This document shows, piece by piece, positions 1 to 56,022 of a DNA stretch of 56,022 nucleotides. The first letter of the stretch is position 1. Every line of letters begins with the position of its first letter. The DNA lies in assembly GCA_903911455.1 (NCBI GenBank), contig CAIWDQ010000383.1, positions 1 to 56,022 on the forward strand, in the 5' to 3' direction. The stretch is from an uncultured bacterium (lineage in GTDB: Bacteria > Bacteroidota > Bacteroidia > Bacteroidales > JACABE01). Under the pieces are notes generated by a model. The model had not been told where the DNA came from, ran no database searches, and saw nothing but the letters and a program-made list of their open reading frames with translations. Both the position numbers and the translations under genes were made by a program.

Positions 1-121
1 AATGTCATTACAAATATCGAAATGTCAATTAAATAAGCTACTTTTTCTCTAATGCTACGCATTAGAAAATAAATGCCATAAATGATTGATTATTCGTAAA
101 ATATAACTGAACTTTGTTCTA

Positions 122-664
122 TTGCGTAATTTGGGTTTAATAAGCATAACTTTAGTTTGGGTTGCTTTCTGGATTTATTTAGGAGTTGGGAGATTTCTTG
201 ACACACCTAAGCAAATATCAAAAGACAATGTGTTTAAAGAAAAAGAAATCAAACCTTCAGTTGAATTTATTAAGAAATTTAAAAAAGATAGTAGTAGACT
301 TCCTACAAATAGAGAATTTTATACATGGGAACGCTATTATTATAAAGATTATTCAAGTGACTTATCTCAAAAAGAAGATTCATTAATACCTGGATTAGGT
401 ATTCTTAAATATATTAGAAATAAATCTGAGATAGTAACTAATGAAAGTTATAAATTTAAAAAAGCTGATTGGAATAAAGATTTTGCAATAGGTGTTTGGA
501 GAGGAAGCTGGGAAGAGTATTATTTTTCTTGGTCTGATAGTTATGATACTAATAATTATTCTTGGTCAGATGGCTATGTTGGTTTATTCGTTGATATTTT
601 AATTGGATTAATCCCACTTTTGTTTTGGTTTATTTATTATAAAAGAAAAAGAAAAGCTATATAA
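122..664 (+). CDS. hypothetical membrane-anchored protein
   Basis: 180-aa ORF with a non-ATG (TTG) start in the track. N-terminal hydrophobic helix (LISITLVWVAFWIYLGV) and C-terminal helix (LFVDILIGLIPLLFWFIYY) followed by KRKRK. No family recognised. Confidence 0.4.
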   Translation: MRNLGLISITLVWVAFWIYLGVGRFLDTPKQISKDNVFKEKEIKPSVEFIKKFKKDSSRLPTNREFYTWERYYYKDYSSDLSQKEDSLIPGLGILKYIRNKSEIVTNESYKFKKADWNKDFAIGVWRGSWEEYYFSWSDSYDTNNYSWSDGYVGLFVDILIGLIPLLFWFIYYKRKRKAI

Positions 665-803
665 GTACTAATTCCACACCTTTCCCACTCTCTTTAAATT
701 CTTTTTTCATACTTATAGTTCATATGTTGATGTTTTTTGATAATTTTACCGCCTGAAATTTCAGAATACATTTTAATCTTAAGAATATAATAAATCACTA
801 GAT

Positions 804-2867
804 ATGATCACAGAACAATTAATAAACCCAAGAAGTATAGTAGTAATAGGTGCCTCAAATGATGTTGAGAAACCTGGCGGAAAAATATTAAAAAACCTAA
901 TTGATGGTAACTTCAAAGGTAATATATATGTATCCAATCCAAAAGAAGACGAAATACAAGGAGTAAAATCGTATCGTAATCCCGATGATCTTCCACAAGT
1001 TGACCTAGCTATTATTGCAATTGCAGCTAAATATATCCCCGATACTGTTGAATTGCTTACAACAAAAAAAGATACTAAAGCTTTTATTATTCTTTCAGCA
1101 GGTTTCAGCGAAGAAAGTAACGAAGGAAAGCTATTGGAAGATAAAGTTGTAGCTATTATCAATAAAGTAAACGGCTCGTTGATAGGACCTAATTGTGTTG
1201 GAATCCTTACACCTTCGCATCACAGTATTTTTACATTGCCTATTCCAAAACTGGAAGCTAAAGGCTGCGATTTTATATCAGGTTCTGGTGCTACTGCTTG
1301 TTTTATCATGGAAGCAGGTATTCCTAAAGGCTTAACTTTCGCCAATGTGTTCTCAGTTGGTAATTCAGCCCAGATGGGTGTTGAAGAAATACTGCAATAC
1401 ATGGACGAAACCTTTGATCCTGAAAAGAGTTCTAAGGTAAAACTTCTATATATTGAAACAATAAACAAACCTGAATTGCTATTAAAACATGCTTCTTCTT
1501 TAATTAAAAAAGGATGTAGAATAGCAGCAGTTAAAGCTGGCTCATCTGAAGAAGGTAGTCGTGCAGCATCTTCACATACAGGTGCTTTGGCTAGCTCGGA
1601 TGTAGCTGTTGACGCTCTTTTCCGCAAAGCAGGTATCGTTCGCTGTTATGGCAGAGAAGAGCTTATAAGTGTGGCTTCAGTATTTATGTATCCTGAATTA
1701 AAAGGCAAGAATATAGCGATAATTACGCACGCTGGTGGCCCTGCAGTTATGCTTACCGATGCACTCTCAAAAGGTGGTTTAAAGATACCTCATATTGAAA
1801 GCCCCAAAGCTAAAGAACTACTTGAACAGTTATTTGCAGGTTCTTCAGTTGCTAATCCTATTGATTTTCTTGCTACCGGTACTGCCCATCAACTAGGTAT
1901 TATTATTGATTATTGTGATAATTACTTTGATGAAATAGATGGAATAGTGGTTATTTTCGGTACTCCCGGTTTGTTTAAATTATATGATGTATATAATGTT
2001 CTTAATGAGAAGATGAAGACTGCCAAAAAACCTATATATCCTGTGCTTCCTTCTACGCTTACCGCGAAAGAAGAGGTTGAAGACTTTATCTCTAAAGGTT
2101 GGGTTAATTTTCCTGATGAAGTTACGCTGGGTAATGCGCTTTCAAAGGTATATAATACTAACAAACCCTTAACTACTCTTTATTGCAAAGACCATGTTGA
2201 CGTAGGATATATAAGAGCTATCATTGATAGTAACGAAGATGGTTATTTAAAACCGGAAGCTGTACAGGCATTGCTAGATGCAGCAGGTATTCCACGTGCC
2301 GGCGAGGCTGTAGTTGCTGATAAAGCAAGTGCAGTTGAAGCAGCTACCAAATTAGGTTTCCCTGTTGTAATGAAAGTGGTAGGACCTGTTCATAAATCTG
2401 ATGTAGGCGGTGTAGTATTAAATGTTAATGATGCTGATACTGTTAAAAAAGAGTTTGATAGGATGATTAAGATCAAAGATACTACGGCTATCCTTATTCA
2501 ACCTATGCTTAGCGGTACTCAGATATTTGTTGGGGCTAATTATGAAGATAAATTCGGACATCTTATTATGTGTGGCCTTGGTGGTATCTTTATTGAAGTG
2601 TTGAAAGATGTGAGTGCAGCCATAGCTCCTGTTGGAAAAGTAGAAGCTACACAAATGATTAAAAATCTAAAGAGTTATAAGATCATTCAGGGAGTTAGAG
2701 GACAGGAAGGAGTTAACGAAGAGATGTTTGCTGAAGTGATTATGAGTTTATCTAACCTGCTAATGGTTGCCCCTGAAATTAAAGAAATGGACATTAACCC
2801 GCTTCTAGGGAAGATGGATAAAGTTGTAGCCGTAGATGCACGTATTAGAATTGAGAAAAACAAATAA
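804..2867 (+). CDS. acetate--CoA ligase (ADP-forming) family protein
   Basis: 687 aa. N-terminal CoA-binding fold (IVVIGASND..PGGKILKNL), succinyl-CoA-synthetase-like middle part and C-terminal ATP-grasp (GFPVVMKVVGPVHKSDVGGVVLNV). This is the architecture of the ADP-forming acyl-CoA synthetase family. Confidence 0.85.
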   Translation: MITEQLINPRSIVVIGASNDVEKPGGKILKNLIDGNFKGNIYVSNPKEDEIQGVKSYRNPDDLPQVDLAIIAIAAKYIPDTVELLTTKKDTKAFIILSAGFSEESNEGKLLEDKVVAIINKVNGSLIGPNCVGILTPSHHSIFTLPIPKLEAKGCDFISGSGATACFIMEAGIPKGLTFANVFSVGNSAQMGVEEILQYMDETFDPEKSSKVKLLYIETINKPELLLKHASSLIKKGCRIAAVKAGSSEEGSRAASSHTGALASSDVAVDALFRKAGIVRCYGREELISVASVFMYPELKGKNIAIITHAGGPAVMLTDALSKGGLKIPHIESPKAKELLEQLFAGSSVANPIDFLATGTAHQLGIIIDYCDNYFDEIDGIVVIFGTPGLFKLYDVYNVLNEKMKTAKKPIYPVLPSTLTAKEEVEDFISKGWVNFPDEVTLGNALSKVYNTNKPLTTLYCKDHVDVGYIRAIIDSNEDGYLKPEAVQALLDAAGIPRAGEAVVADKASAVEAATKLGFPVVMKVVGPVHKSDVGGVVLNVNDADTVKKEFDRMIKIKDTTAILIQPMLSGTQIFVGANYEDKFGHLIMCGLGGIFIEVLKDVSAAIAPVGKVEATQMIKNLKSYKIIQGVRGQEGVNEEMFAEVIMSLSNLLMVAPEIKEMDINPLLGKMDKVVAVDARIRIEKNK

Positions 2868-2879
2868 AAGCACTTAATT

Positions 2880-3092
2880 ATGAAAACAACTATAGGAAGC
2901 AGAGTAAGAATAATTGCCCTATCCTTACTTATATTATCAATGATTATTATGATGTATAATGATCAGGTGAATATTAAATACTGGATAGCCATTACAATAA
3001 TAGTTATCTCACTTGGCGTGATAAATTATGATTATTTCATTCTTTATAAAAATAAAAAGAAAGACCAAACAAAGGATATTGAAAAGAAGTAA
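2880..3092 (+). CDS. small two-helix membrane protein, hypothetical
   Basis: 70-aa ORF 12 nt after the preceding stop, with two hydrophobic stretches and a lysine-rich tail. No family recognised. Confidence 0.35.
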   Translation: MKTTIGSRVRIIALSLLILSMIIMMYNDQVNIKYWIAITIIVISLGVINYDYFILYKNKKKDQTKDIEKK

Positions 3093-3110
3093 TAAACAAA
3101 TCAACAATAA

Positions 3111-3839
3111 ATGAAGAAAAACGACCTACTCTTTTTTACATTTGCAATCTTAGTATTGCTTATCTTTATACCATTACCTTTTTTAAGTTGTTTCCACAAA
3201 GGATTCTTATACAATCCTCAATACTGGGTGCTCACCAGCTTTATTAAGTTCGGATTACTTGCAACTATCGGCGAAGTAATTGGACTTAGAATAAAGACAG
3301 GTAAGTTTAATGCTCCTGGTTTTGGAATAGTACCAAGAGCTATCGTATGGGGTTTCTTAGGCATCACAATTAAGTTTGCCTTTGATATATTTGGTGGTGG
3401 AATACCTGCATTTCTTGAAAAGAGTTGTCAGGTTAGTGGTGTAAGTGATGCAATGAAATCAAAAGACATCTTTGATGCTATTGAAAAAGGATTAGGTGGC
3501 ACCCGTTTGTTGGCGGCTTTCTGTATAAGTGCAGCAATGAATATTATATATGCTCCTATTATGATGACTTTTCATAAGATTACCGACACTCATATTGTTG
3601 ATAATGGCGGTACTTTGAAAGGTTTTTTCAAGTGTATTAAAATGGGAGACATCTTAACAAGAATAAACTGGAACGTTCAATGGAATTTTGTGTTTAAAAA
3701 GACTATTCCATTCTTCTGGATTCCGGCTCATACCATTACATTCTTACTGCCTGTTGAATATAGGGTGGCATTTGCAGCAGTACTTGGTATTGCTTTAGGG
3801 ATTATTCTTGCAATTGCTTCAATTAAGGGGAAATCATAA
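3111..3839 (+). CDS. integral membrane protein, unknown function
   Basis: 242 aa with several predicted TM helices, tightly packed in the same-strand cluster. Confidence 0.6.
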   Translation: MKKNDLLFFTFAILVLLIFIPLPFLSCFHKGFLYNPQYWVLTSFIKFGLLATIGEVIGLRIKTGKFNAPGFGIVPRAIVWGFLGITIKFAFDIFGGGIPAFLEKSCQVSGVSDAMKSKDIFDAIEKGLGGTRLLAAFCISAAMNIIYAPIMMTFHKITDTHIVDNGGTLKGFFKCIKMGDILTRINWNVQWNFVFKKTIPFFWIPAHTITFLLPVEYRVAFAAVLGIALGIILAIASIKGKS

Positions 3840-3863
3840 TATCTTAATTAATCATATTATAAA

Positions 3864-5135
3864 ATGAATAGAAAAAATGTTTTATTCCTGCTTGTCTTTG
3901 CAGGGATCTTTAATTCTTTTGCTGCGATTGCTCAAAAGGACACTACTAATAGTGGCTGCATTAGTATAACAAAGATAATTCCACCAAGCGTTAAGTTCTC
4001 AGGCTTCGTTAACTCTGAAATATTCTACGATACCCGACAAACTACTGGAGGTAGAGAAACTCTTTTAATGCTTTATCCGGCTGCTAAATCTCCAGACATC
4101 CATGGTTTTGATTTAAACAGTAAAGGTAATTTCAATCAATTGGCAATGATGTCGCGACTTACTGCTAATATTACCGGCCCAGACGTTTTAAATGCAAAAA
4201 CAATTGGTGTAATAGAAGCTGATTTTACCGGTACTTCTGATGCTACCAACAATATTTTCAGATTGCGTCATGCTTATATCAAACTTACATGGAAATCTGA
4301 CGAACTGTTAATTGGTAACTACTGGACTCCATTTGATGTAGCAGAAATGATACCTGCGGTAATCTCTTTAAATACTGGTGCTCCATTTCATTCATTCTCA
4401 CGTAATCCGCAGGTTCGTTATGTTCATAATTTTAATAATCTTAAATTAATTGCGGTAGCTTTATCGCAAAGAGATTATGCAAGTAATGGCCCTCTTGGTG
4501 TTTCCTCTGTTTATATGAGAGATGCAATTGTGCCAGAGATGCATCTACAGTTGCAATATAATATAGGTGGACACTTATTTGGAGTTGGAGGCGAGTATAA
4601 ATGCATACAGCCACGTTTGGCTACTTATAAAAATATAGCTTCAGATGAGAAATTAGAATCTACTGCAATAATAGCTTTTGCAAAACTTAATTTCCCTAAC
4701 CTTGATATTAAACTTCAGGGGTCATATGGTGGTAATATTTCTGATCATACTATGATAGGTGGTTATATTGAATCATCTATTGATACTATAAGTGGAATTA
4801 CTAAATATGCTAATGCTAATTCATTGGATATATGGACAGATATCTCAACTAAATCAAAGAAGCTTAATGTTGGTTTGTTTGCAGGCTATTATAAGAATAT
4901 GGGATACTCATCTGATATAGCAACAGGAGGTAAGTTTTATGGTAATGTTAATAATATTGGTTATTTATATCGCATTGCCCCAAGACTTACTTATACAGCT
5001 GGTGCTGTAATGTTTGCTCTTGAACTGGAATATACTGCCGCTCAATATGGCACACCCGATATAAAAGGGAAAATGATAAATCCATACGAAATAGGTAATT
5101 TTAGAACACTTTTTGGTGCTTTTTATTTCTTTTAA
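3864..5135 (+). CDS. outer-membrane beta-barrel porin-like protein
   Basis: 423 aa. Signal peptide ending AAIAQ, alternating amphipathic strands rich in Y/G/N, C-terminal aromatic residue (..GAFYFF). Confidence 0.6.
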   Translation: MNRKNVLFLLVFAGIFNSFAAIAQKDTTNSGCISITKIIPPSVKFSGFVNSEIFYDTRQTTGGRETLLMLYPAAKSPDIHGFDLNSKGNFNQLAMMSRLTANITGPDVLNAKTIGVIEADFTGTSDATNNIFRLRHAYIKLTWKSDELLIGNYWTPFDVAEMIPAVISLNTGAPFHSFSRNPQVRYVHNFNNLKLIAVALSQRDYASNGPLGVSSVYMRDAIVPEMHLQLQYNIGGHLFGVGGEYKCIQPRLATYKNIASDEKLESTAIIAFAKLNFPNLDIKLQGSYGGNISDHTMIGGYIESSIDTISGITKYANANSLDIWTDISTKSKKLNVGLFAGYYKNMGYSSDIATGGKFYGNVNNIGYLYRIAPRLTYTAGAVMFALELEYTAAQYGTPDIKGKMINPYEIGNFRTLFGAFYFF

Positions 5136-5179
5136 TAAAGAATTTAAGATTTCATAAATGATATTATAATATGAAAAAG

Positions 5180-5209
5180 GCTGTCTTAAAACTGAGGCAG
5201 CTTTTTTTT
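5180..5209 (+). terminator. rho-independent terminator after the porin gene
   Basis: Stem GCTGTCTT / GAGGCAGC (with G-U pairs) followed by T8. Confidence 0.6.
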
Positions 5210-5352
5210 ATTTTCATTTTTTGCTGGTTTTAATCCTATACAAAAATACAAATAATTTTAGGCAATCTTAAAAGAAGGGTAAAATTTATTTTTTTATTTT
5301 AAGATTATTTGTAAATAACCTATTAGGGTTGAAGAATAGCTTTAAAGCTGAT

Positions 5353-5604
5353 ATTAATACCCTCCGAGCCTATTAAAAGTACCTAATAGCATCTTTTAAT
5401 ACCCTCGGAGCCTATTTGCCGACCTTAATTGGGTATTTTAATACCTTCTGAGCTACTTTTAATACCCTTAGAGCATATTAAAAGGACCTAAAAGCATCTT
5501 TTAATACCCTTGGAGTCTATTCGCCGACCCTATTTGGGTATTTTAATAACTGGCGAGGGTATTTTAATAGCAAGCGACCCTATTTTTGTACCCTATTATC
5601 AATT
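5353..5604. repeat. 21-bp phased degenerate tandem array A (12 units)
   Basis: Counted units all 21 nt, for example TTTAATACCCTCGGAGCCTAT and TTGCCGACCTTAATTGGGTAT. Units 1-4 recur as units 6-9 (105-bp higher-order period). Confidence 0.85.
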
Positions 5605-5730
5605 CGTTATTAAAAATATTAGTTTATTAATAAATTATAAGACATTTGTTAAATTTAAAAAATGGATTTAATGAACAACCAATAGTGGAGTAACAGGATT
5701 TATAAATGTAATACATTGGCTTTAAATGAA

Positions 5731-5755
5731 GAAAGCCTGCTAAATGCAGGCTTTC
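5731..5755 (-). terminator. hairpin GAAAGCCTGC-loop-GCAGGCTTTC, copy 1
   Basis: 10-bp stem directly 3' of the tRNA-like sequence on the minus strand. It is part of a ~72-bp direct repeat with 6106-6170. Confidence 0.5.
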
Positions 5756-5759
5756 TGTT

Positions 5760-5848
5760 GCTCACCCTTCAATCCCGAGAGCATTGCGATTCGGGATGAG
5801 ACCCTCTGATTAATTCCGCACGTGCGGTACTCTAACCAACTGGGCTAA
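5760..5848 (-). pseudogene. decayed tRNA-Asn copy with two palindromic insertions
   Basis: Aligns to the tRNA-Asn at 6160-6233 in the D arm, TTAATCAGAGGGTCTCA and the 3' acceptor. The 5' anticodon stem is replaced by the palindrome CCGCACGTGCGG and the T loop by TCCCGA..TCGGGA. The acceptor and D stems no longer pair. Confidence 0.7.
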
Positions 5849-6115
5849 TACTCCAGTTGGAATAAAATCAATGTTTATTAGTTGGAGAATAAGATTCCTG
5901 CTTTTTTGTTTCTTGATAAACTTTTCTATTTTATCAGCATCCCCTTTCTTTTCTGACACCTGAAATATAGCTTTTAATTCCCAAGGCTTGTATTTGCCGG
6001 TAAATTTATCAACTTCATTAGAATTATGTTGTCCTAACCTTTTCCAAGGGTCAGAAGAATGACCTAAATAATATTTATCAGTAGATAATGAATAGATAAT
6101 ATAAATGTAATGCAT
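5810..6115 (-). CDS. GIY-YIG nuclease family protein
   Basis: 101 aa. N-terminal IYIIYS..KYYLGHSSD..RL.QHN is the GIY-YIG signature. The last ~13 codons run into the tRNA-like sequence. Confidence 0.75.
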   Translation of the reverse strand: MHYIYIIYSLSTDKYYLGHSSDPWKRLGQHNSNEVDKFTGKYKPWELKAIFQVSEKKGDADKIEKFIKKQKSRNLILQLINIDFIPTGVLAQLVRVPHVRN

Positions 6116-6129
6116 TGGTTTTAAATGAA

Positions 6130-6155
6130 GAAAGCCTGCTATTTGCAGGCTTTCT
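6130..6155 (-). terminator. hairpin GAAAGCCTGC-loop-GCAGGCTTTC, copy 2 (tRNA-Asn terminator)
   Basis: 10-bp stem beginning 5 nt after the tRNA 3' end on the minus strand. Confidence 0.55.
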
Positions 6156-6159
6156 GTTG

Positions 6160-6233
6160 CTCCCCCTTCAGGACTTGAACCTGAGACCCTCTGATTAACA
6201 GTCAGATGCTCTAACCAACTGAGCTAAGGAGGA
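6160..6233 (-). tRNA. tRNA-Asn (anticodon GTT)
   Basis: The reverse complement folds as a cloverleaf: acceptor TCCTCCT/AGGGGGA, D arm GCTC-AGTTGGTTA-GAGC, anticodon stem TCTGA/TCAGA with loop CTGTTAA, T arm TCAGG-TTCAAGT-CCTGA, discriminator G. CCA is not encoded. Confidence 0.9.
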
Positions 6234-6255
6234 GTGTTTTTTAAATTTCAGGCTG

Positions 6256-6263
6256 CAAAATTA
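6256..6263 (-). promoter_or_regulatory. -7 box TAATTTTG upstream of tRNA-Asn
   Basis: Matches the Bacteroidota sigma-A -7 consensus TAnnTTTG, 22 nt upstream of the mature tRNA 5' end. Confidence 0.5.
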
Positions 6264-6285
6264 GTTAAAGTTTTAAAATAAACAA

Positions 6286-6293
6286 TACCTTTG
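6286..6293 (+). promoter_or_regulatory. -7 box TACCTTTG upstream of the PfkB kinase gene
   Basis: TAnnTTTG match 24 nt upstream of the ATG at 6318. Confidence 0.5.
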
Positions 6294-6317
6294 CAAAAAA
6301 TTTTATAAAAATATTTT

Positions 6318-7301
6318 ATGAGTAAAGTCTTAGGAATGGGTAATGCCCTGGTAGACATAATGACACGTCTTGAGTCAGATTTATTGCTAGATGAATTTAT
6401 GTTACCAAAAGGAAGTATGCAATTAGTAGACAGGAAAGCTGTAGAAAAAGTTCTTTCTGGTACAATTAGTTTGTTAAAGCAGCAATCTTCAGGTGGTTCA
6501 GCTGCAAATACCATACATGGTCTTGCTAATTTAGGTATTGAAACAGGTTTTATTGGTACAATCGGTGACGATGAATTTGGAAAATTCTTCCATGAAGATC
6601 TTATCAATAATAAAATTCAACCTAAATTATTTAAAGGTATTAATGAATCAGGTAGAGCTATTGCTCTAGTAAGCCCTGATTCTGAAAGAACTTTTGCTAC
6701 CTTTTTAGGTGCAGCGATTGAATTATCTGCTGATCACATCACTGACGATGTATTTGAAGGATATGAGTATTTTCATATTGAAGGTTATCTTGTACAAAAT
6801 CATGAATTGATTAGAAAGGCTATTGAGTTTGCAAAACAAAAGAATCTTAAAGTATCCTTAGATCTTGCAAGTTTTAATGTAGTGGAAGCTAATCTTGATT
6901 TCTTAAAAGATATTATTAAAAAACATGTTGATATTGTTTTTGCTAATGAAGAAGAAGCTAAAGCTTTTACTGGACTTTCTCCAATAGATGCCTTACATGA
7001 AATTGCTAAGCATTGCGAAATTGCTGTAGTTAAGATTGGTAAGAATGGTTCTTTAATTAAAAAAGGGGATACAGTTCATGAAGTTGGAGTTATTAAAGCT
7101 AACAGTATTGATACTACCGGGGCAGGTGATGTATATGCATCAGGTTTTATATATGGCTTAGTTAAAGGTCTTCCATTGAATAAATGTGGAGAGATTGGTG
7201 CTGTTCTTTCTGGGAAAGTAATTGAAGTTATTGGTGCCAAGATGGATGTTCCTACCTGGGACATAATTAGGGGAATGGTTTCTGACATCCAAAATACATA
7301 A
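6318..7301 (+). CDS. PfkB-family carbohydrate/nucleoside kinase (adenosine-kinase-like)
   Basis: 327 aa. N-terminal GNALVD, SGGSAANT, and the C-terminal PfkB signature DTTGAGDVYASGFIYG. Confidence 0.8.
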   Translation: MSKVLGMGNALVDIMTRLESDLLLDEFMLPKGSMQLVDRKAVEKVLSGTISLLKQQSSGGSAANTIHGLANLGIETGFIGTIGDDEFGKFFHEDLINNKIQPKLFKGINESGRAIALVSPDSERTFATFLGAAIELSADHITDDVFEGYEYFHIEGYLVQNHELIRKAIEFAKQKNLKVSLDLASFNVVEANLDFLKDIIKKHVDIVFANEEEAKAFTGLSPIDALHEIAKHCEIAVVKIGKNGSLIKKGDTVHEVGVIKANSIDTTGAGDVYASGFIYGLVKGLPLNKCGEIGAVLSGKVIEVIGAKMDVPTWDIIRGMVSDIQNT

Positions 7302-7410
7302 TGAAATTAAATAATTATTAAGTTTATTTATTATAAGGCTTTTACTGATAAACGGCAGAAATAATATCAAATAATATCACTTTCTATTTTTATTATTAAT
7401 CAGTTTTATA

Positions 7411-7418
7411 TATTTTTG
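7411..7418 (+). promoter_or_regulatory. -7 box TATTTTTG upstream of the EF-G paralog
   Basis: TAnnTTTG match 48 nt upstream of the ATG at 7467. Confidence 0.4.
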
Positions 7419-7466
7419 CCATCTCGATTTGAAATTAATAATTTTAATAAAAACAAATAGACTAAA

Positions 7467-9602
7467 ATGAAGGTATACCAAACAAATGAAATCAAAAATA
7501 TTGCGTTGGTTGGTGGTGCTAAGTCAGGGAAAACCACTTTAGCAGAAGCAATGTTATTTGAAGGAGGGCTGATTAACAGAAGAGGTTCTGTTGATGATAA
7601 AAACACAGCATCTGATTACAGAGCGATAGAAATTGAACGTCATAATTCAATTTCTTCTACTTTACTTTATTCAGAATTCGGCGGAAAGAAAATAAATATC
7701 ATTGATACTCCAGGGTTCGATGATTTTATCGGAGAAGTAGTTGCTGCTTTAAAAGTGGCTGATACCGCTGTTATGGTTATCAATACACCAAGTGGTATTG
7801 ATGTAGGAACTGATCTTGCATGGCGTTATGCCAATAACTATAAGAATTCAGTTGTTTTTGCAGTTAATCATCTGGAACATGAGAACTCTAATTTCGACGA
7901 AATTATTCGTCAGTTAAAACAGTCGTTCGGGAATGGTATTACTATTTGTCAATATCCTGTTAACCCTGGGCTTGGTTTCAATTCAGTGATTGACATCTTA
8001 AAGATGAAGATGTATAAGTTTCCTGAGAATGGTGGCAAACCTGAGATCTTAGATATTCCTGCTACTGAAATGGATAAAGCTGAAGATTTACATAATACTT
8101 TAGTTGAGAATGCTGCTGAAAATGATGAGTCATTAATGGAGGTTTTCTTCGAAACAGGAACTTTGTCAGAAGAACAACTTATTAAAGGTTTAAAAGCCGG
8201 TGTTACCAATAGAGGAATGTTTCCTGTTATGTGTATCAATAGCAAACACAATATGGGCGTTGCTCGTTTGATGGAATTCATTTGTGAAAATACTCCTTCT
8301 CCAAACGAAATACACAATACTAAGACTGTATCTGGCAAATTAATGACTTATAATACTTCTGATCCTACTTCTTTATTTATATTTAAAACAGGTATTGAAG
8401 AACATTTAGGTGAAGTTTCTTTCTTTAAGGTTTATTCTGGTGAATTAACTGAGGCTATGGATATGGTTAATGCTAGCAATAGTTCTAAAGAAAGAATAAC
8501 TCAGTTATTTGCTGTTGTTGGTAAGAATCGTGAGAAACTAACTAAAGTTGTGGCAGGAGATATAGCTGCAACTATTAAATTAAAATCGTGTACTACTAAC
8601 GATACTCTTAATGCAGGTAAGAATTCAGAAGATAAGATAGAACCTATCATCTTCCCTGATCCTAAATTCCGTACTGCTGTTAAAGCTAAAGTATCTACTG
8701 ATGATGAAAAGCTTGGTGCTTTATTAAATGAAATGCACAAAGTTGATCAGACTATCTTAATTGAGTATTCTAAAGAATTAAAACAAATTATCCTTAGCGG
8801 ACAAGGTGAATTGCATTTGAATATTGCTAAATGGCATATCGAAACGCTTCATAAGATAGAAATTGAGTACTTTGCTCCAAAGATTCCTTATCGCGAAACT
8901 ATTACTAAGAATGCTAAAGCTGTTTATCGTCACAAGAAACAATCTGGTGGTGCAGGACAGTTTGGTGAGGTTCATATGTTGATCCAGCCTTATACCGAAG
9001 GTATGGCTAATCAAACCGAGTTCCCTATCCGTGGTACTACCGAAGAAACTATGTCGTGGGGTGGTAAACTTGTTTATAACAACTGTATAGTTGGTGGTGC
9101 AATTGATGCACGTTTCATGCCTGCTATCCTTAAAGGTATCATGGAGAAAATGGAAGTTGGACCTTTGACAGGTTCTTATGCCCGTGATATCGTTGTTAAT
9201 GTTTATGATGGTAAGATGCACCCTGTTGATTCAAACGAATTAGCTTTTAAATTAGCAGGTCGTCAGGCATTCAGAGAAGCATTTAAGAATGCAGGTCCTA
9301 AGATCCTTGAACCTATTTATGATGTTGAAGTTGTTGTTCCGGCCGAAAGAATGGGTGATGTAATGACCGATCTTCAAGGAAGAAGAGCTGTTGTGATGGG
9401 TATGGATAGCGAAGGTAACAAACAGATCATTAAAGCCAGAGTTCCTTTGGCAGAAATGAATCGTTATTCTACTGCTTTAAGTTCGCTTACTAGTGGAAGA
9501 GCTACTTATGGTTTAAGATTTGCAGAATACCAACAGGTACCTACCGATGTTCAGACTGCTTTACTAAAGGCTTACGAAGAACAGGAAAAAGAAGAAGAAT
9601 AA
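7467..9602 (+). CDS. elongation factor G paralog (EF-G2-like) with degenerate GTPase motifs
   Basis: 711 aa with EF-G domain order I-V. G1 reads GGAKSGKT (canonical AHIDAGKT), switch II reads DTPGF (canonical DTPGH) and G4 reads NHLE (canonical NKxD). Confidence 0.85.
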   Translation: MKVYQTNEIKNIALVGGAKSGKTTLAEAMLFEGGLINRRGSVDDKNTASDYRAIEIERHNSISSTLLYSEFGGKKINIIDTPGFDDFIGEVVAALKVADTAVMVINTPSGIDVGTDLAWRYANNYKNSVVFAVNHLEHENSNFDEIIRQLKQSFGNGITICQYPVNPGLGFNSVIDILKMKMYKFPENGGKPEILDIPATEMDKAEDLHNTLVENAAENDESLMEVFFETGTLSEEQLIKGLKAGVTNRGMFPVMCINSKHNMGVARLMEFICENTPSPNEIHNTKTVSGKLMTYNTSDPTSLFIFKTGIEEHLGEVSFFKVYSGELTEAMDMVNASNSSKERITQLFAVVGKNREKLTKVVAGDIAATIKLKSCTTNDTLNAGKNSEDKIEPIIFPDPKFRTAVKAKVSTDDEKLGALLNEMHKVDQTILIEYSKELKQIILSGQGELHLNIAKWHIETLHKIEIEYFAPKIPYRETITKNAKAVYRHKKQSGGAGQFGEVHMLIQPYTEGMANQTEFPIRGTTEETMSWGGKLVYNNCIVGGAIDARFMPAILKGIMEKMEVGPLTGSYARDIVVNVYDGKMHPVDSNELAFKLAGRQAFREAFKNAGPKILEPIYDVEVVVPAERMGDVMTDLQGRRAVVMGMDSEGNKQIIKARVPLAEMNRYSTALSSLTSGRATYGLRFAEYQQVPTDVQTALLKAYEEQEKEEE

Positions 9603-9626
9603 TTTTTTTAATATCTATATTAAAAA

Positions 9627-9657
9627 GGCAGGGAGAGTATTCTTCCTGCCTTTTTTT
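9627..9657 (+). terminator. rho-independent terminator after the EF-G paralog
   Basis: Stem GGCAGGGAG / CTTCCTGCC followed by T7. Confidence 0.7.
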
Positions 9658-9869
9658 ATTTGTAGAGTCTCTCATTAAGGCGTCTTTAGTAAGAAGGCAC
9701 GATGAAGCAATCTAATTAGGCTTTTAGTTATTTAGGATATTGGAAGGAAATTATTGTGTAATAAATTGTATAGGAGAATTAACATTTTTATTCTTTAAAA
9801 TCGAACGAAGTTTAGCTTTTCGAATATGTTATATGCTTAATATATAAGTTTATATGCTTCCAACCCACT

Positions 9870-10142
9870 CACGAATGCCACGGTATTGAGTTTGTTTGTG
9901 CCGGAATCAAGTTCGTTTTCAACCGTTCTTAGCTTGCATCTAAGGGCGTCGAGAACGAATGCAACGGTGCTGAGCACGAATGCAACGATGTCGAGTACGA
10001 ATGGAACGATTCAGAGCTCGAATGGAACAGTACTGAGCTCGAATGCAACGGTGCTGAGCACGAATGGAATGGTGCTGAGCACGAATGGAACGATGCAGAA
10101 CACGAATGGAACAGTTCAGAGCACTAATGGAACGGTTCAGAG
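9870..10142. repeat. 21-bp phased degenerate tandem array B (13 units)
   Basis: Consensus CACGAATGSAACRRTNYNGAG. Units 2-4 are divergent but keep the 21-nt phase (each ends in AG). Confidence 0.85.
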
Positions 10143-10195
10143 CACGTTTTATTTGATGATAAATTTTTGTGTTCAACTATGTAGTCTATGTGTCC

Positions 10196-10307
10196 TTGCG
10201 GGCTTGACCCGCAATCCCAATCATTAACACTAGTCCTTTCAGGAGATTCCGTGTCAACCACGGAATGACTTTACAACTTTCATGGGATTCCGTGTCAAGC
10301 ACGGAAT
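10196..10307. repeat. three REP-like palindromic hairpins
   Basis: TTGCGGGCTTGACCCGCAA (10196-10214), ATTCCGTGTCAACCACGGAAT (10246-10266) and ATTCCGTGTCAAGCACGGAAT (10287-10307). Confidence 0.7.
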
Positions 10308-10610
10308 GACGGCATGGTATATTAAATTTTGTAATAACACTTTGTGTGCTGATAGTATTGGGGTTCGAAATGATGTTGAGGTACTTTTTGAGTTTAATCA
10401 TTTTTGCTTCTTTATTCTTAAATAATTTCAAAATAATAGTAAAAACGCCTGTATTTTGATGTCTATTTCATAAAAAAGCTTAAATGATTTTATGATTAAT
10501 TTTTAACTAAACTCAGTAATCTGTTAATACAATAACATATATAGAAATTTTAAGCTAAAATACCATAATTGCAAGAAAATCTTTTATTTGGAGAATCAAA
10601 AATAATGTTG

Positions 10611-10618
10611 TATCTTTG
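10611..10618 (+). promoter_or_regulatory. -7 box TATCTTTG, candidate promoter with a ~190-nt leader
   Basis: Exact TAnnTTTG match. It is the only one I found upstream of the ORF starting at 10814. Confidence 0.35.
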
Positions 10619-10813
10619 TGAAAAATTAAAATTGAAATCTTTTTTTGAAGTCGAACTCTCGCCTAAATTTATTTATTAAAACATTTAAATTAATCCGAAA
10701 AGTTTTGCTGTAGGTCCCAGCCTAAAAACAGAACCTTGTGTAGGGGCAATGTATTGGACAGCTAAGCTATACTAATGATTTTTTCTTAAACTGTTTATTA
10801 AATAAATAAAACA

Positions 10814-11734
10814 ATGAACAAGAAAAATTACGGTGATTACGCTTTATATAGCGAATTACAAACTTTCTATCTTTCGAATGCAGCAGTATTTTTATTGTTG
10901 CCAATTATTACTGCATTTTTTGCATTAATTGAAACTAACCGCCAAAAGATTCACACACTTGGCGTACAACAAGGCGAAAATAATAAAGGTCTTGCTATTA
11001 ACAAAAAAGCTCTTAAAGTTGCTCTTGCTACCGAAATTATTACAAATTCGGATCCTGCCTGTGCTTATTTTACTTCAATAGGAGATTTAGTTACAAGCGC
11101 TAAACTAACATTTATATTTTATAAATTAGTATTAATGAGACCTGAAAAGTTAATACAAGTAGCTGAATTGGTAATTTCGTTATTAACTACACATCTTCTT
11201 GTATTGAAAGATTCGGGTATTACTGCAGCCACTATTTTAAAAATAACTACTGCTAAAGCAGCATTAGAATTAGCTGCTGATTTACCAAAATCAAAAATTA
11301 AAGCTAGAAACACAATTACTAAAGAAATTAAGAAAACTGACAAAGAAAATCTTTCAATTATTAAAAGTCAGTTAACTAAAGCTATGAGGATAATAATAGG
11401 TAGTAACGAAGCTGTTTATAATGAATACATGAAAATTATTGAGCCAACTAACGAAGGTGTTCATTCGCACCGCGACACTACTGTAAAAGCTGCTTATACA
11501 CTTAATATGGTACACGATCTTACATTAGAACCTGTTGTAGGTGCTATGTTTAAAATTACAGGTATATCAGGAAGTTTCATAACTGATGCTTATGGCAGCC
11601 TTACCACTAAATTGCCAATTGGCATTTACACAGGTAAAATTGTTGCCATTAATTTTGTAGCACAAGATATTACATTCACAATATTAGCAGATGGTTTAAT
11701 CCAAACAATCAGATTAGTACCTGTAGGTGTTTAG
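10814..11734 (+). CDS. hypothetical protein, helical N-part plus C-terminal beta-sandwich-like domain
   Basis: 306 aa. The C-terminal ~80 aa (VVGAMFKITGISGSFITDAYGSLTTKLPIGIYTGKIVAINF) resemble a carboxypeptidase-regulatory-like fold. A terminator follows. Confidence 0.55.
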   Translation: MNKKNYGDYALYSELQTFYLSNAAVFLLLPIITAFFALIETNRQKIHTLGVQQGENNKGLAINKKALKVALATEIITNSDPACAYFTSIGDLVTSAKLTFIFYKLVLMRPEKLIQVAELVISLLTTHLLVLKDSGITAATILKITTAKAALELAADLPKSKIKARNTITKEIKKTDKENLSIIKSQLTKAMRIIIGSNEAVYNEYMKIIEPTNEGVHSHRDTTVKAAYTLNMVHDLTLEPVVGAMFKITGISGSFITDAYGSLTTKLPIGIYTGKIVAINFVAQDITFTILADGLIQTIRLVPVGV

Positions 11735-11739
11735 GGGAT

Positions 11740-11767
11740 AATTAAGAATTAATAATTTATAATTTAT
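11740..11767. repeat. 7-bp microsatellite AATTAAG AATTAAT AATTTAT AATTTAT
   Basis: Four heptamers between the stop codon (11734) and the terminator hairpin. Confidence 0.7.
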
Positions 11768-11770
11768 AAG

Positions 11771-11805
11771 AGCTTCATCAATTAAGTTTGGTGAAGCTTT
11801 TTTTA
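11771..11805 (+). terminator. rho-independent terminator
   Basis: Stem AGCTTCAT / GTGAAGCT followed by T7. Confidence 0.65.
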
Positions 11806-12331
11806 TTTTTAAATATTTTAGTAGATTTGTTTCTCTAATAACAAATTTTTAATTTTAAAATTACTATTGATTATCTGCAATGATATGTTAAATTTTATTA
11901 AATCATCATCTTTACTAGTCACCTTTTGCTCTTGAATGCAATTAAGAGTTAAGTTTTATAAATAACACATAAATGCTTTATTAAATGAACAAATTATTTT
12001 AAATATATGAACCTCTTTAAAAATAAAATATATGATTACATTACTCACCTTCAAAATTTCATTTTTTGAATGTTTAGGGATATGGTCGCTGGTCGCTGAA
12101 TTAGTACGTACAAAATTACAAAATAATCTTCAATTACACAAGTTTTTCTTGTGCTTTCATCTTATTATTAACCTGTTCGTATTAGGTAAGAATAAGTACT
12201 TGGCGATTTAGCACTTGTACATATAACCCAAATATTACAAGTGAAGTCTGATTTATTTTATAATTTTCAAATTGCATGATGTACTTAAAACATGCAGTTA
12301 TTTATTAACAAACATTTTAATTTTTAACAAT

Positions 12332-13354
12332 ATGAAAAAGTTAATTCTTTTCATTTTTCTTTCGGTTATACTATTAACCGGCAAAAGCTTTGGGCAAGGA
12401 ACTTGCCAAAATGCACCTAACATATACCCATCTGATTCAGTAATACAATTATTATCTACAAATGATACAATTGCATGGTATATTTATAACTCTACTACTC
12501 CAATATTATCTATTCAGGCCTTATTATTTGATTCCATAGCTACTCCAGCATGTGAAATTTATATTTACTCAGGATATTGTAATAATTTAATTCTTATTGA
12601 CACATCACGAAATATTCATTTAGGATTAATTATGAATTCACTATCAATTGGAAATACGTATTATATTAAAATTACCAAAACATCTTTAACTACGGCTGTT
12701 AGATTTCAGGTTAAGAATGCTACAGATCCAGTATTAACTTGTGGAGATACATATTGTCATGATAATGATAATCCACTTTATCATACACCTGGATTTTGTA
12801 ATGATTTGGTTTGTAATGGTAATTTTGAATATTGCACACACCCCCCTGCTACTTTATCACAAATAGGTTTAGCATGCCCTTGGGGGTCAGCAAATGATGC
12901 TACGCCTGATTATTATAGTAGTAATTCTACAGATAATATTCCAGGTACTTCTGTTAATGTCCCAAATAATAGTTTAGGTTATCAACCAGATTTTATTCTA
13001 GGACATAAAGCGTATGCTGGTATGTGTTTTAATGATATGTCTATCGGTGATCCAGATTATCACGAATATATTTATCAAAAATTAAAACATAAAATGTTGC
13101 AAGGGCATTCTTATAATGTATCTATGCTTATAAGTAGAGCTGAACATTATAGATTAGCTATTGATAATATTGGTGTATTTTTCAGTGCTAATACTCCTTA
13201 TTCAACTAATGGAGGCACAAATGTAACACATATTAACGAACCTGTTCAACCGCAATTTACAAGGATTTGGAAAGATCTCAACCCTGTACCTAATAATTAT
13301 ATAACTGACAATATAAACTGGAAAAATTTTAATTTTATGTACACCACCTGTTGA
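12332..13354 (+). CDS. T9SS cargo protein, N-terminal fragment (frameshifted with 13404..16496)
   Basis: Signal peptide MKKLILFIFLSVILLTGKSFGQ begins at 12332 (the track start at 12272 is an upstream extension). The NGNFE..YAG..IDNIGVF domain is cut off at the stop at 13352-13354 and continues in the +1 frame. Confidence 0.7.
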   Translation: MKKLILFIFLSVILLTGKSFGQGTCQNAPNIYPSDSVIQLLSTNDTIAWYIYNSTTPILSIQALLFDSIATPACEIYIYSGYCNNLILIDTSRNIHLGLIMNSLSIGNTYYIKITKTSLTTAVRFQVKNATDPVLTCGDTYCHDNDNPLYHTPGFCNDLVCNGNFEYCTHPPATLSQIGLACPWGSANDATPDYYSSNSTDNIPGTSVNVPNNSLGYQPDFILGHKAYAGMCFNDMSIGDPDYHEYIYQKLKHKMLQGHSYNVSMLISRAEHYRLAIDNIGVFFSANTPYSTNGGTNVTHINEPVQPQFTRIWKDLNPVPNNYITDNINWKNFNFMYTTC

Positions 13355-13403
13355 TGTAGAATATATCGTTATTGGAGCATTCGGTCCACAAACCTATCAA
13401 GAT

Positions 13404-16400
13404 ATGGGACCTTCTTATATGTATTATTCCAGCTATTATTATTTTGATGAAGTTCATGTTATACCGAATGCAAATATTACAAGTTCTTCTTTAAATGCAT
13501 GCCTCAACAATAAAGTAACTTATACAACTGAGAGTGGAATGAGCAACTATTTATGGACAATTTCTTCTGGTGGTACCGTTACTTCTGGTGGTGGAACAAA
13601 TGATCCCACCATAACAGTAAATTGGAATACAACAGGTTCACACACTATTACTGTAAGTTATAGTAATAATGGGTGTATAACTTCAGGTACATATAATGTA
13701 AATGTTTTGCCTTCTCCTCAAATCCCAACTATTACAGGACCAAACAATGATTGCATATTAACAGATAATTATACTTTTTCAAACTCAGGAGTAAATTATA
13801 TTAGTTATTTATGGAATATATCTCCAACTAGTTTTGGTACAATAAATGGCACAAATGCATCACCTAATGTTAACATTTCATGGAATGCAGGGTTGATAAC
13901 AAATTCAAATCCAGGCAATTTAAACTTAACTGTAACAGATGGTAATGGCTGTTCAATTACTGCAACTTATAATATCTATTCTTGTTGTAATAATGCAGAT
14001 TATATAAATCTTGATGATCCCAACATTATTTATACTGCAGGAAATATTCCTACTAATAGTGATCCTTTATTTATAAATGGAACAATTAATTTAAGTGGAA
14101 GTATAACAATATTTAATAAAACAGTATATTTAGGACCAAATGCAGGAATAAACCTATTGCCAAATTCAACTTTAAATATTGATAATAATTCAGTCTTTAC
14201 ATGTCGTTATAAAGGATGTTATAATATGTGGGATGGGATTTATACATCTGATAATACCACAAGATTATTTGTATCAAATGGTTCAACAATTGAGGATGCT
14301 ATTAATGGCTTGGTATCAGAAAATGGTGGAATAATATATTTACTTAGTACAAATCCTTCTGTTCCTTCTAATAATGTTAAAATGTTAGACAACCTTTTTA
14401 ATGTAAAAATAATTAATAATGGAACTTCTATTACTTATCCTGGTTCTATTACAAATACTGTTTTTTCTAATGATAATTCAGGTAATAATTATCTATTGCA
14501 ATATCCTCCTTATATGAATGCTAAAACTTTAGTAGGAATATATTGCAATAATTCACATAATTTTACTATAGGAAACGACGGTGATGTAAATTATAGAAAT
14601 ACATTTGAAAATATGCGTTTTGGTATTTATTCCTATAATTCGGATATCAATGTTTACAACAATCAATTTACAAATATTGAAAATGGAACTTCACCTCTTC
14701 CTCCTTTTCCTATATTATCAAGTTATTCTGAAGGTGCAATTTTTGCTTTTAATGATATTAATGACTATTACAATTTAAAAACTATAAATGTAGGAGGTAG
14801 TAATTTAAAACGTAATTATTTTGAAAAATGTAATACAGGAATTTTTACTTACCAATATGTAAACAATTTGATTAATAACGATTTTAATGATTGTTATGAC
14901 GGAATTGATCTGGTTAGGATATCTAATACATTTGTTAAAAATAATAGCATAACTACAACTTTAGGAAATCCAATAATTGGAAATGGAATAGCAATTAGCA
15001 ATACACATCCTACTCCTCATAATATTGGTGTAAATTGTACCGTTGATTTGAATGATATTGTAAACAAACAGGTAGGTATTAGACTATTATGTGTAAATTC
15101 AACAGACATATCACATTCAATAGTGACAAATAATACTATCAATAATTTTATTTCGTTAAGCAGTCCACCTATATTACAATTTCATGAACAAATTGGCATT
15201 ACTGCATACTACTGTGAAGGTATTTATGTAGCATTAAATCTAGTTAAGAGAAATTTCCCAATGAGTTTTAATCAAACTGATTATAATAATATACGAGGTG
15301 TTTGGATGAGCGATTGCCAAAATGCATATGTGTTCCAAAATCATCTGATAAATATGGGTAATGGAATTTATACTACCGGATTTTTAAACAACACAAAGTT
15401 TGATTGTAATAGATTAGATGGAAATTACTATGGTTTCCGCTTTGGACCCACCACTTTCAATATGAGTAATCAAGGTGTATCTGGTGGTTATAATCCATAC
15501 AATGAGTGGAATTTTGATAATACTACATTTAAAAGGATGGTTGATAATGGGTTAAATGGTTCATTCATCTATTTTTATTACCCACAATTTTCAAACTATG
15601 ATCCGAATTTTTCAATTAATGCACCACCTGTACAAACAATATTAAATCCAGGTGGTATTAGCAAATGTAATAATACTCCTACTGGTGGGAATACAGATCC
15701 ATTAGGTTATGGCTTATATATTGGAACTTTGGATGCGCGTGAAGCTGAATTGGGGCAAATAGTAAGGGACGAAAAAATATATAATTATTTGGAAGAACAA
15801 TGTCGTGAAACAGATCGGGAATATGTATTTGAAATGTTAAAAAAAGATCCTACTATAATGTATATGGGTGGATCTGATGATAATATTTATATGCAATTTT
15901 ATCAAGATGAATTAAATTCTGATATTGGTAAAATACAACAAATGCAAGATGAATTGACGAATAATAATATAGAACTTGCCCGTCAGATGTTATCACAAGT
16001 AATAGGGGATGATGTTATCAACAATAATCGTAAGATAGTAGATAATATTTATCTGGATACATGGGCAAGTAATATATATGATTTTACAGATGATCAATAT
16101 AATACATTATATTCTATTGCTAGCCTTACTCCTTATGCAGGTGGAGATGCAGTATATACTGCACGAGTAATGCTTCATTTAGACCCTTCAGAACTTAATC
16201 TCCTTTACACAAAACCTCCTGTGCATAATCAACAGAATATTACCGAAAATACTGTAAAGGTATATCCTAATCCTGCTAACAAGCAATTCACTATCGAATT
16301 TAAGGATGTAATCAGTGGTAATGCTATTGTAGAAGTTTACGGTATAATGGGGAACTTGGTACTTACCGACAATTTGCAAGGTGTTTACATCAAAAATATT

Positions 16401-16496
16401 GATGTAAGTAAATTAAATGATGGTTTGTATTTTTATAAAATAAGTATGAATGGAACAAATGTTTCAACAGGTAAATTAACAATATTAAATAAGTAA
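13404..16496 (+). CDS. T9SS cargo protein, main part (Ig-like and beta-helix-like repeats, type A sorting domain)
   Basis: 1030 aa. The frame is open from 13317 and reads ..PPVDVEYIVIGAFGPQ..YYYFDEVHV, completing the upstream domain. Repeated N-rich beta-helix-like segments follow. C-terminus VKVYPNPANKQFTIEF...GLYFYKI...GKLTILNK is a T9SS type A sorting domain. Confidence 0.8.
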   Translation: MGPSYMYYSSYYYFDEVHVIPNANITSSSLNACLNNKVTYTTESGMSNYLWTISSGGTVTSGGGTNDPTITVNWNTTGSHTITVSYSNNGCITSGTYNVNVLPSPQIPTITGPNNDCILTDNYTFSNSGVNYISYLWNISPTSFGTINGTNASPNVNISWNAGLITNSNPGNLNLTVTDGNGCSITATYNIYSCCNNADYINLDDPNIIYTAGNIPTNSDPLFINGTINLSGSITIFNKTVYLGPNAGINLLPNSTLNIDNNSVFTCRYKGCYNMWDGIYTSDNTTRLFVSNGSTIEDAINGLVSENGGIIYLLSTNPSVPSNNVKMLDNLFNVKIINNGTSITYPGSITNTVFSNDNSGNNYLLQYPPYMNAKTLVGIYCNNSHNFTIGNDGDVNYRNTFENMRFGIYSYNSDINVYNNQFTNIENGTSPLPPFPILSSYSEGAIFAFNDINDYYNLKTINVGGSNLKRNYFEKCNTGIFTYQYVNNLINNDFNDCYDGIDLVRISNTFVKNNSITTTLGNPIIGNGIAISNTHPTPHNIGVNCTVDLNDIVNKQVGIRLLCVNSTDISHSIVTNNTINNFISLSSPPILQFHEQIGITAYYCEGIYVALNLVKRNFPMSFNQTDYNNIRGVWMSDCQNAYVFQNHLINMGNGIYTTGFLNNTKFDCNRLDGNYYGFRFGPTTFNMSNQGVSGGYNPYNEWNFDNTTFKRMVDNGLNGSFIYFYYPQFSNYDPNFSINAPPVQTILNPGGISKCNNTPTGGNTDPLGYGLYIGTLDAREAELGQIVRDEKIYNYLEEQCRETDREYVFEMLKKDPTIMYMGGSDDNIYMQFYQDELNSDIGKIQQMQDELTNNNIELARQMLSQVIGDDVINNNRKIVDNIYLDTWASNIYDFTDDQYNTLYSIASLTPYAGGDAVYTARVMLHLDPSELNLLYTKPPVHNQQNITENTVKVYPNPANKQFTIEFKDVISGNAIVEVYGIMGNLVLTDNLQGVYIKNIDVSKLNDGLYFYKISMNGTNVSTGKLTILNK

Positions 16497-16513
16497 TACA
16501 ACTTTTTATAAGT

Positions 16514-16538
16514 AAATCCTGTTTATATGACAGGATTT
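16514..16538 (+). terminator. hairpin AAATCCTGT-loop-ACAGGATTT
   Basis: 9-bp stem 18 nt after the stop, followed by a T-rich tract. Confidence 0.5.
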
Positions 16539-16541
16539 ACT

Positions 16542-16549
16542 TATTTTTG
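16542..16549 (+). promoter_or_regulatory. -7 box TATTTTTG
   Basis: TAnnTTTG match only 8 nt before the ATG at 16558, implying a near-leaderless mRNA. Confidence 0.35.
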
Positions 16550-16557
16550 TAATTTAA

Positions 16558-17757
16558 ATGGCTTATTTAAAAAACATATTATTCTTTTTCCTTCTATTCT
16601 ATGTATTAAACATACAAGGGCAGCATTATATTGGAAATAACCTGGTTCAGAATCCTTCATTTGAACAATATGACACCTGTCCAACTAGTACAGGACAACT
16701 TTATTTATCAAAACACTGGTGGGGACTTAGTACTGATTATTATAACGCTTGTGCATTACCTAATGGGATGTCTGTTCCTTTAAATTTTTGTGGATTTCAA
16801 TATGCTCATACAGGAGTTGCTTATGCAGGATTTATTAATTATTTCCATACACCATCTTTTCCAAATTTTGATACATATATGGAAGCAATTAAAAATGAAC
16901 TTAAAGACAGTCTAATTAAAAATAAACATTATTGTGTTAACTATTATATATCTTTAACAGAATATACATATAACTATTCCAGTCTTTTTAATAGTTATTT
17001 TATTTATGATTCGATTGGTGCAATGTTTTCTACAAATAGAGTACAAGATTCTATTTCAACAATTTTATGTGATTCATGTCCTAAATTTTCAAGAAGTATT
17101 GCAAATACTGATACTATTAATTGGCTTAAAATATCAGGTTACGTTATAGCTAAAGGAGGTGAAAAATATTTAACTATTGGTAAATTTAATATTATGGATT
17201 GGCAAAACTATAATAATTCTTATAGTCAATTTTATGTTTATATAGACGATGTTTCAGTTTGCGAATGCAGTTTTGAGTTCAGCTTGGGTAAAGATACTAC
17301 TTTATGTGAAGGCGAAACATTAATACTAAACCCTAATATACCTAATGCAATATATACATGGCAAGATAGTAGCCATGCAACTACTTATACTGTTACAAAA
17401 CCGGGTACTTATTGGGTAAGAGCATACTTTCCGGAGTATGACATTACAACCTCTTCTTCTATTAACATAACTTACGATGGGGACTGCCTAAAAATACCAA
17501 ACATCTTTACTCCTAATAATGATAATATAAATGATTACTTTGTAATACAAAACTCAGAAGGTTGGGATATAGATTTACAGGTTTATGATAGATGGGGTGT
17601 AATAGTTTACAAAGATACTAATTATAAAAATAATTGGGATGGTAAATGCAAAGGCAAAGATTTAGCAGATGGAACTTACTATTATATTATTAAAGCTACC
17701 AACCAGCTAAGTGGGTTTGAGAAACAATATCATGGGAGTGTGATGATATTGAGATAG
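16558..17757 (+). CDS. T9SS type B sorting domain (gliding-motility C-terminal domain) protein
   Basis: 399 aa. The N-terminal domain is paralogous to that of 12332.. (NLVQNPSFEQYDTCP..YAGF..YVYIDDVSV). C-terminus IPNIFTPNNDNINDYF..DRWG..DGTYYYI matches the type B / CHU_C sorting domain. Confidence 0.8.
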   Translation: MAYLKNILFFFLLFYVLNIQGQHYIGNNLVQNPSFEQYDTCPTSTGQLYLSKHWWGLSTDYYNACALPNGMSVPLNFCGFQYAHTGVAYAGFINYFHTPSFPNFDTYMEAIKNELKDSLIKNKHYCVNYYISLTEYTYNYSSLFNSYFIYDSIGAMFSTNRVQDSISTILCDSCPKFSRSIANTDTINWLKISGYVIAKGGEKYLTIGKFNIMDWQNYNNSYSQFYVYIDDVSVCECSFEFSLGKDTTLCEGETLILNPNIPNAIYTWQDSSHATTYTVTKPGTYWVRAYFPEYDITTSSSINITYDGDCLKIPNIFTPNNDNINDYFVIQNSEGWDIDLQVYDRWGVIVYKDTNYKNNWDGKCKGKDLADGTYYYIIKATNQLSGFEKQYHGSVMILR

Positions 17758-17791
17758 AGAGATAAAGACTGGGAGAATTAAGAATTAAAAA

Positions 17792-18477
17792 GTCGAGTGG
17801 GCAAGGGCATTTCAGCCCAAGCCCCTCACAGAACCGTACGTGAACCTCTCGATTCATACGGCTCTTCTAATAAGACAATACATTAAAATGCTCTTCCCTG
17901 TAACAGTTGGCAAAATGTATATCTTACTAGCTAAGCCCTTCGCTCCATCTCCATTACAGAAACTTCATCACTACTACGACTTAGTCCGCAACTGTGTACT
18001 GCATTGGTAGTATAAGTCTCACTGGTTCTCAGCTTGTACTTTTCCCTTTATCTGTCAGCGAATCCTTGGTCGGTAGCTTTAATGGCAGACTAACATCAGT
18101 ACACAATACTCTCCTGTTCCATATAAAAGCCCAAATAACGTTCATGCCTCCTTTACATCGGTTGCCGCATAACCAGTAAATCAGGTTTCCGTTATGCTCT
18201 TTAAGCCCTCTCTTAACTAGGACGTTTTGACAACAAGTACTTAATCACAACATGTCATCAGTGGTTCACTTGCGTTCATCACCGTTATTCATACCTGATG
18301 GATTATTCCACCTTTTCCTTGACCGTTCAATACCTTAACTTTTGGCTACAGCACCGCAAGGCGGTTTGCAATATCTGCCTGCACAGCTATTGCGAAGGCT
18401 CATCTCTTTTCAAAGACCCCTTCATCTTTTATACAGCATGTATAAAGAACTATTCGCTCTTTTCCTTCAGGACACAC
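17792..18477 (-). mobile_element. ORF-less group II intron (~686 nt)
   Basis: Minus strand: 5' GUGUG at 18477. Domain V at 17831-17864 reads GAGCCGUAUGAAUCGAGAGGUUCACGUACGGUUC. Domain VI has a bulged A (GAGGGGC..GCCC-A-CUC) and the 3' end is ..GAC at 17792. There is no minus-strand ORF of 60 aa or more inside. Confidence 0.75.
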
Positions 18478-18498
18478 TTAAGAATTAAGAAAAAAGAA

Positions 18499-18530
18499 AG
18501 AGCCATTATCAAACAAATAATAACGGCTCT
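18499..18530 (-). terminator. terminator-like hairpin just upstream of the intron insertion site
   Basis: Minus strand: AGAGCCGTTAT-loop-ATAATGGCTCT followed by TTCTTTTTTCTTAATTCTTAA and then the intron 5' end. Confidence 0.55.
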
Positions 18531-18547
18531 TTATATTAACCCCACCC

Positions 18548-18588
18548 CTGCCTAACGGCAGGCAGGTAACCTCCCCTAATAGGGGAGG
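18548..18588. repeat. two short GC-rich palindromes
   Basis: CTGCC-TAAC-GGCAG (18548-18561) and CCTCCCC-TAATA-GGGGAGG (18570-18588). Confidence 0.6.
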
Positions 18589-18652
18589 AATTTGAGTTAT
18601 AATATTATTAATTCTTAATTGTCTTTAAACTTTAGGCATTTCAAACTCCAAA

Positions 18653-18681
18653 CTTTAGGCACTATTGCCTATTGCCTAAAG
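18653..18681 (-). terminator. hairpin CTTTAGGCA..TGCCTAAAG downstream of the RND permease stop
   Basis: 9-bp stem. It overlaps the CTATTGC heptamer run (18661-18695) that abuts the stop codon. Confidence 0.45.
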
Positions 18682-18692
18682 CCTATTGCCTA

Positions 18693-21600
18693 TTATGCCT
18701 TTAGTAATGCGCGTGCTATCTTGTTTGATTTATTTCTTTTCAATCTTACCTTCATTGTATAAGCAATTAAATACATTGCAGGTACAAAGATTAAAGTTAA
18801 GAAGGTTGCAAAACTCAAACCAAAGATGATAGTCCATGCTAGTGCACCAAAGAAGGCAACATTATCACCACCAAAATGTATGTGTGGATTTAAATTTGTG
18901 AATAATGATATGAAATCAATATTTAAACCTACAGCTAAAGGTATCAAACCTAATATAGTTGCAGCAGCAGTTAATATTACAGGAGTAATCCTGGTTTTAC
19001 CTGCCTGTACAATGGCTTCTCTTGTTTTAAGACCTCTTTCTTTTAATACATCCGTAAATTCAACCAACAGAATACCATTACGAACCACAATACCTGCCAG
19101 TGCAACTACTCCCATACCAGTCATAATAAAGGAGAAAGTCATGTGGAAAGCAATAAATCCTAACAATACCCCAATGATACTAAAGAATACTTCGCTGAAG
19201 ATAATAATTGGTTTACTAATTGAATTGAACTGTGTGATAAGGATAAACATTACTAAGAACATAGCAAGCAACATCGCCTTTCCCATAAAAGCAGCAGTAT
19301 CTTTTTGATCGTCCTGTTCACCTGTAAAGGCAATGTCAACACCTTCGGGTTTGTTAAACTTAGGAAGATTGTTTTTAAGTTTTGTAACAATTTCGTTGGC
19401 ATTATACTCAGATAATACATTTGACGAAAGTGTAATTACCTTTTTTAGATTCTTACGTTTGATGCCACCATAAGTATTCTGATAACTTATCTTAGCAATT
19501 GAAGATAAAGGAATCTGACGCAACTGTCCTGAATTCATATCACGATAAGTTATCTTAAGATTCATAACTCTATCAATATTCTTACGCTGACTTTCTTCGT
19601 AACGTATCTGAATAGGATATTGGTCTTCGCCTTCTCTAAACTTAGAAGATTCTTTACCAAAGATTGCATATCTTATTTCCATACCAATCTGAGCTGTAGA
19701 AATGCCTTCGTGATTAGCTCTTTCTCTGTCGATATTAACAATAAGTTCAGGTTTGTTATTATCAAAATCTGATTTTAATTGTTCTATACCTTCCACTTTT
19801 AAAGAATCAATAAAATCTTTTAAACTAGTAGATGTTGATATTAACTTATCAAGATTATCACCACTTATTTCTATATTGATAGGCTTACCTGTAGGAGGGC
19901 CGTTTCTATTTTGGTCTACAGTAATTTCGGCACCCGAAATACCCTTAACAACATTTCTCATCTTATCAAGATAAGGCATAGTAGCTTCTCCATGACGCTT
20001 GGCAGTTTCAACGAAAGCAACCGTAACTTTACCGAGATGCGATGCTGAAGTTGTAGTATTAAATCTATCATCTGAAGCTCCTACAGCAACATTCGAAAGT
20101 ACAGATTCAACAATATCGTTTGAATCGCCGATAACTGTGTAAATTCTGTCTTCAACCATACGGGTAATCGAATCAGTAACTTTAATATCAGTACCAACAG
20201 GCATCTTAATATAAGCATAAATGTAGTTAGGATCGTTAGCAGGGAAAAGAACTGCCTTAGGTTTGGCAATATTCATTACAATCATAGTAAAGATAAACAA
20301 TGCAACTAAACCACCAAGAATATAATAAGGACGACGTTTAGCAACGAAGTATCTTAAGGCATTTTCGTATTTACGCATCATTGCTGGGATGAAATGATGT
20401 TGAAAATGTAATAATATATGTCTTCCCCATAACTGATGACCTACAAAAGATATAGCTATAAAGATTGCGAAGTTAGCAAATCCAGGTAAAGATAATAAGT
20501 GTAATAGGATACCTAGTCCAAGGAATATACCCCCGATAGTAAAGATTTTCTTTTTACTGAAATTGATTTCTTCGTCATCATGATGTTTCATGAAAGAAAC
20601 AGCAAACACAGGATTAAAGATATAAGCTACTATAAGAGAAGCAAACAATGTAATGATAAGCGTTACCGGAATAAAGTACATAAACTTACCGATAATACCC
20701 GGCCAAAAAGCAAGAGGGAAGAAAGGTGCAAGTGTGGTAAGAGTTCCAGAGAGTATGGGGACAAATACTTCGCCCGCCGCATACTTCGCCGACATCTTAA
20801 TATCAAGTATCCCCTTATTCTGATTAAATACCCTATGCGTATTCTCAATAACTACAATGGCATCATCAACAACAATTCCCAATGCAAATATGAAGGCAAA
20901 CATAACCAGCATATTCATCGTAAAACCAATTTCAGGCATCACAATATAAGCAAGCGCCATTGATAAAGGAACCGACAGTCCCACAAACAATGCATTCGTC
21001 AGTCCCATAAAGAACATGAGGATAATGGTTACAAGAATAAACCCAATAATAATAGTATTATTAAGATCAAACAATGTATTTCTTGTAAACACCGACTGAT
21101 CACCAGTAATAGTAAGTTTAAGTTTAGAAGGTAATTTGTCCTTCTTCATCTTTTCCATAGTAGCTTTTATCTTATCAGAAGCTTCTAATAAGTTTTCGCC
21201 ACTCTTCTTAATAATATTTAATGTGATAACATTCTTACGTTCCAGAGTTGCATAACTTTCTCTTTCTTTAAATCCATCTCTTATTTCAGCAATATCTTTA
21301 AGATAAACTAAAGCACCACTACCCGATTTAAGGATGATGTTTTTAAGAGTTTCCATTTCTTTAAACTCACCAACAACCCTAATACTTCTTTCAGTACCCT
21401 GCATCTTAATAGAACCACCTGAAATAGTAAGGTTCTCGGAAGCTATAGCACGATCAATATCACTAAGCGAAAGACTTGCAGCTTGCATCTTGTACATATC
21501 CAGATTTACCTGAATCTCTCTATCAAGAGCACCAACAATATCCACACGAGTAATTTCCTTAAGTCCTTCAATAGCATCTTTCATGTCGTCAGCATACTTC

Positions 21601-22085
21601 TTAAGTTTATCCAACTCATAATCGCCCGACATGTTAATATACATAATAGGTATTTCAGAGAAATCAATCTCCATTACAGAAGGTTCTTTTTGTAAGTCGG
21701 TAGGCAAATCATTCTTAGATTTATCTACAGCATCCTTCACCTTTTGTTTAGCAAACTGAACATCTACATCAGTATTAAACTCAACAACAATCATTGAGAA
21801 GTCTTGGATAGAATTACTGGTAACTTTCTTTACACCATTAATTGACTTAATATTCTTCTCAATAGGACGAGTAACAAGATTCTCCATATCTGCTGGAGAC
21901 GTTCCCGGATAAATGGTATTAACCATCATCGTTGGGATAACCAGTTCGGGGAATTGCTCTTTAGGTATGGTATTATAATTGATAATACCAAAGATAGAGA
22001 TGATAACCATAAGTACATAAATACTTGTTTTGTTATCAATAGCCCAACTGGTTCCGAAAAATTCTTTAAACTTTACGTTCTTCAT
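18693..22085 (-). CDS. efflux RND transporter permease subunit (AcrB/HAE-like)
   Basis: 1130 aa. 12-TM RND topology with two large periplasmic loops, plus an extra hydrophobic insert around residues 500-600. Confidence 0.9.
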   Translation of the reverse strand: MKNVKFKEFFGTSWAIDNKTSIYVLMVIISIFGIINYNTIPKEQFPELVIPTMMVNTIYPGTSPADMENLVTRPIEKNIKSINGVKKVTSNSIQDFSMIVVEFNTDVDVQFAKQKVKDAVDKSKNDLPTDLQKEPSVMEIDFSEIPIMYINMSGDYELDKLKKYADDMKDAIEGLKEITRVDIVGALDREIQVNLDMYKMQAASLSLSDIDRAIASENLTISGGSIKMQGTERSIRVVGEFKEMETLKNIILKSGSGALVYLKDIAEIRDGFKERESYATLERKNVITLNIIKKSGENLLEASDKIKATMEKMKKDKLPSKLKLTITGDQSVFTRNTLFDLNNTIIIGFILVTIILMFFMGLTNALFVGLSVPLSMALAYIVMPEIGFTMNMLVMFAFIFALGIVVDDAIVVIENTHRVFNQNKGILDIKMSAKYAAGEVFVPILSGTLTTLAPFFPLAFWPGIIGKFMYFIPVTLIITLFASLIVAYIFNPVFAVSFMKHHDDEEINFSKKKIFTIGGIFLGLGILLHLLSLPGFANFAIFIAISFVGHQLWGRHILLHFQHHFIPAMMRKYENALRYFVAKRRPYYILGGLVALFIFTMIVMNIAKPKAVLFPANDPNYIYAYIKMPVGTDIKVTDSITRMVEDRIYTVIGDSNDIVESVLSNVAVGASDDRFNTTTSASHLGKVTVAFVETAKRHGEATMPYLDKMRNVVKGISGAEITVDQNRNGPPTGKPINIEISGDNLDKLISTSTSLKDFIDSLKVEGIEQLKSDFDNNKPELIVNIDRERANHEGISTAQIGMEIRYAIFGKESSKFREGEDQYPIQIRYEESQRKNIDRVMNLKITYRDMNSGQLRQIPLSSIAKISYQNTYGGIKRKNLKKVITLSSNVLSEYNANEIVTKLKNNLPKFNKPEGVDIAFTGEQDDQKDTAAFMGKAMLLAMFLVMFILITQFNSISKPIIIFSEVFFSIIGVLLGFIAFHMTFSFIMTGMGVVALAGIVVRNGILLVEFTDVLKERGLKTREAIVQAGKTRITPVILTAAATILGLIPLAVGLNIDFISLFTNLNPHIHFGGDNVAFFGALAWTIIFGLSFATFLTLIFVPAMYLIAYTMKVRLKRNKSNKIARALLKA

Positions 22086-22109
22086 CTGTTAGATTATTTC
22101 CAGTTATAA

Positions 22110-23225
22110 TTATAGTTTAATTATTTGTCCGTCTTCCAGATTTTGGTAGCCTGTAACAATAACTTTGTCACCTGCTTTTAAACCTTCAATTACTTCGGCC
22201 AAACCATTATAATTCTGACCACTTTTAACAACTCTTTTCTTAGCTACCATATCCTTGCCATTCGTTTCCTGAACGTATACATATTCTCCCTTAGTGTCTT
22301 TTTGTATAACACTAACAGGAAGCACACAAGCATTTGCACTCTTATAATCATTTATCTTTACAACAGCTATCATATTAGCTCTGAACTCCATCTTACAGGG
22401 ACTTAATCTTGATTCAATAGTAAAAGTTCTGTTAGTTGGATTTATATATTTACTGGTAAAAGTTATGTTAGATTCAATTTCACTATTGAAATCCGGGAAA
22501 CGAACATAAACTTTATCACCTTTCTTAACTCTTGGGGAATAAGCTTCGGCAACATCGGCTGTAACTTTTACTATATTAAAGTTAACTAATCTGAATGCAG
22601 GAAGAACTCCGGGAGCTGCAAGCTGTCCTACTTTTACAAGCACTTCTTCAATACTTCCGTTAATAGGTGCAGTTATGCGAGTCATATCAATTTGTTCATT
22701 CAAAGTCTTCATTTTCTTTTCAAGTGCTTCTTTATTATTTTTAGCAGAAAGATATTGAACTTCGGAACCTATCTTTTTATCCCAAAGATTCTTTTGTTTA
22801 TTATACATTGTCGTAGCAAAAGATAATTGTGTCAGTAATTCATCTAATGACTGACGAAGTACTGCATCATCCATCTGTGCAAGCGTCTGGCCAACTTTAA
22901 CAACATCGCCTTCTCTAACAAAAACCTTTGTAATTGTACCTGCCATTCTAGGAGCTACTGCAACATTATCTTCACCATCAATCTTGCCTTGAACTTCTAT
23001 AAAATGATTAAACTCCTGAGTTTTTACTTCAGTAATACCAACTACAGGTATCTTCTGATCGTTAGTATCTCCTTTTTCTTTTGAAATCTCTAATTGAAGA
23101 GCAGTTATTTGTTCTGTGATTTTATCACGTTCGCCTTTTAGTTTGTCTAGTTGAGCTTTCTTGTCGCCACTTTTGCAGGCAACGATTGTTATTATAATAC
23201 TTATTATGATTATTAGCTTTTTCAT
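22110..23225 (-). CDS. efflux RND periplasmic adaptor subunit (lipoprotein)
   Basis: 371 aa. Lipobox ..IVAC, coiled-coil hairpin and beta-barrel domains typical of the HlyD/MFP family. Confidence 0.85.
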   Translation of the reverse strand: MKKLIIIISIIITIVACKSGDKKAQLDKLKGERDKITEQITALQLEISKEKGDTNDQKIPVVGITEVKTQEFNHFIEVQGKIDGEDNVAVAPRMAGTITKVFVREGDVVKVGQTLAQMDDAVLRQSLDELLTQLSFATTMYNKQKNLWDKKIGSEVQYLSAKNNKEALEKKMKTLNEQIDMTRITAPINGSIEEVLVKVGQLAAPGVLPAFRLVNFNIVKVTADVAEAYSPRVKKGDKVYVRFPDFNSEIESNITFTSKYINPTNRTFTIESRLSPCKMEFRANMIAVVKINDYKSANACVLPVSVIQKDTKGEYVYVQETNGKDMVAKKRVVKSGQNYNGLAEVIEGLKAGDKVIVTGYQNLEDGQIIKL

Positions 23226-23250
23226 GCTTTAATTTATTTAAATGTTTTTG

Positions 23251-24660
23251 TTATTTTAATAATTTTTCTAACTTAGAATATGATGATGACATCTCAATTA
23301 TTGAAGAATAATAGTTAGTCTGAGCTTGTAAGTATTGACTTTGCGCCTGAGCGAGTTCCAAGCTTGTTAAGATGCCTTCTTTATATTTAATTAAGGAACG
23401 TGAATAAATTTTATAAGCTAAGTCTCTAGCTTGTTTATTGGTTTGATATTTATTCATTGAAGTAATAAAAGATGAGCGAGCATCAGAGAATTGAGTTTGC
23501 AATCCCATTGACAATTGTTGTTTGCCATTCTTTATTTTCTCAACACTCAAATTAGCCTGGTTAATTCTGGAGAATTTCTGTCCACTACCAAATATAGGAA
23601 TATTAACACTTAATCCTAATACATTTGGAGGAGTAAATGAAAAAGAATTCTTATTAAAATTCTCCTGATGATTATAAAAGGCTGCAACATCCGGTAAAAA
23701 AGTAGATTTCTGGAGTTTTACATTAAGGATTGCCATCTTTTCCTGAACTTCTAACATGCGATAATCAACCTGATTGTTTAAATTTAGATTCTTCTGAACA
23801 AGTACTTCAGCATTTAGTTGTCCTATCAATTGATCTGTATTATCTTTAAGTTCTATTTGATCTTTAAGATCCATTCCCATCTGATACTTTAAAAGGTTCA
23901 ATGCAACTTCACATTGCCTGTCAATCATTTCTTTTGTGTTCTGAATATTAGTCAGCGTTAACTGCATCTGATCTACATCAGTTTCTTCCATCAAACCTTC
24001 CTTTTGAATCTCTTTTATTTCATTTAAAATCTTACTTGTGGTTAAATAGATACTATCTATTACCATTTTGTTTTCCTGAGCTATCACACAAATAAAATAA
24101 GCATTAGTAACTGCTTCCATCAAATCATTTTCTGATTTAGTGATAGCAACTTCGGATAATTGTTTAAAAGTTCGGGAAGCTTGCAAACCAACAAGGTAAG
24201 AACCGCTAAATAATAGCTGAGAAACGGTAATATCAAGAGTTAATCCCCACTTTTGATCTGCATCACTTACAGTTGTTGTAGGCCCAGGATTAGGAACCCT
24301 TCCAAAGTTTTGATTTGATGACGGGACTAAACCTTTTAAAGCCTGATCGGCATTATACATCCATAATCCTAAAGAATTCAAACTAGAGAATTCTTTAATC
24401 TTATCAGGCAAAGCCAACATATAAGATCCGGCTACTTTACCATTAATTTGTGGCAAACCAATCGAAGTAGTTTCCCAAATCTTTTGTTTTGCTGTTTCCA
24501 GATCAATAGTTGCGTTTTTAATAAGAGGACTGTTTTTCAGGGCATATTCTTGCGCCTGTTTTAGAGATAGCTGTGTTGAACTGTTCTTTTGAGCCTGCAA
24601 ACCTTGGGTTAACAGCACAAATAGTGACAGTAATAATGTTAATTTATTATTCATATTCAT
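23251..24660 (-). CDS. TolC-family outer membrane efflux protein
   Basis: 469 aa. Signal peptide ..GLQAQ and the two-fold repeated helical OEP pattern. Confidence 0.85.
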   Translation of the reverse strand: MNMNNKLTLLLSLFVLLTQGLQAQKNSSTQLSLKQAQEYALKNSPLIKNATIDLETAKQKIWETTSIGLPQINGKVAGSYMLALPDKIKEFSSLNSLGLWMYNADQALKGLVPSSNQNFGRVPNPGPTTTVSDADQKWGLTLDITVSQLLFSGSYLVGLQASRTFKQLSEVAITKSENDLMEAVTNAYFICVIAQENKMVIDSIYLTTSKILNEIKEIQKEGLMEETDVDQMQLTLTNIQNTKEMIDRQCEVALNLLKYQMGMDLKDQIELKDNTDQLIGQLNAEVLVQKNLNLNNQVDYRMLEVQEKMAILNVKLQKSTFLPDVAAFYNHQENFNKNSFSFTPPNVLGLSVNIPIFGSGQKFSRINQANLSVEKIKNGKQQLSMGLQTQFSDARSSFITSMNKYQTNKQARDLAYKIYSRSLIKYKEGILTSLELAQAQSQYLQAQTNYYSSIIEMSSSYSKLEKLLK

Positions 24661-24670
24661 AAACCTATGT

Positions 24671-25288
24671 TTAAATTAATGCTTCGTTCTTTATTTTATT
24701 CTCATAATATTTAATACCTTTTGCACTTGCAATTCCTCTGATATGATATGTAAAAAACTCATTAAAGTAATTTTCCTGTTCATATTCTTTTTGGTATGAT
24801 TTGCCTTCAAAGATTGCATCATCCATTCTCGAAACATATATCGAAGAAATTATATCTGCATTCATATCTGTACGATATAAGCCTTCACTTATTCCTTTTT
24901 CGATATTTAATTTAATATTCTCAAAAATATGTGCCCTTCGGTCGTCCACAAGTTCTTTCATCAACTCCGGATAGTATTTTTTGAGATCGTACATGATTAC
25001 CGGATTAATTTCTTTCAACATCTCTGTCAGATATTTACTCACCTCAAGTAATTTGTCGATGGCATTTAAGTTTTGAGATATAACATTGTTAAATTTTTCG
25101 TCTGTTTTACAATTATATTCTCCAATAACTTTTTTTACTAATTGAGCTTTATCACAAAAGAAATTGTACAAAGTCTTTTTAGAAATACCTAAATTTTGAG
25201 CAATATCATCCATTGATACACTCTTAATGCCGTATTTTTTAAATAATTCGCCGGCTTTTTCTACTATGTAAACTTCACGTTCTTCCAT
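24671..25288 (-). CDS. TetR/AcrR family transcriptional regulator
   Basis: 205 aa. N-terminal HTH (GIKSVSMDDIAQNLGISKKTLYNFF). First gene of the same-strand efflux cluster. Confidence 0.85.
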   Translation of the reverse strand: MEEREVYIVEKAGELFKKYGIKSVSMDDIAQNLGISKKTLYNFFCDKAQLVKKVIGEYNCKTDEKFNNVISQNLNAIDKLLEVSKYLTEMLKEINPVIMYDLKKYYPELMKELVDDRRAHIFENIKLNIEKGISEGLYRTDMNADIISSIYVSRMDDAIFEGKSYQKEYEQENYFNEFFTYHIRGIASAKGIKYYENKIKNEALI

Positions 25289-25292
25289 GCTG

Positions 25293-25300
25293 CAAAATTA
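25293..25300 (-). promoter_or_regulatory. -7 box TAATTTTG for the TetR-efflux operon
   Basis: TAnnTTTG match 4 nt before the ATG, implying a leaderless or near-leaderless transcript. Confidence 0.4.
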
Positions 25301-25548
25301 TAAAAAGATTTTGACATAAACACTATTTTTATAAAAAAGTTTCCAAAGTGTTAAAAGTTTCATCCGTTTCCTTTTTATTTTGATGCAAAATTAGAATGCT
25401 TTTTAAAAGTGGAATCTAATTAATCGGCAAATAGCAGAAATGTTTCGGTAAATGTATTTGTATGATAATTGGGTAAAATCGATTTTTTGTTAAAATCCCA
25501 CCAAAAAAAACCTTTTTATTAAAAGCCTCATAAAGAGCTTACCCGATC

Positions 25549-25767
25549 AAATCTGTTTTCCGGATTTGTATAAACAGCCCTGTTTAATGAAATCCGTAAA
25601 ACAGATTTGTATAATCAGCCCTGATTAATGGAATCTGAAAAATGCTTTTGATTGGGTAGGACTACCTGATGAAATTGGGAAAAAACTTTTGCCCGGGTAA
25701 GGCTACCTGATGAAAAGAATTTAGCAGATTTGTATAAACAAGACTTTTTATAAGATTTTTAATGACC
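25549..25767. repeat. 41-bp phased degenerate array C (~5 units)
   Basis: GATTTGTATAA starts at 25563, 25604 and 25727. CTACCTGATGAAA starts at 25662 and 25703. The near-palindrome AAATCTGTTTTCCGGATTT (25549-25567) has an inverted copy at 25590-25608. Confidence 0.7.
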
Positions 25768-25890
25768 TTAATCCATAAAGTTTCTGGATTAGATTTATAA
25801 TTTTAAGGAGTTAAAGATATATTAGATTTCTCTAATCTAATTCTAATCTAAATCTAACCTTGTTTTAATTTCTTTAGCTTTCACTATTGT

Positions 25891-25898
25891 TACTTTTG
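25891..25898 (+). promoter_or_regulatory. -7 box TACTTTTG for the czc-like operon
   Basis: TAnnTTTG match 29 nt upstream of the ATG at 25928. Confidence 0.5.
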
Positions 25899-25927
25899 TA
25901 GCGTAATTTAAAATTAATAATATTCTA

Positions 25928-27223
25928 ATGTTTTTGAAAAAAGCTACACTAATTATTTTAATACTATTCTTACTTTGTTCTTTAAAAAGTTTTAATCAGG
26001 AACTTTATAAAGATACAGTTAGAATAACTTTGAAAGATGCTGAAAATATTTTTTTGAAGAAGAATTTGACTTTACTTTCTGAAAAATATAATATAGATGC
26101 AGCCAGAGCACAGGTAATTCAGAGTCGGGTGTGGGATAATCCTACAATCAGCTTTACTCAAAGTGCAATTAATAGTGAATATCAAACCAATGGAGGAAAA
26201 CATTATTTCGATATGACGAACTCTGGTGAAACGAGTGCACAAATTCAACAGCTCTTTTCAATTGCCGGTAAGAGGAATAAAAAGGTGCAAATCTCTCAAT
26301 TATCTGCTCAAAAAGAAGAATATAATTACTTTGATATGCTGCGGACGCTTAAATATACATTGCGTTCGGATTATTACAATATTTATTATCTGCAACAGAT
26401 TTTAAATGTGTATAAAAAAGAAATATCCTCTCTTACAAATTTGATTAATGCCTTCGAAAAGCAATCTGAGAAAGGATATGTATCTAAAAAAGAAGTCTTA
26501 CGGCTAAAAGCTACTTTGTTTGCATTAGAGAACGAAAGATTGGGATTTTCCACTAATCTGCAAAATAATTTAGCTGATTTTAATGTATTATTGCAAACTT
26601 CAAATACTTTTTTTCTTCCTACGCCTGAAGATTTGATGAAGAATTCTAAACCGGCTTCTTCGTTGAGTCTTCAGGCTTTATTAGACACGGCTTTGCAAAA
26701 TCGCTTCGATTATATGATGGCGCAATCTGATGTTGATATTAGTGAAATGAACCTTAAGTATCAAAAGGCTTTGGCAATCCCTGATCTTACTTTATCAGCC
26801 GGTTGGGACCGAAATGGAGGCTATATTAAAAATTATAACTATGTAGGACTTGCATTTGATCTTCCTTTTTTTAACAGGAATCAGGGGAATATTAAAACTG
26901 CAAAATTTGAGATTGAAAGCAATAAACTAAAGGTTCAAAGTACAAAAGACAGAGTGAAAGCCGACGTAATTCAAGCTTATTCCAATGTATTGGAAAATGA
27001 TAACTTATATAATAAGTTTGATGCAAAATTTGCAAAAGATATGGATGATTTAACTGAAGAAATGCTTAAGAACTTTGAGAAAAAGAATATAAGTATGCTT
27101 GAATTCTTAGATTTTTATGATGCCTACAAACAAAACCTTATTCAATATAATACATTGCAAAATAACAGGCTTAATGCCTTAGAAAATCTTAATTTTACTA
27201 TAGGAAAAGATATCTTAAACTAA
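25928..27223 (+). CDS. TolC/CzcC-family outer membrane efflux protein
   Basis: 431 aa with a signal peptide and OEP repeats. First gene of a CBA-type operon. Confidence 0.8.
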   Translation: MFLKKATLIILILFLLCSLKSFNQELYKDTVRITLKDAENIFLKKNLTLLSEKYNIDAARAQVIQSRVWDNPTISFTQSAINSEYQTNGGKHYFDMTNSGETSAQIQQLFSIAGKRNKKVQISQLSAQKEEYNYFDMLRTLKYTLRSDYYNIYYLQQILNVYKKEISSLTNLINAFEKQSEKGYVSKKEVLRLKATLFALENERLGFSTNLQNNLADFNVLLQTSNTFFLPTPEDLMKNSKPASSLSLQALLDTALQNRFDYMMAQSDVDISEMNLKYQKALAIPDLTLSAGWDRNGGYIKNYNYVGLAFDLPFFNRNQGNIKTAKFEIESNKLKVQSTKDRVKADVIQAYSNVLENDNLYNKFDAKFAKDMDDLTEEMLKNFEKKNISMLEFLDFYDAYKQNLIQYNTLQNNRLNALENLNFTIGKDILN

Positions 27224-27229
27224 TTAAAA

Positions 27230-28336
27230 ATGACAAGGAATCTAATAAAACTAATAACAGCTTTTTTATTCGTACTTATTCTGATAAGCTGTACTTCGAA
27301 AAAAGAAAACGAAAAAGAGGAAGCAACTAAGAATAAATTTGTTGTTGCCGACAGTTTGATGCAAAACATGACGATTGATACAGTAACCTTAAGACAAATT
27401 TATACTGAATATCACTTTACAGGAACGGTTACCTATGATCAGGATAAAGTAGTGAAAATATTCCCTCTTGTAAGTGGTTTGGTTACTGAAGTTAAGGTTT
27501 CGCTTGGTGATTTGGTTCAAAAAGATCAGGTGATTGCTGTTGTAAGAAGTTCTGAGATGGCTGGCGTACAGAATGATTTGGTAACGGCTCAATCTAATCT
27601 TGCTGTTTCAGAAAAGAATCTGGCTGCAACTACAGATATGTATAAAAGCGGTATAACTTCAGAAAAGGAATATATTGCTGCTCAAAAAGAACATGATAAA
27701 GCTAAATCGGAGTTAAAAAGGATACAGACTGTAAAATCTATTTATGGCAATGGCAAACAATCGGATTATATAATAAAATCTCCAATTTCGGGCTTTGTTG
27801 TCGAAAAACTTATAAATCCTAACATGCAACTACGTCCTGATAACAGTAATAATCTGTTTACTATCTCAGATTTGAAGAAAGTATGGGTTGTGGCAAAAAT
27901 TTACGAGAGTGATATAGCAAAAATCAAACCTGATATGGAGGTTAAGATTAATACGCTTGCATATCCCGACAAGGAATTTACAGGTAAGATAGATAAGATT
28001 TTTAATGTACTTGATCCTGACAGCAAGACAATGACAGTGAAAATTAAACTGGATAATCCTGACTATACACTTAAACCGGAGATGTTTGCTAACGTTAAGA
28101 TTATTTATAATACAAGTAATGATAAACTTCCTGTTGTAGATTCAAAAGCATTAGTTTTTAACAACAAAAAGTATTTTGTGATGGTGCTTAAGGGAAAAAA
28201 GGATTTTGAAGTAAGAGAAGTTAAAATAGGTGAAACAGTCGGCAATAAAACATATATATTAAGCGGATTACAAGCTGGAGAGAGAGTTGCAAGTAAGTAT
28301 TCTTTACTACTTTATAATGCTTTAACTTCAGAATAA
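27230..28336 (+). CDS. efflux RND periplasmic adaptor (CzcB/CusB-like lipoprotein)
   Basis: 368 aa with lipobox ..LISC and MFP barrel-sandwich/beta-barrel motifs. Confidence 0.85.
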   Translation: MTRNLIKLITAFLFVLILISCTSKKENEKEEATKNKFVVADSLMQNMTIDTVTLRQIYTEYHFTGTVTYDQDKVVKIFPLVSGLVTEVKVSLGDLVQKDQVIAVVRSSEMAGVQNDLVTAQSNLAVSEKNLAATTDMYKSGITSEKEYIAAQKEHDKAKSELKRIQTVKSIYGNGKQSDYIIKSPISGFVVEKLINPNMQLRPDNSNNLFTISDLKKVWVVAKIYESDIAKIKPDMEVKINTLAYPDKEFTGKIDKIFNVLDPDSKTMTVKIKLDNPDYTLKPEMFANVKIIYNTSNDKLPVVDSKALVFNNKKYFVMVLKGKKDFEVREVKIGETVGNKTYILSGLQAGERVASKYSLLLYNALTSE

Positions 28337-28377
28337 GATTTATTATTTACATTAAAAATAATATAAAGACTTAGACT

Positions 28378-31300
28378 ATGCACAAACTAATTGAAAACAT
28401 AATTGCCTTCTCTTTACGAAATAAATTCTTCATTTTCTTTTGCACGATAGTTATTATAATAACCGGTATTTATTCTTTTAAAAATACGCCTGTTGATGCC
28501 TTTCCTGATGTTACGAATACAAAGATTATTATCATAACACAATGGCCGGGCAGAAGTGCTGAAGAAATAGAGAAATTTGTAACAATTCCTATAGAAATAG
28601 CGATGAATCCGGTTCAGAAGAAGACGGATATCAGATCAACTACTCTTTTTGGGCTTTCTGTTGTTACTGTTTTATTTGATGATGATGTTGAAGATGCTTT
28701 TGCAAGACAGCAGGTAAATAATATGCTTAAAGATGCTGATTTACCAGATGGCGTTTCTCCTGATGTTCAACCTCCTTATGGCCCAACAGGTGAAATTTAC
28801 AGATACACTTTAAAGAGTTCAAAACATAATGTTCGGGAATTAAAAACGCTTCAAGATTGGGTTGTCGACAGAAATATAAGAAGCGTTCCGGGAGTTGCCG
28901 ATTTAGTTAGCTTTGGGGGTGAAGTTAAGACCTTTGAGGTGAGTACCAATCCAAATCAGTTAATAAATTACAATATTACACCCCTTGATCTTTACGAAGC
29001 TATTGCAAAGAGTAATGTTAACGTTGGCGGAGATGTTATTACAAAAAATTCTCAGGCATATGTTGTAAGAGGTATAGGGTTAATAGATAATATTGAAGAA
29101 ATACAGAATATTGTAATTAAAAAGATAAATGGGACACCGATTTTAGTTAGAAATGTAGCTGATGTGCACGAATCTGCATTGCCAAGATTAGGTCAGGTTG
29201 GACGAATGGGGGATAATGATGTTGTGGAAGGTATTGTGGTAATGCGTAAAGGCGAAAACCCAAGTGAGGTTATAAAGAATCTTAAAGTTAAAATAGATGA
29301 ACTTAATAATAAGATCTTACCCGAAGGAGCAAAAATAGATACATTTTATGATCGCGAAAACCTAGTGAACTTTGCAGTTAATACAGTTACTCATAATTTA
29401 ATTGAAGGTATATTATTAGTAACATTTATAGTACTTATTTTTATGGCAGATTGGAGGACAACAGTTGCAGTATCTATAGTTATCCCATTGGCTTTATTAT
29501 TTGCTTTTATATGCTTAAGGGCAAGAGGAATGTCAGCAAATTTGCTCTCTATGGGAGCAATTGACTTTGGGATAATTATAGATGGGGCTGTGGTAATGGT
29601 TGAAGGGATATTCGTAGTTCTGGATAAGAAAGCACATAAGCTCGGGATGGATGCATTTAATAAACTGTCGAAATTGGGTTTGATAAAGCATACTTCTAAA
29701 GAAATGGGGAAAGCAATCTTCTTTTCTAAACTAATTATTATAACAGCTTTAGTTCCTATCTTCGCTTTCCAAAAAGTGGAAGGAAAAATGTTTTCACCAC
29801 TTGCATTTACCTTGGGATTTGCATTGCTGGGAGCATTAATATTCACACTTACATTAGTGCCTGTTTTAAGTAGTATTTTGTTGAAGAAAAATGTCAAAGA
29901 AAAGAAAAACTTCTTCGTAAGTTTTATTACCAATAATACGATGGGAATCTTTAACAGATTATACAAGGTAAAGAATCTAAGTCTTACAATAGGTTTAATA
30001 ATTGTTGTTTTAGGATTCTTTTGCTTTAAATTTTTAGGTACTGAATTTCTTCCCGAACTAAATGAAGGTTCTATTTATATTAGAGCAACACTTCCGCAAA
30101 GTGTTTCTTTAGAGGAATCTGTAAAGTTATCTAATCAATTAAGAAATAAAATAAGATCTTTCCCCGAAGTACGTCAAGTATTATCTCAGGCAGGAAGACC
30201 TAATGACGGGACTGATGCAACAGGATTTTATAATATAGAATTCCAGGTTGATATATTCCCACAAAAAGAATGGAAATCTAAGAAAACAAAGGAGCAACTT
30301 ATTGATGAGATGAATGCATCTTTGCAAGAATACCCAGGTATTGATTTTAATTTTTCGCAACCTATTATGGATAATGTTGAAGAAGCAGTTTCTGGGGTAA
30401 AAGGCTCTTTAGTAGTAAAGATTACAGGAAATGATTTGGCTTTAACTGAAAAGAAAGCTACTGAAGTATATAAAGTTTTAAAAACGGTAAATGGTGTTGA
30501 AGATTTGGGTGTTTTTAAAAATATAGGTCAACCGGAACTGCAAATTGAACTGGATGAAAAAAGATGTGCGCTTTATGGAGTTGCTAAATCCGATGCCCAG
30601 GCTGTAATTGAGATGGCAATAGGTGGAAAATCGGCTTCAAAATTATATGAAGGTGAAAAGAAGTTTGATATCATAGTTCGTTATCAACCTAACTTCAGAA
30701 AGTCCGAGAAAGAGATTGGCGAACTAATGGTTCCAACAATGCAGGGCAAACAAATTCCTGTAAAAGAAATTGCGGACATTAGATTAATTACCGGTCCACT
30801 TATTGTTTACAGAGACAATCACCAAAGGTATGCAGCAGTTAAATTTTCAATCAGAGGTAGAGATATGGGTAGTACAATTGCAGAAGCTCAAAAGAAAGTA
30901 GAAAAAGCAGTTAATTTACCTAAAGGTTACGAAATTAAATGGCTAGGTGATTTTGAAAACCAACAGCGTGCTTCAAAACGATTGGCACAGGTTGTTCCTT
31001 TAAGTTTGATGTTGATATTCCTTATCCTTTTTGTTTTGTTTGGCAATGCCCGCGATGCCGGACTAGTATTAGTTAATGTTCCCTTTGCGATTATCGGAGG
31101 TATCGCGGCATTACTTATAACGCATACTAATTTTAGTATTTCAGCAGGGATCGGATTCATTGCATTGTTTGGTATTTGTATACAGAACGGTGTGATACTG
31201 ATAAGTGTATTTAAGAATAATATTCATCATAAAAAGCTTTCTTTACAAGATTCTATTAAAGATGGTGTTTTATCAAGGATACGTCCTGTAATTATGACGG

Positions 31301-31512
31301 CAATGATGGCTGCAATAGGTTTAATTCCTGCAGCTACTTCTACAGGAATAGGTTCTGAAGCTCAAAGACCACTTGCAATTGTTGTTATTGGTGGATTAAT
31401 TACTGCTACTATACTTACTTTATTTATTTTCCCTTTATTTGTTGAGAAAATTTATGGACGTTTGTTATATGATAATGATGGAAATCTTAAAATAAGAAGA
31501 CGTTTAATTTAA
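28378..31512 (+). CDS. CusA/CzcA-family heavy-metal efflux RND permease
   Basis: 1044 aa. N-terminus IIAFSLRNK..VDAFPDVTN and overall pattern are typical of HME-RND pumps. Confidence 0.85.
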   Translation: MHKLIENIIAFSLRNKFFIFFCTIVIIITGIYSFKNTPVDAFPDVTNTKIIIITQWPGRSAEEIEKFVTIPIEIAMNPVQKKTDIRSTTLFGLSVVTVLFDDDVEDAFARQQVNNMLKDADLPDGVSPDVQPPYGPTGEIYRYTLKSSKHNVRELKTLQDWVVDRNIRSVPGVADLVSFGGEVKTFEVSTNPNQLINYNITPLDLYEAIAKSNVNVGGDVITKNSQAYVVRGIGLIDNIEEIQNIVIKKINGTPILVRNVADVHESALPRLGQVGRMGDNDVVEGIVVMRKGENPSEVIKNLKVKIDELNNKILPEGAKIDTFYDRENLVNFAVNTVTHNLIEGILLVTFIVLIFMADWRTTVAVSIVIPLALLFAFICLRARGMSANLLSMGAIDFGIIIDGAVVMVEGIFVVLDKKAHKLGMDAFNKLSKLGLIKHTSKEMGKAIFFSKLIIITALVPIFAFQKVEGKMFSPLAFTLGFALLGALIFTLTLVPVLSSILLKKNVKEKKNFFVSFITNNTMGIFNRLYKVKNLSLTIGLIIVVLGFFCFKFLGTEFLPELNEGSIYIRATLPQSVSLEESVKLSNQLRNKIRSFPEVRQVLSQAGRPNDGTDATGFYNIEFQVDIFPQKEWKSKKTKEQLIDEMNASLQEYPGIDFNFSQPIMDNVEEAVSGVKGSLVVKITGNDLALTEKKATEVYKVLKTVNGVEDLGVFKNIGQPELQIELDEKRCALYGVAKSDAQAVIEMAIGGKSASKLYEGEKKFDIIVRYQPNFRKSEKEIGELMVPTMQGKQIPVKEIADIRLITGPLIVYRDNHQRYAAVKFSIRGRDMGSTIAEAQKKVEKAVNLPKGYEIKWLGDFENQQRASKRLAQVVPLSLMLIFLILFVLFGNARDAGLVLVNVPFAIIGGIAALLITHTNFSISAGIGFIALFGICIQNGVILISVFKNNIHHKKLSLQDSIKDGVLSRIRPVIMTAMMAAIGLIPAATSTGIGSEAQRPLAIVVIGGLITATILTLFIFPLFVEKIYGRLLYDNDGNLKIRRRLI

Positions 31513-31520
31513 ATAATTAG

Positions 31521-31528
31521 TATCTTTG
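31521..31528 (+). promoter_or_regulatory. -7 box TATCTTTG (internal promoter for the two-component genes)
   Basis: TAnnTTTG match 29 nt upstream of the ATG at 31558. Confidence 0.45.
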
Positions 31529-31557
31529 GTTCAAAATTAATTTAAATAAGTTAGCAT

Positions 31558-32238
31558 ATGGCAACCATACTTTTAGTTGAGGACGAGGTAAATGTTTCTT
31601 CTTTTATTAAGAAAGGATTAGAGGAGGAAAATTATACTGTTGAAGCTGCTTATGATGGAGCTACAGGATTGAATCTTGCTTTAAACAAAGAATTTAACCT
31701 AATTATTTTAGATATTATTCTTCCTAATCTTAATGGTATTGAAGTCTGCACAATTATCCGTGATAAGATAGGTTTTAATATTCCTATTATTATGCTAACA
31801 GCTTTAGGTTCTACCGATGAGATTGTAAAAGGACTGGAAGCAGGTGCCGATGATTATCTTATAAAACCTTTTCATTTTAAAGAATTATTAGCAAGAGTTA
31901 ACGCCAATTTAAGAAGGCAGTTGATTTCGGATGATGTTAAATCATTGAAGTTTTCTGATGTTATTATGGATATAGAAAGTAAGACAGTAACACGCGCTGG
32001 TAAAGAAATTAACTTAACTTCTAAAGAGTATCGTTTGCTTTATTACTTTTTAATGAATCCTAAAAAGGTATTGTCAAGGTATGATATTTTAGATAATGTT
32101 TGGGATATTAACTTTGATATGGGAACTAATCTTGTGGATGTTTATGTAAATTATCTTAGAAATAAGATTGAAAAAGACTTCCCAACTAAACTTATTCATA
32201 CTGTTATCGGGATGGGTTATATATTAAAAGAAGAATAG
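31558..32238 (+). CDS. OmpR-family response regulator
   Basis: 226 aa. Receiver domain (ILLVEDE..DIILP..) plus a winged-helix trans_reg_C domain (..VYVNYLRNKIE..GMGY). Confidence 0.9.
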   Translation: MATILLVEDEVNVSSFIKKGLEEENYTVEAAYDGATGLNLALNKEFNLIILDIILPNLNGIEVCTIIRDKIGFNIPIIMLTALGSTDEIVKGLEAGADDYLIKPFHFKELLARVNANLRRQLISDDVKSLKFSDVIMDIESKTVTRAGKEINLTSKEYRLLYYFLMNPKKVLSRYDILDNVWDINFDMGTNLVDVYVNYLRNKIEKDFPTKLIHTVIGMGYILKEE

Positions 32239-33588
32239 ATGAAGATCCGTCACAAAATAGCTTTTATTTATGCATTGCTTACCTTTATGGTGTTGCTTTG
32301 TTCATTTGTTTTCGTCTATTACTTATCAGAACATTATAACAAGACAGATTTCAACAATCATCTTTTTGATAAGGCCTTAATTGTTGCTCAAAAATACTTT
32401 GAGGAAGATGAATTAAACAAAAAGACTTATGAAACTATCATTGAAAGATATATTCAAAAGCTTCCACAGGAAAAAGAAATAATATTAGATGCTAATAAAC
32501 GAAAAGAAACTTTTGATTCACTTAAAACAATAATCCCTGAAAATTTAGCTACTCAGCTTCTGGATAGTACTTCTGTAGTGTTTTATAAGAATGAAACACA
32601 AACAGTAGGTATTTATTATGCCGACAATCAAGGCGACTTTATTATTCTTGTTTCTGCAATTGATGAATATAGTATTGCAAAGCAATATCATTTATTTAAG
32701 GTGTTGATGTGGATTCTTATTATTAGTACAATCCTTACATATCTTATTGGTTTGATATATGCTAACCGTATTGTTGCCCCTATCGTTTCTATCATGAATA
32801 ATGTAAATAAGATTAGAGCTACTAATTTAAGTCTTCGTTTAACTGAGCATAAAGGCAACGACGAATTGTCAAAACTTATTCTTATGATCAATCAGATGCT
32901 GGAGCGTTTAGAAAATTCTTTTGAAATGCAGCGAGATTTTATAAGTAATGCTTCTCATGAGTTAAAGAATCCTCTCACAGCTATACTTGGCGAAACTGAG
33001 ATTGCTTTACGCAAAAGCCGTTCAGAAGAAGATTATATTAAAACTCTTACTGTTATTTATACAGAAGCTGAACGATTAGATGCTCTTACACGTAATCTTT
33101 TAAGTCTTGCTCAAACAGATTTTACGATTACTAATCTTCCTCATAATCCAATTAATTTAGACAGGCTTCTACAAGAGATTTATTCTCATTTTGAGAAGAC
33201 AGATTATAAAGGAAGGATTAAATTGCATTTACCCGAATCAAATCAACATCTTACAATTAATGGTAATAGCAATCTTTTGAGAATTGCTATTAGTAATCTT
33301 ATTGATAATGCTTGTAAGTTTTCTGTTGATAAAGATGTTGATGTCAATCTTAAACAAGTTGATAAAAATATTATTCTAACTGTTAAAGATAAAGGAATAG
33401 GTATACCCTTGATTGAACAAAACAATATATTCCAGGCCTTTTATCGTGCCGGTAATACCCGTTCATATAAAGGTTCAGGTGTTGGACTAACTCTTTCCGA
33501 AAAGATTATCAGATTGCATGGCGGTAGTATCTCAATTAATTCCGAACCAGGCGAAGGTACTGAAGTTAAGCTTATTTTTATAATGTAA
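32239..33588 (+). CDS. sensor histidine kinase (CusS/heavy-metal-sensor-like)
   Basis: 449 aa. Two TM helices, HAMP, H-box SHELKNPLT, and N/G boxes (DNACKF.., GSGVGLTL). The start immediately follows the regulator stop codon. Confidence 0.85.
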   Translation: MKIRHKIAFIYALLTFMVLLCSFVFVYYLSEHYNKTDFNNHLFDKALIVAQKYFEEDELNKKTYETIIERYIQKLPQEKEIILDANKRKETFDSLKTIIPENLATQLLDSTSVVFYKNETQTVGIYYADNQGDFIILVSAIDEYSIAKQYHLFKVLMWILIISTILTYLIGLIYANRIVAPIVSIMNNVNKIRATNLSLRLTEHKGNDELSKLILMINQMLERLENSFEMQRDFISNASHELKNPLTAILGETEIALRKSRSEEDYIKTLTVIYTEAERLDALTRNLLSLAQTDFTITNLPHNPINLDRLLQEIYSHFEKTDYKGRIKLHLPESNQHLTINGNSNLLRIAISNLIDNACKFSVDKDVDVNLKQVDKNIILTVKDKGIGIPLIEQNNIFQAFYRAGNTRSYKGSGVGLTLSEKIIRLHGGSISINSEPGEGTEVKLIFIM

Positions 33589-33617
33589 TTTTTTCATAAT
33601 TTTTTTTTTAAGTTGGG

Positions 33618-33640
33618 TGCCTTAACGTATTGTTAAGGCA
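33618..33640 (+). terminator. hairpin TGCCTTAAC-loop-GTTAAGGCA
   Basis: 9-bp stem followed by a T-rich tract after the kinase gene. Confidence 0.55.
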
Positions 33641-33677
33641 TTTATTTTAGTATGATCTTAATTATTAAAATGTATAA

Positions 33678-33709
33678 AAAAAGCCGATGAATATATATCA
33701 ACCGGCTTT
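33678..33709 (-). terminator. terminator of the minus-strand T9SS cargo gene
   Basis: Minus strand: AAGCCGGT..ATCGGCTT followed by T6. Confidence 0.55.
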
Positions 33710-33738
33710 CATATTACATAAATTAAAGTTGAGTGTAT

Positions 33739-34341
33739 CTATTCTTTCACAAATTTACTTACATTAGTTTTCTTATCATTACTGATTTTAATAATATACA
33801 TTCCTTTTGTAAGATTACTTATGTTAAGATTTGTTTTTTCTTGTTTGATTGATTGTTGTAATAATAATTGTCCTCCCAGATTATAAATATAAACAATATT
33901 ATTCTGAATATAAACATTGTTTTTAAAGTCAATTGTAAGATTTTCTTTAGCAGGATTAGGGTAAATCATTATTTGATTTGAGATTTCATTATCGCTTATA
34001 CCTGTAGTTTCTTTTGGAATAACAGTCATTGAAATGATTGCATCCGTTGTTTTCTGTAAATAAGATGAATCACTAAAAGTACTTATACATCCAAAGGCAT
34101 CTGTTACTTTAAGACTTATATTATAATACCCAGAATTATTAAAAGTATGCGAAGGATTTGCAATTGTATCAGACGTTCCATCACCCCAGTGCCACAAATA
34201 ATGAAATGGTGCGTTACCCGTAACAAATGTGTATACAAAATAATGATGAATAATACTAGTATCCTGGATGACCATAAATGATGCCGAACAATTAGGTGTT
34301 ATCTGAGAGAAGTAAGCTTGAAGATGCCTGTTAAAATTCAC
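33739..34341 (-). CDS. T9SS cargo protein, C-terminal part (PKD domain plus type A sorting domain); frame open upstream to ~34530
   Basis: Motif WHWGDGTSD..NPSHTF (PKD) and C-terminus IMIYPNPAKENLTIDF..GMYIIKI. The upstream in-frame extension reads FLGGTVTGAGIFSPNQ..NSGFTFFNWSENG, a Listeria-Bacteroides repeat. Confidence 0.75.
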   Translation of the reverse strand: MNFNRHLQAYFSQITPNCSASFMVIQDTSIIHHYFVYTFVTGNAPFHYLWHWGDGTSDTIANPSHTFNNSGYYNISLKVTDAFGCISTFSDSSYLQKTTDAIISMTVIPKETTGISDNEISNQIMIYPNPAKENLTIDFKNNVYIQNNIVYIYNLGGQLLLQQSIKQEKTNLNISNLTKGMYIIKISNDKKTNVSKFVKE

Positions 34342-34481
34342 ATTAAATATATATACAGGATTAGTACTTACTGTAATCCCATTCTCAGACCAATTGAAAA
34401 ATGTAAAGCCAGAATTAGGGATTGCTATTGCAGTATCTACTTGATTAGGACTAAAAATACCTGCACCAGTTACTGTACCAC

Positions 34482-35159
34482 CTAAAAAGGGAATCCATTT
34501 GTAGATACAGTATATTGAGAAGCTGATGTTTTATATACTTTTACATCATCAATTAGCCAACCATACCTGCCTGCTGATCCAGTTGCTCCTGTAGTAAAGT
34601 ATCTAAAACGTATTTTTACGTTAGGCGAATTTAAAGTTAAGGATGAAATATCAAAGTGCTCTGTTTTCCACCACGAATTAGTTGGTTTTGTAATTGTATC
34701 ACCAGGTAACCATTGGTTATAAGCATTCTCGCAAAACCTATTCTGTATCATTATTCCACTATCCTGATATTGTGTGATTGTTAATGTATACCAGGTTATT
34801 CCATTATCATTTGAAACCTCCACATAACCTCCATCTGCAAAAAAGAGTTTGCAAATATGTGAAAACTGTAAGCTTACATTATTTGCTCCCACTGTACTGA
34901 ATGGCAGTGAAGTTAGATAAATAGTCTTTAAAGGTTGAAGTGTATTTGAGTCGCATCTCATTCCCGAGTTAAATAAGTTTGTTGAAGTTGCCCAGGGTTT
35001 AAAAGAAGTTGTAGGAAAACCCAATGTGTCAGCGGTAGTAATTAAACTATCTCCATAAGATGGTGCTTCAAAGTTTTCGTGAAACAAAACTGTTTGAGCT
35101 GATAATAATTTTGTAAGCATACTTGCTAATACAAAAATAAGTAAAATTGTTTTTTTCAT
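34482..35159 (-). CDS. T9SS cargo protein, N-terminal part (signal peptide plus jelly-roll domain); frameshifted with 33739..34341
   Basis: 225 aa with signal peptide ..LLSAQ. It ends at a TAG created within a T5 run (plus-strand A5 at 34484-34488). One extra T would join the two frames. Confidence 0.7.
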   Translation of the reverse strand: MKKTILLIFVLASMLTKLLSAQTVLFHENFEAPSYGDSLITTADTLGFPTTSFKPWATSTNLFNSGMRCDSNTLQPLKTIYLTSLPFSTVGANNVSLQFSHICKLFFADGGYVEVSNDNGITWYTLTITQYQDSGIMIQNRFCENAYNQWLPGDTITKPTNSWWKTEHFDISSLTLNSPNVKIRFRYFTTGATGSAGRYGWLIDDVKVYKTSASQYTVSTNGFPF

Positions 35160-35192
35160 TTTAGTAACTTTTTAAATTTTAATAAAGGTAAT

Positions 35193-35924
35193 CTATTGCC
35201 ATGAAGCAATTGTGGCATAATCATCGGTTGTAAGTGGTGTACCTCCTGTAAATTTCCAAATAAAAGATTGAATATCCCCTTCATGGCTTGTTAAGTTTGT
35301 TTTTCCTTTTAACGCATTTATAAAGTGTACCATTTGGTCGTTATTAGTTACTACTCTTGGTTTATAAATAGAATTAAAAGAAGGTGCATGACGAGTTAAA
35401 TTACAACAAAATGATTTTAAACACAGATTTATTGTATCACCTACATGTACTACAACAGTGTCAGATACAACAACAACACCAGTTTGAGTAGTATCTACTG
35501 CATTAGTATCATTAGAACCTGTATTACAAAACACAAGTCCTGCTGGAAAAATAAAGGTAGTTGTGCTGGTACCTGCATTTGTTAACCTCATGTATAAATT
35601 AACAAACTCACCCAGTCCATTTGTTACCCAATTGGTTTTTGGCGAATTATATTCATAAGTTGTCCATGCAGATTCAGATTTTACACCAAAGAAAGGAGTT
35701 TTTCCTGGATTGCCACCCAATATTGCTCCAACAACTTTTATGTTAGAAGGTAAAGCCCAGAGCATCCCGGATGGTGTGCCACTGTTAGGCCCAAAACCAG
35801 CTAAACTTGTTGACAATACTTGAGTTGTTGCGCCATAATTGATTACTGCAGGATTCTCTTTTCTACATGATAAAATAATTATAGCTAAACTAATAAATAA
35901 AAGATAATAGATTTTCTTTTTCAT
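35193..35924 (-). CDS. hypothetical lipoprotein
   Basis: 243 aa with lipobox ..IILSC. Directly upstream of, and on the same strand as, the frameshifted T9SS cargo gene. Confidence 0.6.
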   Translation of the reverse strand: MKKKIYYLLFISLAIIILSCRKENPAVINYGATTQVLSTSLAGFGPNSGTPSGMLWALPSNIKVVGAILGGNPGKTPFFGVKSESAWTTYEYNSPKTNWVTNGLGEFVNLYMRLTNAGTSTTTFIFPAGLVFCNTGSNDTNAVDTTQTGVVVVSDTVVVHVGDTINLCLKSFCCNLTRHAPSFNSIYKPRVVTNNDQMVHFINALKGKTNLTSHEGDIQSFIWKFTGGTPLTTDDYATIASWQ

Positions 35925-36150
35925 AATACGATTTTTTTAAATTGTTTTTAAATTATTTGAAATTATGCTTTATACTAAGACAAATAAAAATGGCATTTGG
36001 TTGCCTGAGGTGTTAGAATTATCACAAATAAATATTAATTAAAAACTAATATTTAAGAATTTTGATTTTAAATGAGAACAAGAAACCGACAAGTATTAGT
36101 TTACTCTCTTACATATCATCTTAAAATGACAGTTTAACCTCTTATATATT

Positions 36151-36252
36151 TCACCGAAAGGGTAAACAGTGCCTTTTTATTCTTTTCTTTCTTATCTTAT
36201 TAATAAATGAGATTTAATTTAAGATAAAAAAGAATCAATTCGTAATTCGTAG
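36151..36252. repeat. composite intergenic module, copy 1
   Basis: CACCGAAAGGG, then hairpin TTATCTTA-N20-TAAGATAA (36192-36227), then an A-rich tract, then heptamers AATTCGT AATTCGT (36237-36252). Confidence 0.65.
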
Positions 36253-36399
36253 CTACTACCTCCCAGTTTGTCAGATGTAATTTGCAATTTTTATCAATTT
36301 TGGTCATTGTTTTTATATAAATGCAATTATTTCAATATAATTTTAATGAATCTTAATTAATAAAATTAGAATTTTGATGAATCAACAATCAATTCTTAT

Positions 36400-36630
36400 G
36401 AAGCGTTACGCCACTTAAATGACATTTTACGACCCCGTAAAACTGCATTTAAGTGGCGTAAGATTGCATTTAAGTAGCGAAACATTGCATTTAAGTAGCG
36501 AAGCGTTTCATTAGAATGGCGAAGCGTTTCATTTAACTAGCGAAACGTGTCATTAGAATGGCGAAGTGTTCCATCTAACTAGCAAAACGTTTTATAAAGA
36601 TAATGAATCGCATCATTATAAGCGTTTTCT
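36400..36630. repeat. 21-bp phased degenerate tandem array D (11 units)
   Basis: Units such as ATTGCATTTAAGTAGCGAAAC and GTTTCATTAGAATGGCGAAGC. All counted boundaries are 21 nt apart. Confidence 0.85.
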
Positions 36631-36654
36631 GTTTTATTTTTTTTATGATTTTCT

Positions 36655-36747
36655 TTATCTTATTACAAATTTCATTTAGTTATAAGATAAAGAAAGGGAA
36701 GAAGAGAAGGCAAATTAAGAATTAAAAATTAAGAATTAAGAATTGAA
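36655..36747. repeat. composite intergenic module, copy 2 (partial)
   Basis: Hairpin TTATCTTA-N20-TAAGATAA (36655-36690), a purine tract, then five AATTAAG-type heptamers (36713-36747). Confidence 0.65.
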
Positions 36748-36822
36748 AGACAATCTTAAATATTTATATGATAAAGACCTAACTTCTTACGTACGGAGTT
36801 AGGTCTAACGTATTTATTTTAT

Positions 36823-36955
36823 CACCGAAAGGGAAATTATTGTCTTCTTTAGGCACATCTTTCTTATCTTATTAATAAATGTAATTTAATTTAAGATAAA
36901 AAAGAGAAAAGAACTAAATCAATTAAAAATTAAGAATTAATAATTAATAATTAAA
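36823..36955. repeat. composite intergenic module, copy 3
   Basis: CACCGAAAGGG (36823-), hairpin TTATCTTA-N20-TAAGATAA (36864-36899), a purine tract, then five AATTAAn heptamers (36921-36955). It is preceded by the hairpin GACCTAACT..AGTTAGGTC (36776-36805). Confidence 0.65.
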
Positions 36956-36991
36956 GAGATAAATCTTCTATGCTATAATCACTTTAGATAT

Positions 36992-38521
36992 TTAAAGTAC
37001 TTTAGAAGTTCTCTTATGAATCAAAAATAAACCGACAAAAGTCAGTAACCCATTTAGTATGATAAGTTCAAAGCCAAACTCATAACCATTGAACCATGCT
37101 TTGGAATGTGTGCTTAGAATATAACAGATAATTGGTGATAAAATAGCAACTAATGGGACCCATTTATCGTTGGTTTTTAGTTTAGTAAAGAGTCCGAAGG
37201 AATACAAACCAAGTAAAGGACCATAAGTGTAACCGGCTATCTTAAACAAATTCTTTACCACCGTTCCATCGTTGATGGCGCGGAAAGTGATGATAACGAA
37301 CAATAATAAAAGGGCAAAACTTATATGAACCAGATACCGAATACGAATCTTATGCTTCTCATCAAGCTTATCTTTCTTGGGTAAACCCAGAAAGTCTATG
37401 CAAAAGGAAGTAGTAAGAGAAGTTAAAGCGCCATCTGCACTGGGATAAGCTGCTGAAATCAATCCTATCATGAAAATCAAACCGGCTAAAGGTCCTAAAT
37501 GACGGATAGATACGAAAGAAAACAAATCATCGCTGGCAGTTGGGGGAGTTATTCCCTTAGTTTTTACATATATTAATAGAATTGCTCCCAGAAATAAAAA
37601 TAAAAGATTAACAAAAACCAATATAAAGCTAAAGCTAAACATGTTTTTCTGAGCTTCTTTAATATTTCTGCAACTTAAATTCTTTTGCATCATCTCCTGA
37701 TCTAATCCCGTCATTGTTATAGTGATAAACATCCCACTAAAGAACTGTTTGATGTAGTTTCGCGGATCATTCCAGTCGGTAACTATTATCTTGGAGTTAA
37801 CTGAATGAATAACTGACGAAAGCATATCGCCAAAACCTGTGTTTAATTCTCTTAAAATAAATATTATCGTTAAAACTAAAGCCCCTAACATAAAGGTAGT
37901 CTGTAGGGTATCAGTCCAGATGATGGTTTTTATGCCTCCTTTAAAAGTATAAACAATTATTAATAAGATAAACATACTTACTGTGAAGCCGAAAGGGATG
38001 TTCCAGGCATCAAAGATGAAAACCTGAAGGACATTTACTACTAAAAACATACGAAACGAAGCTCCGATAACTCGTGAAATAATAAAAAAGAAAGCACCTG
38101 TTTTATACGGCCAGAAACCAAAACGTTGATCAAGGTAAGTGTATATACTAGTGAGGTTGAGCCTGTAATAAAGGGGCATTAATACTAAAGCGATGACGAA
38201 ATAGCCGGCAAGATAACCTAAAACGACCATCAGATACGTGAATTGTGTGTCCCTAACCCAACCCGGCACCGACAAAAAGGTGACACCCGACATTGAAGCT
38301 CCGATCATTCCGTATGCAATCACGAACCATGGTGATGATTTGTTGCCACGAAAGAAGGATTCGTTGTTAGATCTTCTTGCAGTAATCCAAGTGATTAAGA
38401 AGAGCAAGACAGTGTATCCTAAGAAGCTGAATAGTATTAATTGAGGTGTCAAATTGCTGTTATTAGTTATTATTTGTAAAAATGAAAGGGCAAAAGTACA
38501 AAAATGATTGCTACATTGCAT
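36992..38521 (-). CDS. sodium:solute symporter family transporter (start uncertain)
   Basis: Multi-TM SSF pattern (..GNKSSPWFVIAYGMIGASMSGVTFLSVPG..). A -7 box lies inside the 5' end of the ORF, so the true start may be the TTG at 38449 (M-TPQLILFSF..) rather than the ATG at 38521 or the TTG at 38545. Confidence 0.8.
   Translation of the reverse strand: MQCSNHFCTFALSFLQIITNNSNLTPQLILFSFLGYTVLLFLITWITARRSNNESFFRGNKSSPWFVIAYGMIGASMSGVTFLSVPGWVRDTQFTYLMVVLGYLAGYFVIALVLMPLYYRLNLTSIYTYLDQRFGFWPYKTGAFFFIISRVIGASFRMFLVVNVLQVFIFDAWNIPFGFTVSMFILLIIVYTFKGGIKTIIWTDTLQTTFMLGALVLTIIFILRELNTGFGDMLSSVIHSVNSKIIVTDWNDPRNYIKQFFSGMFITITMTGLDQEMMQKNLSCRNIKEAQKNMFSFSFILVFVNLLFLFLGAILLIYVKTKGITPPTASDDLFSFVSIRHLGPLAGLIFMIGLISAAYPSADGALTSLTTSFCIDFLGLPKKDKLDEKHKIRIRYLVHISFALLLLFVIITFRAINDGTVVKNLFKIAGYTYGPLLGLYSFGLFTKLKTNDKWVPLVAILSPIICYILSTHSKAWFNGYEFGFELIILNGLLTFVGLFLIHKRTSKVL
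38491..38498 (-). promoter_or_regulatory. -7 box TACTTTTG for the symporter gene
   Basis: TAnnTTTG match. It lies downstream of the two longest candidate start codons. Confidence 0.4.
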
Positions 38522-38564
38522 TAAAAATAGTAATTTTACCGTCAAATAAAATCAAACAATAAGC

Positions 38565-39179
38565 GTGGAAAGTCTACCTTCTAAACTAGTGGAGAATGCA
38601 GTAAACGAATTATCAAGGTTGCCCGGTATCGGTAAGAAGACGGCACTTAGATTAGCTCTTTTTCTTTTGAAACAAGATAAAAGTATGGTTGAAGATTTCG
38701 GAAATGCCGTTATCAGGATGCGTCAGGATGTTAGATATTGTACTATCTGCCATAATATTTCTGACGATGATGTGTGCGAGATATGTAAAAGTACTAAAAG
38801 AAACCGTGCTATTATCTGCGTAGTTGAAGATATCCGCGATGTGATGGCGATTGAAAACACTTCACAATACAATGGTGTTTACCACGTACTTGGCGGCATC
38901 ATTTCACCGATTGAAGGCATTGGTCCGGGAGATATTAATGTTAAAACTTTAGTTGAAAAGGTAAAAACAGGTGAAGTTAAAGAGATAATTATGGCGTTGC
39001 CTACTACAATTGAAGGCGATACTACTAATTTTTATCTTTATAAGCAGTTAAAAGAATATGAAATTACTGTTTCAACCATTGCAAGAGGCATCGCAATAGG
39101 TGATGATCTGGAATATACCGATGAGATTACTCTTGGGAGATCTATCATCAACAGAACACCTTACATTAATTCTATATAA
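38565..39179 (+). CDS. recR: recombination protein RecR
   Basis: 204 aa. HhH (LSRLPGIGKKTALRLA), C4 zinc finger (CTICHNISDDDVCEIC) and a Toprim domain. GTG start. Confidence 0.92.
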   Translation: MESLPSKLVENAVNELSRLPGIGKKTALRLALFLLKQDKSMVEDFGNAVIRMRQDVRYCTICHNISDDDVCEICKSTKRNRAIICVVEDIRDVMAIENTSQYNGVYHVLGGIISPIEGIGPGDINVKTLVEKVKTGEVKEIIMALPTTIEGDTTNFYLYKQLKEYEITVSTIARGIAIGDDLEYTDEITLGRSIINRTPYINSI

Positions 39180-39185
39180 GGTATT

Positions 39186-41555
39186 TTATTTTGCAATGAT
39201 AAGTTCAGGAACACCTTTAGTAATAAAATAAACAGCTAATCTGGGTGTATCATCGTCAATATACTTACAATCAAAGGTAATAGTATGCTGCCCTGTTGAC
39301 ATTAAAGGAAATTTAGCCACAGTTAGAGTATTGATAAGCTTACCTTTGGCATCAAATACCAGTAATTTGTCGCTACCATCAGTCACTATCTTTTCTCCTC
39401 CATTTAATTGAGTTGGAATCTTAAGCTCATAGTAGTTATCTATCACCATAATAATGTCTTTGATGGTCCCTTTAGTCTTTTCAGCAACTATTCTGAAAGA
39501 AAGTGCCTGTTCATTATCGTTATTTGTATAATTCCATGAAGAGTTTACAGGTTCTCCGGGCTGTTTAAATTCTTTTTCATGAACAAATCCTCTAGATATA
39601 TGGTATTGAAGCAGATTCCATGATTTATCATTAACTTTAGAAAGATGAAATTCAAACTTTGGGTTCTTCAACAATTGTTTTTGTTCTTCACTAAAGGCAT
39701 GAGAACGGCGCGCCGACTCCCAATTGTTGATAGCATCCAGTAATATATCAGTGTTTTGGTTTTTCTTAGCATCTTTATACCTCACAACCATAGCAAAACC
39801 TGCATCATAACCGGCCGCACGTGCTAACATCCACTCCATCTCTGACAAAGTAGTGTTGGCTGTAAGTAAATACCAGCCTAACATGTGTGGCAAGTAGTTA
39901 CGATCAAATAAACCCTGGTTGTCTATCCTGTATTGTTGCATACTTTCGTTAAAACCACCGTACCAAGGCTCTCCCCAGTTGCAATAAGTATTAATATGCC
40001 AGTAAAAAGGCTCTGAATTAGAAGTCCCGTTGATAACTGTATGGTCTAAATTGTCATAAAACTCCTTCGCAAACACTTCAATACCATAATCACCCTGTCC
40101 GCAAGAAAGACTTCCTTCTGAACCATCAAAATCCATCTGACAAATACCTGTTTCATTAAATATTTTAGCAAGATTACGTGCAATTTCCTTGTCTAAATCA
40201 ATATTTGGAAAGAAAACTTTGTAAGGATGATCCATAAGTTTTGCAGCTTTTTCCCCTTTTTTATGTTGAGAAGTATAAGTTCCAAAAGCTCCCCTCTGAC
40301 AATTCAGTAATTGATAAGGAGCTATAGAAGTGACAGTCCTGTAACGAATCAATTCTTTCCCAATCTTTATAGTATGAAGATTGTTTTGTTTTTCATTATT
40401 AAAATATTCGGGAGAAAGAACCGTAATTGTACTGTCTTTATCACTAATATCATTATCTAAATAACTAAAACCAGTAATAGCAAGACGATCATCGGGAATA
40501 GGAGTAACATATTTATCATCAGTAGTTATAAAATTAGATAAAGTATGAACACCTAAATGAATTCCAAGCTTTTCGGCTTTCTTAACACAAGCTTTTACAC
40601 CTTCTTTGTTGTGAAAAAAAGTATAAACAGTGTCAAAATCGTAATGCCCCCAGTTCTGGAAAGGACCTTCGTGATAAAGAGTCATCAAACCAGCACGTTT
40701 TGTGTAAGCTAGCATCTCATCTATATTATTTTCATCAAAGTTAGAGATAATATAAGAGCGTCCGGTCTCAGGCGAAACCTTAGTCCACACACCATTAATA
40801 AGTGGATGAGGTAAACCCTCGGCTATTTCAATTTCACCAATAGTATTTAATGCATCTTTTTCGTAGCAACCAAAAATAGCTATCTTACTTCCCATAACAT
40901 TCTCATTAGGCATAGCATCTACAGGTGCATTCATAAATTGCTTGTTCCACACATCCACATTTCTAGGCTTCGAACGATTAAGAGCAAAAGCTTGCAAAGT
41001 ACTTCCCCAGCGTTGTTTGATAGCAGTACTGCTTCTTGAAATATCCGAACCTTCGTTATTCAAAAGCTTCCCGCCAAGGGTCTTAACATTAAGCACCTGA
41101 ATACCGATGGCAAAGATTTCGTTACGGACTACACCAATAATTTCGCCAACTGTCTTTGAAATTGTGGTAGGATAAGGGCCCCATATAACTGCCTCAATAA
41201 GATCGGGTTTGTCAACGTTAATAAGTTCAATAACTAGATGAGTTTTCTTCTCACTTACCTTAAGAGTCAGCTCTACTTTATTATTAGGATAAACTAAAAC
41301 TAAGGTTGAATCCATTTTGTTATAGATCATTGAGTCTGGATTCTCCATCCCTTTAGCCGTTTTAATACTTATAATCGGAGCTAAAGTGTCCTGATAAATA
41401 TATTCATTTTTATCAATTGTATTATATAACGACCTGATGTTGCCTTGATCGCTAATCATAAGACGAAGCTTGCCTGCATTTAAAAACAACTGGGCATTAG
41501 CATTAATATTTATAAGAAACAATATAAAAACTAGTGTAATTATGAGCTTTTTCAT
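39186..41555 (-). CDS. secreted hypothetical protein, possibly glycoside-hydrolase-like
   Basis: Signal peptide MKKLIITLVFILFLININANAQ starts at 41555 (the track start at 41591 overlaps the promoter box). About 789 aa. No family recognised by eye. Confidence 0.65.
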   Translation of the reverse strand: MKKLIITLVFILFLININANAQLFLNAGKLRLMISDQGNIRSLYNTIDKNEYIYQDTLAPIISIKTAKGMENPDSMIYNKMDSTLVLVYPNNKVELTLKVSEKKTHLVIELINVDKPDLIEAVIWGPYPTTISKTVGEIIGVVRNEIFAIGIQVLNVKTLGGKLLNNEGSDISRSSTAIKQRWGSTLQAFALNRSKPRNVDVWNKQFMNAPVDAMPNENVMGSKIAIFGCYEKDALNTIGEIEIAEGLPHPLINGVWTKVSPETGRSYIISNFDENNIDEMLAYTKRAGLMTLYHEGPFQNWGHYDFDTVYTFFHNKEGVKACVKKAEKLGIHLGVHTLSNFITTDDKYVTPIPDDRLAITGFSYLDNDISDKDSTITVLSPEYFNNEKQNNLHTIKIGKELIRYRTVTSIAPYQLLNCQRGAFGTYTSQHKKGEKAAKLMDHPYKVFFPNIDLDKEIARNLAKIFNETGICQMDFDGSEGSLSCGQGDYGIEVFAKEFYDNLDHTVINGTSNSEPFYWHINTYCNWGEPWYGGFNESMQQYRIDNQGLFDRNYLPHMLGWYLLTANTTLSEMEWMLARAAGYDAGFAMVVRYKDAKKNQNTDILLDAINNWESARRSHAFSEEQKQLLKNPKFEFHLSKVNDKSWNLLQYHISRGFVHEKEFKQPGEPVNSSWNYTNNDNEQALSFRIVAEKTKGTIKDIIMVIDNYYELKIPTQLNGGEKIVTDGSDKLLVFDAKGKLINTLTVAKFPLMSTGQHTITFDCKYIDDDTPRLAVYFITKGVPELIIAK

Positions 41556-41588
41556 GATACTATTATTAGGTTTGATTATAATATTTGG

Positions 41589-41596
41589 CAAAAATA
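41589..41596 (-). promoter_or_regulatory. -7 box TATTTTTG
   Basis: TAnnTTTG match 33 nt upstream of the ATG at 41555. Confidence 0.45.
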
Positions 41597-41603
41597 CTAA
41601 AAT

Positions 41604-41638
41604 AATTATGAATTATGAATTATGAATGATGAATTGAG
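41604..41638. repeat. 7-bp microsatellite (AATTATG)3 AATGATG AATTGAG
   Basis: Five heptamers immediately upstream of the -7 box. Confidence 0.75.
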
Positions 41639-41909
41639 ACTTATATGATTGAAAGTAAAGGTGAAAATAAATAATTTTTATAATATACATTTAAACAAGA
41701 AATAAAAGTTGTGCCTAATCATCAATACATTTTCATTTATTAATTCTGTTATATAAAGACTTTCTTAAATACAAATTAAAGTTATCGAAAAATTATTTCA
41801 CTACTGTGAAAAAAGTAGTAAGTAAAAACATACTTTTATGGTTCAATAATATGATTTTGGCTAATTTAAATCTGAATTATGTTAACTAAAAGCTGAGCTT
41901 TATGCTATT

Positions 41910-42140
41910 ACGCTTGCTTTTACCCTAAACACGCTTGCTTTACCCTGAAACACGCTTGCTTTTACCCTAAACACGCTTGCTTTTACCTGAAACACGTCTG
42001 CTTTTACCAATAACACGCTTGCATTTACCTAAAACACGTCTGCTTTTACCAATAACACGCTTGCATTTACCTAAAACACGCTTGCTTTTGCCTATAACAC
42101 GCTTGCTTTTACCTAAAACACGCTTGTGTTACCCTAAAGT
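41910..42140. repeat. 21-bp phased degenerate tandem array E (11 units)
   Basis: Consensus ACGCTTGCTTTTACCTAAAAC. Every unit is 21 nt. Confidence 0.9.
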
Positions 42141-42237
42141 AAGCTATCACGTACTAAATTCAAGTTGTAGTTAGCTAAATGCAGTTGTAAAGTCCCTTAT
42201 ATTAAGTGATATCTTAGTAAAAGAAGATCTGTTTTGT

Positions 42238-43362
42238 TTAAATAAATAATTCGGCAGCTATACCATCCGCTATAAACTTGCCGGTTCGGGTAAGATAATA
42301 AGAAGTTGCATTCTCTTCTATAGTTTTAAATAAAAGAAATTGTTTTATATTCTCATCAAAATGTTGATTGTATTCTTTATTGAAATGATGTTTCAGATAC
42401 TCTTTATTAATCCCCCAGATAGTCCGCAACGAAGTAAGTATATACTCGTTATATTGCTGTTCAGTACTTAAAATCTCACTTTCAAAAGGGATTATTTCAT
42501 TGTTGATAGACGAAATATACTTTGTAATATTAGCTGTATTCCACTGTCGTGAATGGGAATTGAAGGAATGTGCCGAAGGACCTAAGCCAAGATACTTTTT
42601 CTGGCGCCAGTAATTACTGTTATGTATCGAAATAAAACCATCTTTACAGAAGTTAGATATTTCGTAGTGGATATAATTATTCTCAGTCATCCTGTCCATC
42701 AAAATTACAAACTGACGAATACCTTGTTCTTCGTCAACAGGCTTAGCTTTGCCTTTGTTAATAAGATGATGCAGAGCAGTACCTTCCTCAATAGTAAGAC
42801 AATAAGAAGATATGTGTGGGATGTTTAAATCAAAAGCTATTGATAGATTATCATTCCACCTTTGGTCACTAGCACCGGGAATGCCATATATAAGATCAAT
42901 AGTAATATTATTAAACCCAGTATCCTGTGCACGCTTAATGGCTTCAATAGCTTGTTCTGACGAATGAATACGATTAAGATACTCAAGATCTTCCTTAAAG
43001 AAAGACTGAACTCCCATACTAAAACGATTAACTGGAGTGTTCTTTAATTCAATGATCTTTTCTTTGGTAAGATCATCGGGATTGGCTTCCAGAGTTATCT
43101 CAGCATCCTTATTTATAGTATAATATTTATAAAGTTGATTGAAGATTGCATCTAAATTATCTTTGGTAAGAAGCGAAGGCGTGCCACCTCCAAAGTAAAT
43201 AGTATTTATTTCTTCATCCTTAAGATAAGTATGTTGTAGAGCAATCTCCTTTAACAAAGCATCAATAAAAGCTTCCTTAGTTTTACCAGAAGCCGATGAA
43301 AAGAAATTGCAATAATTGCATTTCTGCTTACAATAAGGAATGTGAATGTAGATGCCGGCCAT
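42238..43362 (-). CDS. hemW: radical SAM heme chaperone HemW / HemN-like protein
   Basis: 374 aa. N-terminal IYIHIPYCKQKCNYCNF (CxxxCxxC radical SAM cluster) with HemN-like length and C-terminal domain. Confidence 0.85.
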   Translation of the reverse strand: MAGIYIHIPYCKQKCNYCNFFSSASGKTKEAFIDALLKEIALQHTYLKDEEINTIYFGGGTPSLLTKDNLDAIFNQLYKYYTINKDAEITLEANPDDLTKEKIIELKNTPVNRFSMGVQSFFKEDLEYLNRIHSSEQAIEAIKRAQDTGFNNITIDLIYGIPGASDQRWNDNLSIAFDLNIPHISSYCLTIEEGTALHHLINKGKAKPVDEEQGIRQFVILMDRMTENNYIHYEISNFCKDGFISIHNSNYWRQKKYLGLGPSAHSFNSHSRQWNTANITKYISSINNEIIPFESEILSTEQQYNEYILTSLRTIWGINKEYLKHHFNKEYNQHFDENIKQFLLFKTIEENATSYYLTRTGKFIADGIAAELFI

Positions 43363-43364
43363 TT

Positions 43365-43413
43365 AATTATGAATTATGAGTTATGAATTATGAATTATGA
43401 ATTATGAATGAAA
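43365..43413. repeat. 7-bp microsatellite, seven AATTATG-type units, in the hemW 5' leader
   Basis: Starts 3 nt from the hemW start codon. Positions 43385-43410 are the perfect reverse complement of 43517-43542. Confidence 0.85.
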
Positions 43414-43516
43414 ACAATATAAATTATGAATAAATGAAGACTTAGTTTTAGAAACCTAGATTTTTTTCTGCCTTTAGGTTGGCATTGAAAGTACTTAAGT
43501 TCATATAAATTCCCCC

Positions 43517-43544
43517 CATTCATAATTCATAATTCATAATTCTT
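43517..43544. repeat. inverted copy of the heptamer run (CATTCAT AATTCAT AATTCAT AATTCTT)
   Basis: Lies 8 nt from the histidine kinase stop. It forms a 26-bp perfect inverted repeat with 43385-43410 around a 106-bp spacer. Confidence 0.85.
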
Positions 43545-43551
43545 TCCAGCA

Positions 43552-45075
43552 TTAGCTCTTCAGCATGATCCTGAAGGTAGTTCCTTTGTTTATTACTGAT
43601 GATTTAACGAATATCTTTCCTGAATGGTATTCTTTAATAATACGTTTTGAAAGTGATAATCCCAATCCCCAGCCACGTTTCTTAGAAGTATATCCGGGGT
43701 TAAAGATAGTACTGAACTGCGACTTAGGTATCCCTTTTCCTGTATCACTAATATCTATGTAAATATACTTATTGTCTTCAAACATTTCTACACGAATCTC
43801 GCCTGTACCACCCATTGCATCAATAGCATTCTTACAAATATTCTCAATCACCCATTCGAAAAGATGGATGTTTAATGGGATAATGATCTCTTTGTTTTCG
43901 GGAAGTATCTGTACATAATTAACGCTCTTTGGTGAACGGGTAATAAGATATGAAACAGCCCCCTTTACCACATCAACTATGTTCTGTTTAGTAAGTTCCG
44001 GTTCCGAACCTATCTTTGAGAAACGTTGAGTAATTGTATCCAGTCTTTTGATGTCCTTATCAATCTCATCAGTTATAGAAGTCTCAATACCTCTTAGTTT
44101 AAGCAATTCCGCCCAAGCGATAATAGAAGAAAGAGGAGTACCTAACTGATGTGCAGTTTCTTTTGACATACCAAGCCACACCTGATTTTGTTCCGACTTT
44201 CGGGCTGTACTAAACAAGACATAAGATACCAGAAGGAACACACTTATGATCAACAACTGTGCATAAGGATAATACTTTAACTGAGTAAGAAGATAGGAGT
44301 TTTCATAAAAGATATACTTCTTACCAGTGCCTGCCAGATTAAACTCTATTGGAGCGTTCTCCGAAGCCATCACATGTATCAAATGCTTGATGGAAGTAGT
44401 GTCTTGAAGTTTATTCTTATCAATATTACCCGAAGCAAGAACAACTAGCTGAGAGCTATCTGAAATAATAACAGGCACCGACATAGAGTTATCCACAACC
44501 TCCGAAAAGAATGATTGAAAAAGATCGTGAAGTACTTCTCTTAGTTCAGTATATAGTTTCGATTCCTTATAAAACAGATAAGAAACCACATGATACTCAT
44601 CATATTTAATAGGAGGATACTTCGAGAACTCTTCTTTTAAATCCCCTTCAAGCACCTTTCCTTCCTTTATCTTGCTTGTATCATGATCATCAATATTACG
44701 ACAAAGTGTGATAACAAAATCCTTGTTTGTAACAACTACCGGGATATTAGTATTCTCAGATACTATCTGAAGATAAAAAGTAAGGTCTGAATTAGCTCCG
44801 TTATTATCGGGGTTCATCAATCTTTGATGCGCTTCGGCCCAAAGTTCTACACGTTTACGTTCTTCAATCTTAATCTTATCAAAAAAACCATTGGTATAAT
44901 TAACCAGATTAGCTTTGCGCTGAATGGCTTCTGCCCAAAACTTAACTTTATTACGTTCGTCGCGGGCAATCTTCTTAACCAGAGTGTTGGTATACCACAA
45001 CGACAGTGCAACTATAATAATTGCAGAGATAAACAGCACCCACTTCCAACGTTTCTTTCTTGAGTATATATCCAA
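43552..45075 (-). CDS. sensor histidine kinase (no adjacent response regulator)
   Basis: 507 aa. Two TM helices flank a ~230-aa extracytoplasmic region. H-box ETAHQLGTPLSS and HATPase boxes (NAIDAM.., GWGLGLSL). Confidence 0.85.
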   Translation of the reverse strand: MDIYSRKKRWKWVLFISAIIIVALSLWYTNTLVKKIARDERNKVKFWAEAIQRKANLVNYTNGFFDKIKIEERKRVELWAEAHQRLMNPDNNGANSDLTFYLQIVSENTNIPVVVTNKDFVITLCRNIDDHDTSKIKEGKVLEGDLKEEFSKYPPIKYDEYHVVSYLFYKESKLYTELREVLHDLFQSFFSEVVDNSMSVPVIISDSSQLVVLASGNIDKNKLQDTTSIKHLIHVMASENAPIEFNLAGTGKKYIFYENSYLLTQLKYYPYAQLLIISVFLLVSYVLFSTARKSEQNQVWLGMSKETAHQLGTPLSSIIAWAELLKLRGIETSITDEIDKDIKRLDTITQRFSKIGSEPELTKQNIVDVVKGAVSYLITRSPKSVNYVQILPENKEIIIPLNIHLFEWVIENICKNAIDAMGGTGEIRVEMFEDNKYIYIDISDTGKGIPKSQFSTIFNPGYTSKKRGWGLGLSLSKRIIKEYHSGKIFVKSSVINKGTTFRIMLKS

Positions 45076-45381
45076 TTTATTTTGTTTTAAGTTTTGAGTC
45101 GTTAAAATTACGAATATATTTTAAAACGGAGCATATATATTAATAGTATGTATGAAATTAATTTAAATATGTCATAAAGTAAACTTCTATTAGAATTTAT
45201 TATAGATGCTATTTACAAGAAGCTTCTTTTGCTACAACAGAAAGTTATTGAGTAGAACCAACTAAATACTTCTTTAACTATTCTTTTTAACTCAAATAAC
45301 ATCGTAAGATGTATTAAACTGAATATATTTAATTATATGATTATATTATTTATTTAGCCATTGAATATTATTTTTTTAAAA

Positions 45382-45570
45382 AGTGTTGAGAACGTCGGGG
45401 AGAGTGATGAGAATGTCAGGGGAAGCTGCTAGAACGTCCAGGACAGCTGCTAGAACGTCTGGCGAAGCTGCTAGAACGTCTGGCGAAGCTGCTAGAATGC
45501 CCCCTAAAGTGTTGAACATATAGTTTTAAGCTGCTAAATATACTTTTTAAGCTGCTGAATAAACAGCTTA
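45382..45570. repeat. 21-bp phased degenerate tandem array F (9 units)
   Basis: Consensus AGCTGCTAGAACGTCTGGCGA. Two identical central units, progressively degenerate flanks, all 21 nt. Confidence 0.85.
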
Positions 45571-45717
45571 ACCATTGAAAGGGAAATGATGCTTAAAAAG
45601 CGGAAGTTTTCAACATCCTTTAATGTCGAAAAGAAAGTTTTTGTGCACATTTAGACTGTTTGCTTTAAAAAGCATGATAATTTATATCTTTTTTGGGATT
45701 TACATATAAATAATATC

Positions 45718-45725
45718 TATCTTTG
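45718..45725 (+). promoter_or_regulatory. -7 box TATCTTTG
   Basis: TAnnTTTG match 22 nt upstream of the ATG at 45748. Confidence 0.5.
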
Positions 45726-45747
45726 TTTGCAATTTTAAAAAGCTTAT

Positions 45748-46158
45748 ATGAAAAAAATACTTTCAATTTTCATCACCATTACCATTATTGCTATACTCCA
45801 GAGTTGCAATAGCAAAGAAGTTAGTTTAAAGCTCAAGAACAACAGTACTTATGCCGTTGCTTTTGATAGTTCGCTTGATACTATCCCCGATAGTGTGAGC
45901 ATTGACATGGATATATTTATGAGAGACCAGATACTCCCAGGCAAAACTGTTACGATGATTAAGCCCGGCGATTCCGAAGGCTGGTTATCGCTTATCCAAA
46001 ACAGCAGCAACAATAAGTTGAATGTTTTTATTATGAATATTGATACCCTAAAGAAGTATAACGACTGGACGTATATCCGTAAGCACAAACTTTATAAAAG
46101 ATATGAGTACCCCGAAGAAGAACTGAATAAAAAAGGTTGGGTAATAGAGTATCCGTAA
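45748..46158 (+). CDS. hypothetical lipoprotein
   Basis: 136 aa with lipobox ..ILQSC. Confidence 0.6.
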   Translation: MKKILSIFITITIIAILQSCNSKEVSLKLKNNSTYAVAFDSSLDTIPDSVSIDMDIFMRDQILPGKTVTMIKPGDSEGWLSLIQNSSNNKLNVFIMNIDTLKKYNDWTYIRKHKLYKRYEYPEEELNKKGWVIEYP

Positions 46159-46182
46159 GAAGAAATATTAAAACTAAATCAA

Positions 46183-47055
46183 GTGAAAAGGATTTTTATA
46201 ATAATAACATTATTATTTATCTCTGGATTTATATTTGCTCAACTTAATATTTCTGGAATTGTAATTGATAGTGCTGATAAAAGTATTATTCCTTTTGCTA
46301 CTTTAGAAATTTTAAGTAGAAGAACAGGTACAGTTGCAAATGATAAAGGTGTATTTAAATGGAATATTGATGAGAAATATATAAATGATACTGTTATTAT
46401 CTCTGCATTAGGTTATGATAAAAGTCGTATCGTACTAAAAGATATTCTAAAACAAAAAAAGATTGAAATAAGATTAAGTTCTAAGATATTTAGTTTACAA
46501 ACAATAGAAATTAAGAATATAAAGCCTAAAACAATTAATGTTGGATCAAGAAAGATATTCGCATTATTTACCGGAATGGGATCACTACCCGGTCAAATTA
46601 TTGCTTCATATATTAATGTTGATAGTAATAATAATGGGTTTATAAAAACAGTAGGTGTCTATTTGTTGAAAAGAGGAAGACCGGATGCTCCATTTCGGAT
46701 AAGATTATTAAATTTAGAAAAAGATATAATGTTACCCGGAGATGATATGATAAAAGAATCTTTAATTTTGAATAATAGTGAAGGTGGTAAATGGGTTGAC
46801 ATAAATGTAAGTAAATATCATATCCCAATACCAAAAAAAGGATTCTTTATAGCAATAGAATGGATAAAAACTAAAGATGAATATTATTATAAAGAAGGAT
46901 ATCTAGATTATGGACCTGTAGTAGGAGTCACATATGAATTTAAAAAGTGTAATACTTTTAGTAAAAGTCTTGGAAATATTTGGTGGAATTGGAATTTCAT
47001 AGAACCAGATTTTAGTTTAATGGTTAGGGCTAAACTAGAAGTGTGGGAGAATTAA
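46183..47055 (+). CDS. carboxypeptidase-regulatory-like domain protein
   Basis: 290 aa with a GTG start and a signal peptide. N-terminal ISGIVIDSADKSIIPFATLEI..GTVANDKGVFKW is typical of the CarboxypepD_reg fold. Confidence 0.6.
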   Translation: MKRIFIIITLLFISGFIFAQLNISGIVIDSADKSIIPFATLEILSRRTGTVANDKGVFKWNIDEKYINDTVIISALGYDKSRIVLKDILKQKKIEIRLSSKIFSLQTIEIKNIKPKTINVGSRKIFALFTGMGSLPGQIIASYINVDSNNNGFIKTVGVYLLKRGRPDAPFRIRLLNLEKDIMLPGDDMIKESLILNNSEGGKWVDINVSKYHIPIPKKGFFIAIEWIKTKDEYYYKEGYLDYGPVVGVTYEFKKCNTFSKSLGNIWWNWNFIEPDFSLMVRAKLEVWEN

Positions 47056-47094
47056 AAAAACAGTTATATAATGAGAAAAACAAATCAAACGATA

Positions 47095-49314
47095 ATGAAA
47101 AAGATATACACAATACTAATCATATTAACATTAAGCGTGCTTTCAATAAAAGCACAGGATGTGCAGCCAATAAACAACTGGAAGTTTCATGTAGGTGATG
47201 ATATGCAATGGAAAACTCCTGCTTTTAACGATAATGCCTGGCAACAAATAAGAGTAGATATTCCGTGGGACGATCAGGGATATAAAAAGAATGAAGGTTA
47301 TGGCTGGTATCGTGCTAAAGTTGTGATTCCTTCTTCACTTAAAAATAAAGCTTATCTAAAAGATAGCATAAAAATATATATAGGTAAGGTTGACGAATGC
47401 GATCAAACCTATTTAAATGGGAAACTTATAGGGCAAAATGCAGGTATTGTTACTGCTAATTTTGAAGATCCAAACTATGCATGGACTTACGAAAGATGTT
47501 ATTGTGTAGCTGTTAATGATCCGGCAATTAATTGGGATAAAGAAAATGTAATTGCCATAAGGGTTTATAATGGCTATGGAATTGGAGGGATGTATCAGGC
47601 AAAACCCGAGATAAGTATGAGAGAATTGATAGATTATGTGAAGATATATACCGACGAAACCAGCTTTAAGCAGAAAGAAAATAACAGCTATGCTAATTCG
47701 GTTGAGATAGTAAATAAATATGCCGCTTCAAAGATAACGGGAAAGTTGTTGGTGCAGGTTAAGAGCAATGAAAAACAAAAAGTATTATGGGAAAAGCAAC
47801 TTGATGTTACTATGCTTCCCTTAGAACATTACAAAGCTACAATAGATTTTCCAAATGTAGAGAATTCGTATATTGTATATACTTTTACTGAAAGCATTAC
47901 TAAGAAAACTATTAAAACTTTGTTGGAAATACCTTATATCTTAACTCCAAAAGCTGCTAAAACTCCAAGAATAAATGGAGCAAAAGTATTTGGTGTTCGT
48001 CCTAATCATCCATTCCTTTATATAATTGCAGCTACCGGCGAAAGGCCTCTTACTTATGCTGCTGAAGGTTTGCCAAAAGGTTTAACTTTAGATAAAACAA
48101 CAGGAATGATTAGTGGAAGCATTCCCGCCAAGGGGACATTTAAAATAAAGCTAAGTGTTGAAAATAGTTTGGGTAAGAATACAAGAGATTTTAAAATAGA
48201 ATGTGGTGATTTGATATGTTTAACACCTCCATTAGGATGGAATAGCTGGAACTGCTGGGGACTAAGTGTAAGCACCGATAAAGTAAAAGCTTCCGCAGAT
48301 GCAATGGTTTCAAGCGGATTAATTAATCATGGCTGGACTTATATGAATATAGATGATGGTTGGGAACTGGTTCATAAAGATGATTCTATTACTTGTAATG
48401 AGAAGTTTCCAAACATGAAATCACTTGCCGATTATGTACATTCAAAAGGATTAAAACTGGGCATCTATTCTTCACCCGGCCCTAAAACTTGTGGTGGTTA
48501 TGAAGGAAGTTTTAATTACGAACAAGCTGATGCAAATAACTATGCAGCATGGGGAATAGATTATCTGAAGTATGATTGGTGTAGCTACGAAACAGTGGCT
48601 TGTAATGATACCGACAGATTATTTAAACCATATAGAAAGATGCAAACAGCCTTATCTAAAGTTAATAGAGACATCGTTTATAGTTTGTGCCAATATGGAA
48701 TGGGAGACGTATGGAAGTGGGGTGCAACGGTTAATGGAAATACCTGGAGAACAACAGGAGATATAACAGATACCTGGGGAAGCCTTTCGGAAATAGGTTT
48801 TAATCAGGATAAATGTGCTCCATATTCTCAACCCGGACATTGGAACGACCCTGATATGCTGGTAGTAGGTAAAGTTGGTTGGGGACCTAGTCTTCATAAT
48901 ACACACCTAACTCCAAGCGAACAGTATACACATATAAGTCTTTGGGCTTTGTTGTCAGCACCACTACTTATAGGTTGCGATTTAAGTCAGTTAGATGATT
49001 TCACTCTAAATCTTTTAACCAATGATGAGGTAATAGATATTGATCAGGATCCATTAGGAAAAGGAGCTACAAGAGTTGTTAAGAATACAGACTATCAGGT
49101 GTGGGTTAAGCAACTGGAAGATGGGTCGATAGCTGTAGGTATTTTTAATTTAAGTAATGATGTAAAAAAGATTACAGTAAACTGGAATGAACTTAATATA
49201 AAAGGCACTAAAACCTTCAGAGATGTATGGAGACAAAAGGATTTAGGAAAATATAAAGACTTATTTACAGCAACAGTTTCTTCACATGGAGTAATGCTGG
49301 CTAGGGTGTATTAA
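47095..49314 (+). CDS. alpha-galactosidase, GH27 family, with N-terminal accessory domains
   Basis: Signal peptide MKKIYTILIILTLSVLSIKAQ starts at 47095. GH27 motifs LTPPLGWNSWNCWG, MNIDDGW, YLKYDWC and WRTTGDI. Confidence 0.85.
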   Translation: MKKIYTILIILTLSVLSIKAQDVQPINNWKFHVGDDMQWKTPAFNDNAWQQIRVDIPWDDQGYKKNEGYGWYRAKVVIPSSLKNKAYLKDSIKIYIGKVDECDQTYLNGKLIGQNAGIVTANFEDPNYAWTYERCYCVAVNDPAINWDKENVIAIRVYNGYGIGGMYQAKPEISMRELIDYVKIYTDETSFKQKENNSYANSVEIVNKYAASKITGKLLVQVKSNEKQKVLWEKQLDVTMLPLEHYKATIDFPNVENSYIVYTFTESITKKTIKTLLEIPYILTPKAAKTPRINGAKVFGVRPNHPFLYIIAATGERPLTYAAEGLPKGLTLDKTTGMISGSIPAKGTFKIKLSVENSLGKNTRDFKIECGDLICLTPPLGWNSWNCWGLSVSTDKVKASADAMVSSGLINHGWTYMNIDDGWELVHKDDSITCNEKFPNMKSLADYVHSKGLKLGIYSSPGPKTCGGYEGSFNYEQADANNYAAWGIDYLKYDWCSYETVACNDTDRLFKPYRKMQTALSKVNRDIVYSLCQYGMGDVWKWGATVNGNTWRTTGDITDTWGSLSEIGFNQDKCAPYSQPGHWNDPDMLVVGKVGWGPSLHNTHLTPSEQYTHISLWALLSAPLLIGCDLSQLDDFTLNLLTNDEVIDIDQDPLGKGATRVVKNTDYQVWVKQLEDGSIAVGIFNLSNDVKKITVNWNELNIKGTKTFRDVWRQKDLGKYKDLFTATVSSHGVMLARVY

Positions 49315-49322
49315 TAAATATA

Positions 49323-49348
49323 TAGGGACACGCGATGGAATGTCCCTA
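49323..49348. terminator. bidirectional hairpin TAGGGACA..TGTCCCTA between convergent genes
   Basis: 8-bp stem. It overlaps the hisS stop codon. Confidence 0.5.
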
Positions 49349-50713
49349 CTTTTGGTTGATTATGTTTTCAAGAATAACTTCAATCATTGCAGTCATTTCT
49401 TCGCCACTCGTCATATTTTTTAATTTAAGTTTAGAAGAATTCATTTCCTCTTCGCCCGCAATCACCACAAAAGGAATACCTTTAGAGTCGGCATACGAAA
49501 ATTGTTTCTTTAATTTGGCAGCTTCAGGATACATTTCTGTAGCAATATTTGCTTGGCGCAATTGATTGACAAATGGAAGACAATAGTTCTCTTCTTTCTC
49601 ACCAAAATTAATAAACAATACTTTGGTAGAGGTTTTTACAGTATCAGGGAACAAATTAAGATCAAGCATCACATCATAAATCCTGTCGGCACCAAAAGAA
49701 ATACCAACGCCCGACAAACCCTGCATACCGAAGATACCCGTAAGATCATCGTATCTGCCACCACCACATATACTTCCCATCTGCACATCGTTTGCCTTAA
49801 CCTCAATAATGGCACCGGTATAATAATTCAAACCACGGGCAAGCGTCAAATCAAGTTCGCATTCCGATTTAATGTTAAGCCGTTTTACATAATCAAATAA
49901 AGCAGTAAGTTCTTCAATCCCCTTAAGCCCTGTTTCCGATTCATTTAAAGTCTGTTTGATGATGTTTAACTTTTCATCATTGTTGCCTTTTAATAATAAT
50001 ATTGGTTGCAATTTATTAATAGCATCTTGAGAAATACCTTTCTCCAAAAGCTCCGCATTCACCTTATCCAGACCAATTTTGTCAAGCTTATCAATAGCTA
50101 CAGTAATATCAGTCATCTTTTCGGGATAACCAATAATTTCGGCGATACCTGCAAGTATCTTACGGTTATTTATTTTTATTGTGATAGTAAGACCTAATTT
50201 ACCAAACACATGATCAGTTATCTGCAACAGCTCAGCTTCATTTAAGAAAGCATTACTACCAATAACATCAACATCACACTGATAGAACTCACGATAACGA
50301 CCCTTCTGAGGTTTGTCGGCTCTCCATACAGGCTGAATCTGATACCTTTTAAATGGGAAACTCAACTCATTCCTGTTCATAACCACGAAACGTGCAAAGG
50401 GAACGGTGAGATCATAACGCAGCCCTTTTTCTGAAATTAAATTAGTAAGCTTTTTAGCATCTGCGAAAGCATTAGGATCAACTTTCTCAACAAAGTTACC
50501 CGAATTAAGCACCTTAAATAAAAGTTTGTCGCCTTCCTCACCATACTTACCCATCAGAGTAGAAAGATTTTCCATAGCCGGAGTCTCAATGGGAAGATAC
50601 CCATAAAGGTTGAAAACATTACGGATAGTATCAAAAATATAGTTACGTCTGATCATCTCGTTAGGAGAAAAATCACGCATACCACGAGGAAGAGAAGGTT
50701 TTTGCACAGCCAT
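49346..50713 (-). CDS. hisS: histidine--tRNA ligase
   Basis: 455 aa. Class II aaRS motifs (..PRGMRDF.., ..[27 protein letters not shown].., ..GGGRYD..) and a C-terminal anticodon-binding domain. Confidence 0.92.
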
Positions 50714-50738
50714 CTTATTTTTTTAATTAAATGAAGTG

Positions 50739-50746
50739 CAAAAGTA
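50739..50746 (-). promoter_or_regulatory. -7 box TACTTTTG for hisS
   Basis: TAnnTTTG match 25 nt upstream of the ATG at 50713. Confidence 0.5.
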
Positions 50747-50753
50747 GTTATTT

Positions 50754-50826
50754 AATTACGAATTACGAATTGCGAAATAAAATATAATTTCAAATTAATA
50801 GAAGTTCAATTTGAAATTCGTAATTG
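50754..50826. repeat. AATTACG heptamers with inverted partner and nested palindrome
   Basis: AATTACG AATTACG AATTGCG (50754-50774), the inverted copy GAAATTCGTAATT (50812-50824), and the inner palindrome ATTTCAAATT..AATTTGAAAT. Confidence 0.65.
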
Positions 50827-50831
50827 TTTAG

Positions 50832-50839
50832 TATCTTTG
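50832..50839 (+). promoter_or_regulatory. -7 box TATCTTTG for aroC
   Basis: TAnnTTTG match 20 nt upstream of the ATG at 50860. Confidence 0.5.
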
Positions 50840-50859
50840 TAGTCTAATTCAAAAAACTT

Positions 50860-51924
50860 ATGGGCGGTAACACATTCGGAAAGATATTGCAATTAACTAC
50901 CTTCGGCGAATCGCATGGAGTAGCTGTTGGAGGTGTACTTGATGGTTGCCCTGCAGGATTAGAGATAGATAAAGAATATATTCAACATCAATTAAACCGT
51001 CGTCGCCCGGGACAATCACCTTATACAACGCAACGCAACGAAGCTGATGAAATAGAAATATTATCAGGCATATTTGATGGCAAAACTACCGGAACTCCCA
51101 TAGCTTTTATGGTAAGAAATGCTGACAATCGTTCAGATGATTACTCACATCTTCAAGAATCTTTCCGTCCTTCGCATGCTGATTATACTTATTATAAGAA
51201 GTATAGTAATTATGATTACAGAGGAGGAGGAAGAGCATCGGCAAGAGAAACATTGGCAAGAGTTGCTGCAGGAGCCATAGCACGTCAATTCATATTAAAA
51301 TCAGGAGTAATAGTTACAGCTTACGTGTCGCAGATAGGGAATGTAGTTGCTGGGAACTGTATAGATTTAACAGAAGAACTGATAGACCAAAGCCCTGTAA
51401 GATGCCCCGACAAAGCAGCTTCCGAATTAATGATGAGTTTAATAAAAGAAACAGGAGCTAAAGGTGACACTTTAGGAGGCATCATCAACTGCTCCATAAA
51501 AGGCTGCCCCATAGGTTTGGGCGAACCTGTGTTTGATAAACTTCATGCCAATTTAGCCAAAGCAATGTTAAGTATCAATGCTGTTAAAGGGTTTGAATAT
51601 GGAAGCGGTTTTGCAAGTGCATCCATGACAGGCAAAGAACATAACGATTTGTTTGGTGAAGACTTTAAGACTAAAACAAACAACTCAGGAGGAATACAAG
51701 GTGGAATTTCAAATGGGGAAGAAATATATTTCAGAGTTGCTTTTAAACCAGTTGCAACTATATTGCAGTCGCAGGAATCAGTGGATAAAGCAGGCAATAA
51801 AGTTATTATTGAAGGCAAAGGCAGACATGATGTTTGCGTTGTTCCTCGTGCAGTTCCAATAGTTGAAGCAATGGCTGCTCTGGTGATTGCCGATCATCTA
51901 CTTAGGAATAAAATCTACCAATAG
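50860..51924 (+). CDS. aroC: chorismate synthase
   Basis: 354 aa. Motifs [22 protein letters not shown] and [11 protein letters not shown]. Confidence 0.93.
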
Positions 51925-51930
51925 AATATA

Positions 51931-54012
51931 TTATTCCTTTACAAACTTAGTATTAAAAACTCCTTCTTCGTTTTCTATCTTTATAAAATAGATTCCTGCT
52001 TTTAAAGTAGCGACATCTATTATCTTATTATAAGTATCAGTAGTTATTAAATCTTTTTGATTATATAACTTAGCTCCTTGTATATTATAAATGCTGAATT
52101 TAATAATCCCTTTCTTAACAGCACTTATATTTATATTAAGTTTATCGGATGTTGGGTTTGGTGAAAGCTTTATAATATTAAAAGCATTTAATTCATTAAT
52201 TCCTCCACCAGGAGATGTTACATATAAATTATAATTAGGAGAACTATTTCCAATGCCACAAGAATTTATTCCTTTTACACTTAAAGAAAAATTTCCTGTT
52301 GAACCAATCATATTAAATTGAATAGTTACACAACTATCATTAGGATAGCCTATAATGACTGCACCTGGAAATGTACAAATCCATTGATAAGATGAAGCAC
52401 CATTTACATTACTAATACAAAATACTACTGTTGAACCAAAATAAACAGTATGGACTCCAGGACTTGTAACATTATTAATTACTCCCGGTGATGAAGGTAA
52501 CTGACATAGATAAACTGTCTTACAAAGTTTATCATTAGTTGTATCCTGATCGGTTGCAAGTTTAGTCCAGGCACAGAAGCTGAAAGATGCACCTGCAGGG
52601 GCTGTAAATGTTGAAGTAAAAGTATATTGTACTGTATCGCCGGGGAGCAATGTTCCTGTCCATAAAGTTGAGACAGGACTAGCTGAACCTCTTTGATAAT
52701 AAACAGGAATACTTGTTTCAATTGAGGTGCCGTTGTTTTTAATAACAACTTTAATAGTTTGTGTAGTGTTAGTTGGAACAGTATCTTTTGGTGTAATTAT
52801 TTTTTGAATGGATACATCGTGCGGTTTAGGGGGTAATACATAAGCTATAATATTTTTACAAGTGCTATCATTTGATGTGTTTACATCTCCAACTAATGAA
52901 ACCCAAACACAGAAAATAAAGTTAATACTAGGAACTGTTATTGGAACAGTAAAAACAAAAGGAAAAGAAGAGCCACCCGGTGCTATAGGTCCACCAGAAT
53001 AAAAATCAGAACAAATAGTACCATTAACACTATAACCTACATTAAAACTATTAATAGTTGTATTACCATAATTATGAAAAAGAACTGTTGGGTAAATAAC
53101 ATCACCAATTGCCATCGAATCAATAGGATCTACAATTGCATAAACACCTATATCTGTTATAGGCCCAGTTCCATAAACCAATACATTCTTACATAAACTA
53201 TCATTTGAATGATTAATATCACCAATTACAATTGCTCTGGCACAGAAATTAAAATTACCAATTGGTACATTAAATGGATTAATGAAAGTATATAACATTG
53301 AATTTCCTGGTGCAATAGAACCTGATAAATTTTCGATTAAACATGGAATGTTATTTACTCTATAATAAACTTGAATACCATTTAGAGTTGTATTCCCATA
53401 GTTATGAAGTTTTATAGTTGGATGAATAAGTGACCCAAAAGCAGCCGAATCGGATGGAATGAGGATCGAATCTACAGCTATATCATTAATCCCACCAATA
53501 TTAACTGTATAATCTACAAATTGTCCATACGTTGAGGTATCGCAGGCATTGGTAAAATTGTATCCTGAATTCATGCGAATACGCATTCTTCTTGGACCTG
53601 TAGTAGCAATAGTAGGGATAGTGATGTTCTGATTATAAAACCCTTGACTAATATTATTAAGCTGAAGCACCAATTCGTTAGTATTATTAAATGTGGTATC
53701 ATTGTTATAATCTATCCATGCTTTTACATAGTTAGAAGCAGATGGTGATTTTATTTTAAACTTAAGATTATAAGTATTGCCTTGCATCAGATTACTTGTA
53801 ATAACTGTAAGATTAGCATAACCCAGTTGTCCTGCGATTTGATTACATGGAATATTATAATTATTATAATATCCAAAACTTAATGAATCTAACGAATAAT
53901 CGATTGATGAAGACGAGTAGCATCCTACCGAATAAAGATTAGTAGTGCAATACTGTGCCTTTGTTGTTAAGCTTATTATTACTAAAGCTAAAATAAGGAA
54001 TATCTTTTTCAT
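51931..54012 (-). CDS. T9SS cargo protein (GEVED-like domain, three CARDB-like repeats, type A sorting domain)
   Basis: Signal peptide MKKIFLILALVIISLTTKAQ starts at 54012 (the track start at 54144 is an extension). Three ~110-aa repeats (..HNYGNTT..). C-terminus IIKLSPNPTSDKLNINI..GIYFIKI.. Confidence 0.8.
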   Translation of the reverse strand: MKKIFLILALVIISLTTKAQYCTTNLYSVGCYSSSSIDYSLDSLSFGYYNNYNIPCNQIAGQLGYANLTVITSNLMQGNTYNLKFKIKSPSASNYVKAWIDYNNDTTFNNTNELVLQLNNISQGFYNQNITIPTIATTGPRRMRIRMNSGYNFTNACDTSTYGQFVDYTVNIGGINDIAVDSILIPSDSAAFGSLIHPTIKLHNYGNTTLNGIQVYYRVNNIPCLIENLSGSIAPGNSMLYTFINPFNVPIGNFNFCARAIVIGDINHSNDSLCKNVLVYGTGPITDIGVYAIVDPIDSMAIGDVIYPTVLFHNYGNTTINSFNVGYSVNGTICSDFYSGGPIAPGGSSFPFVFTVPITVPSINFIFCVWVSLVGDVNTSNDSTCKNIIAYVLPPKPHDVSIQKIITPKDTVPTNTTQTIKVVIKNNGTSIETSIPVYYQRGSASPVSTLWTGTLLPGDTVQYTFTSTFTAPAGASFSFCAWTKLATDQDTTNDKLCKTVYLCQLPSSPGVINNVTSPGVHTVYFGSTVVFCISNVNGASSYQWICTFPGAVIIGYPNDSCVTIQFNMIGSTGNFSLSVKGINSCGIGNSSPNYNLYVTSPGGGINELNAFNIIKLSPNPTSDKLNINISAVKKGIIKFSIYNIQGAKLYNQKDLITTDTYNKIIDVATLKAGIYFIKIENEEGVFNTKFVKE

Positions 54013-54053
54013 GATAATTTTCTTTTTAATAATTAGATTAAAAATACTTGGTA

Positions 54054-54061
54054 CAAAGTTA
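54054..54061 (-). promoter_or_regulatory. -7 box TAACTTTG
   Basis: TAnnTTTG match 41 nt upstream of the ATG at 54012. Confidence 0.45.
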
Positions 54062-54240
54062 ATACTATATAGACTCAAAAAAAGTAAAAATGTTACACAT
54101 ATTTTGATAAAAATGAAAATTAAATTATTTTTTATGATTAGCAACGTCCTTCAGGGCATTGGGGTGTGGTTTAGTGTTTGTTGGCCTTAAGGCCAAATGC
54201 ATTAATTATATTTACACGACATAAATGTCGTGCCTAATGA

Positions 54241-54396
54241 TTAAAGGCAAGATTATTTTCTTTCGGTGGACTCTTTGGACTATGTTGACTTGGTCAAAAG
54301 AGTAAATATAGTCCACCGAAAAATAGGAATGTGCTATGTCATAACTATCATTATAACAGCACTATAAACACCATTCAAAATAATGCCTTTAATGAG
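54241..54396. repeat. nested inverted-repeat element (candidate structured RNA or MITE-like unit)
   Basis: Outer arms ATTAAAGGC-AAG-ATTATTTT and AAAATAAT-GCCTTTAAT enclose the inner 12-bp stem TTTCGGTGGACT..AGTCCACCGAAA (54263-54322). Confidence 0.5.
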
Positions 54397-54427
54397 TACC
54401 AGTCTGTTGGGAGCATCTTTTTTATTT

Positions 54428-54727
54428 GGTGTGGTTGAATAAAATCTGAATTATGTATCATTGAAAGTCGGGATGGTTGAAATAACTTTGGTTCATGTGT
54501 CCCGAAAATTTGCGGAAGGTGAACCAACTTGGAACTATACTACACAAAAATGTACGGTAGGTGAACTAAGTTCAACTCATCTTACATGAAGAATATTTTT
54601 AGTGAACTAGGTTTAGGATACTATCACCAACTTTTCGGGGCATGTGAATTAGACTTAGTTCCCCTTGCCCGAAAAATCAGGACAGGTGTTACCACTCAAT
54701 TATACACCTTATTATAAAATGGGGCAC
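54428..54727. repeat. 42-bp phased degenerate array G (7 units)
   Basis: GGTGAAC-like heads at 54428, 54475, 54518, 54560, 54601, 54643 and 54685. The second halves carry CCCGAAAA / TTTTCGGGG in both orientations. Confidence 0.7.
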
Positions 54728-55015
54728 GATAATATGTATAATTACAGTATTCAAATATATCAAGGGAACAACAATTCAGTTTATTAGTATAGCAATAAGA
54801 ACTAAGGGAATGTAAATCTAAATAAAAAGGCGTAACTCAATTTTTAAGTTACGCCTTACGTAATTCTTTATACTTAGTATTTATTTACTAAAAGTAAAAA
54901 GCTGTTAGCTTAAAGTAATTTTAACAACACCTAATTGGGTCGCATCTTTATTAGCCAATAAAAAGAATTGGTTTAGGACATCTATATCACACGACAGTGG
55001 TCACAACTAAATACT

Positions 55016-55870
55016 TTAACAACAAATACGATCGCAGGTGTTATTGTCAAATTCAGTTTCAATAGTTGTGTGATGGATATTAAGATGTAAAAGTTCATGT
55101 TTGATTTCCTCAATAATAGCATGAAGCTGATCGCTGGTAATATTAGAACTAACAACCAGATGAGCAGTCAAAGCATTTTCGGTAGTACTTAAAGCCCAGA
55201 TGTGGATATGATGGAAATCAATGACACCATCAAGTTGCTTGGCAGTGCTTTTAACATTCTCAATATTAATACCAACCGGAACAGCATCAAGCGAAAGCTT
55301 AAAACTATCTCTGAGTAAACTCCATGTGCTAGCAATAATTACAAAAGCAATAATTAAACTTAAAACTGCATCAATCCAATATAAATGAGTGTAAAAAATA
55401 ATAATCCCTCCTGCAACTAAACCAACCGAAACCACTGCATCTGAAAGCAAATGAAGAAATGCACTCTTAATATTAAGATCACTATCTTTGAAACGAATAA
55501 ATAATATTGCTGTAAAGGAATTAATAATAATACCTACCCCAGCAACTATCGAAATAATGAGTCCTGGCATGGGCTCGGGATTAAATAAGCGATGAATAGC
55601 TTCGTAACCAATAGCTCCAATAGATATTAAAAGCACAACAGCGTTGAAAAGTGCAGCAAGTATTGTAGTTTTTTTATAGCCATAAGTGTATTTATCAGTC
55701 GCTTTAACTTTGCTCATCCTAATCACAAATAAAGATAATGATAAAGCAGCTACATCTGCCAGATTATGTCCGGCATCAGAAAGAAGTGAGAGAGAATGAA
55801 TAGAAAGACCTGCAATGACTTCAATCAAAACAAAAACAAAATTAAGAATAATACCAATAATAAATGCCAT
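55016..55870 (-). CDS. cation diffusion facilitator transporter (CzcD/ZitB-like), 5' end apparently missing
   Basis: 284 aa from the first ATG. Motif HSLSLLSDAGHNLAD and six TM helices. The frame stays open upstream and encodes THNHNHHHTH (a His-rich N-tail) with no start codon before the GC-rich junction. Confidence 0.8.
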   Translation of the reverse strand: MAFIIGIILNFVFVLIEVIAGLSIHSLSLLSDAGHNLADVAALSLSLFVIRMSKVKATDKYTYGYKKTTILAALFNAVVLLISIGAIGYEAIHRLFNPEPMPGLIISIVAGVGIIINSFTAILFIRFKDSDLNIKSAFLHLLSDAVVSVGLVAGGIIIFYTHLYWIDAVLSLIIAFVIIASTWSLLRDSFKLSLDAVPVGINIENVKSTAKQLDGVIDFHHIHIWALSTTENALTAHLVVSSNITSDQLHAIIEEIKHELLHLNIHHTTIETEFDNNTCDRICC

Positions 55871-55921
55871 ATTGATAGTTGTTACAGTTTGATGCGTATG
55901 ATGATGATTATGATTATGAGT

Positions 55922-56022
55922 AGGCTTGCGCGACTTTCGTCCCGTTCCACAAGCCCGAGGTGATCGCCGTCACCGAGGTTTTGAGCAGCGCCGTGCTTGC
56001 GCGCGCGCCTTGATCGTAGACG
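55922..56022. other. GC-rich segment of foreign composition at the window edge
   Basis: Composition changes abruptly from AT-rich to clearly GC-rich. On the minus strand a GC3-rich frame (..TALLKTSVTAITSGLWNGTKVAQAYS*) enters from beyond the window and stops at 55914-55916. Confidence 0.6.

Follow-up and report, generated by a model that had tools for sequence, protein, structure and literature searches.

RmInt1, RmInt2 and Sr.md.I1 of Sinorhizobium are class D (IIB3) group II introns with an IIB-type RNA that carries EBS1, EBS2 and EBS3. The RmInt1 protein acts in trans, related class D introns complement one another, and in engineered delta-ORF versions of RmInt1 and RmInt2, splicing and mobility are brought about by a protein that is provided externally (PMC4615759). 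ORF-less introns of the TeI3 family in Thermosynechococcus elongatus are mobilised by the proteins of sister introns (Mohr et al. 2010, PMC2882425). The intron described here, located in a 56,022-nt stretch of DNA (the window), has the same set of exon-binding sites as the RmInt1 group (EBS3 being a candidate), whereas its ORF has been lost naturally, its host belongs to the Bacteroidota and is not a rhizobium, and it targets a heptamer repeat between genes, past a terminator, instead of an IS element. With the Thermosynechococcus introns it shares a deleted domain IV ORF, good EBS/IBS matches and, as is the case for most copies there, an intergenic position; they retain DIVa, of which its DIVa-like hairpin is a candidate counterpart. 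Those introns, however, are of the chloroplast-like type (CL/IIB1) and go back to a single deletion in a single genome (PMC2882425), whereas the lineage of the window intron appears to be RmInt1-like and the tree of its relatives points to several independent ORF losses across phyla.

The minus-strand sequence from 18477 to 17792 is a complete, apparently intact ORF-less group II intron of 686 nt (5′ GUGUG…GAC 3′). GUGUG at 18477–18473 and the GAC terminus at 17792 conform to the 5′ GUGYG and 3′ AY boundaries, and both ends agree with those of the relatives (5′ GUGUG(U/C)C…, 3′ …CUACUCGAC), so that the 686-nt length that a first-pass annotation had derived from the GUGUG at 18477 stands. Domain V (17830–17865, minus strand) contains a 34-nt core at 17864–17831, GAGCCGUAUGAAUCGAGAGGUUCACGUACGGUUC, in which the AGC triad, the 2-nt AC bulge and the GAGA tetraloop can be read directly, and domain VI (17795–17827, minus strand; GAGGGGC…GCCC-A-CUC) carries the bulged branch-point A at 17798, 6 nt ahead of the 3′ end at 17792. 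Both had been recognised by eye in the first-pass annotation and, at Rfam curated thresholds, both are covered by a match to RF00029 (17866–17792, 64.3 bits against a gathering threshold of 40, E 2e-10). That annotation had also suggested running covariance models, and would have given up the intron if nothing outside domain V were matched; RF01999 (group-II-D1D4-2) gives a significant match in domain I at 18408–18293 (84 bits, gathering 36, E 1.7e-15), which answers this point.

All six domains are present in order on the minus strand. Domain I (18112–18472, intron positions 6–366) contains the RF01999 match and RNAalifold helices 1–16 with compensatory changes. It is followed by domain II (17988–18111, intron 367–490), which has a lineage-specific extension of ∼40 nt seen besides only in the relatives L145, L254 and L255, by domain III (17931–17984, intron 494–547) with the near-invariant GAAGUUUCUGUAAUGGAGAUGGAGCGAAGG inside, and by a domain IV stub of 64 nt (17867–17930, intron 548–611) that consists of a long basal stem, a CAAC-hairpin and a purine-rich stretch (CAACUGUUACAGGGAAGAG). 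The first-pass annotation had envisaged that this might be the 3′ fragment of a larger intron that has been rearranged, and a piece of a twintron is a variant of the same reading. Fragments do have precedents among the relatives, in a 5′-truncated copy on a Tenacibaculum plasmid (L001) and in the aberrant 3′ ends of L024, L037 and L046. The domain map rules this reading out, its probability being negligible, as the six domains are contiguous, ordered and bounded by GUGUG…GAC like those of full-length relatives.

The six-domain fold is backed by covariation across twelve ORF-less relatives, with a consensus of 146 pairs in 25 helices (RNAalifold). Paired cells amount to 97% in the consensus fold, compared with 79% in shuffles and ∼41% with slid partners, and double-sided changes occur at 90 of the 146 pairs, compared with 54 in shuffles and 20–26 with slid partners. 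The window copy retains 135 of the 146 consensus pairs (92.5%), the lowest intact fraction in the alignment; its pair ‘breaks’ are mostly compensated changes or alignment effects, and its catalytic and boundary motifs are all intact. The ribozyme is predicted to be capable of self-splicing with lariat formation. The core of the earlier reading, a complete ORF-less group II intron with these boundaries, is supported by the Rfam matches in domains I and V/VI, by the family-wide covariation and by EBS1 (see below).

Within 17792–18477, none of the minus-strand entries in the ORF list reaches 60 aa, as the first-pass annotation had stated, and hence there is no intron-encoded RT. A six-frame [YF]xDD scan together with the ORF list gave no RT gene in the 56-kb window (the three matches are not RTs), and blastn found no second intron copy there. 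The nearest relatives among the matches listed are L145, L254 and L255, full-length metagenomic introns of 1.9–2.0 kb with ribozymes 84–86% identical to that of the window. L145 (Ga0182019_10058945; 1955 nt) is 84.5% identical over domains I–III and 97% over domains V–VI; L254 and L255 are 85–86% identical over domains I–III, and the identity over domains V–VI ranges from 92 to 100% across the three. The first 26 bases of L255 are the first 26 of the window intron, and the insertions that mark the window intron in domains I and II recur in all three relatives. These introns encode an intact RT/maturase of 414–416 aa in domain IV at the place where the window intron has its stub; in L145, domain IV spans ∼1.38 kb and encodes an intact 414-aa RVT_1+GIIM protein. 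Relative to its close relatives, the window intron has therefore lost its ORF. The CAAC-hairpin and the purine-rich stretch are found at the homologous position in the window intron and the other ORF-less relatives inspected, and this DIVa-like hairpin is a putative protein-binding site. The window contig is contained in the ENA assemblies ERZ27313607 and ERZ1426842, and other assemblies from this accession series include close relatives that encode an RT, which is weak evidence for a helper as the RT is not placed in the same genome.

The ribozyme appears to be IIB-type and to belong to the RmInt1-like lineage, in bacterial class D/IIB3 or close to it. RmInt1 in ISRm2011-2 (L133) matches the same RF01999 model with 113.7 bits, compared with 84 bits for the window intron, and both cover the full model, although the model may extend beyond class D. 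Over 96% of its length, the protein encoded by the relative L106 shares 47% identity with that of RmInt1. The relatives’ proteins measure ∼415 aa, have RT and X domains only and end in …PxLFxxW; the nearest of them (414–416 aa) have RVT_1 and GIIM domains without D/En domains. The C-terminal motif of class D is LX3AX3PXLF[V/A]HW (PMC4615759), and it is only partly matched in the relatives’ proteins, as PxLF[Y/A][H/L]W (FPSLFYHW in L106, …LNPTLFALW in L145). The class D call rests on these proteins and on the shared RF01999 model, as the window intron itself encodes no protein. Class B was set aside, as its occurrence is described as confined to Firmicutes (PMC4424553). Comparison of a relative’s protein with RTs in the PDB does not discriminate the class, the IIC, IIA and IIB enzymes all scoring within 123–156 bits (about 155, 137 and 123, respectively).

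The intron lies behind an RND efflux operon, as the first-pass annotation had placed it. The AcrB-type permease gene upstream (18693–22085; Pfam ACR_tran, E 3e-178) is on the same (minus) strand as the intron and is itself preceded by MFP and OEP genes. The intrinsic terminator of the operon (18497–18532, minus strand) has a 15-bp stem and a 6-nt loop followed by CTTTTTTCTT; 19 nt separate the end of the stem from the 5′ splice site, and the fold of exon positions −70 to −1 has a z-score of −5.65. The proteins flanking the locus carry T9SS sorting domains, which indicates Bacteroidota and led to rejection of the cyanobacterial origin that low GC and the heptamer repeats had suggested. At its present site the intron interrupts no gene, and it would be of little consequence to the locus; it represents a familiar kind of selfish RNA. 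No empty target site was recovered among contigs with a 91–94% identical RND pump, where the DNA downstream is unrelated or the contig ends 116 nt after the gene; the only contigs that have an identical neighbour protein also contain the intron.

The position behind this hairpin had led the first-pass annotation to see a resemblance to the terminator-motif targeting of class C introns. Ribozymes of the IIC type are far smaller and have no EBS2; their target is a DNA stem-loop together with a very short IBS1. Like IIC introns, the window intron is intergenic and directly follows a terminator hairpin, and L084 and L091 likewise lie ∼20–25 nt past strong hairpins; insertion after terminators has been described for class C introns and for a few protein types close to them (PMC8919778). 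These points would favour recognition of the terminator stem-loop as the DNA target. In contrast to class C introns, however, the 686-nt window intron has a large, full IIB-type domain I with EBS2 and 12–13 bp of exon pairing, it shares RF01999 and protein relatives with RmInt1, and the relatives’ protein is no nearer to IIC than to IIA or IIB RTs in the PDB. Folding of the 70 nt upstream of 14 ORF-less relatives revealed a strong hairpin in only 3–4 and no significant hairpin in 10, which rules out terminator targeting as a property of the family. The resemblance is therefore not supported, and a class C-like intron at this locus is very unlikely; a location behind a terminator does not by itself identify class C-type targeting.

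Exon recognition can instead be ascribed to base pairing. EBS2 (AUUAAG; 18240–18245, minus strand, intron 233–238) lies in an internal loop of the domain I d-stem and pairs with 5′ exon positions −12 to −7 (CUUAAU), and in L002, L012, L061 and L092 the homologous loop forms 5–7 bp with the exon that precedes the intron. EBS1 (UUAAGAG; 18210–18216, minus strand, intron 262–268) occupies a 9-nt hairpin loop and pairs with positions −7 to −1 (UUCUUAA) through 7 bp (6 Watson–Crick and 1 G-U). The first-pass annotation had proposed EBS1 at plus-strand 18211–18216 and had called its support weak. The assignment has gained both from homology and from covariation, as the candidate falls in the loop homologous to the EBS1 of the relatives, and, for 11 of 12 ORF-less introns, 6–7 contiguous pairs link this loop position to the 5′ exon of the same intron; the mean of the EBS1–exon cross-matrix is 6.75 on the diagonal and 5.3 off it. 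The EBS1 and EBS2 loops vary among the close relatives L145, L254 and L255 and each fits its own 5′ exon; they differ from those of the window intron and suit other target sites. In L145, a close ORF-containing relative, EBS2 reads AUAACG opposite CGUUGU (pairing read by eye). A18153 (minus strand, intron 325) is the candidate EBS3 and faces the U that begins the 3′ exon. This alignment column (403) is Watson–Crick complementary to exon position +1 in 11 of 12 introns, and the assignment is tentative because a second column (219) scores equally well.

The heptamer repeats noticed on both flanks in the first-pass annotation are present, and those of the 5′ exon are themselves the recognition sequence: the tandem heptamers TTCTTAA TTCTTAA (18478–18491, minus strand) constitute IBS2 and IBS1. 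The run continues in the 3′ exon as TTTTTAA TTCTTAA TTCTCCC (17771–17791, minus strand), with IBS3 being the U at 17791, and the reconstructed insertion site is CTTTTTTCTTAATTCTTAA^TTTTTAATTC. The complementarity of EBS2 and EBS1 to the 5′ exon, 12–13 bp in total, is undecayed. As a fit between loops and 5′ exon is seen in 11 of 12 introns, whereas a hairpin is found in only 3–4 of 14 relatives, the sequences support a target that is read by ∼12 bp of base pairing and not by the terminator hairpin.

The window intron most probably descends from a mobile IIB-type, RmInt1-like intron and is now a non-autonomous element that lacks an ORF, with the RT supplied in trans, and as such it is a further case of a known type of non-autonomous mobile element. 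The ancestor would have resembled L145, L254 or L255, with an RT/maturase of ∼415 aa in domain IV, and deletion of the RT gene would have left the 64-nt domain IV that keeps the CAAC-hairpin/purine-rich DIVa-like element. The intron would have arrived at its site by reverse splicing of the intron RNA into DNA, perhaps at replication forks by analogy with RmInt1. The site, in the T-rich tail directly past the terminator of the RND operon, would have been chosen by EBS2 and EBS1, and probably EBS3 (A), on the two tandem TTCTTAA heptamers and the T that follows. Since the intron encodes no RT, any help in splicing or further movement must be provided in trans, presumably by the RT/maturase that a full-length relative encodes at another place in the cell; the window copy may thus be mobilised in trans and may still be active. 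Its transcription would occur solely through read-through of the terminator and, with no gene interrupted, the intron would be neutral to the host.

The first-pass annotation had reasoned that the intron needs a trans-acting protein or else is a fossil, and the absence of an ORF in the intron and of an RT in the 56-kb window leads to the same two readings. A dead fossil, which lost its RT, has no helper in the genome and persists as neutral sequence behind the terminator, is a possibility to be taken seriously, although we consider it rather doubtful. It would be consistent with the window containing neither an RT nor a second copy, with the lowest pair integrity of the alignment (135/146), and with the view that non-mobile derivatives are short-lived in bacteria (2015 review, PMC4424553). 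Likewise, scanning metagenomes with the exact domain V gave full-length cousins but no near-identical ORF-less copy of the window intron among the matches listed, the closest being ∼85% identical, and thus no sign of recent movement of this copy. However, intact catalytic and boundary motifs, EBS2/EBS1–IBS complementarity of undiminished length, deviations from family invariants that are mostly compensated pairs (e.g. A90-U105 and U229-A320), and a conserved DIVa-like hairpin speak against a fossil, and ORF-less relatives have clearly moved in other genomes. A self-sufficient intron that splices without protein and no longer moves, like C.te.I1 of Clostridium tetani, is improbable. The ribozyme core is intact, and one bacterial ORF-less intron without a related RT in its genome self-splices robustly (PMC4424553), but at this locus there is nothing for splicing to rescue because no gene is interrupted, and the DIVa-like element and the clean EBS/IBS matches fit retromobility better. 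A non-autonomous derivative served in trans thus remains the preferred reading, and the locus provides a clean, annotated natural delta-ORF example of the RmInt1-like lineage in Bacteroidota with its full-length relatives identified. The compact ribozyme and an RT of the L145 type could be a candidate pair for a retargetable ‘targetron’ in Bacteroidota.

Among the relatives, near-identical ORF-less copies occupy different sites within one Methylococcales MAG (L012/L108) and within one Hanamia MAG (L035/L077), which shows, on sequence comparison, that ORF-less copies have recently been mobile in other genomes. A neighbour-joining tree of the shared ribozyme parts rules out a monophyletic ORF-less lineage and indicates that the ORF has been lost several times independently, across phyla. 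Repeated ORF loss and ORF-less copies that still move bear on the origin of non-autonomous retroelements from group II introns. Such derivation is a model for the origin of spliceosomal introns, which are served by a common splicing machinery. We tentatively raise the broader, and rather speculative, reading that the window intron exemplifies a large, overlooked population of class D-derived ‘mini-introns’, which would arise by recurrent clean loss of the RT with retention of DIVa, retarget through altered EBS1 and EBS2 and, living as parasites on full-length introns, reach different phyla. Among the matches listed, 23 of 50 typed loci are ORF-less in the genome scan, and the metagenome scan yields at least 11 ORF-less and at least 29 ORF-containing loci. 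These figures contrast with the picture drawn in the 2015 review, in which bacterial introns without an ORF are uncommon and do not last (PMC4424553).

The minus-strand element running from 18477 to 17792 begins with GUGUG and ends in ...CCCACUCGAC, which confirms the length of 686 nt proposed in the first-pass annotation. At curated gathering thresholds, the Rfam scan gives two matches to the intron, both on the minus strand: RF01999 (group-II-D1D4-2) at 18408-18293 (84 bits, threshold 36, E 1.7e-15) and RF00029 (domains V/VI) at 17866-17792 (64.3 bits, threshold 40, E 2e-10). The sole addition from a laxer scan of 17000-19500 is a plastid domain V model on the same bases. The RF01999 match in domain I is a significant covariance-model match beyond domain V, and reading of the sequence bears out the 34-nt domain V (17864-17831) with its AGC triad, AC bulge and GAGA loop, as well as the bulged A of domain VI, which is located at 17798. 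As had been stated, no ORF of 60 aa or more is present on the minus strand inside the intron, and neither an RT-like ORF nor a second intron copy was found in the 56-kb window. In an alignment of 12 full-length ORF-less introns that includes the window intron, RNAalifold yields 146 pairs in six domains, with 97% of cells paired as compared with 79% in column shuffles and ∼41% when partners are slid by 1–3 columns. Double-sided changes with pairing kept are observed at 90 of these pairs (54 in column shuffles, 20–26 in slid controls), and this covariation supports a plausible domain I–IV fold for an element that is not a fragment of a larger intron. The window intron retains 135/146 consensus pairs, most unmatched pairs being compensated changes or a different domain IV register, so that its ribozyme looks intact from the sequence; eight of 179 family-invariant positions differ. 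The ribozyme is complete and of IIB type, and it encodes no protein.

The ribozyme is large, IIB-type and related to RmInt1 of Sinorhizobium meliloti, and class C was ruled out. RmInt1 was recognised among the scanned loci from the 419-aa protein it encodes (MTSE...) and from its location inside the ISRm2011-2 transposase gene, and it matches the window's domain I model RF01999, which may not be class D-specific, with 113.7 bits. A Bacteroidota relative (L106) encodes a genuine group II RT/maturase (TIGR04416, 414 bits) that aligns with the RmInt1 protein at 47% identity across 96% of its length, as compared with 30–36% for most plasmid-borne group II RTs. RmInt1 belongs to bacterial class D/IIB3, is devoid of D and En domains and carries the C-terminal motif LX3AX3PXLF[V/A]HW (PMC4615759). 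The relatives' proteins likewise have no domains beyond RT and X, and their C termini, ...PSLFYHW (L106) and ...PTLFALW (L145, a full-length relative), match this motif in part. Class B is reportedly confined to Firmicutes (PMC4424553). From the RF01999 match, the protein identity, the domain make-up and this confinement of class B, the lineage may be called class D-like, an assignment that rests on the relatives. Near the full-length intron of Maribellus sediminis, a SAM-I/IV riboswitch (57.6 bits) lies at 960-1055 of L106 and has no bearing on the finding.

Scanning metagenomes for the exact domain V sequence of the window intron recovered L145, a 1955-nt intron that is 84.5% identical to the window intron in domains I–III and 97% in domains V–VI, and that shares with it two insertions (one within a domain I hairpin and one in domain II) absent from the other relatives among the matches listed. 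Domain IV of L145 encodes an intact 414-aa RVT_1+GIIM protein, one of a large family whose other members, 70–89% identical to it, are found on short metagenomic contigs. Introns 85–86% identical to that of the window occur on two such contigs (L254 and L255), the first 26 bases being the same in L255. The window's domain IV is a 64-nt stub comprising a long basal stem plus CAACUGUUACAGGGAAGAG, which matches the CAAC-hairpin and Shine-Dalgarno-like stretch ahead of the start codon in ORF-containing relatives; in RmInt1-type introns, the DIVa region is presumed to be where the protein primarily binds (PMC4615759). The window intron derives from an L145-like full-length intron. ORF-less and ORF-containing introns are intermixed when the shared parts of the ribozyme are placed in a neighbour-joining tree, and this implies that the ORF was lost several times in the clade. 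The RT-encoding close relatives occur in ENA assemblies of the same accession series as those with the window contig, suggesting a shared habitat and nothing more.

The earlier EBS1 candidate proved right: UUAAGAG (18216-18210), within the 9-nt loop AGUUAAGAG of a hairpin, base-pairs with exon positions -7 to -1 (UUCUUAA). The homologous loop forms 6–7 contiguous pairs with its own 5′ exon in 11 of the 12 ORF-less introns; when every loop is compared with every exon as a control, the own-exon combinations on the diagonal average 6.75 pairs and the others 5.3. EBS2 (AUUAAG, 18245-18240), in an internal loop 17 nt upstream of the EBS1 loop, has its partner at exon positions -12 to -7 (CUUAAU), with 5–7 bp between the homologous loop and the upstream exon in four other introns (L002, L012, L061 and L092). 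Both EBS loops of L145 differ in sequence, yet by eye they match its own exon. The candidate EBS3 is the A at 18153, which covaries with exon position +1 in 11/12 introns, as does one other column equally. The intron thus sits at a site matching its own guide sequences. The heptamer repeats noted in the first-pass annotation are present on both flanks, the run extending into the 3′ exon. From the EBS2/EBS1 pairings, the two tandem TTCTTAA heptamers are to be read as IBS2 and IBS1. The hairpin and T tract upstream of the intron also stand; the class C-like terminator targeting read from them is not borne out, given an IIB-type ribozyme, ∼12 bp of pairing and a strong upstream hairpin in only 3–4 of 14 ORF-less relatives (window, L084, L091 and perhaps L092). 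The site is recognised by ∼12 bp of RNA–DNA pairing as in RmInt1, and the post-terminator position is no family rule and may simply be one place that tolerates insertion.

The GC content of the window (∼33%), the T9SS sorting domains of the proteins flanking the intron and the nearest pump homologues, in Bacteroidota and Bacteroidales MAGs, place the genome in Bacteroidota. No gene is interrupted by the intron, which lies 215 nt downstream of a same-strand operon with genes for an outer-membrane factor, a periplasmic adaptor and an RND pump, with a TetR-family gene probably upstream, judging from homologous loci. Between the pump stop codon and the intron are two GC-rich hairpins, CCTCCCCTATTAGGGGAGG and CCTGCCTGCCGTTAGGCAGGGG, followed by a canonical intrinsic terminator (18532-18497, minus strand; a 15-bp stem, then CTTTTTTCTT), and 19 nt separate its stem from the 5′ splice site. 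Within 18545-18700 (minus strand), across and beyond the pump stop codon, short direct repeats (GGCAATAGG in three copies, GCCTAAAGTTT in two) come before these two hairpins. The terminator hairpin is flanked on either side by T/A-rich runs, and it may formerly have acted as terminator for both convergent genes. The stop codon of the convergent CHU_C/T9SS gene (17757), 34 nt from the intron, is now separated from this hairpin by 686 nt of intron, so CHU_C transcripts would cross the intron antisense. Elsewhere, a tRNA gene (6160-6233, minus strand; Rfam 69.5 bits) has the anticodon loop CUGUUAA (GUU) expected of tRNA-Asn.

Taken as one whole, the identification and its reading as a non-autonomous element are, in our judgement, very probably correct. 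The intron would be transcribed solely by read-through of the pump operon terminator, and splicing would join non-coding exons and so leave the host unaffected. Efficient splicing, reverse splicing and cDNA synthesis would require an RT/maturase from a related intron, by analogy with delta-ORF RmInt1, whose protein functions in trans and can cross-complement introns related to it (PMC4615759), and with the ORF-less introns of Thermosynechococcus, which are driven by sister-intron proteins (PMC2882425). As the relatives' proteins are without an endonuclease domain, reverse splicing and cDNA synthesis would probably take place at replication forks. A fossil differs from the non-autonomous element in its present-day state only, so the confidence placed in the two readings overlaps; a currently mobilisable intron and a young fossil are about equally probable. 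No second copy of the exact window intron was found among the scan matches listed, and no empty target site was recovered from contigs with related pump genes.

ORF-less group II introns, their trans-mobilisation and intergenic or post-terminator sites have all been described (PMC4424553, PMC2882425, PMC8919778, PMC12350094), and the mildly interesting point is quantitative, as ORF-less introns were called rare in bacteria by a 2015 review (PMC4424553). A scan of a genome collection with the near-invariant domain III motif gave at least 120 loci in many phyla. Among the matches listed, 50 loci were typed: 23 have a domain III-to-domain V gap of just 69–105 nt and are hence ORF-less, and 27 have a gap of ∼1.3 kb that mostly holds a ∼415-aa RT gene. 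The metagenomes gave 11 ORF-less versus at least 29 ORF-containing loci among the matches listed, and as both scans were motif-seeded, these counts are not unbiased frequencies. Plasmid BLAST added a complete 658-nt ORF-less relative on a Methylomonas plasmid and a 5′-truncated one on Tenacibaculum plasmids. Near-identical ORF-less introns occupy separate sites within a single Methylococcales MAG (L012/L108) and within a single Hanamia MAG (L035/L077), showing that such relatives moved recently in other genomes. At the L077 site the EBS1 match is only partial, which suggests ectopic retrotransposition, and a further locus of the Hanamia genome (L123), with a 2.7-kb domain III-to-domain V gap without a long ORF, is possibly a disrupted full-length copy. 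Contigs often start or stop inside or beside introns (L013 of Maribacter sp. 4G9, L025, L116, L083 and L127/L128), a usual sign of multi-copy repeats that hints at high copy number in some genomes; the L013 scaffold name gives a coverage of 856, and L127 and L128 stop 116 nt past the orthologous pump gene. A JGI contig (L181; Ga0209181_10017170, 1-8707) carries five same-strand domain V/VI matches within 8.7 kb, with no match to the Rfam D1–D4 models at gathering score. Each match is followed by 300–450 nt of repeated DNA, opposite-strand ORFs are interleaved and two copies have a palindromic insertion within the domain V loop; the whole resembles an array of short, intron-like repeats that lack ORFs.

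Follow-up and report, generated by a model that had tools for sequence, protein, structure and literature searches.

Bacterial genomes are compact, and non-coding repeats are usually purged from them. Tandem arrays known to be bound by proteins repeat at whole helical turns. Plasmid iterons are about 22 bp long, and the direct-repeat sites of LytTR and AraC are spaced by about 21 bp. Among longer units, sopC of the F plasmid comprises 12 repeats of 43 bp, each of which holds a 16-bp SopB site (PMC3177203). A survey of prokaryotic satellites found more than four satellites per Mb in just 18 of 119 bacterial species, with unit lengths that vary (PMC6749651; Subirana & Messeguer 2019). The BrickBuilt elements of Porphyromonas gingivalis form one family, in which a 23-nt unit occurs at 19 loci in 1-23 copies together with leader and tail segments and terminal inverted repeats (PMC4596501). 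Heptanucleotide repeats are known as STRR in cyanobacteria and as TAACTGA repeats in Beggiatoaceae, Cyanobacteria and Bacteroidetes (PMC4679880). Finally, archaeal Borg elements are described, in the portion of the source used here, as carrying many independent, fast-evolving tandem-repeat regions per replicon, which formed recently and create disordered protein regions (PMC9879509).

Here we describe intergenic repeat arrays from an uncultured freshwater Bacteroidota lineage, found in a window of 56,022 nucleotides (the whole stretch of DNA that was analysed). Their units nearly always have one length, 21 bp (two helical turns), and are unrelated in sequence between loci. This pattern is specific to the lineage and is explained by no described repeat class.

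Intergenic arrays with an exact 21-bp period and private unit sequences

Array E (41910-42140; no strand is assigned to this or to any other array) consists of 11 head-to-tail 21-bp units with the consensus ACGCTTGCTTTTACCTAAAAC and a 42-bp higher order, and was reported by TRF as 41910-42138, with period 21, 11.0 copies and 82% matches. The stop codon of a HemN-like radical SAM gene (42238-43362, minus strand) is about 100 bp upstream of the array, which in turn precedes by about 315 bp the -7 promoter box of a gene encoding a 789-aa protein (39186-41555, minus strand). This box, TATTTTTG at 41596-41589, is of the Bacteroidota type. Directly upstream of it is a heptamer microsatellite, (CATAATT) x 4.6 (41604-41635, minus strand), which shares the long intergenic region with array E and represents a different repeat class. 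As a general rule, a heptamer tract followed by a -7 box was not seen in the control contigs.

Four additional loci have the same exact period. Array A (5353-5604) contains 12 units of 21 bp, in which five unit types together make up a 105-bp higher-order repeat (TRF: 5354-5586, period 21, 105-bp higher order), and is located between the convergent 3' ends of a DcaP-like gene on the plus strand (3864-5135) and a GIY-YIG gene on the minus strand (5810-6115). Array B (9870-10146) contains 9.3 good units (9951-10146, the interval reported by TRF) with the consensus GAGCACGAATGGAACGGTGCT and an 84-bp higher order, plus an edge of four decayed units (9870-9953) in which the 21-bp register is intact; the array is 270 bp downstream of an EF-G-like gene. 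Array D (36400-36630) occupies part of the 1067 bp of intergenic DNA that lie downstream of a gene for a sodium:solute symporter. It includes 7-8 good 21-bp units (36436-36602, the interval for which TRF gave 7 copies) with 42- and 63-bp higher orders, as well as decayed edge units. Array F (45382-45570) is flanked by a divergent histidine-kinase gene and a gene for a 136-aa protein. It has nine units in the 21-bp register, which form a gradient of unit types with a core at 45410-45497 (AGCTGCTAGAACGTCTGGCGA), and TRF covered it with three overlapping period-21 rows (45381-45571). The original prediction counted 12, 13, 11, 11 and 9 units in arrays A, B, D, E and F, which is correct when decayed edge units are included; the good cores are shorter in B (9.3), D (7-8) and F (about 4).

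The same prediction placed seven loci in a 21-bp phase, and six of these stand. The sixth, array G (54428-54727), is a real but decayed 42-bp array of about seven units: it was not detected by TRF, and its autocorrelation at lag 42 was 0.47, a value that 0 of 2000 shuffles reached at any lag. The seventh, locus C (25549-25767), has a period of 41 and comprises two neighbouring duplications, each with two copies of a different 41-bp unit, that are rich in inverted repeats, with an autocorrelation of 0.58 at lag 41 versus 0.34 at lag 42. This locus, with a TetR-family gene on one side and an efflux operon on the other, is outside the 21-bp register; it is probably a different phenomenon and possibly an operator sequence.

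Detection and register were examined by TRF, autocorrelation, cutting of the array intervals into 21-mers and 42-nt sliding windows. By TRF and autocorrelation the arrays are minisatellites, meaning direct repeats of about 10-100 bp placed head to tail. Within the 21-bp arrays, autocorrelation peaked solely at lags 21, 42 and 63 (0.52-0.82, versus a background of about 0.25), and lag 21 was the best among lags 18-24 in 192 of 194 sliding windows over about 86 units, among them edge units down to about 50% identity; these units show zero net indels. When cut into 21-mers, all of the 21-bp arrays held the register from end to end, decayed edge units included. Direct reading further revealed apparent 1-bp shifts that are offset within the same unit, as in unit 2 of array E (GCTTT-ACCCTGAAAC versus GCTTTTACCCT-AAAC) and in array F (unit 1, GTCGGGGAG, versus unit 2, GTCAGGGGA). 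Together, the offset shifts and the zero net indels suggest that length is under selection, as opposed to a period fixed solely when an array arises.

As originally proposed, the period is the conserved property and the unit sequences are unrelated across loci. No pair of unit consensuses from different loci of one genome was more alike than shuffled units (any rotation, both strands; permutation test), and no core motif was shared between arrays beyond chance. An all-against-all comparison of array-bearing intergenic regions with blastn-short found no common leader or tail flanks and no terminal inverted repeats, the matches being just between corresponding loci, and array units occurred as dispersed single sites elsewhere in the window at chance level. 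The arrays are thus not one dispersed repeat or MITE family and, because consensuses are unrelated and flanks are not shared, their period was not inherited from one recent dispersed element. Nor are they CRISPR arrays, since their units abut without spacers; a Pfam scan of 30 of the window's ORFs of at least 100 aa, with every array-flanking gene among them, found no Cas domains.

The arrays do not encode protein: stops interrupt all six frames of A, D, E and G, and no array displayed codon-phase variability. The seven repeat-bearing intergenic regions rank among the eight longest of the window (640-1200 bp, versus a median of about 45 bp). The surrounding genes have convergent ends at A, divergent starts at C and F, and the same strand at B, D, E and G, so the suggested location upstream of a gene start is no rule.

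Lineage restriction and sequence turnover among relatives

We scanned for minisatellites at one uniform setting (at least 3 copies, at least 80% match, periods of at least 10 counted) in about 97 kb of lineage DNA, comprising the window and relatives at 80-90% protein identity, and in 824 kb of outgroup and control contigs. The controls include 120 unrelated contigs, none from the lineage, that were returned by a metagenome scan with (AATTATG)x3. A period of 21 or 42 bp was found for 9 of 10 minisatellites in the lineage and 2 of 47 in the comparison set (Fisher p = 5.9e-8), where the lineage arrays are partly at corresponding loci of different species and represent at least six independent loci. 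The excess at 21/42 bp that the original prediction implied is therefore marked in this lineage sample. The sampled lineage DNA, which amounts overall to 97-118 kb rather than whole genomes, has about 100 arrays per Mb. A 21-kb stretch of another relative, L153, contained no 21-bp array and carries a 41-bp array, as does locus C of the window. The sister clade, exemplified by L156, carries heptamers only. In a species-representative genome collection, the best match to the HemN-like protein was 52% identical and no close relative was found. A hairpin module, TTATCTTA-N20-TAAGATAA, that was tried as a lineage probe was restricted to one intergenic region.

Strain variation was in whole units. 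In the near-identical strain L016, array E has 9 units versus 11 (-42 bp) and array F has 8 versus 9 (-21 bp); arrays A, B and D are identical in other assemblies. These are the sole length changes seen, in agreement with the expectation that lengths would change in multiples of 21, and the copy-number differences rest on short-read metagenome assemblies and could be assembly effects.

Between species, arrays persist while their sequences turn over. L021, from a related species, has a 21-bp x 9.6 array at the place of array E and shares with the window the downstream 789-aa gene, the heptamer tract and the -7 box in the same arrangement. An array of L022 (10666-10908, hereafter L022b) is homologous to array B, with the 9-mer CGTTCCATT common to both, and L020, from a related species, has a 21-bp x 8.2 array at a site that corresponds positionally to array D. 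Between species at 80-90% protein identity, the period is unchanged and just a block of 7-9 bp survives at two corresponding loci, namely TTTTACC in E and L021 and AATGGAACG in B and L022b. The surviving block overlaps the least variable 11 bp of the array in L021 and L022b. Clustering of core and variable positions within the unit was significant or near-significant in L020 (p = 0.001), L022b (0.036) and L021 (0.057), and arrays A, B, D and E showed no significant division into core and spacer. Two equally related species, L018 and L020, lack array E, which is therefore dispensable. A tie between arrays and a homologous downstream gene was considered and rejected, since it holds for E and L021 and fails for B and D, for which the relatives' downstream genes are not homologous.

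Candidate explanations for a fixed unit length

We tentatively favor a reading in which the arrays are VNTRs, non-coding and in concerted evolution, with a unit length confined to whole helical turns; most plausibly they would be iteron-like, putative phased binding scaffolds. The unit sequence of each array would be its own, either from the start or through drift. The units within an array would then be kept alike by slipped-strand mispairing and unequal recombination, which would also yield the 42-, 63-, 84- and 105-bp higher orders and the gain or loss of whole units. At unrelated loci, unit length would be fixed at two or four turns (21 or 42 bp) through a constraint that we infer to act on the geometry of double-stranded DNA, so that the units all face one side of the duplex, as they do in binding-site arrays of the iteron or centromere type. 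The arrays may accordingly be imagined as putative phased scaffolds for one or more DNA-binding proteins in long intergenic regions, perhaps with a regulatory effect, where roughly one helical turn of each unit would be recognised and the remainder would serve as spacer. The other periods of the clade, 41 and 42 bp, are near four helical turns, and the 41-bp arrays argue against a codon-based or heptamer-based rule.

Several observations count against the scaffold reading. With nine or more private unit sequences, either many specific proteins would be required or one that reads shape. Genes flanking the arrays offered no candidate for a binding protein: by Pfam they are unrelated to one another and, save for TetR at locus C, are not of replication, partition or regulator types, and none encodes a Rep, ParB or ParR domain. 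There is no fixed link to promoters, and array E is dispensable. Structural signals are also not general. In-phase bending by A/T tracts, which had been proposed for many units, is predicted for two of the six window arrays: a wedge model gave strong curvature for array E (end-to-end/contour 0.23) and its L021 counterpart, and curvature graded moderate to strong for array A (0.52). In contrast, B, D, F and G were predicted by this model to be as straight as ordinary DNA, and the 10.5-bp harmonic of A/T content within units was not enriched (combined p = 0.43).

A rather less likely than favored possibility, yet one to be taken seriously, is that the arrays are neutral satellites, in which a lineage quirk of replication, repair or recombination favors duplications of 21 bp and its multiples, and the products are functionless filler of tolerant intergenic DNA. 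Such an origin would agree with arbitrary and private unit sequences, with the occupation of the three intergenic types at roughly random proportions, with the gain and loss of arrays between close species and with the lack of a general structural signal. The dynamics are those of classical satellites, with higher-order repeats, decayed edges and whole-unit polymorphism. The clade is also rich in heptamer microsatellites, and heptamer repeats of other prokaryotic genomes have been ascribed to polymerase slippage (Mrazek et al. 2007, as summarised in PMC4679880). However, neutral duplication would not readily account for 1-bp shifts that are offset, for zero net indels in about 86 units, for the block conserved across species in two pairs, or for the additional 41-bp arrays. 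Nascent two-copy 21-bp duplications were not seen outside arrays or in genes, where in-frame copies would be tolerable, and we know of no mechanism that measures 21 bp.

It appears unlikely that the arrays are transcribed as parts of ncRNAs or of long 5' or 3' UTRs and there serve as sponges with multiple sites or as structured elements. Strong self-complementarity is seen in some arrays, with RNA fold z values of about -6 for A, -4.4 for the plus strand of G, -3.6 for L020 and -3 to -4 for L022b. The unusually long intergenic regions have room for unannotated transcripts, and -7-like boxes occur at 5581 on the plus strand, within the final unit of A, and at 54759 on the minus strand, upstream of G. 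Excess structure is nevertheless absent on both strands of E, D, F and B, and the covariance models of Rfam 15 gave no match on any array at the gathering score or at E <= 1. Moreover, the recognisable -7 boxes are 30-55 bp from start codons and downstream of the arrays, so most arrays would be outside the mRNA, and exact spacing counts for duplex geometry rather than for single-stranded RNA sites.

We regard as quite improbable that the arrays are the footprint or cargo of a mobile element, for example a minisatellite on a BrickBuilt-like MITE or multi-site transposon ends. BrickBuilt does provide a precedent for an intergenic minisatellite in a Bacteroidales species (PMC4596501), and the array-bearing intergenic regions fall at synteny breakpoints between relatives. 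However, the loci have no leader, tail, terminal inverted repeats or unit consensus in common, and no transposase or integrase adjoins the arrays. Array E had no match in a phage collection and, among plasmids, just one weak partial match, to an Athalassotoga plasmid (E = 5e-4, 34% of query). With no Rfam match and no meaningful phage or plasmid match for array E, the earlier impression that these repeats belong to no known family was upheld.

It is very doubtful that the arrays descend from heptamers, with diverged units of 3 x 7 nt that were re-amplified as 21-mers. The arithmetic (21 = 3 x 7), the frequent heptamer tracts in the same intergenic regions, the period-21 reading that TRF gave for the heptamer tract at 43365-43431, and outgroup contigs with a series from 7 to 14/21/28 would all fit this origin, yet the lag data come close to refuting it. 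Autocorrelation at lags 7 and 14 was at or below background in every array, and the 7-bp harmonic (harmonic-3) was not enriched (combined p = 0.44). The lineage also has no 14-, 28- or 35-bp arrays except plain heptamer tracts, and 41-bp arrays occur. The suggestion of a process that copies in 7-nt steps therefore found no internal support. Least probable are coding or recently pseudogenised proteins with heptad (7-aa) repeats: the period is divisible by 3, one frame of array B is open (113-aa ORF) and gene callers put ORFs over the L022 arrays (10550-10948, 132 aa with a 'VPFADAN' repeat, and 18444-18878, 144 aa), but four arrays are stopped in six frames, variation is not focused on one codon position, about half of the frames of 21-bp units would be open by chance (an estimate from base composition), and no -7 box was seen in the 100-bp upstream stretches that were read for the ORFs of L022.

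Significance and relation to described repeat systems

A single length rule, kept by all arrays but one, in combination with unrelated sequences and survival across species would point to selection on geometry only or to a mutational process that measures length. To our knowledge, neither has been documented genome-wide in bacteria. Speculatively, and with better odds against it than for it, there may be hundreds of intergenic arrays per genome that are recognised or generated by their period and not by their sequence, either by an architectural protein or complex that assembles on any two-turn repeat or by an enzyme that duplicates DNA in 21-bp measures. If this were true, the arrays would represent an undescribed class of bacterial chromatin element or of repeat-generating machinery. 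They offer a concrete, testable system for helical phasing in bacterial intergenic DNA. These data also have practical implications, in that gene callers annotate spurious ORFs on arrays of this type, and assembly from short reads can break or collapse in intergenic DNA so rich in repeats.

Among described systems, the arrays resemble bacterial minisatellites and VNTRs in being imperfect, intergenic head-to-tail repeats of tens of bp with higher orders and whole-unit strain differences; they differ in their density (about 100 per Mb sampled), in having nearly all one unit length and in their unrelated sequences. As with known heptanucleotide repeats, the window genome has many intergenic 7-bp microsatellites, some directly beside promoters, whereas the 21-bp arrays are without 7-bp sub-structure and form a separate class. 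Borg elements, as far as the portion of the source used here describes them, likewise have many independently arising, fast-evolving tandem-repeat regions per replicon. Those regions are on archaeal extrachromosomal elements, whereas the arrays here are imperfect, intergenic, of one period and persistent across species.

BrickBuilt is similar in its Bacteroidales-type host, intergenic location, unit of about two turns, conserved and variable unit parts, and spurious gene calls. In contrast to BrickBuilt, the arrays described here have a 21-bp unit, a private sequence at each locus and flanks that are not shared. Iterons and centromere arrays adjoin a Rep, ParB or SopB gene and number one or few per replicon, whereas there are about seven arrays per 56 kb of chromosome here, without neighbour genes of the cognate type. 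What the arrays do have in common with iterons and centromere arrays is a whole-turn period and a sequence that is private to each system and, in some of the arrays, what appears to be a recognition block together with a spacer.

Arrays and their period in the window and its lineage

The type IX secretion sorting domains (Por_Secre_tail, CHU_C) encoded in the window, together with Bacteroidota-type -7 promoter boxes (TAnnTTTG) lying 30-55 bp 5' of many start codons, identify it as a Bacteroidota chromosome segment; its G+C content is about 33%. Its sequence was also traced by exact-protein look-up to assemblies of lake metagenomes, namely BUCK21-1 scaffold_263, Logan contigs and a MEGAHIT contig of ERZ27313607, and a cluster look-up added NCBI as a source of its proteins. 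The array sequences are identical between independent assemblies and are therefore not assembly inventions.

TRF assigned a period of 21 bp to array A (5354-5586, with a 105-bp higher order), array B (9951-10146, 84-bp higher order), array D (36436-36602, 42- and 63-bp higher orders), array E (41910-42138, 11.0 copies) and array F (45381-45571). As originally predicted, 21-mer cuts through the intervals first given for these five arrays stay in register from end to end, strongly decayed edge units included. Autocorrelation maxima occurred at lags 21, 42 and 63 only, and lag 21 was the best among 18-24 in 192 of 194 sliding 42-nt windows (about 86 units, from the window and relatives). Array G (54428-54727) was not detected by TRF; its reading as a 42-bp repeat is borne out by a lag-42 autocorrelation of 0.47, which none of 2000 shuffles reached at any lag. 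A lock to 21 bp had been proposed for the whole window, and it holds for the five 21-bp arrays and G but not for locus C (25563-25715, with a TetR gene on one side and an efflux operon on the other). Autocorrelation there is 0.58 at lag 41 and 0.34 at lag 42; with its 41-bp period and its two adjoining two-copy duplications, each of a different unit, the locus falls outside the 21-bp phase lock.

Ranked by length, the window's top eight intergenic regions (639-1211 bp) comprise the seven repeat loci and one region with an apparent ORF-less group II intron, while the remainder are at most 537 bp long, with a median near 45 bp. The element in question (17758-18692, a 935-bp region 3' of an AcrB-like gene) looks from its sequence like such an intron, with Rfam matches to D1-D4 and D5/6 at 18293-18408 and 17792-17866 (minus strand); the interval between these matches contains no ORF of at least 100 aa that would specify an intron-encoded protein.

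Among species-representative genomes no close relative was found; the HemN-like protein has its best match there at 52% identity. HisRS homologues form a tight clade at 83-89% identity, followed at 72-74% by MAGs labelled 'Bacteroidales bacterium'. Relatives were collected via exact-protein look-ups: L018-L021 (80-82% identity on the 789-aa gene adjoining array E), L022-L027 (the same 90% cluster for EF-G, NCBI assembly GCA_037134755.1 included), L153 and L155 (88% HisRS identity) and the outgroup L156 (74%). TRF found 21-bp arrays in L020 (8.2 copies), L021 (9.6) and L022 (4.3 and 11.5), a 42-bp array in L022 (4.4), 41-bp arrays and no 21-bp array in L153, and heptamer microsatellites only in L156. 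Tandem units of 41 bp, 1 bp under four helical turns, recur in the clade, in L153 (12697-12857 and 12958-13072, two arrays of one unit with an internal CACC..GGTG hairpin) and at locus C.

The expected excess in the period spectrum was found: 9 of 10 arrays of period 10 or more in the 97-kb lineage sample fell at 21 or 42 bp, compared with 2 of 47 in an identically scanned 824-kb control, where periods spread over 10-65 bp (Fisher p = 5.9e-8). Neither of the two control sets, 14 loci from other Bacteroidota and 120 metagenome contigs picked up by a scan for (AATTATG)x3, includes DNA of the lineage; three of the lineage arrays lie at loci matching window arrays, leaving at least six independent loci. 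The arrays are real, statistically robust and lineage-specific, in a sample of about 100 kb rather than whole genomes.

Sequence, setting and evolution of the arrays

Compared in every rotation and strand orientation, the consensus units of different loci in one genome were in no pair more alike than shuffled units, in keeping with the predicted private consensus at each locus. Array homology between species is demonstrable at two loci. Array E and the L021 array both lie 5' of the 789-aa gene, have partly conserved flanks, a heptamer tract and a -7 box in common, and agree at 13 of 21 unit positions, TTTTACC included. Array B and its L022 counterpart (L022b, 10666-10908), both close to EF-G, have the 9-mer CGTTCCATT in common, matched by 0 of 400 shuffles. 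Array D and the L020 array have position and a nearby hairpin module in common, with unit similarity that is not significant. In every cross-species case the period is constant and most of the unit has been replaced. Array E is absent from the equally related L018 and L020, in which a short intergenic region precedes the -7 box. Compared with the window, the near-identical strain L016 (99.7-99.9%) lacks one two-unit block of E (-42 bp) and one unit of F (-21 bp), both length changes being multiples of 21, as anticipated, between these short-read assemblies. Higher-order periods of 42, 63, 84 and 105 bp, unit-type gradients and decayed edges also characterize the arrays, as is usual for satellites that undergo unequal exchange.

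Array A lies between convergent genes, C and F between divergent genes, and B, D, E and G between genes on the same strand; this excludes a fixed promoter relation, and a position upstream of a gene start, as originally stated for five arrays, is not a rule. The genes on either side of the arrays are unrelated to one another and have housekeeping, transport or secreted-protein roles, with no replication, partition or recombinase gene among them. The 789-aa protein (39186-41555, minus strand) has no Pfam domain; with homologues throughout Bacteroidota that number more than 2000, at about 50% identity, it belongs to a widespread, uncharacterised family. A 101-aa GIY-YIG gene (5810-6115, minus strand) lies directly 3' of tRNA-Asn (GTT) (6159-6233, minus strand).

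Every comparable array-bearing intergenic region (9603-10813, 35925-36991 and 41556-42237, against L018-L022) is a synteny breakpoint between species 80-90% identical: the compared species have different genes 5' of array E, and the genes 3' of B and D lack homology to those in relatives. Around HisRS, the window is rearranged relative to L153 and L156. A single 1067-bp intergenic region contains three copies of the hairpin module TTATCTTA-N20-TAAGATAA (36192-36227, 36655-36690 and 36864-36899), each following a heptamer microsatellite and a run rich in pyrimidines, and one copy is retained at the corresponding place in L020 (5181-5216); the module had no Rfam match and no further copy in the window.

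A proposed duplex-geometry constraint and competing explanations

All arrays have in common only a unit length of two, or roughly four, helical turns, and for this reason we tentatively favor a constraint on duplex geometry. With 21-bp spacing, each unit would show the same helix face, and a conserved block of about one helical turn with a freer remainder, where detectable, would fit a picture of phased sites. Variable positions are significantly clustered in L020 (p = 0.001) and L022b (0.036), marginally so in L021 and F, and not in A, B, D and E. The cross-species conserved block overlaps the 11 least variable bp in both L021 and L022b.

The main rival, which we consider rather improbable, is that a duplication process biased in length generates neutral satellites. 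It accounts for the arbitrary sequences and random placement. However, no known mechanism measures 21 bp, and such a process leaves unexplained both the blocks conserved across species and the compensated shifts, several apparent 1-bp shifts being offset inside their own unit on direct reading (E unit 2, F unit 1 versus unit 2). Net indels number 0 in about 86 units, against some 300 mismatched cells relative to unit consensuses. If small indels make up 1/10 to 1/30 of mutations in non-coding bacterial DNA, several length changes would be expected among these units, by estimate rather than formal test.

Bending was modeled with Bolshoy-Trifonov wedges (end-to-end/contour), for which a phased A-tract gave 0.39 and ordinary window DNA 0.92. 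The proposed in-phase bending would apply to part of the set: strong curvature is predicted for E (0.23), the L021 array (0.36) and A (0.52), whereas B, D, F and G are predicted straight (0.92-0.96, not above column-permuted controls). The phased A/T tracts suggested to underlie it find no general support, the 10.5-bp harmonic of within-unit A/T content showing no enrichment (combined p = 0.43).

Four further readings are less likely. RNA structure is strong in A, C, G (plus strand), L020 and L022b but absent from B, D, E and F, and no array matched Rfam, either at gathering score or at E <= 1. A single dispersed repeat or MITE family, already rejected in the original prediction, is contradicted by unrelated, locus-private units and by the lack of shared flanks in an all-against-all short-word BLAST of array-bearing intergenic regions; unit 13-mers with one mismatch recurred elsewhere in the window at chance level only. 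Array E had no phage match and one weak partial plasmid match (Athalassotoga, E = 5e-4, 34% of query). Coding is opposed, as predicted, by stops in all six frames of A, D, E and G and by unit-to-unit variation that prefers no codon position in any array. Open frames do occur over array B (113 aa) and as called genes in L022 (10550-10948 and 18444-18878; 132 and 144 aa). Together with L023 2578-3099, the L022 calls are annotated as hypothetical proteins of 132-173 aa whose bodies are 21- or 42-bp arrays, for example with the repeat 'VPFADAN'. By an estimate from base composition, chance alone would leave about half the reading frames of a 21-bp unit open, and all these calls are probably spurious. 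Finally, descent from heptamers, or copying in 7-nt steps as once suggested, finds no autocorrelation at 7 or 14 bp and no 7-bp harmonic, and the 41-bp arrays are multiples of neither 7 nor 3.

The heptamer microsatellites themselves, (CATAATT / CGTAATT)n, lie at 41604-41635, 43365-43409 and 50754-50776, and at 4275-4310 in L021. At real promoters, with -7 boxes TAnnTTTG at 41596 and 50746 (minus strand), a tract stops 6-8 bp 5' of the box, a layout kept in a related species; it is no general rule, since only about 5 of 128 (CATAATT)>=3 tracts in unrelated metagenome contigs have that spacing. At least 120 metagenome contigs contain the exact 21-mer (AATTATG)x3, the examined ones having 26-61% G+C, and this microsatellite is widespread far outside the studied lineage.

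Relation to known repeat systems

The arrays fall under the definition of bacterial minisatellites (VNTRs). The same-face layout that 21-bp spacing would give is that of iterons and of the direct-repeat sites of several regulator families. It is also that of the F sopC centromere array, 12 x 43 bp (PMC3177203). Heptamer repeats, known from Cyanobacteria, Beggiatoaceae and some Bacteroidetes (PMC4679880), are present alongside the 21-bp arrays here yet form a separate class. No description of period-locked bacterial arrays with locus-private sequences was found in the literature searched, which left out most subscription-journal papers. Among elements described from related hosts, the closest is BrickBuilt, a 23-nt minisatellite MITE of Porphyromonas gingivalis defined by one shared unit and by common leader and tail flanks with inverted repeats (PMC4596501); an element of this kind was rejected, as the window arrays have neither a shared unit nor common flanks. 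A survey of prokaryotic satellites reported varying unit lengths and more than 4 per Mb in only 18 of 119 bacterial species (PMC6749651). Array density in the sampled lineage DNA is about 100 per Mb.

Follow-up and report, generated by a model that had tools for sequence, protein, structure and literature searches.

The perfect inverted repeat upstream of hemW in an uncultured Bacteroidales bacterium is made of two arrays from a genome-wide heptamer family

Introduction

Dispersed tandem arrays of 7-nt units are a published class of bacterial repeat. In Xanthomonas and Nostoc, arrays of GGGNATC and GGGGAYT units are biased towards intergenic DNA and prefer a length of four units, a bias that was put down to G-quadruplex formation by these G-rich heptamers (Rehm et al. 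2015, PMC4692102). The same study described a gene-boundary orientation rule, in which arrays lie close to the gene on their 5' side, either in sense orientation after a stop codon or antisense before a start codon. It also reported 70-75 convergent pairs per genome with stem-loop potential, and found that related species mostly agree in whether a site is single or paired, although length and sequence vary. The arrays are transcribed, and no function was identified for them.

TAACTGA heptamers are common to Beggiatoaceae, Cyanobacteria and Bacteroidetes, and heptamer-binding proteins have been suggested for them (MacGregor 2015, PMC4679880). Together with the STRR heptanucleotides of heterocystous cyanobacteria and the long simple sequence repeats of prokaryotes, as these are described where PMC4692102 and PMC4679880 cite Mazel 1990 and Mrazek 2007, they are dispersed intergenic tandem heptamers with a patchy cross-phylum range and suspected horizontal spread. 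REPINs and the Correia/NEMIS elements of Neisseria are short dispersed repeats that are intergenic, often co-transcribed, and found both solo and as inverted doublets whose overall size is fixed at ~150-200 bp. Correia elements carry 26-bp terminal inverted repeats that form a hairpin cut by RNase III. Finally, the invertons of Bacteroidota consist of short inverted repeats that bracket 100-700 bp 5' of a gene.

The locus described here, an inverted repeat between a sensor histidine kinase gene and hemW, has something in common with each of these systems. Its arms belong to a family of AATTANG arrays that share with the heptamers of Rehm et al. the dispersed tandem 7-nt units, the intergenic location, the preference for four units and the many convergent pairs, and with the STRR, long simple sequence and TAACTGA repeats the patchy distribution across phyla. 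Unlike the G-rich heptamers, AATTANG is AT-rich and hosted by Bacteroidota, three interchangeable types (A, C or T at position 6) coexist, and the hemW block can be dated as an insertion that splits two overlapping genes. TAACTGA arrays lie in forward orientation just 5' of start codons and include one inverted pair, whereas AATTANG arrays are mainly post-stop and convergent pairs are common. In size, in location and in the mixture of solo and doublet forms, the arrays resemble REPINs and Correia/NEMIS elements, but those have conserved interiors and recognisable target duplications, whereas the interiors of the AATTANG pairs are unrelated and no clear duplication is seen.

Results

Two heptamer arrays bound the gap between the kinase gene and hemW

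We analysed a window (the whole stretch of DNA under study) of 56,022 nucleotides, contig CAIWDQ010000383.1 of GenBank assembly GCA_903911455.1. A first-pass annotation of this sequence had described a 26-bp perfect inverted repeat around a 106-bp spacer, nearly filling the gap between the kinase stop and the hemW start and ending about 22 nt before the latter. A repeat search of the window returned exactly these arms, at 43385-43410 (GAATTATGAATTATGAATTATGAATG) and 43517-43542, each 26 nt long, 100% complementary and 106 nt apart. Both flanking genes are on the minus strand, the gap between them measures 189 nt and holds both arms, and the 3' arm of the repeat ends 22 nt ahead of the hemW ATG. 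Tandem-repeat finder (TRF) placed tandem repeats at 43365-43409 and 43518-43542. The hemW-side array (43365-43410, 6.4 units) is longer than the 26-nt arm, and trimming the element to 43365-43544 is reasonable. The features of the region are as follows.

43552-45075, minus strand: upstream sensor histidine kinase gene, TAA stop at 43554-43552, Pfam HisKA and HATPase_c, orthologues in relatives.
43546-43554, minus strand: TAATGCTGG, at and just after the kinase stop, from comparison with ten sister-genus loci.
43518-43542, minus strand (mRNA-sense): kinase-side heptamer array, three AATTATG units plus AATG, forming one arm (43517-43542).
43411-43516, no strand: spacer of 106 nt, unique in the genome, with no promoter box, terminator or Rfam match.
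43365-43410, plus strand (antisense to hemW): hemW-side heptamer array, 6.4 AATTATG units, whose inner 26 nt (43385-43410) form the other arm.
42238-43362, minus strand: hemW, Radical_SAM and HemN_C, ATG at 43362, N-terminus MAGI as in orthologues.
41604-41635, plus strand: further AATTATG array of 4.6 units, upstream of and antisense to the minus-strand gene at 39186-41591.

The perfect match of the two arms carries no information of its own, because opposed arrays of one heptamer always complement each other, and there are about 250 arrays of this kind in the genome. When the gap was scanned for terminators and promoters, nothing was found beyond sigma-70-like hexamers made by the array itself, and a search of the window region against Rfam 15 gave only a chance-level match to the MS2 operator, at 16 bits where the gathering score is 40. 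A 42-codon open reading frame across the spacer (43395-43523, minus strand) was rejected as a gene because it is not conserved. The hemW-side edge of the spacer (about 43418-43440) consists of decayed heptamer units, but decayed heptamers were rejected as the origin of the interior, which gave no lag-7 signal and looks array-derived at this edge only.

Two further features of the window concern its repeats. On the minus strand at 43366-43430, (CATAATT)n creates repeated sigma-70-like hexamer pairs (TTCATA, 17 nt, CATAAT), which are irrelevant to Bacteroidota promoters and may matter in other phyla that carry the arrays. In addition, a tandem array of 11 units of 21 nt lies 3' of hemW (41910-42138); its length is not the same in L178, an independent assembly that otherwise matches the window exactly. 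The difference amounts to two units (42 nt), while the heptamer arms are the same in both.

The arms belong to a genome-wide family of AATTANG arrays

The 18-mer core of the arm has 10 matches in the window, against 0.04 expected in random sequence. Across the 4.44-Mb assembly to which the window belongs (G000, 97.6% complete), its 22-mer core has 159 matches with up to 2 mismatches, while the reversed control has 0. Exact tandem arrays of at least 3 copies are concentrated at period 7, with 123 arrays compared to 3-26 at periods 5, 6, 8 and 9, and three related units, AATTACG, AATTATG and AATTAAG, dominate among them. A relaxed census (arrays of at least 21 nt) counted 248 AATTANG arrays, about one third of each type. 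All but three of these (245/248) lie outside long open reading frames, in a genome that is 84% coding by the same proxy. The arms of the inverted repeat are members of this genome-wide heptamer family and are not specific to the hemW locus, a point that the first-pass annotation had missed.

The arrays have a fixed relationship to genes. When an array is read as AATTANG, the nearest gene end lies at a median of 17 nt on its 5' side and 143 nt on its 3' side. Within 30 nt there are 115 stops and 13 starts on the 5' side, but only 9 and 16, respectively, on the 3' side; the usual array is therefore sense-oriented and post-stop. Such arrays often precede a terminator hairpin, and a minority of arrays sit antisense ahead of a start codon. 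Both arms at the hemW locus obey this gene-boundary rule. The kinase-side array begins 10 nt past the kinase stop, in the canonical post-stop sense position, and the hemW-side array ends 2 nt from the hemW ATG, where its upstream, antisense placement agrees with the published rule (Rehm et al. 2015).

Array length is also constrained: 143 arrays have 4 units, 67 have 3 and 49 have 5. The four-unit mode (28 nt) holds for all three unit types, and the two hemW-locus arms, with 3.6 and 6.4 units, are atypical. An AT-rich unit cannot form a G-quadruplex, so the four-unit bias of AATTANG does not come from this structure.

The intergenic DNA of this genome is more generally a mosaic built from a small vocabulary of repeats. 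Other short dispersed modules are common on the head-side flanks of arrays, including a CGTCATTGCGAGG..CGAAGCAATC hairpin, CTCCTTTTAGGAGAGG and runs of the 9-mer AGTRCYTAA. Among 23 arrays at contig ends, 18 turn their 3' side to the break. In the window, a group II intron without an open reading frame (17792-18477) sits inside an AATTAAG array (17774-17791 and 18478-18491), in the order ..GAGAATTAAGAATTAAAAA, intron, TTAAGAATTAAGAAAA.

The block at hemW is a lineage-specific addition with a changing interior

We compared the kinase-hemW junction in related genomes. In ten genomes from two sister genera, a single base is shared by the kinase stop and the hemW start (TAATG; ..ATATAATGGCAGG..), which leaves no gap, while all three species of the window's own genus have an array, a spacer and an inverted array at this site. 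Because the overlap is found in the sister genera and the arrangement in all three congeners, the whole 189-nt block is a lineage-specific insertion that split the kinase-hemW pair. The TAATGCTGG sequence at the kinase stop resembles TAATGGCWGG, the ancestral overlap of stop and start, with 1 nt fewer, and may be a faint trace of the old hemW start.

The arms at this site differ between congeners. Like the window, G002 carries AATTATG there, and its contig ends within the hemW-side arm; in G001 both arms are of another heptamer type, AATTAAT/AATTAAG. Comparison of the three interiors in both orientations found no resemblance (z ≤ 1.4), which rules against a flipped interior, whereas control interiors from two other pairs gave clear homology in the same genomes (z = 13.9 and 5.1) and have the same orientation. 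The window interior has no other copy in its own genome and none was found in G001, G002, G004 or G009, and the hemW-site interiors of the congeners were not found in G000. We thus rejected the interior as a mobile cassette. The spacer has therefore turned over fast, and both edges of the block still carry arrays.

An invertible switch in the gap is not supported

The first-pass annotation had considered that perfect repeats of this geometry might form a recombinase-flipped DNA switch, which here would control hemW. The geometry alone, 26-bp perfect inverted repeats around 106 bp, does fit, and the same arms recur at several loci, as they would with a master invertase. However, this reading is very improbable. 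TAnnTTTG, the -7 box, is absent from both strands of the gap, as had been noted. No recombinase gene lies on this contig, which also upholds the earlier remark, and the 97.6%-complete assembly contains no serine recombinase (no Resolvase-family match). It does contain 11 tyrosine recombinase genes (Phage_integrase), 0 of which are on contigs with a pair of AATTATG arrays (a T-T pair). L178 carries a byte-identical 189-nt block, and a partial contig, L179, which breaks in the hemW-side arm, has the spacer in the same orientation; these are assemblies, which show the majority form only. At two other pairs, the interiors also have the same orientation between species. Finally, the arms are tandem repeats from a family whose members are mostly solo. 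A metagenome scan for the strain's kinase-end junction found no match. We rejected the switch on these grounds: unlike a Bacteroidota inverton, the locus has no promoter, no fitting recombinase, one orientation in the assemblies and arms made of tandem repeats.

Convergent pairs have a narrow spacing and matched arms

The first-pass annotation had proposed searching the genome for the same arms around other spacers, and this search found further loci. Neighbouring arrays are convergent in 16 cases and divergent in 1. We analysed gaps in 15 convergent pairs with gaps of up to 400 nt and in 11 direct pairs. Gaps of 89-142 nt were found in 11/15 convergent pairs and 0/11 direct pairs (Fisher p = 2e-4), a spacing far tighter than the gap lengths at solo arrays predict (P = 2.6e-7). 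In 7 pairs, AATTATG is present on both sides (label-shuffle p = 0.0005). Order-wide counts of T-T, C-C and T-C pairs gave 5, 1 and 0 loci, respectively, in G000 and few matches outside it.

Pairs were found in all gene arrangements, with some between convergent genes and some between divergent ones. Those between convergent genes are trivially two post-stop arrays, and others, as at hemW, are 5' of a gene start. The interiors are mutually unrelated (no homology among 12 pairs compared), and the nine own-genome pairs have neither a common interior nor rare variant units common to both arms. Most arrays are solo.

We found that the arms of a pair can change one at a time. At C308, the left AATTATG arm and a homologous interior are retained in G001, where the right arm is AATTACG, and G002 lacks arrays. 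At C556, the whole pair is present in G002 with an identity like that of its flanks; G001 has a mixed array on the left and nothing on the right, and a sister-genus genome has no array. Arm complementarity is therefore not strictly preserved, since arms are lost or switch type singly at both sites.

Variant units hint that arrays are copied. All ten AGTTATG units in G000 occur in one arrangement, AATTATG AGTTATG AATTATG and then plain units in varying number, on contigs C26, C107, C112, C308, C363, C383, C481, C516, C571 and C630. Half of these arrays (5/10) are arms of T-T pairs, among them the hemW-side arm, where the variant unit lies at 43379-43385. Ten arrays with one internal variant arrangement imply that arrays are copied from each other and have not all grown by local slippage.

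Evidence for and against a mobile element

These properties bear on whether the block is a foldback- or MITE-like (REPIN-like) unit, composed of an array, ~100-140 nt and an inverted array, that was inserted whole between the kinase gene and hemW. In this scenario the arrays would be terminal inverted repeats kept by tandem renewal, and the interior would decay or be exchanged. The block is lineage-specific and of MITE-like size (about 180 bp, against 100-400 bp for MITEs), with 26-bp perfect arms at a site that is empty in ten sister-genus genomes and filled in three congeners. The discrete spacing class, the matching of T-T arms and the array haplotype, found in ten arrays of which five are pair arms, likewise fit such a unit, and multicopy families with conserved interiors between the same arrays occur in cyanobacterial and Prevotellaceae genomes (see below). 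ATGGCYGG may be duplicated at both ends of the block. Against this, the interior is unique in the genome and was not found in four relatives, the nine own-genome pairs share neither interior nor arm variants, and at this one site each of the three congeners has an interior of its own. A check of target sites found a weak resemblance between TAATGCTGG and TAAATGGCCGG at the block ends, nothing consistent at other pairs and no convincing target-site duplication. We consider insertion of the whole unit unlikely. The earlier suggestion of a MITE is thus borne out in the lineage-specific, MITE-size block and in the same arms elsewhere, but not by the interiors, and no clear target-site duplication is seen.

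We also looked for candidate mobilising genes. REPINs flank their cognate RAYT gene, whereas the three Y1 (RAYT-like) transposase genes of G000 are flanked by other repeats, so a RAYT link to the arrays was rejected. One AATTACG array lies 150 nt 3' of a Y1_Tnp gene, which is its usual post-stop position. The three genes (G000:C305:2165-2506, C319:8177-8518 and C351:4685-5026) are divergent, one has an internal TAG, and a separate hairpin repeat family flanks each of them, such as GGGCTAAAGCCC, or AGGCACGACATTTATGTCGTG in ~240-nt tandem modules.

A transcript of the gap is predicted to fold

The first-pass annotation had suggested that the repeat would form an RNA stem if the two genes are co-transcribed. 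This prediction was sound: the minus-strand RNA of the gap is predicted to fold into a ~30 bp stem (MFE -60.2 kcal/mol, z = -5.95). Co-transcription of the kinase gene and hemW is plausible, as the genes overlap in sister genera and the gap has neither a terminator nor a promoter, which also makes read-through likely. Stem formation in the read-through transcript is then a reasonable expectation from the folding model.

The stem could have been selected as an RNase III site, an mRNA-stability element or a translation insulator that replaced the ancestral translational coupling. Several features are consistent with this: the strength of the predicted stem; the likely read-through; the gene for RNase III encoded in the assembly; the 22 nt before the ATG that the stem leaves free; and the folding potential, which the three congeners have in common although their interiors differ and the heptamer has changed in both arms (the different arms of G001 are also predicted to fold, z = -3.9). 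However, complementarity is automatic in opposed arrays, arrays are mostly solo, and pairs are found whatever the arrangement of the neighbouring genes, convergent and divergent ones included. Moreover, two other pairs have a counterpart in a congener whose arms no longer match in type or of which one arm is missing, and this loss or change of arms one at a time weakens the case for a regulatory role of the stem. We therefore regard a selected RNA hairpin as unlikely.

The same heptamer brackets interiors in other phyla

We scanned public genomes for AATTATGAATTATG, 100-130 nt and CATAATTCATAATT, and found at least 117 matching stretches. Those listed include many from Bacteroidota (among them Hymenobacter, at 63-67% GC) and others from Cyanobacteria, Chloroflexia, Acidobacteriota, Thiotrichaceae and further groups. 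Among the matches listed, the exact heptamer is kept in genomes that range from 31% to 67% GC and belong to at least six phyla, and the two arms carry identical rare units in 24/90 pairs, compared to 4.3 expected on re-pairing. The latter result also favours the mobile-element reading. A viral collection of 2.9 million contigs contained a single match, which speaks against a mobile element and led us to reject phages as vehicles for the pairs.

True multicopy families, in which a conserved interior lies between the same arrays, were found in cyanobacterial and Prevotellaceae genomes. Several cyanobacterial genomes contain a conserved interior of ~110 nt that is always bracketed by inverted (AATTATG)n arrays (L054:5831-5963, L078:768-914, L103:4220-4351, L066, L097, L052, L118 and L067). 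It contains an inner hairpin (CATTTAGG..AAAAT..CTAAATG) with compensatory-looking changes, and an Rfam search of the conserved-interior loci outside the window found nothing relevant. This bracketed interior is a candidate small mobile element or noncoding RNA. In the Prevotellaceae metagenome-assembled genome Pc512_bin106 (L048, L049, L093 and L101), array pairs have a common sub-terminal inverted repeat beside the arrays, GAATTAGCTACGCAGGCTGGTTT... / ...CTGCGTAGCTAATTC, and so make up a true multicopy element with heptamer-array termini. A group II intron match lies 1.3 kb from the array pair at L048.

The retention of one exact heptamer from 31% to 67% GC across phyla, among the matches listed, would also fit a reading of the arrays as DNA or RNA sites of a protein that reads 7-nt units, for example one of the OB-fold or cold-shock type, with pairs marking both ends of an intergenic region. 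Such a protein would fit the fixed orientation relative to genes and the four-unit mode, which holds for each of the three heptamer types and would not be predicted from slippage alone, and a similar idea was raised for TAACTGA repeats (MacGregor 2015, PMC4679880). But there is no candidate protein, and the idea does not itself explain the spacing of pairs; we hold it to be quite unlikely.

Discussion

We conclude that the inverted repeat upstream of hemW is probably two opposed members of the genome-wide AATTANG tandem arrays, standing at the ends of a recently created gap. The AATTANG arrays form one class with the STRR of cyanobacteria, the heptamers of Rehm et al. 2015 and the long simple sequence repeats. 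Their 5' end is the one next to the gene whose boundary they occupy, in sense just past a stop or antisense just before a start. If both ends of a short gap bear arrays, the two necessarily face each other and are complementary. The arrays may stay perfect through continual renewal of tandem units, by slippage or copying, while the spacer drifts. A read-through transcript from the kinase gene into hemW would then fold into the predicted AU-rich stem of ~30 bp, which RNase III could cut, and this cut would leave 22 nt ahead of the hemW ATG unpaired. Any effect on hemW expression would be a by-product and not the reason why the repeat exists.

Four observations stand against this explanation. 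T-T arms match more often than independent arrays should (7 pairs, p = 0.0005), and pairs are spaced more tightly than solo-array gaps predict (P = 2.6e-7). All three congeners keep matched arms at the hemW site, one of them with a different heptamer, and ten arrays with one variant arrangement point to copying and not to purely local slippage. Because of this matching, spacing and common haplotype, pairs may be entities of their own, mobile or selected, and not simply two independent arrays. The MITE and selected-hairpin readings are, even so, minor rivals. In its broadest form, the alternative is that an array, ~100-140 nt and an inverted array make up a cross-phylum class of foldback-type (REPIN-like) mobile or copied elements, with self-renewing (AATTATG)n termini recognised by a widely distributed protein, and that the hemW block is an insertion whose interior has been replaced. 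We consider this improbable. If true, it would explain the persistence of the heptamer over 31%-67% GC in at least six phyla, the rare units common to both arms, the four-unit mode and the fixed spacing of pairs.

These findings change how the locus should be read. A riboregulator of hemW or a DNA switch is unsupported, and is replaced by a documented repeat block that splits formerly overlapping, translationally coupled genes; the locus is a further example of a published class of bacterial repeat and not a locus-specific switch. The earlier interpretation thus holds for the predicted stem, in part for the MITE, and not for the inverton. That an AT-rich heptamer prefers four units, follows the orientation rule and forms convergent pairs just as the G-rich heptamers do makes it unlikely that the G-quadruplex explanation is general. 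The internal variant arrangement common to ten arrays points to copying over slippage at each site, and in many phyla the identical heptamer brackets unrelated and conserved interiors alike. Together, arm-type matching, fixed spacing, array haplotypes and the identity of the heptamer across phyla leave room for the pairs as copied or mobile units.
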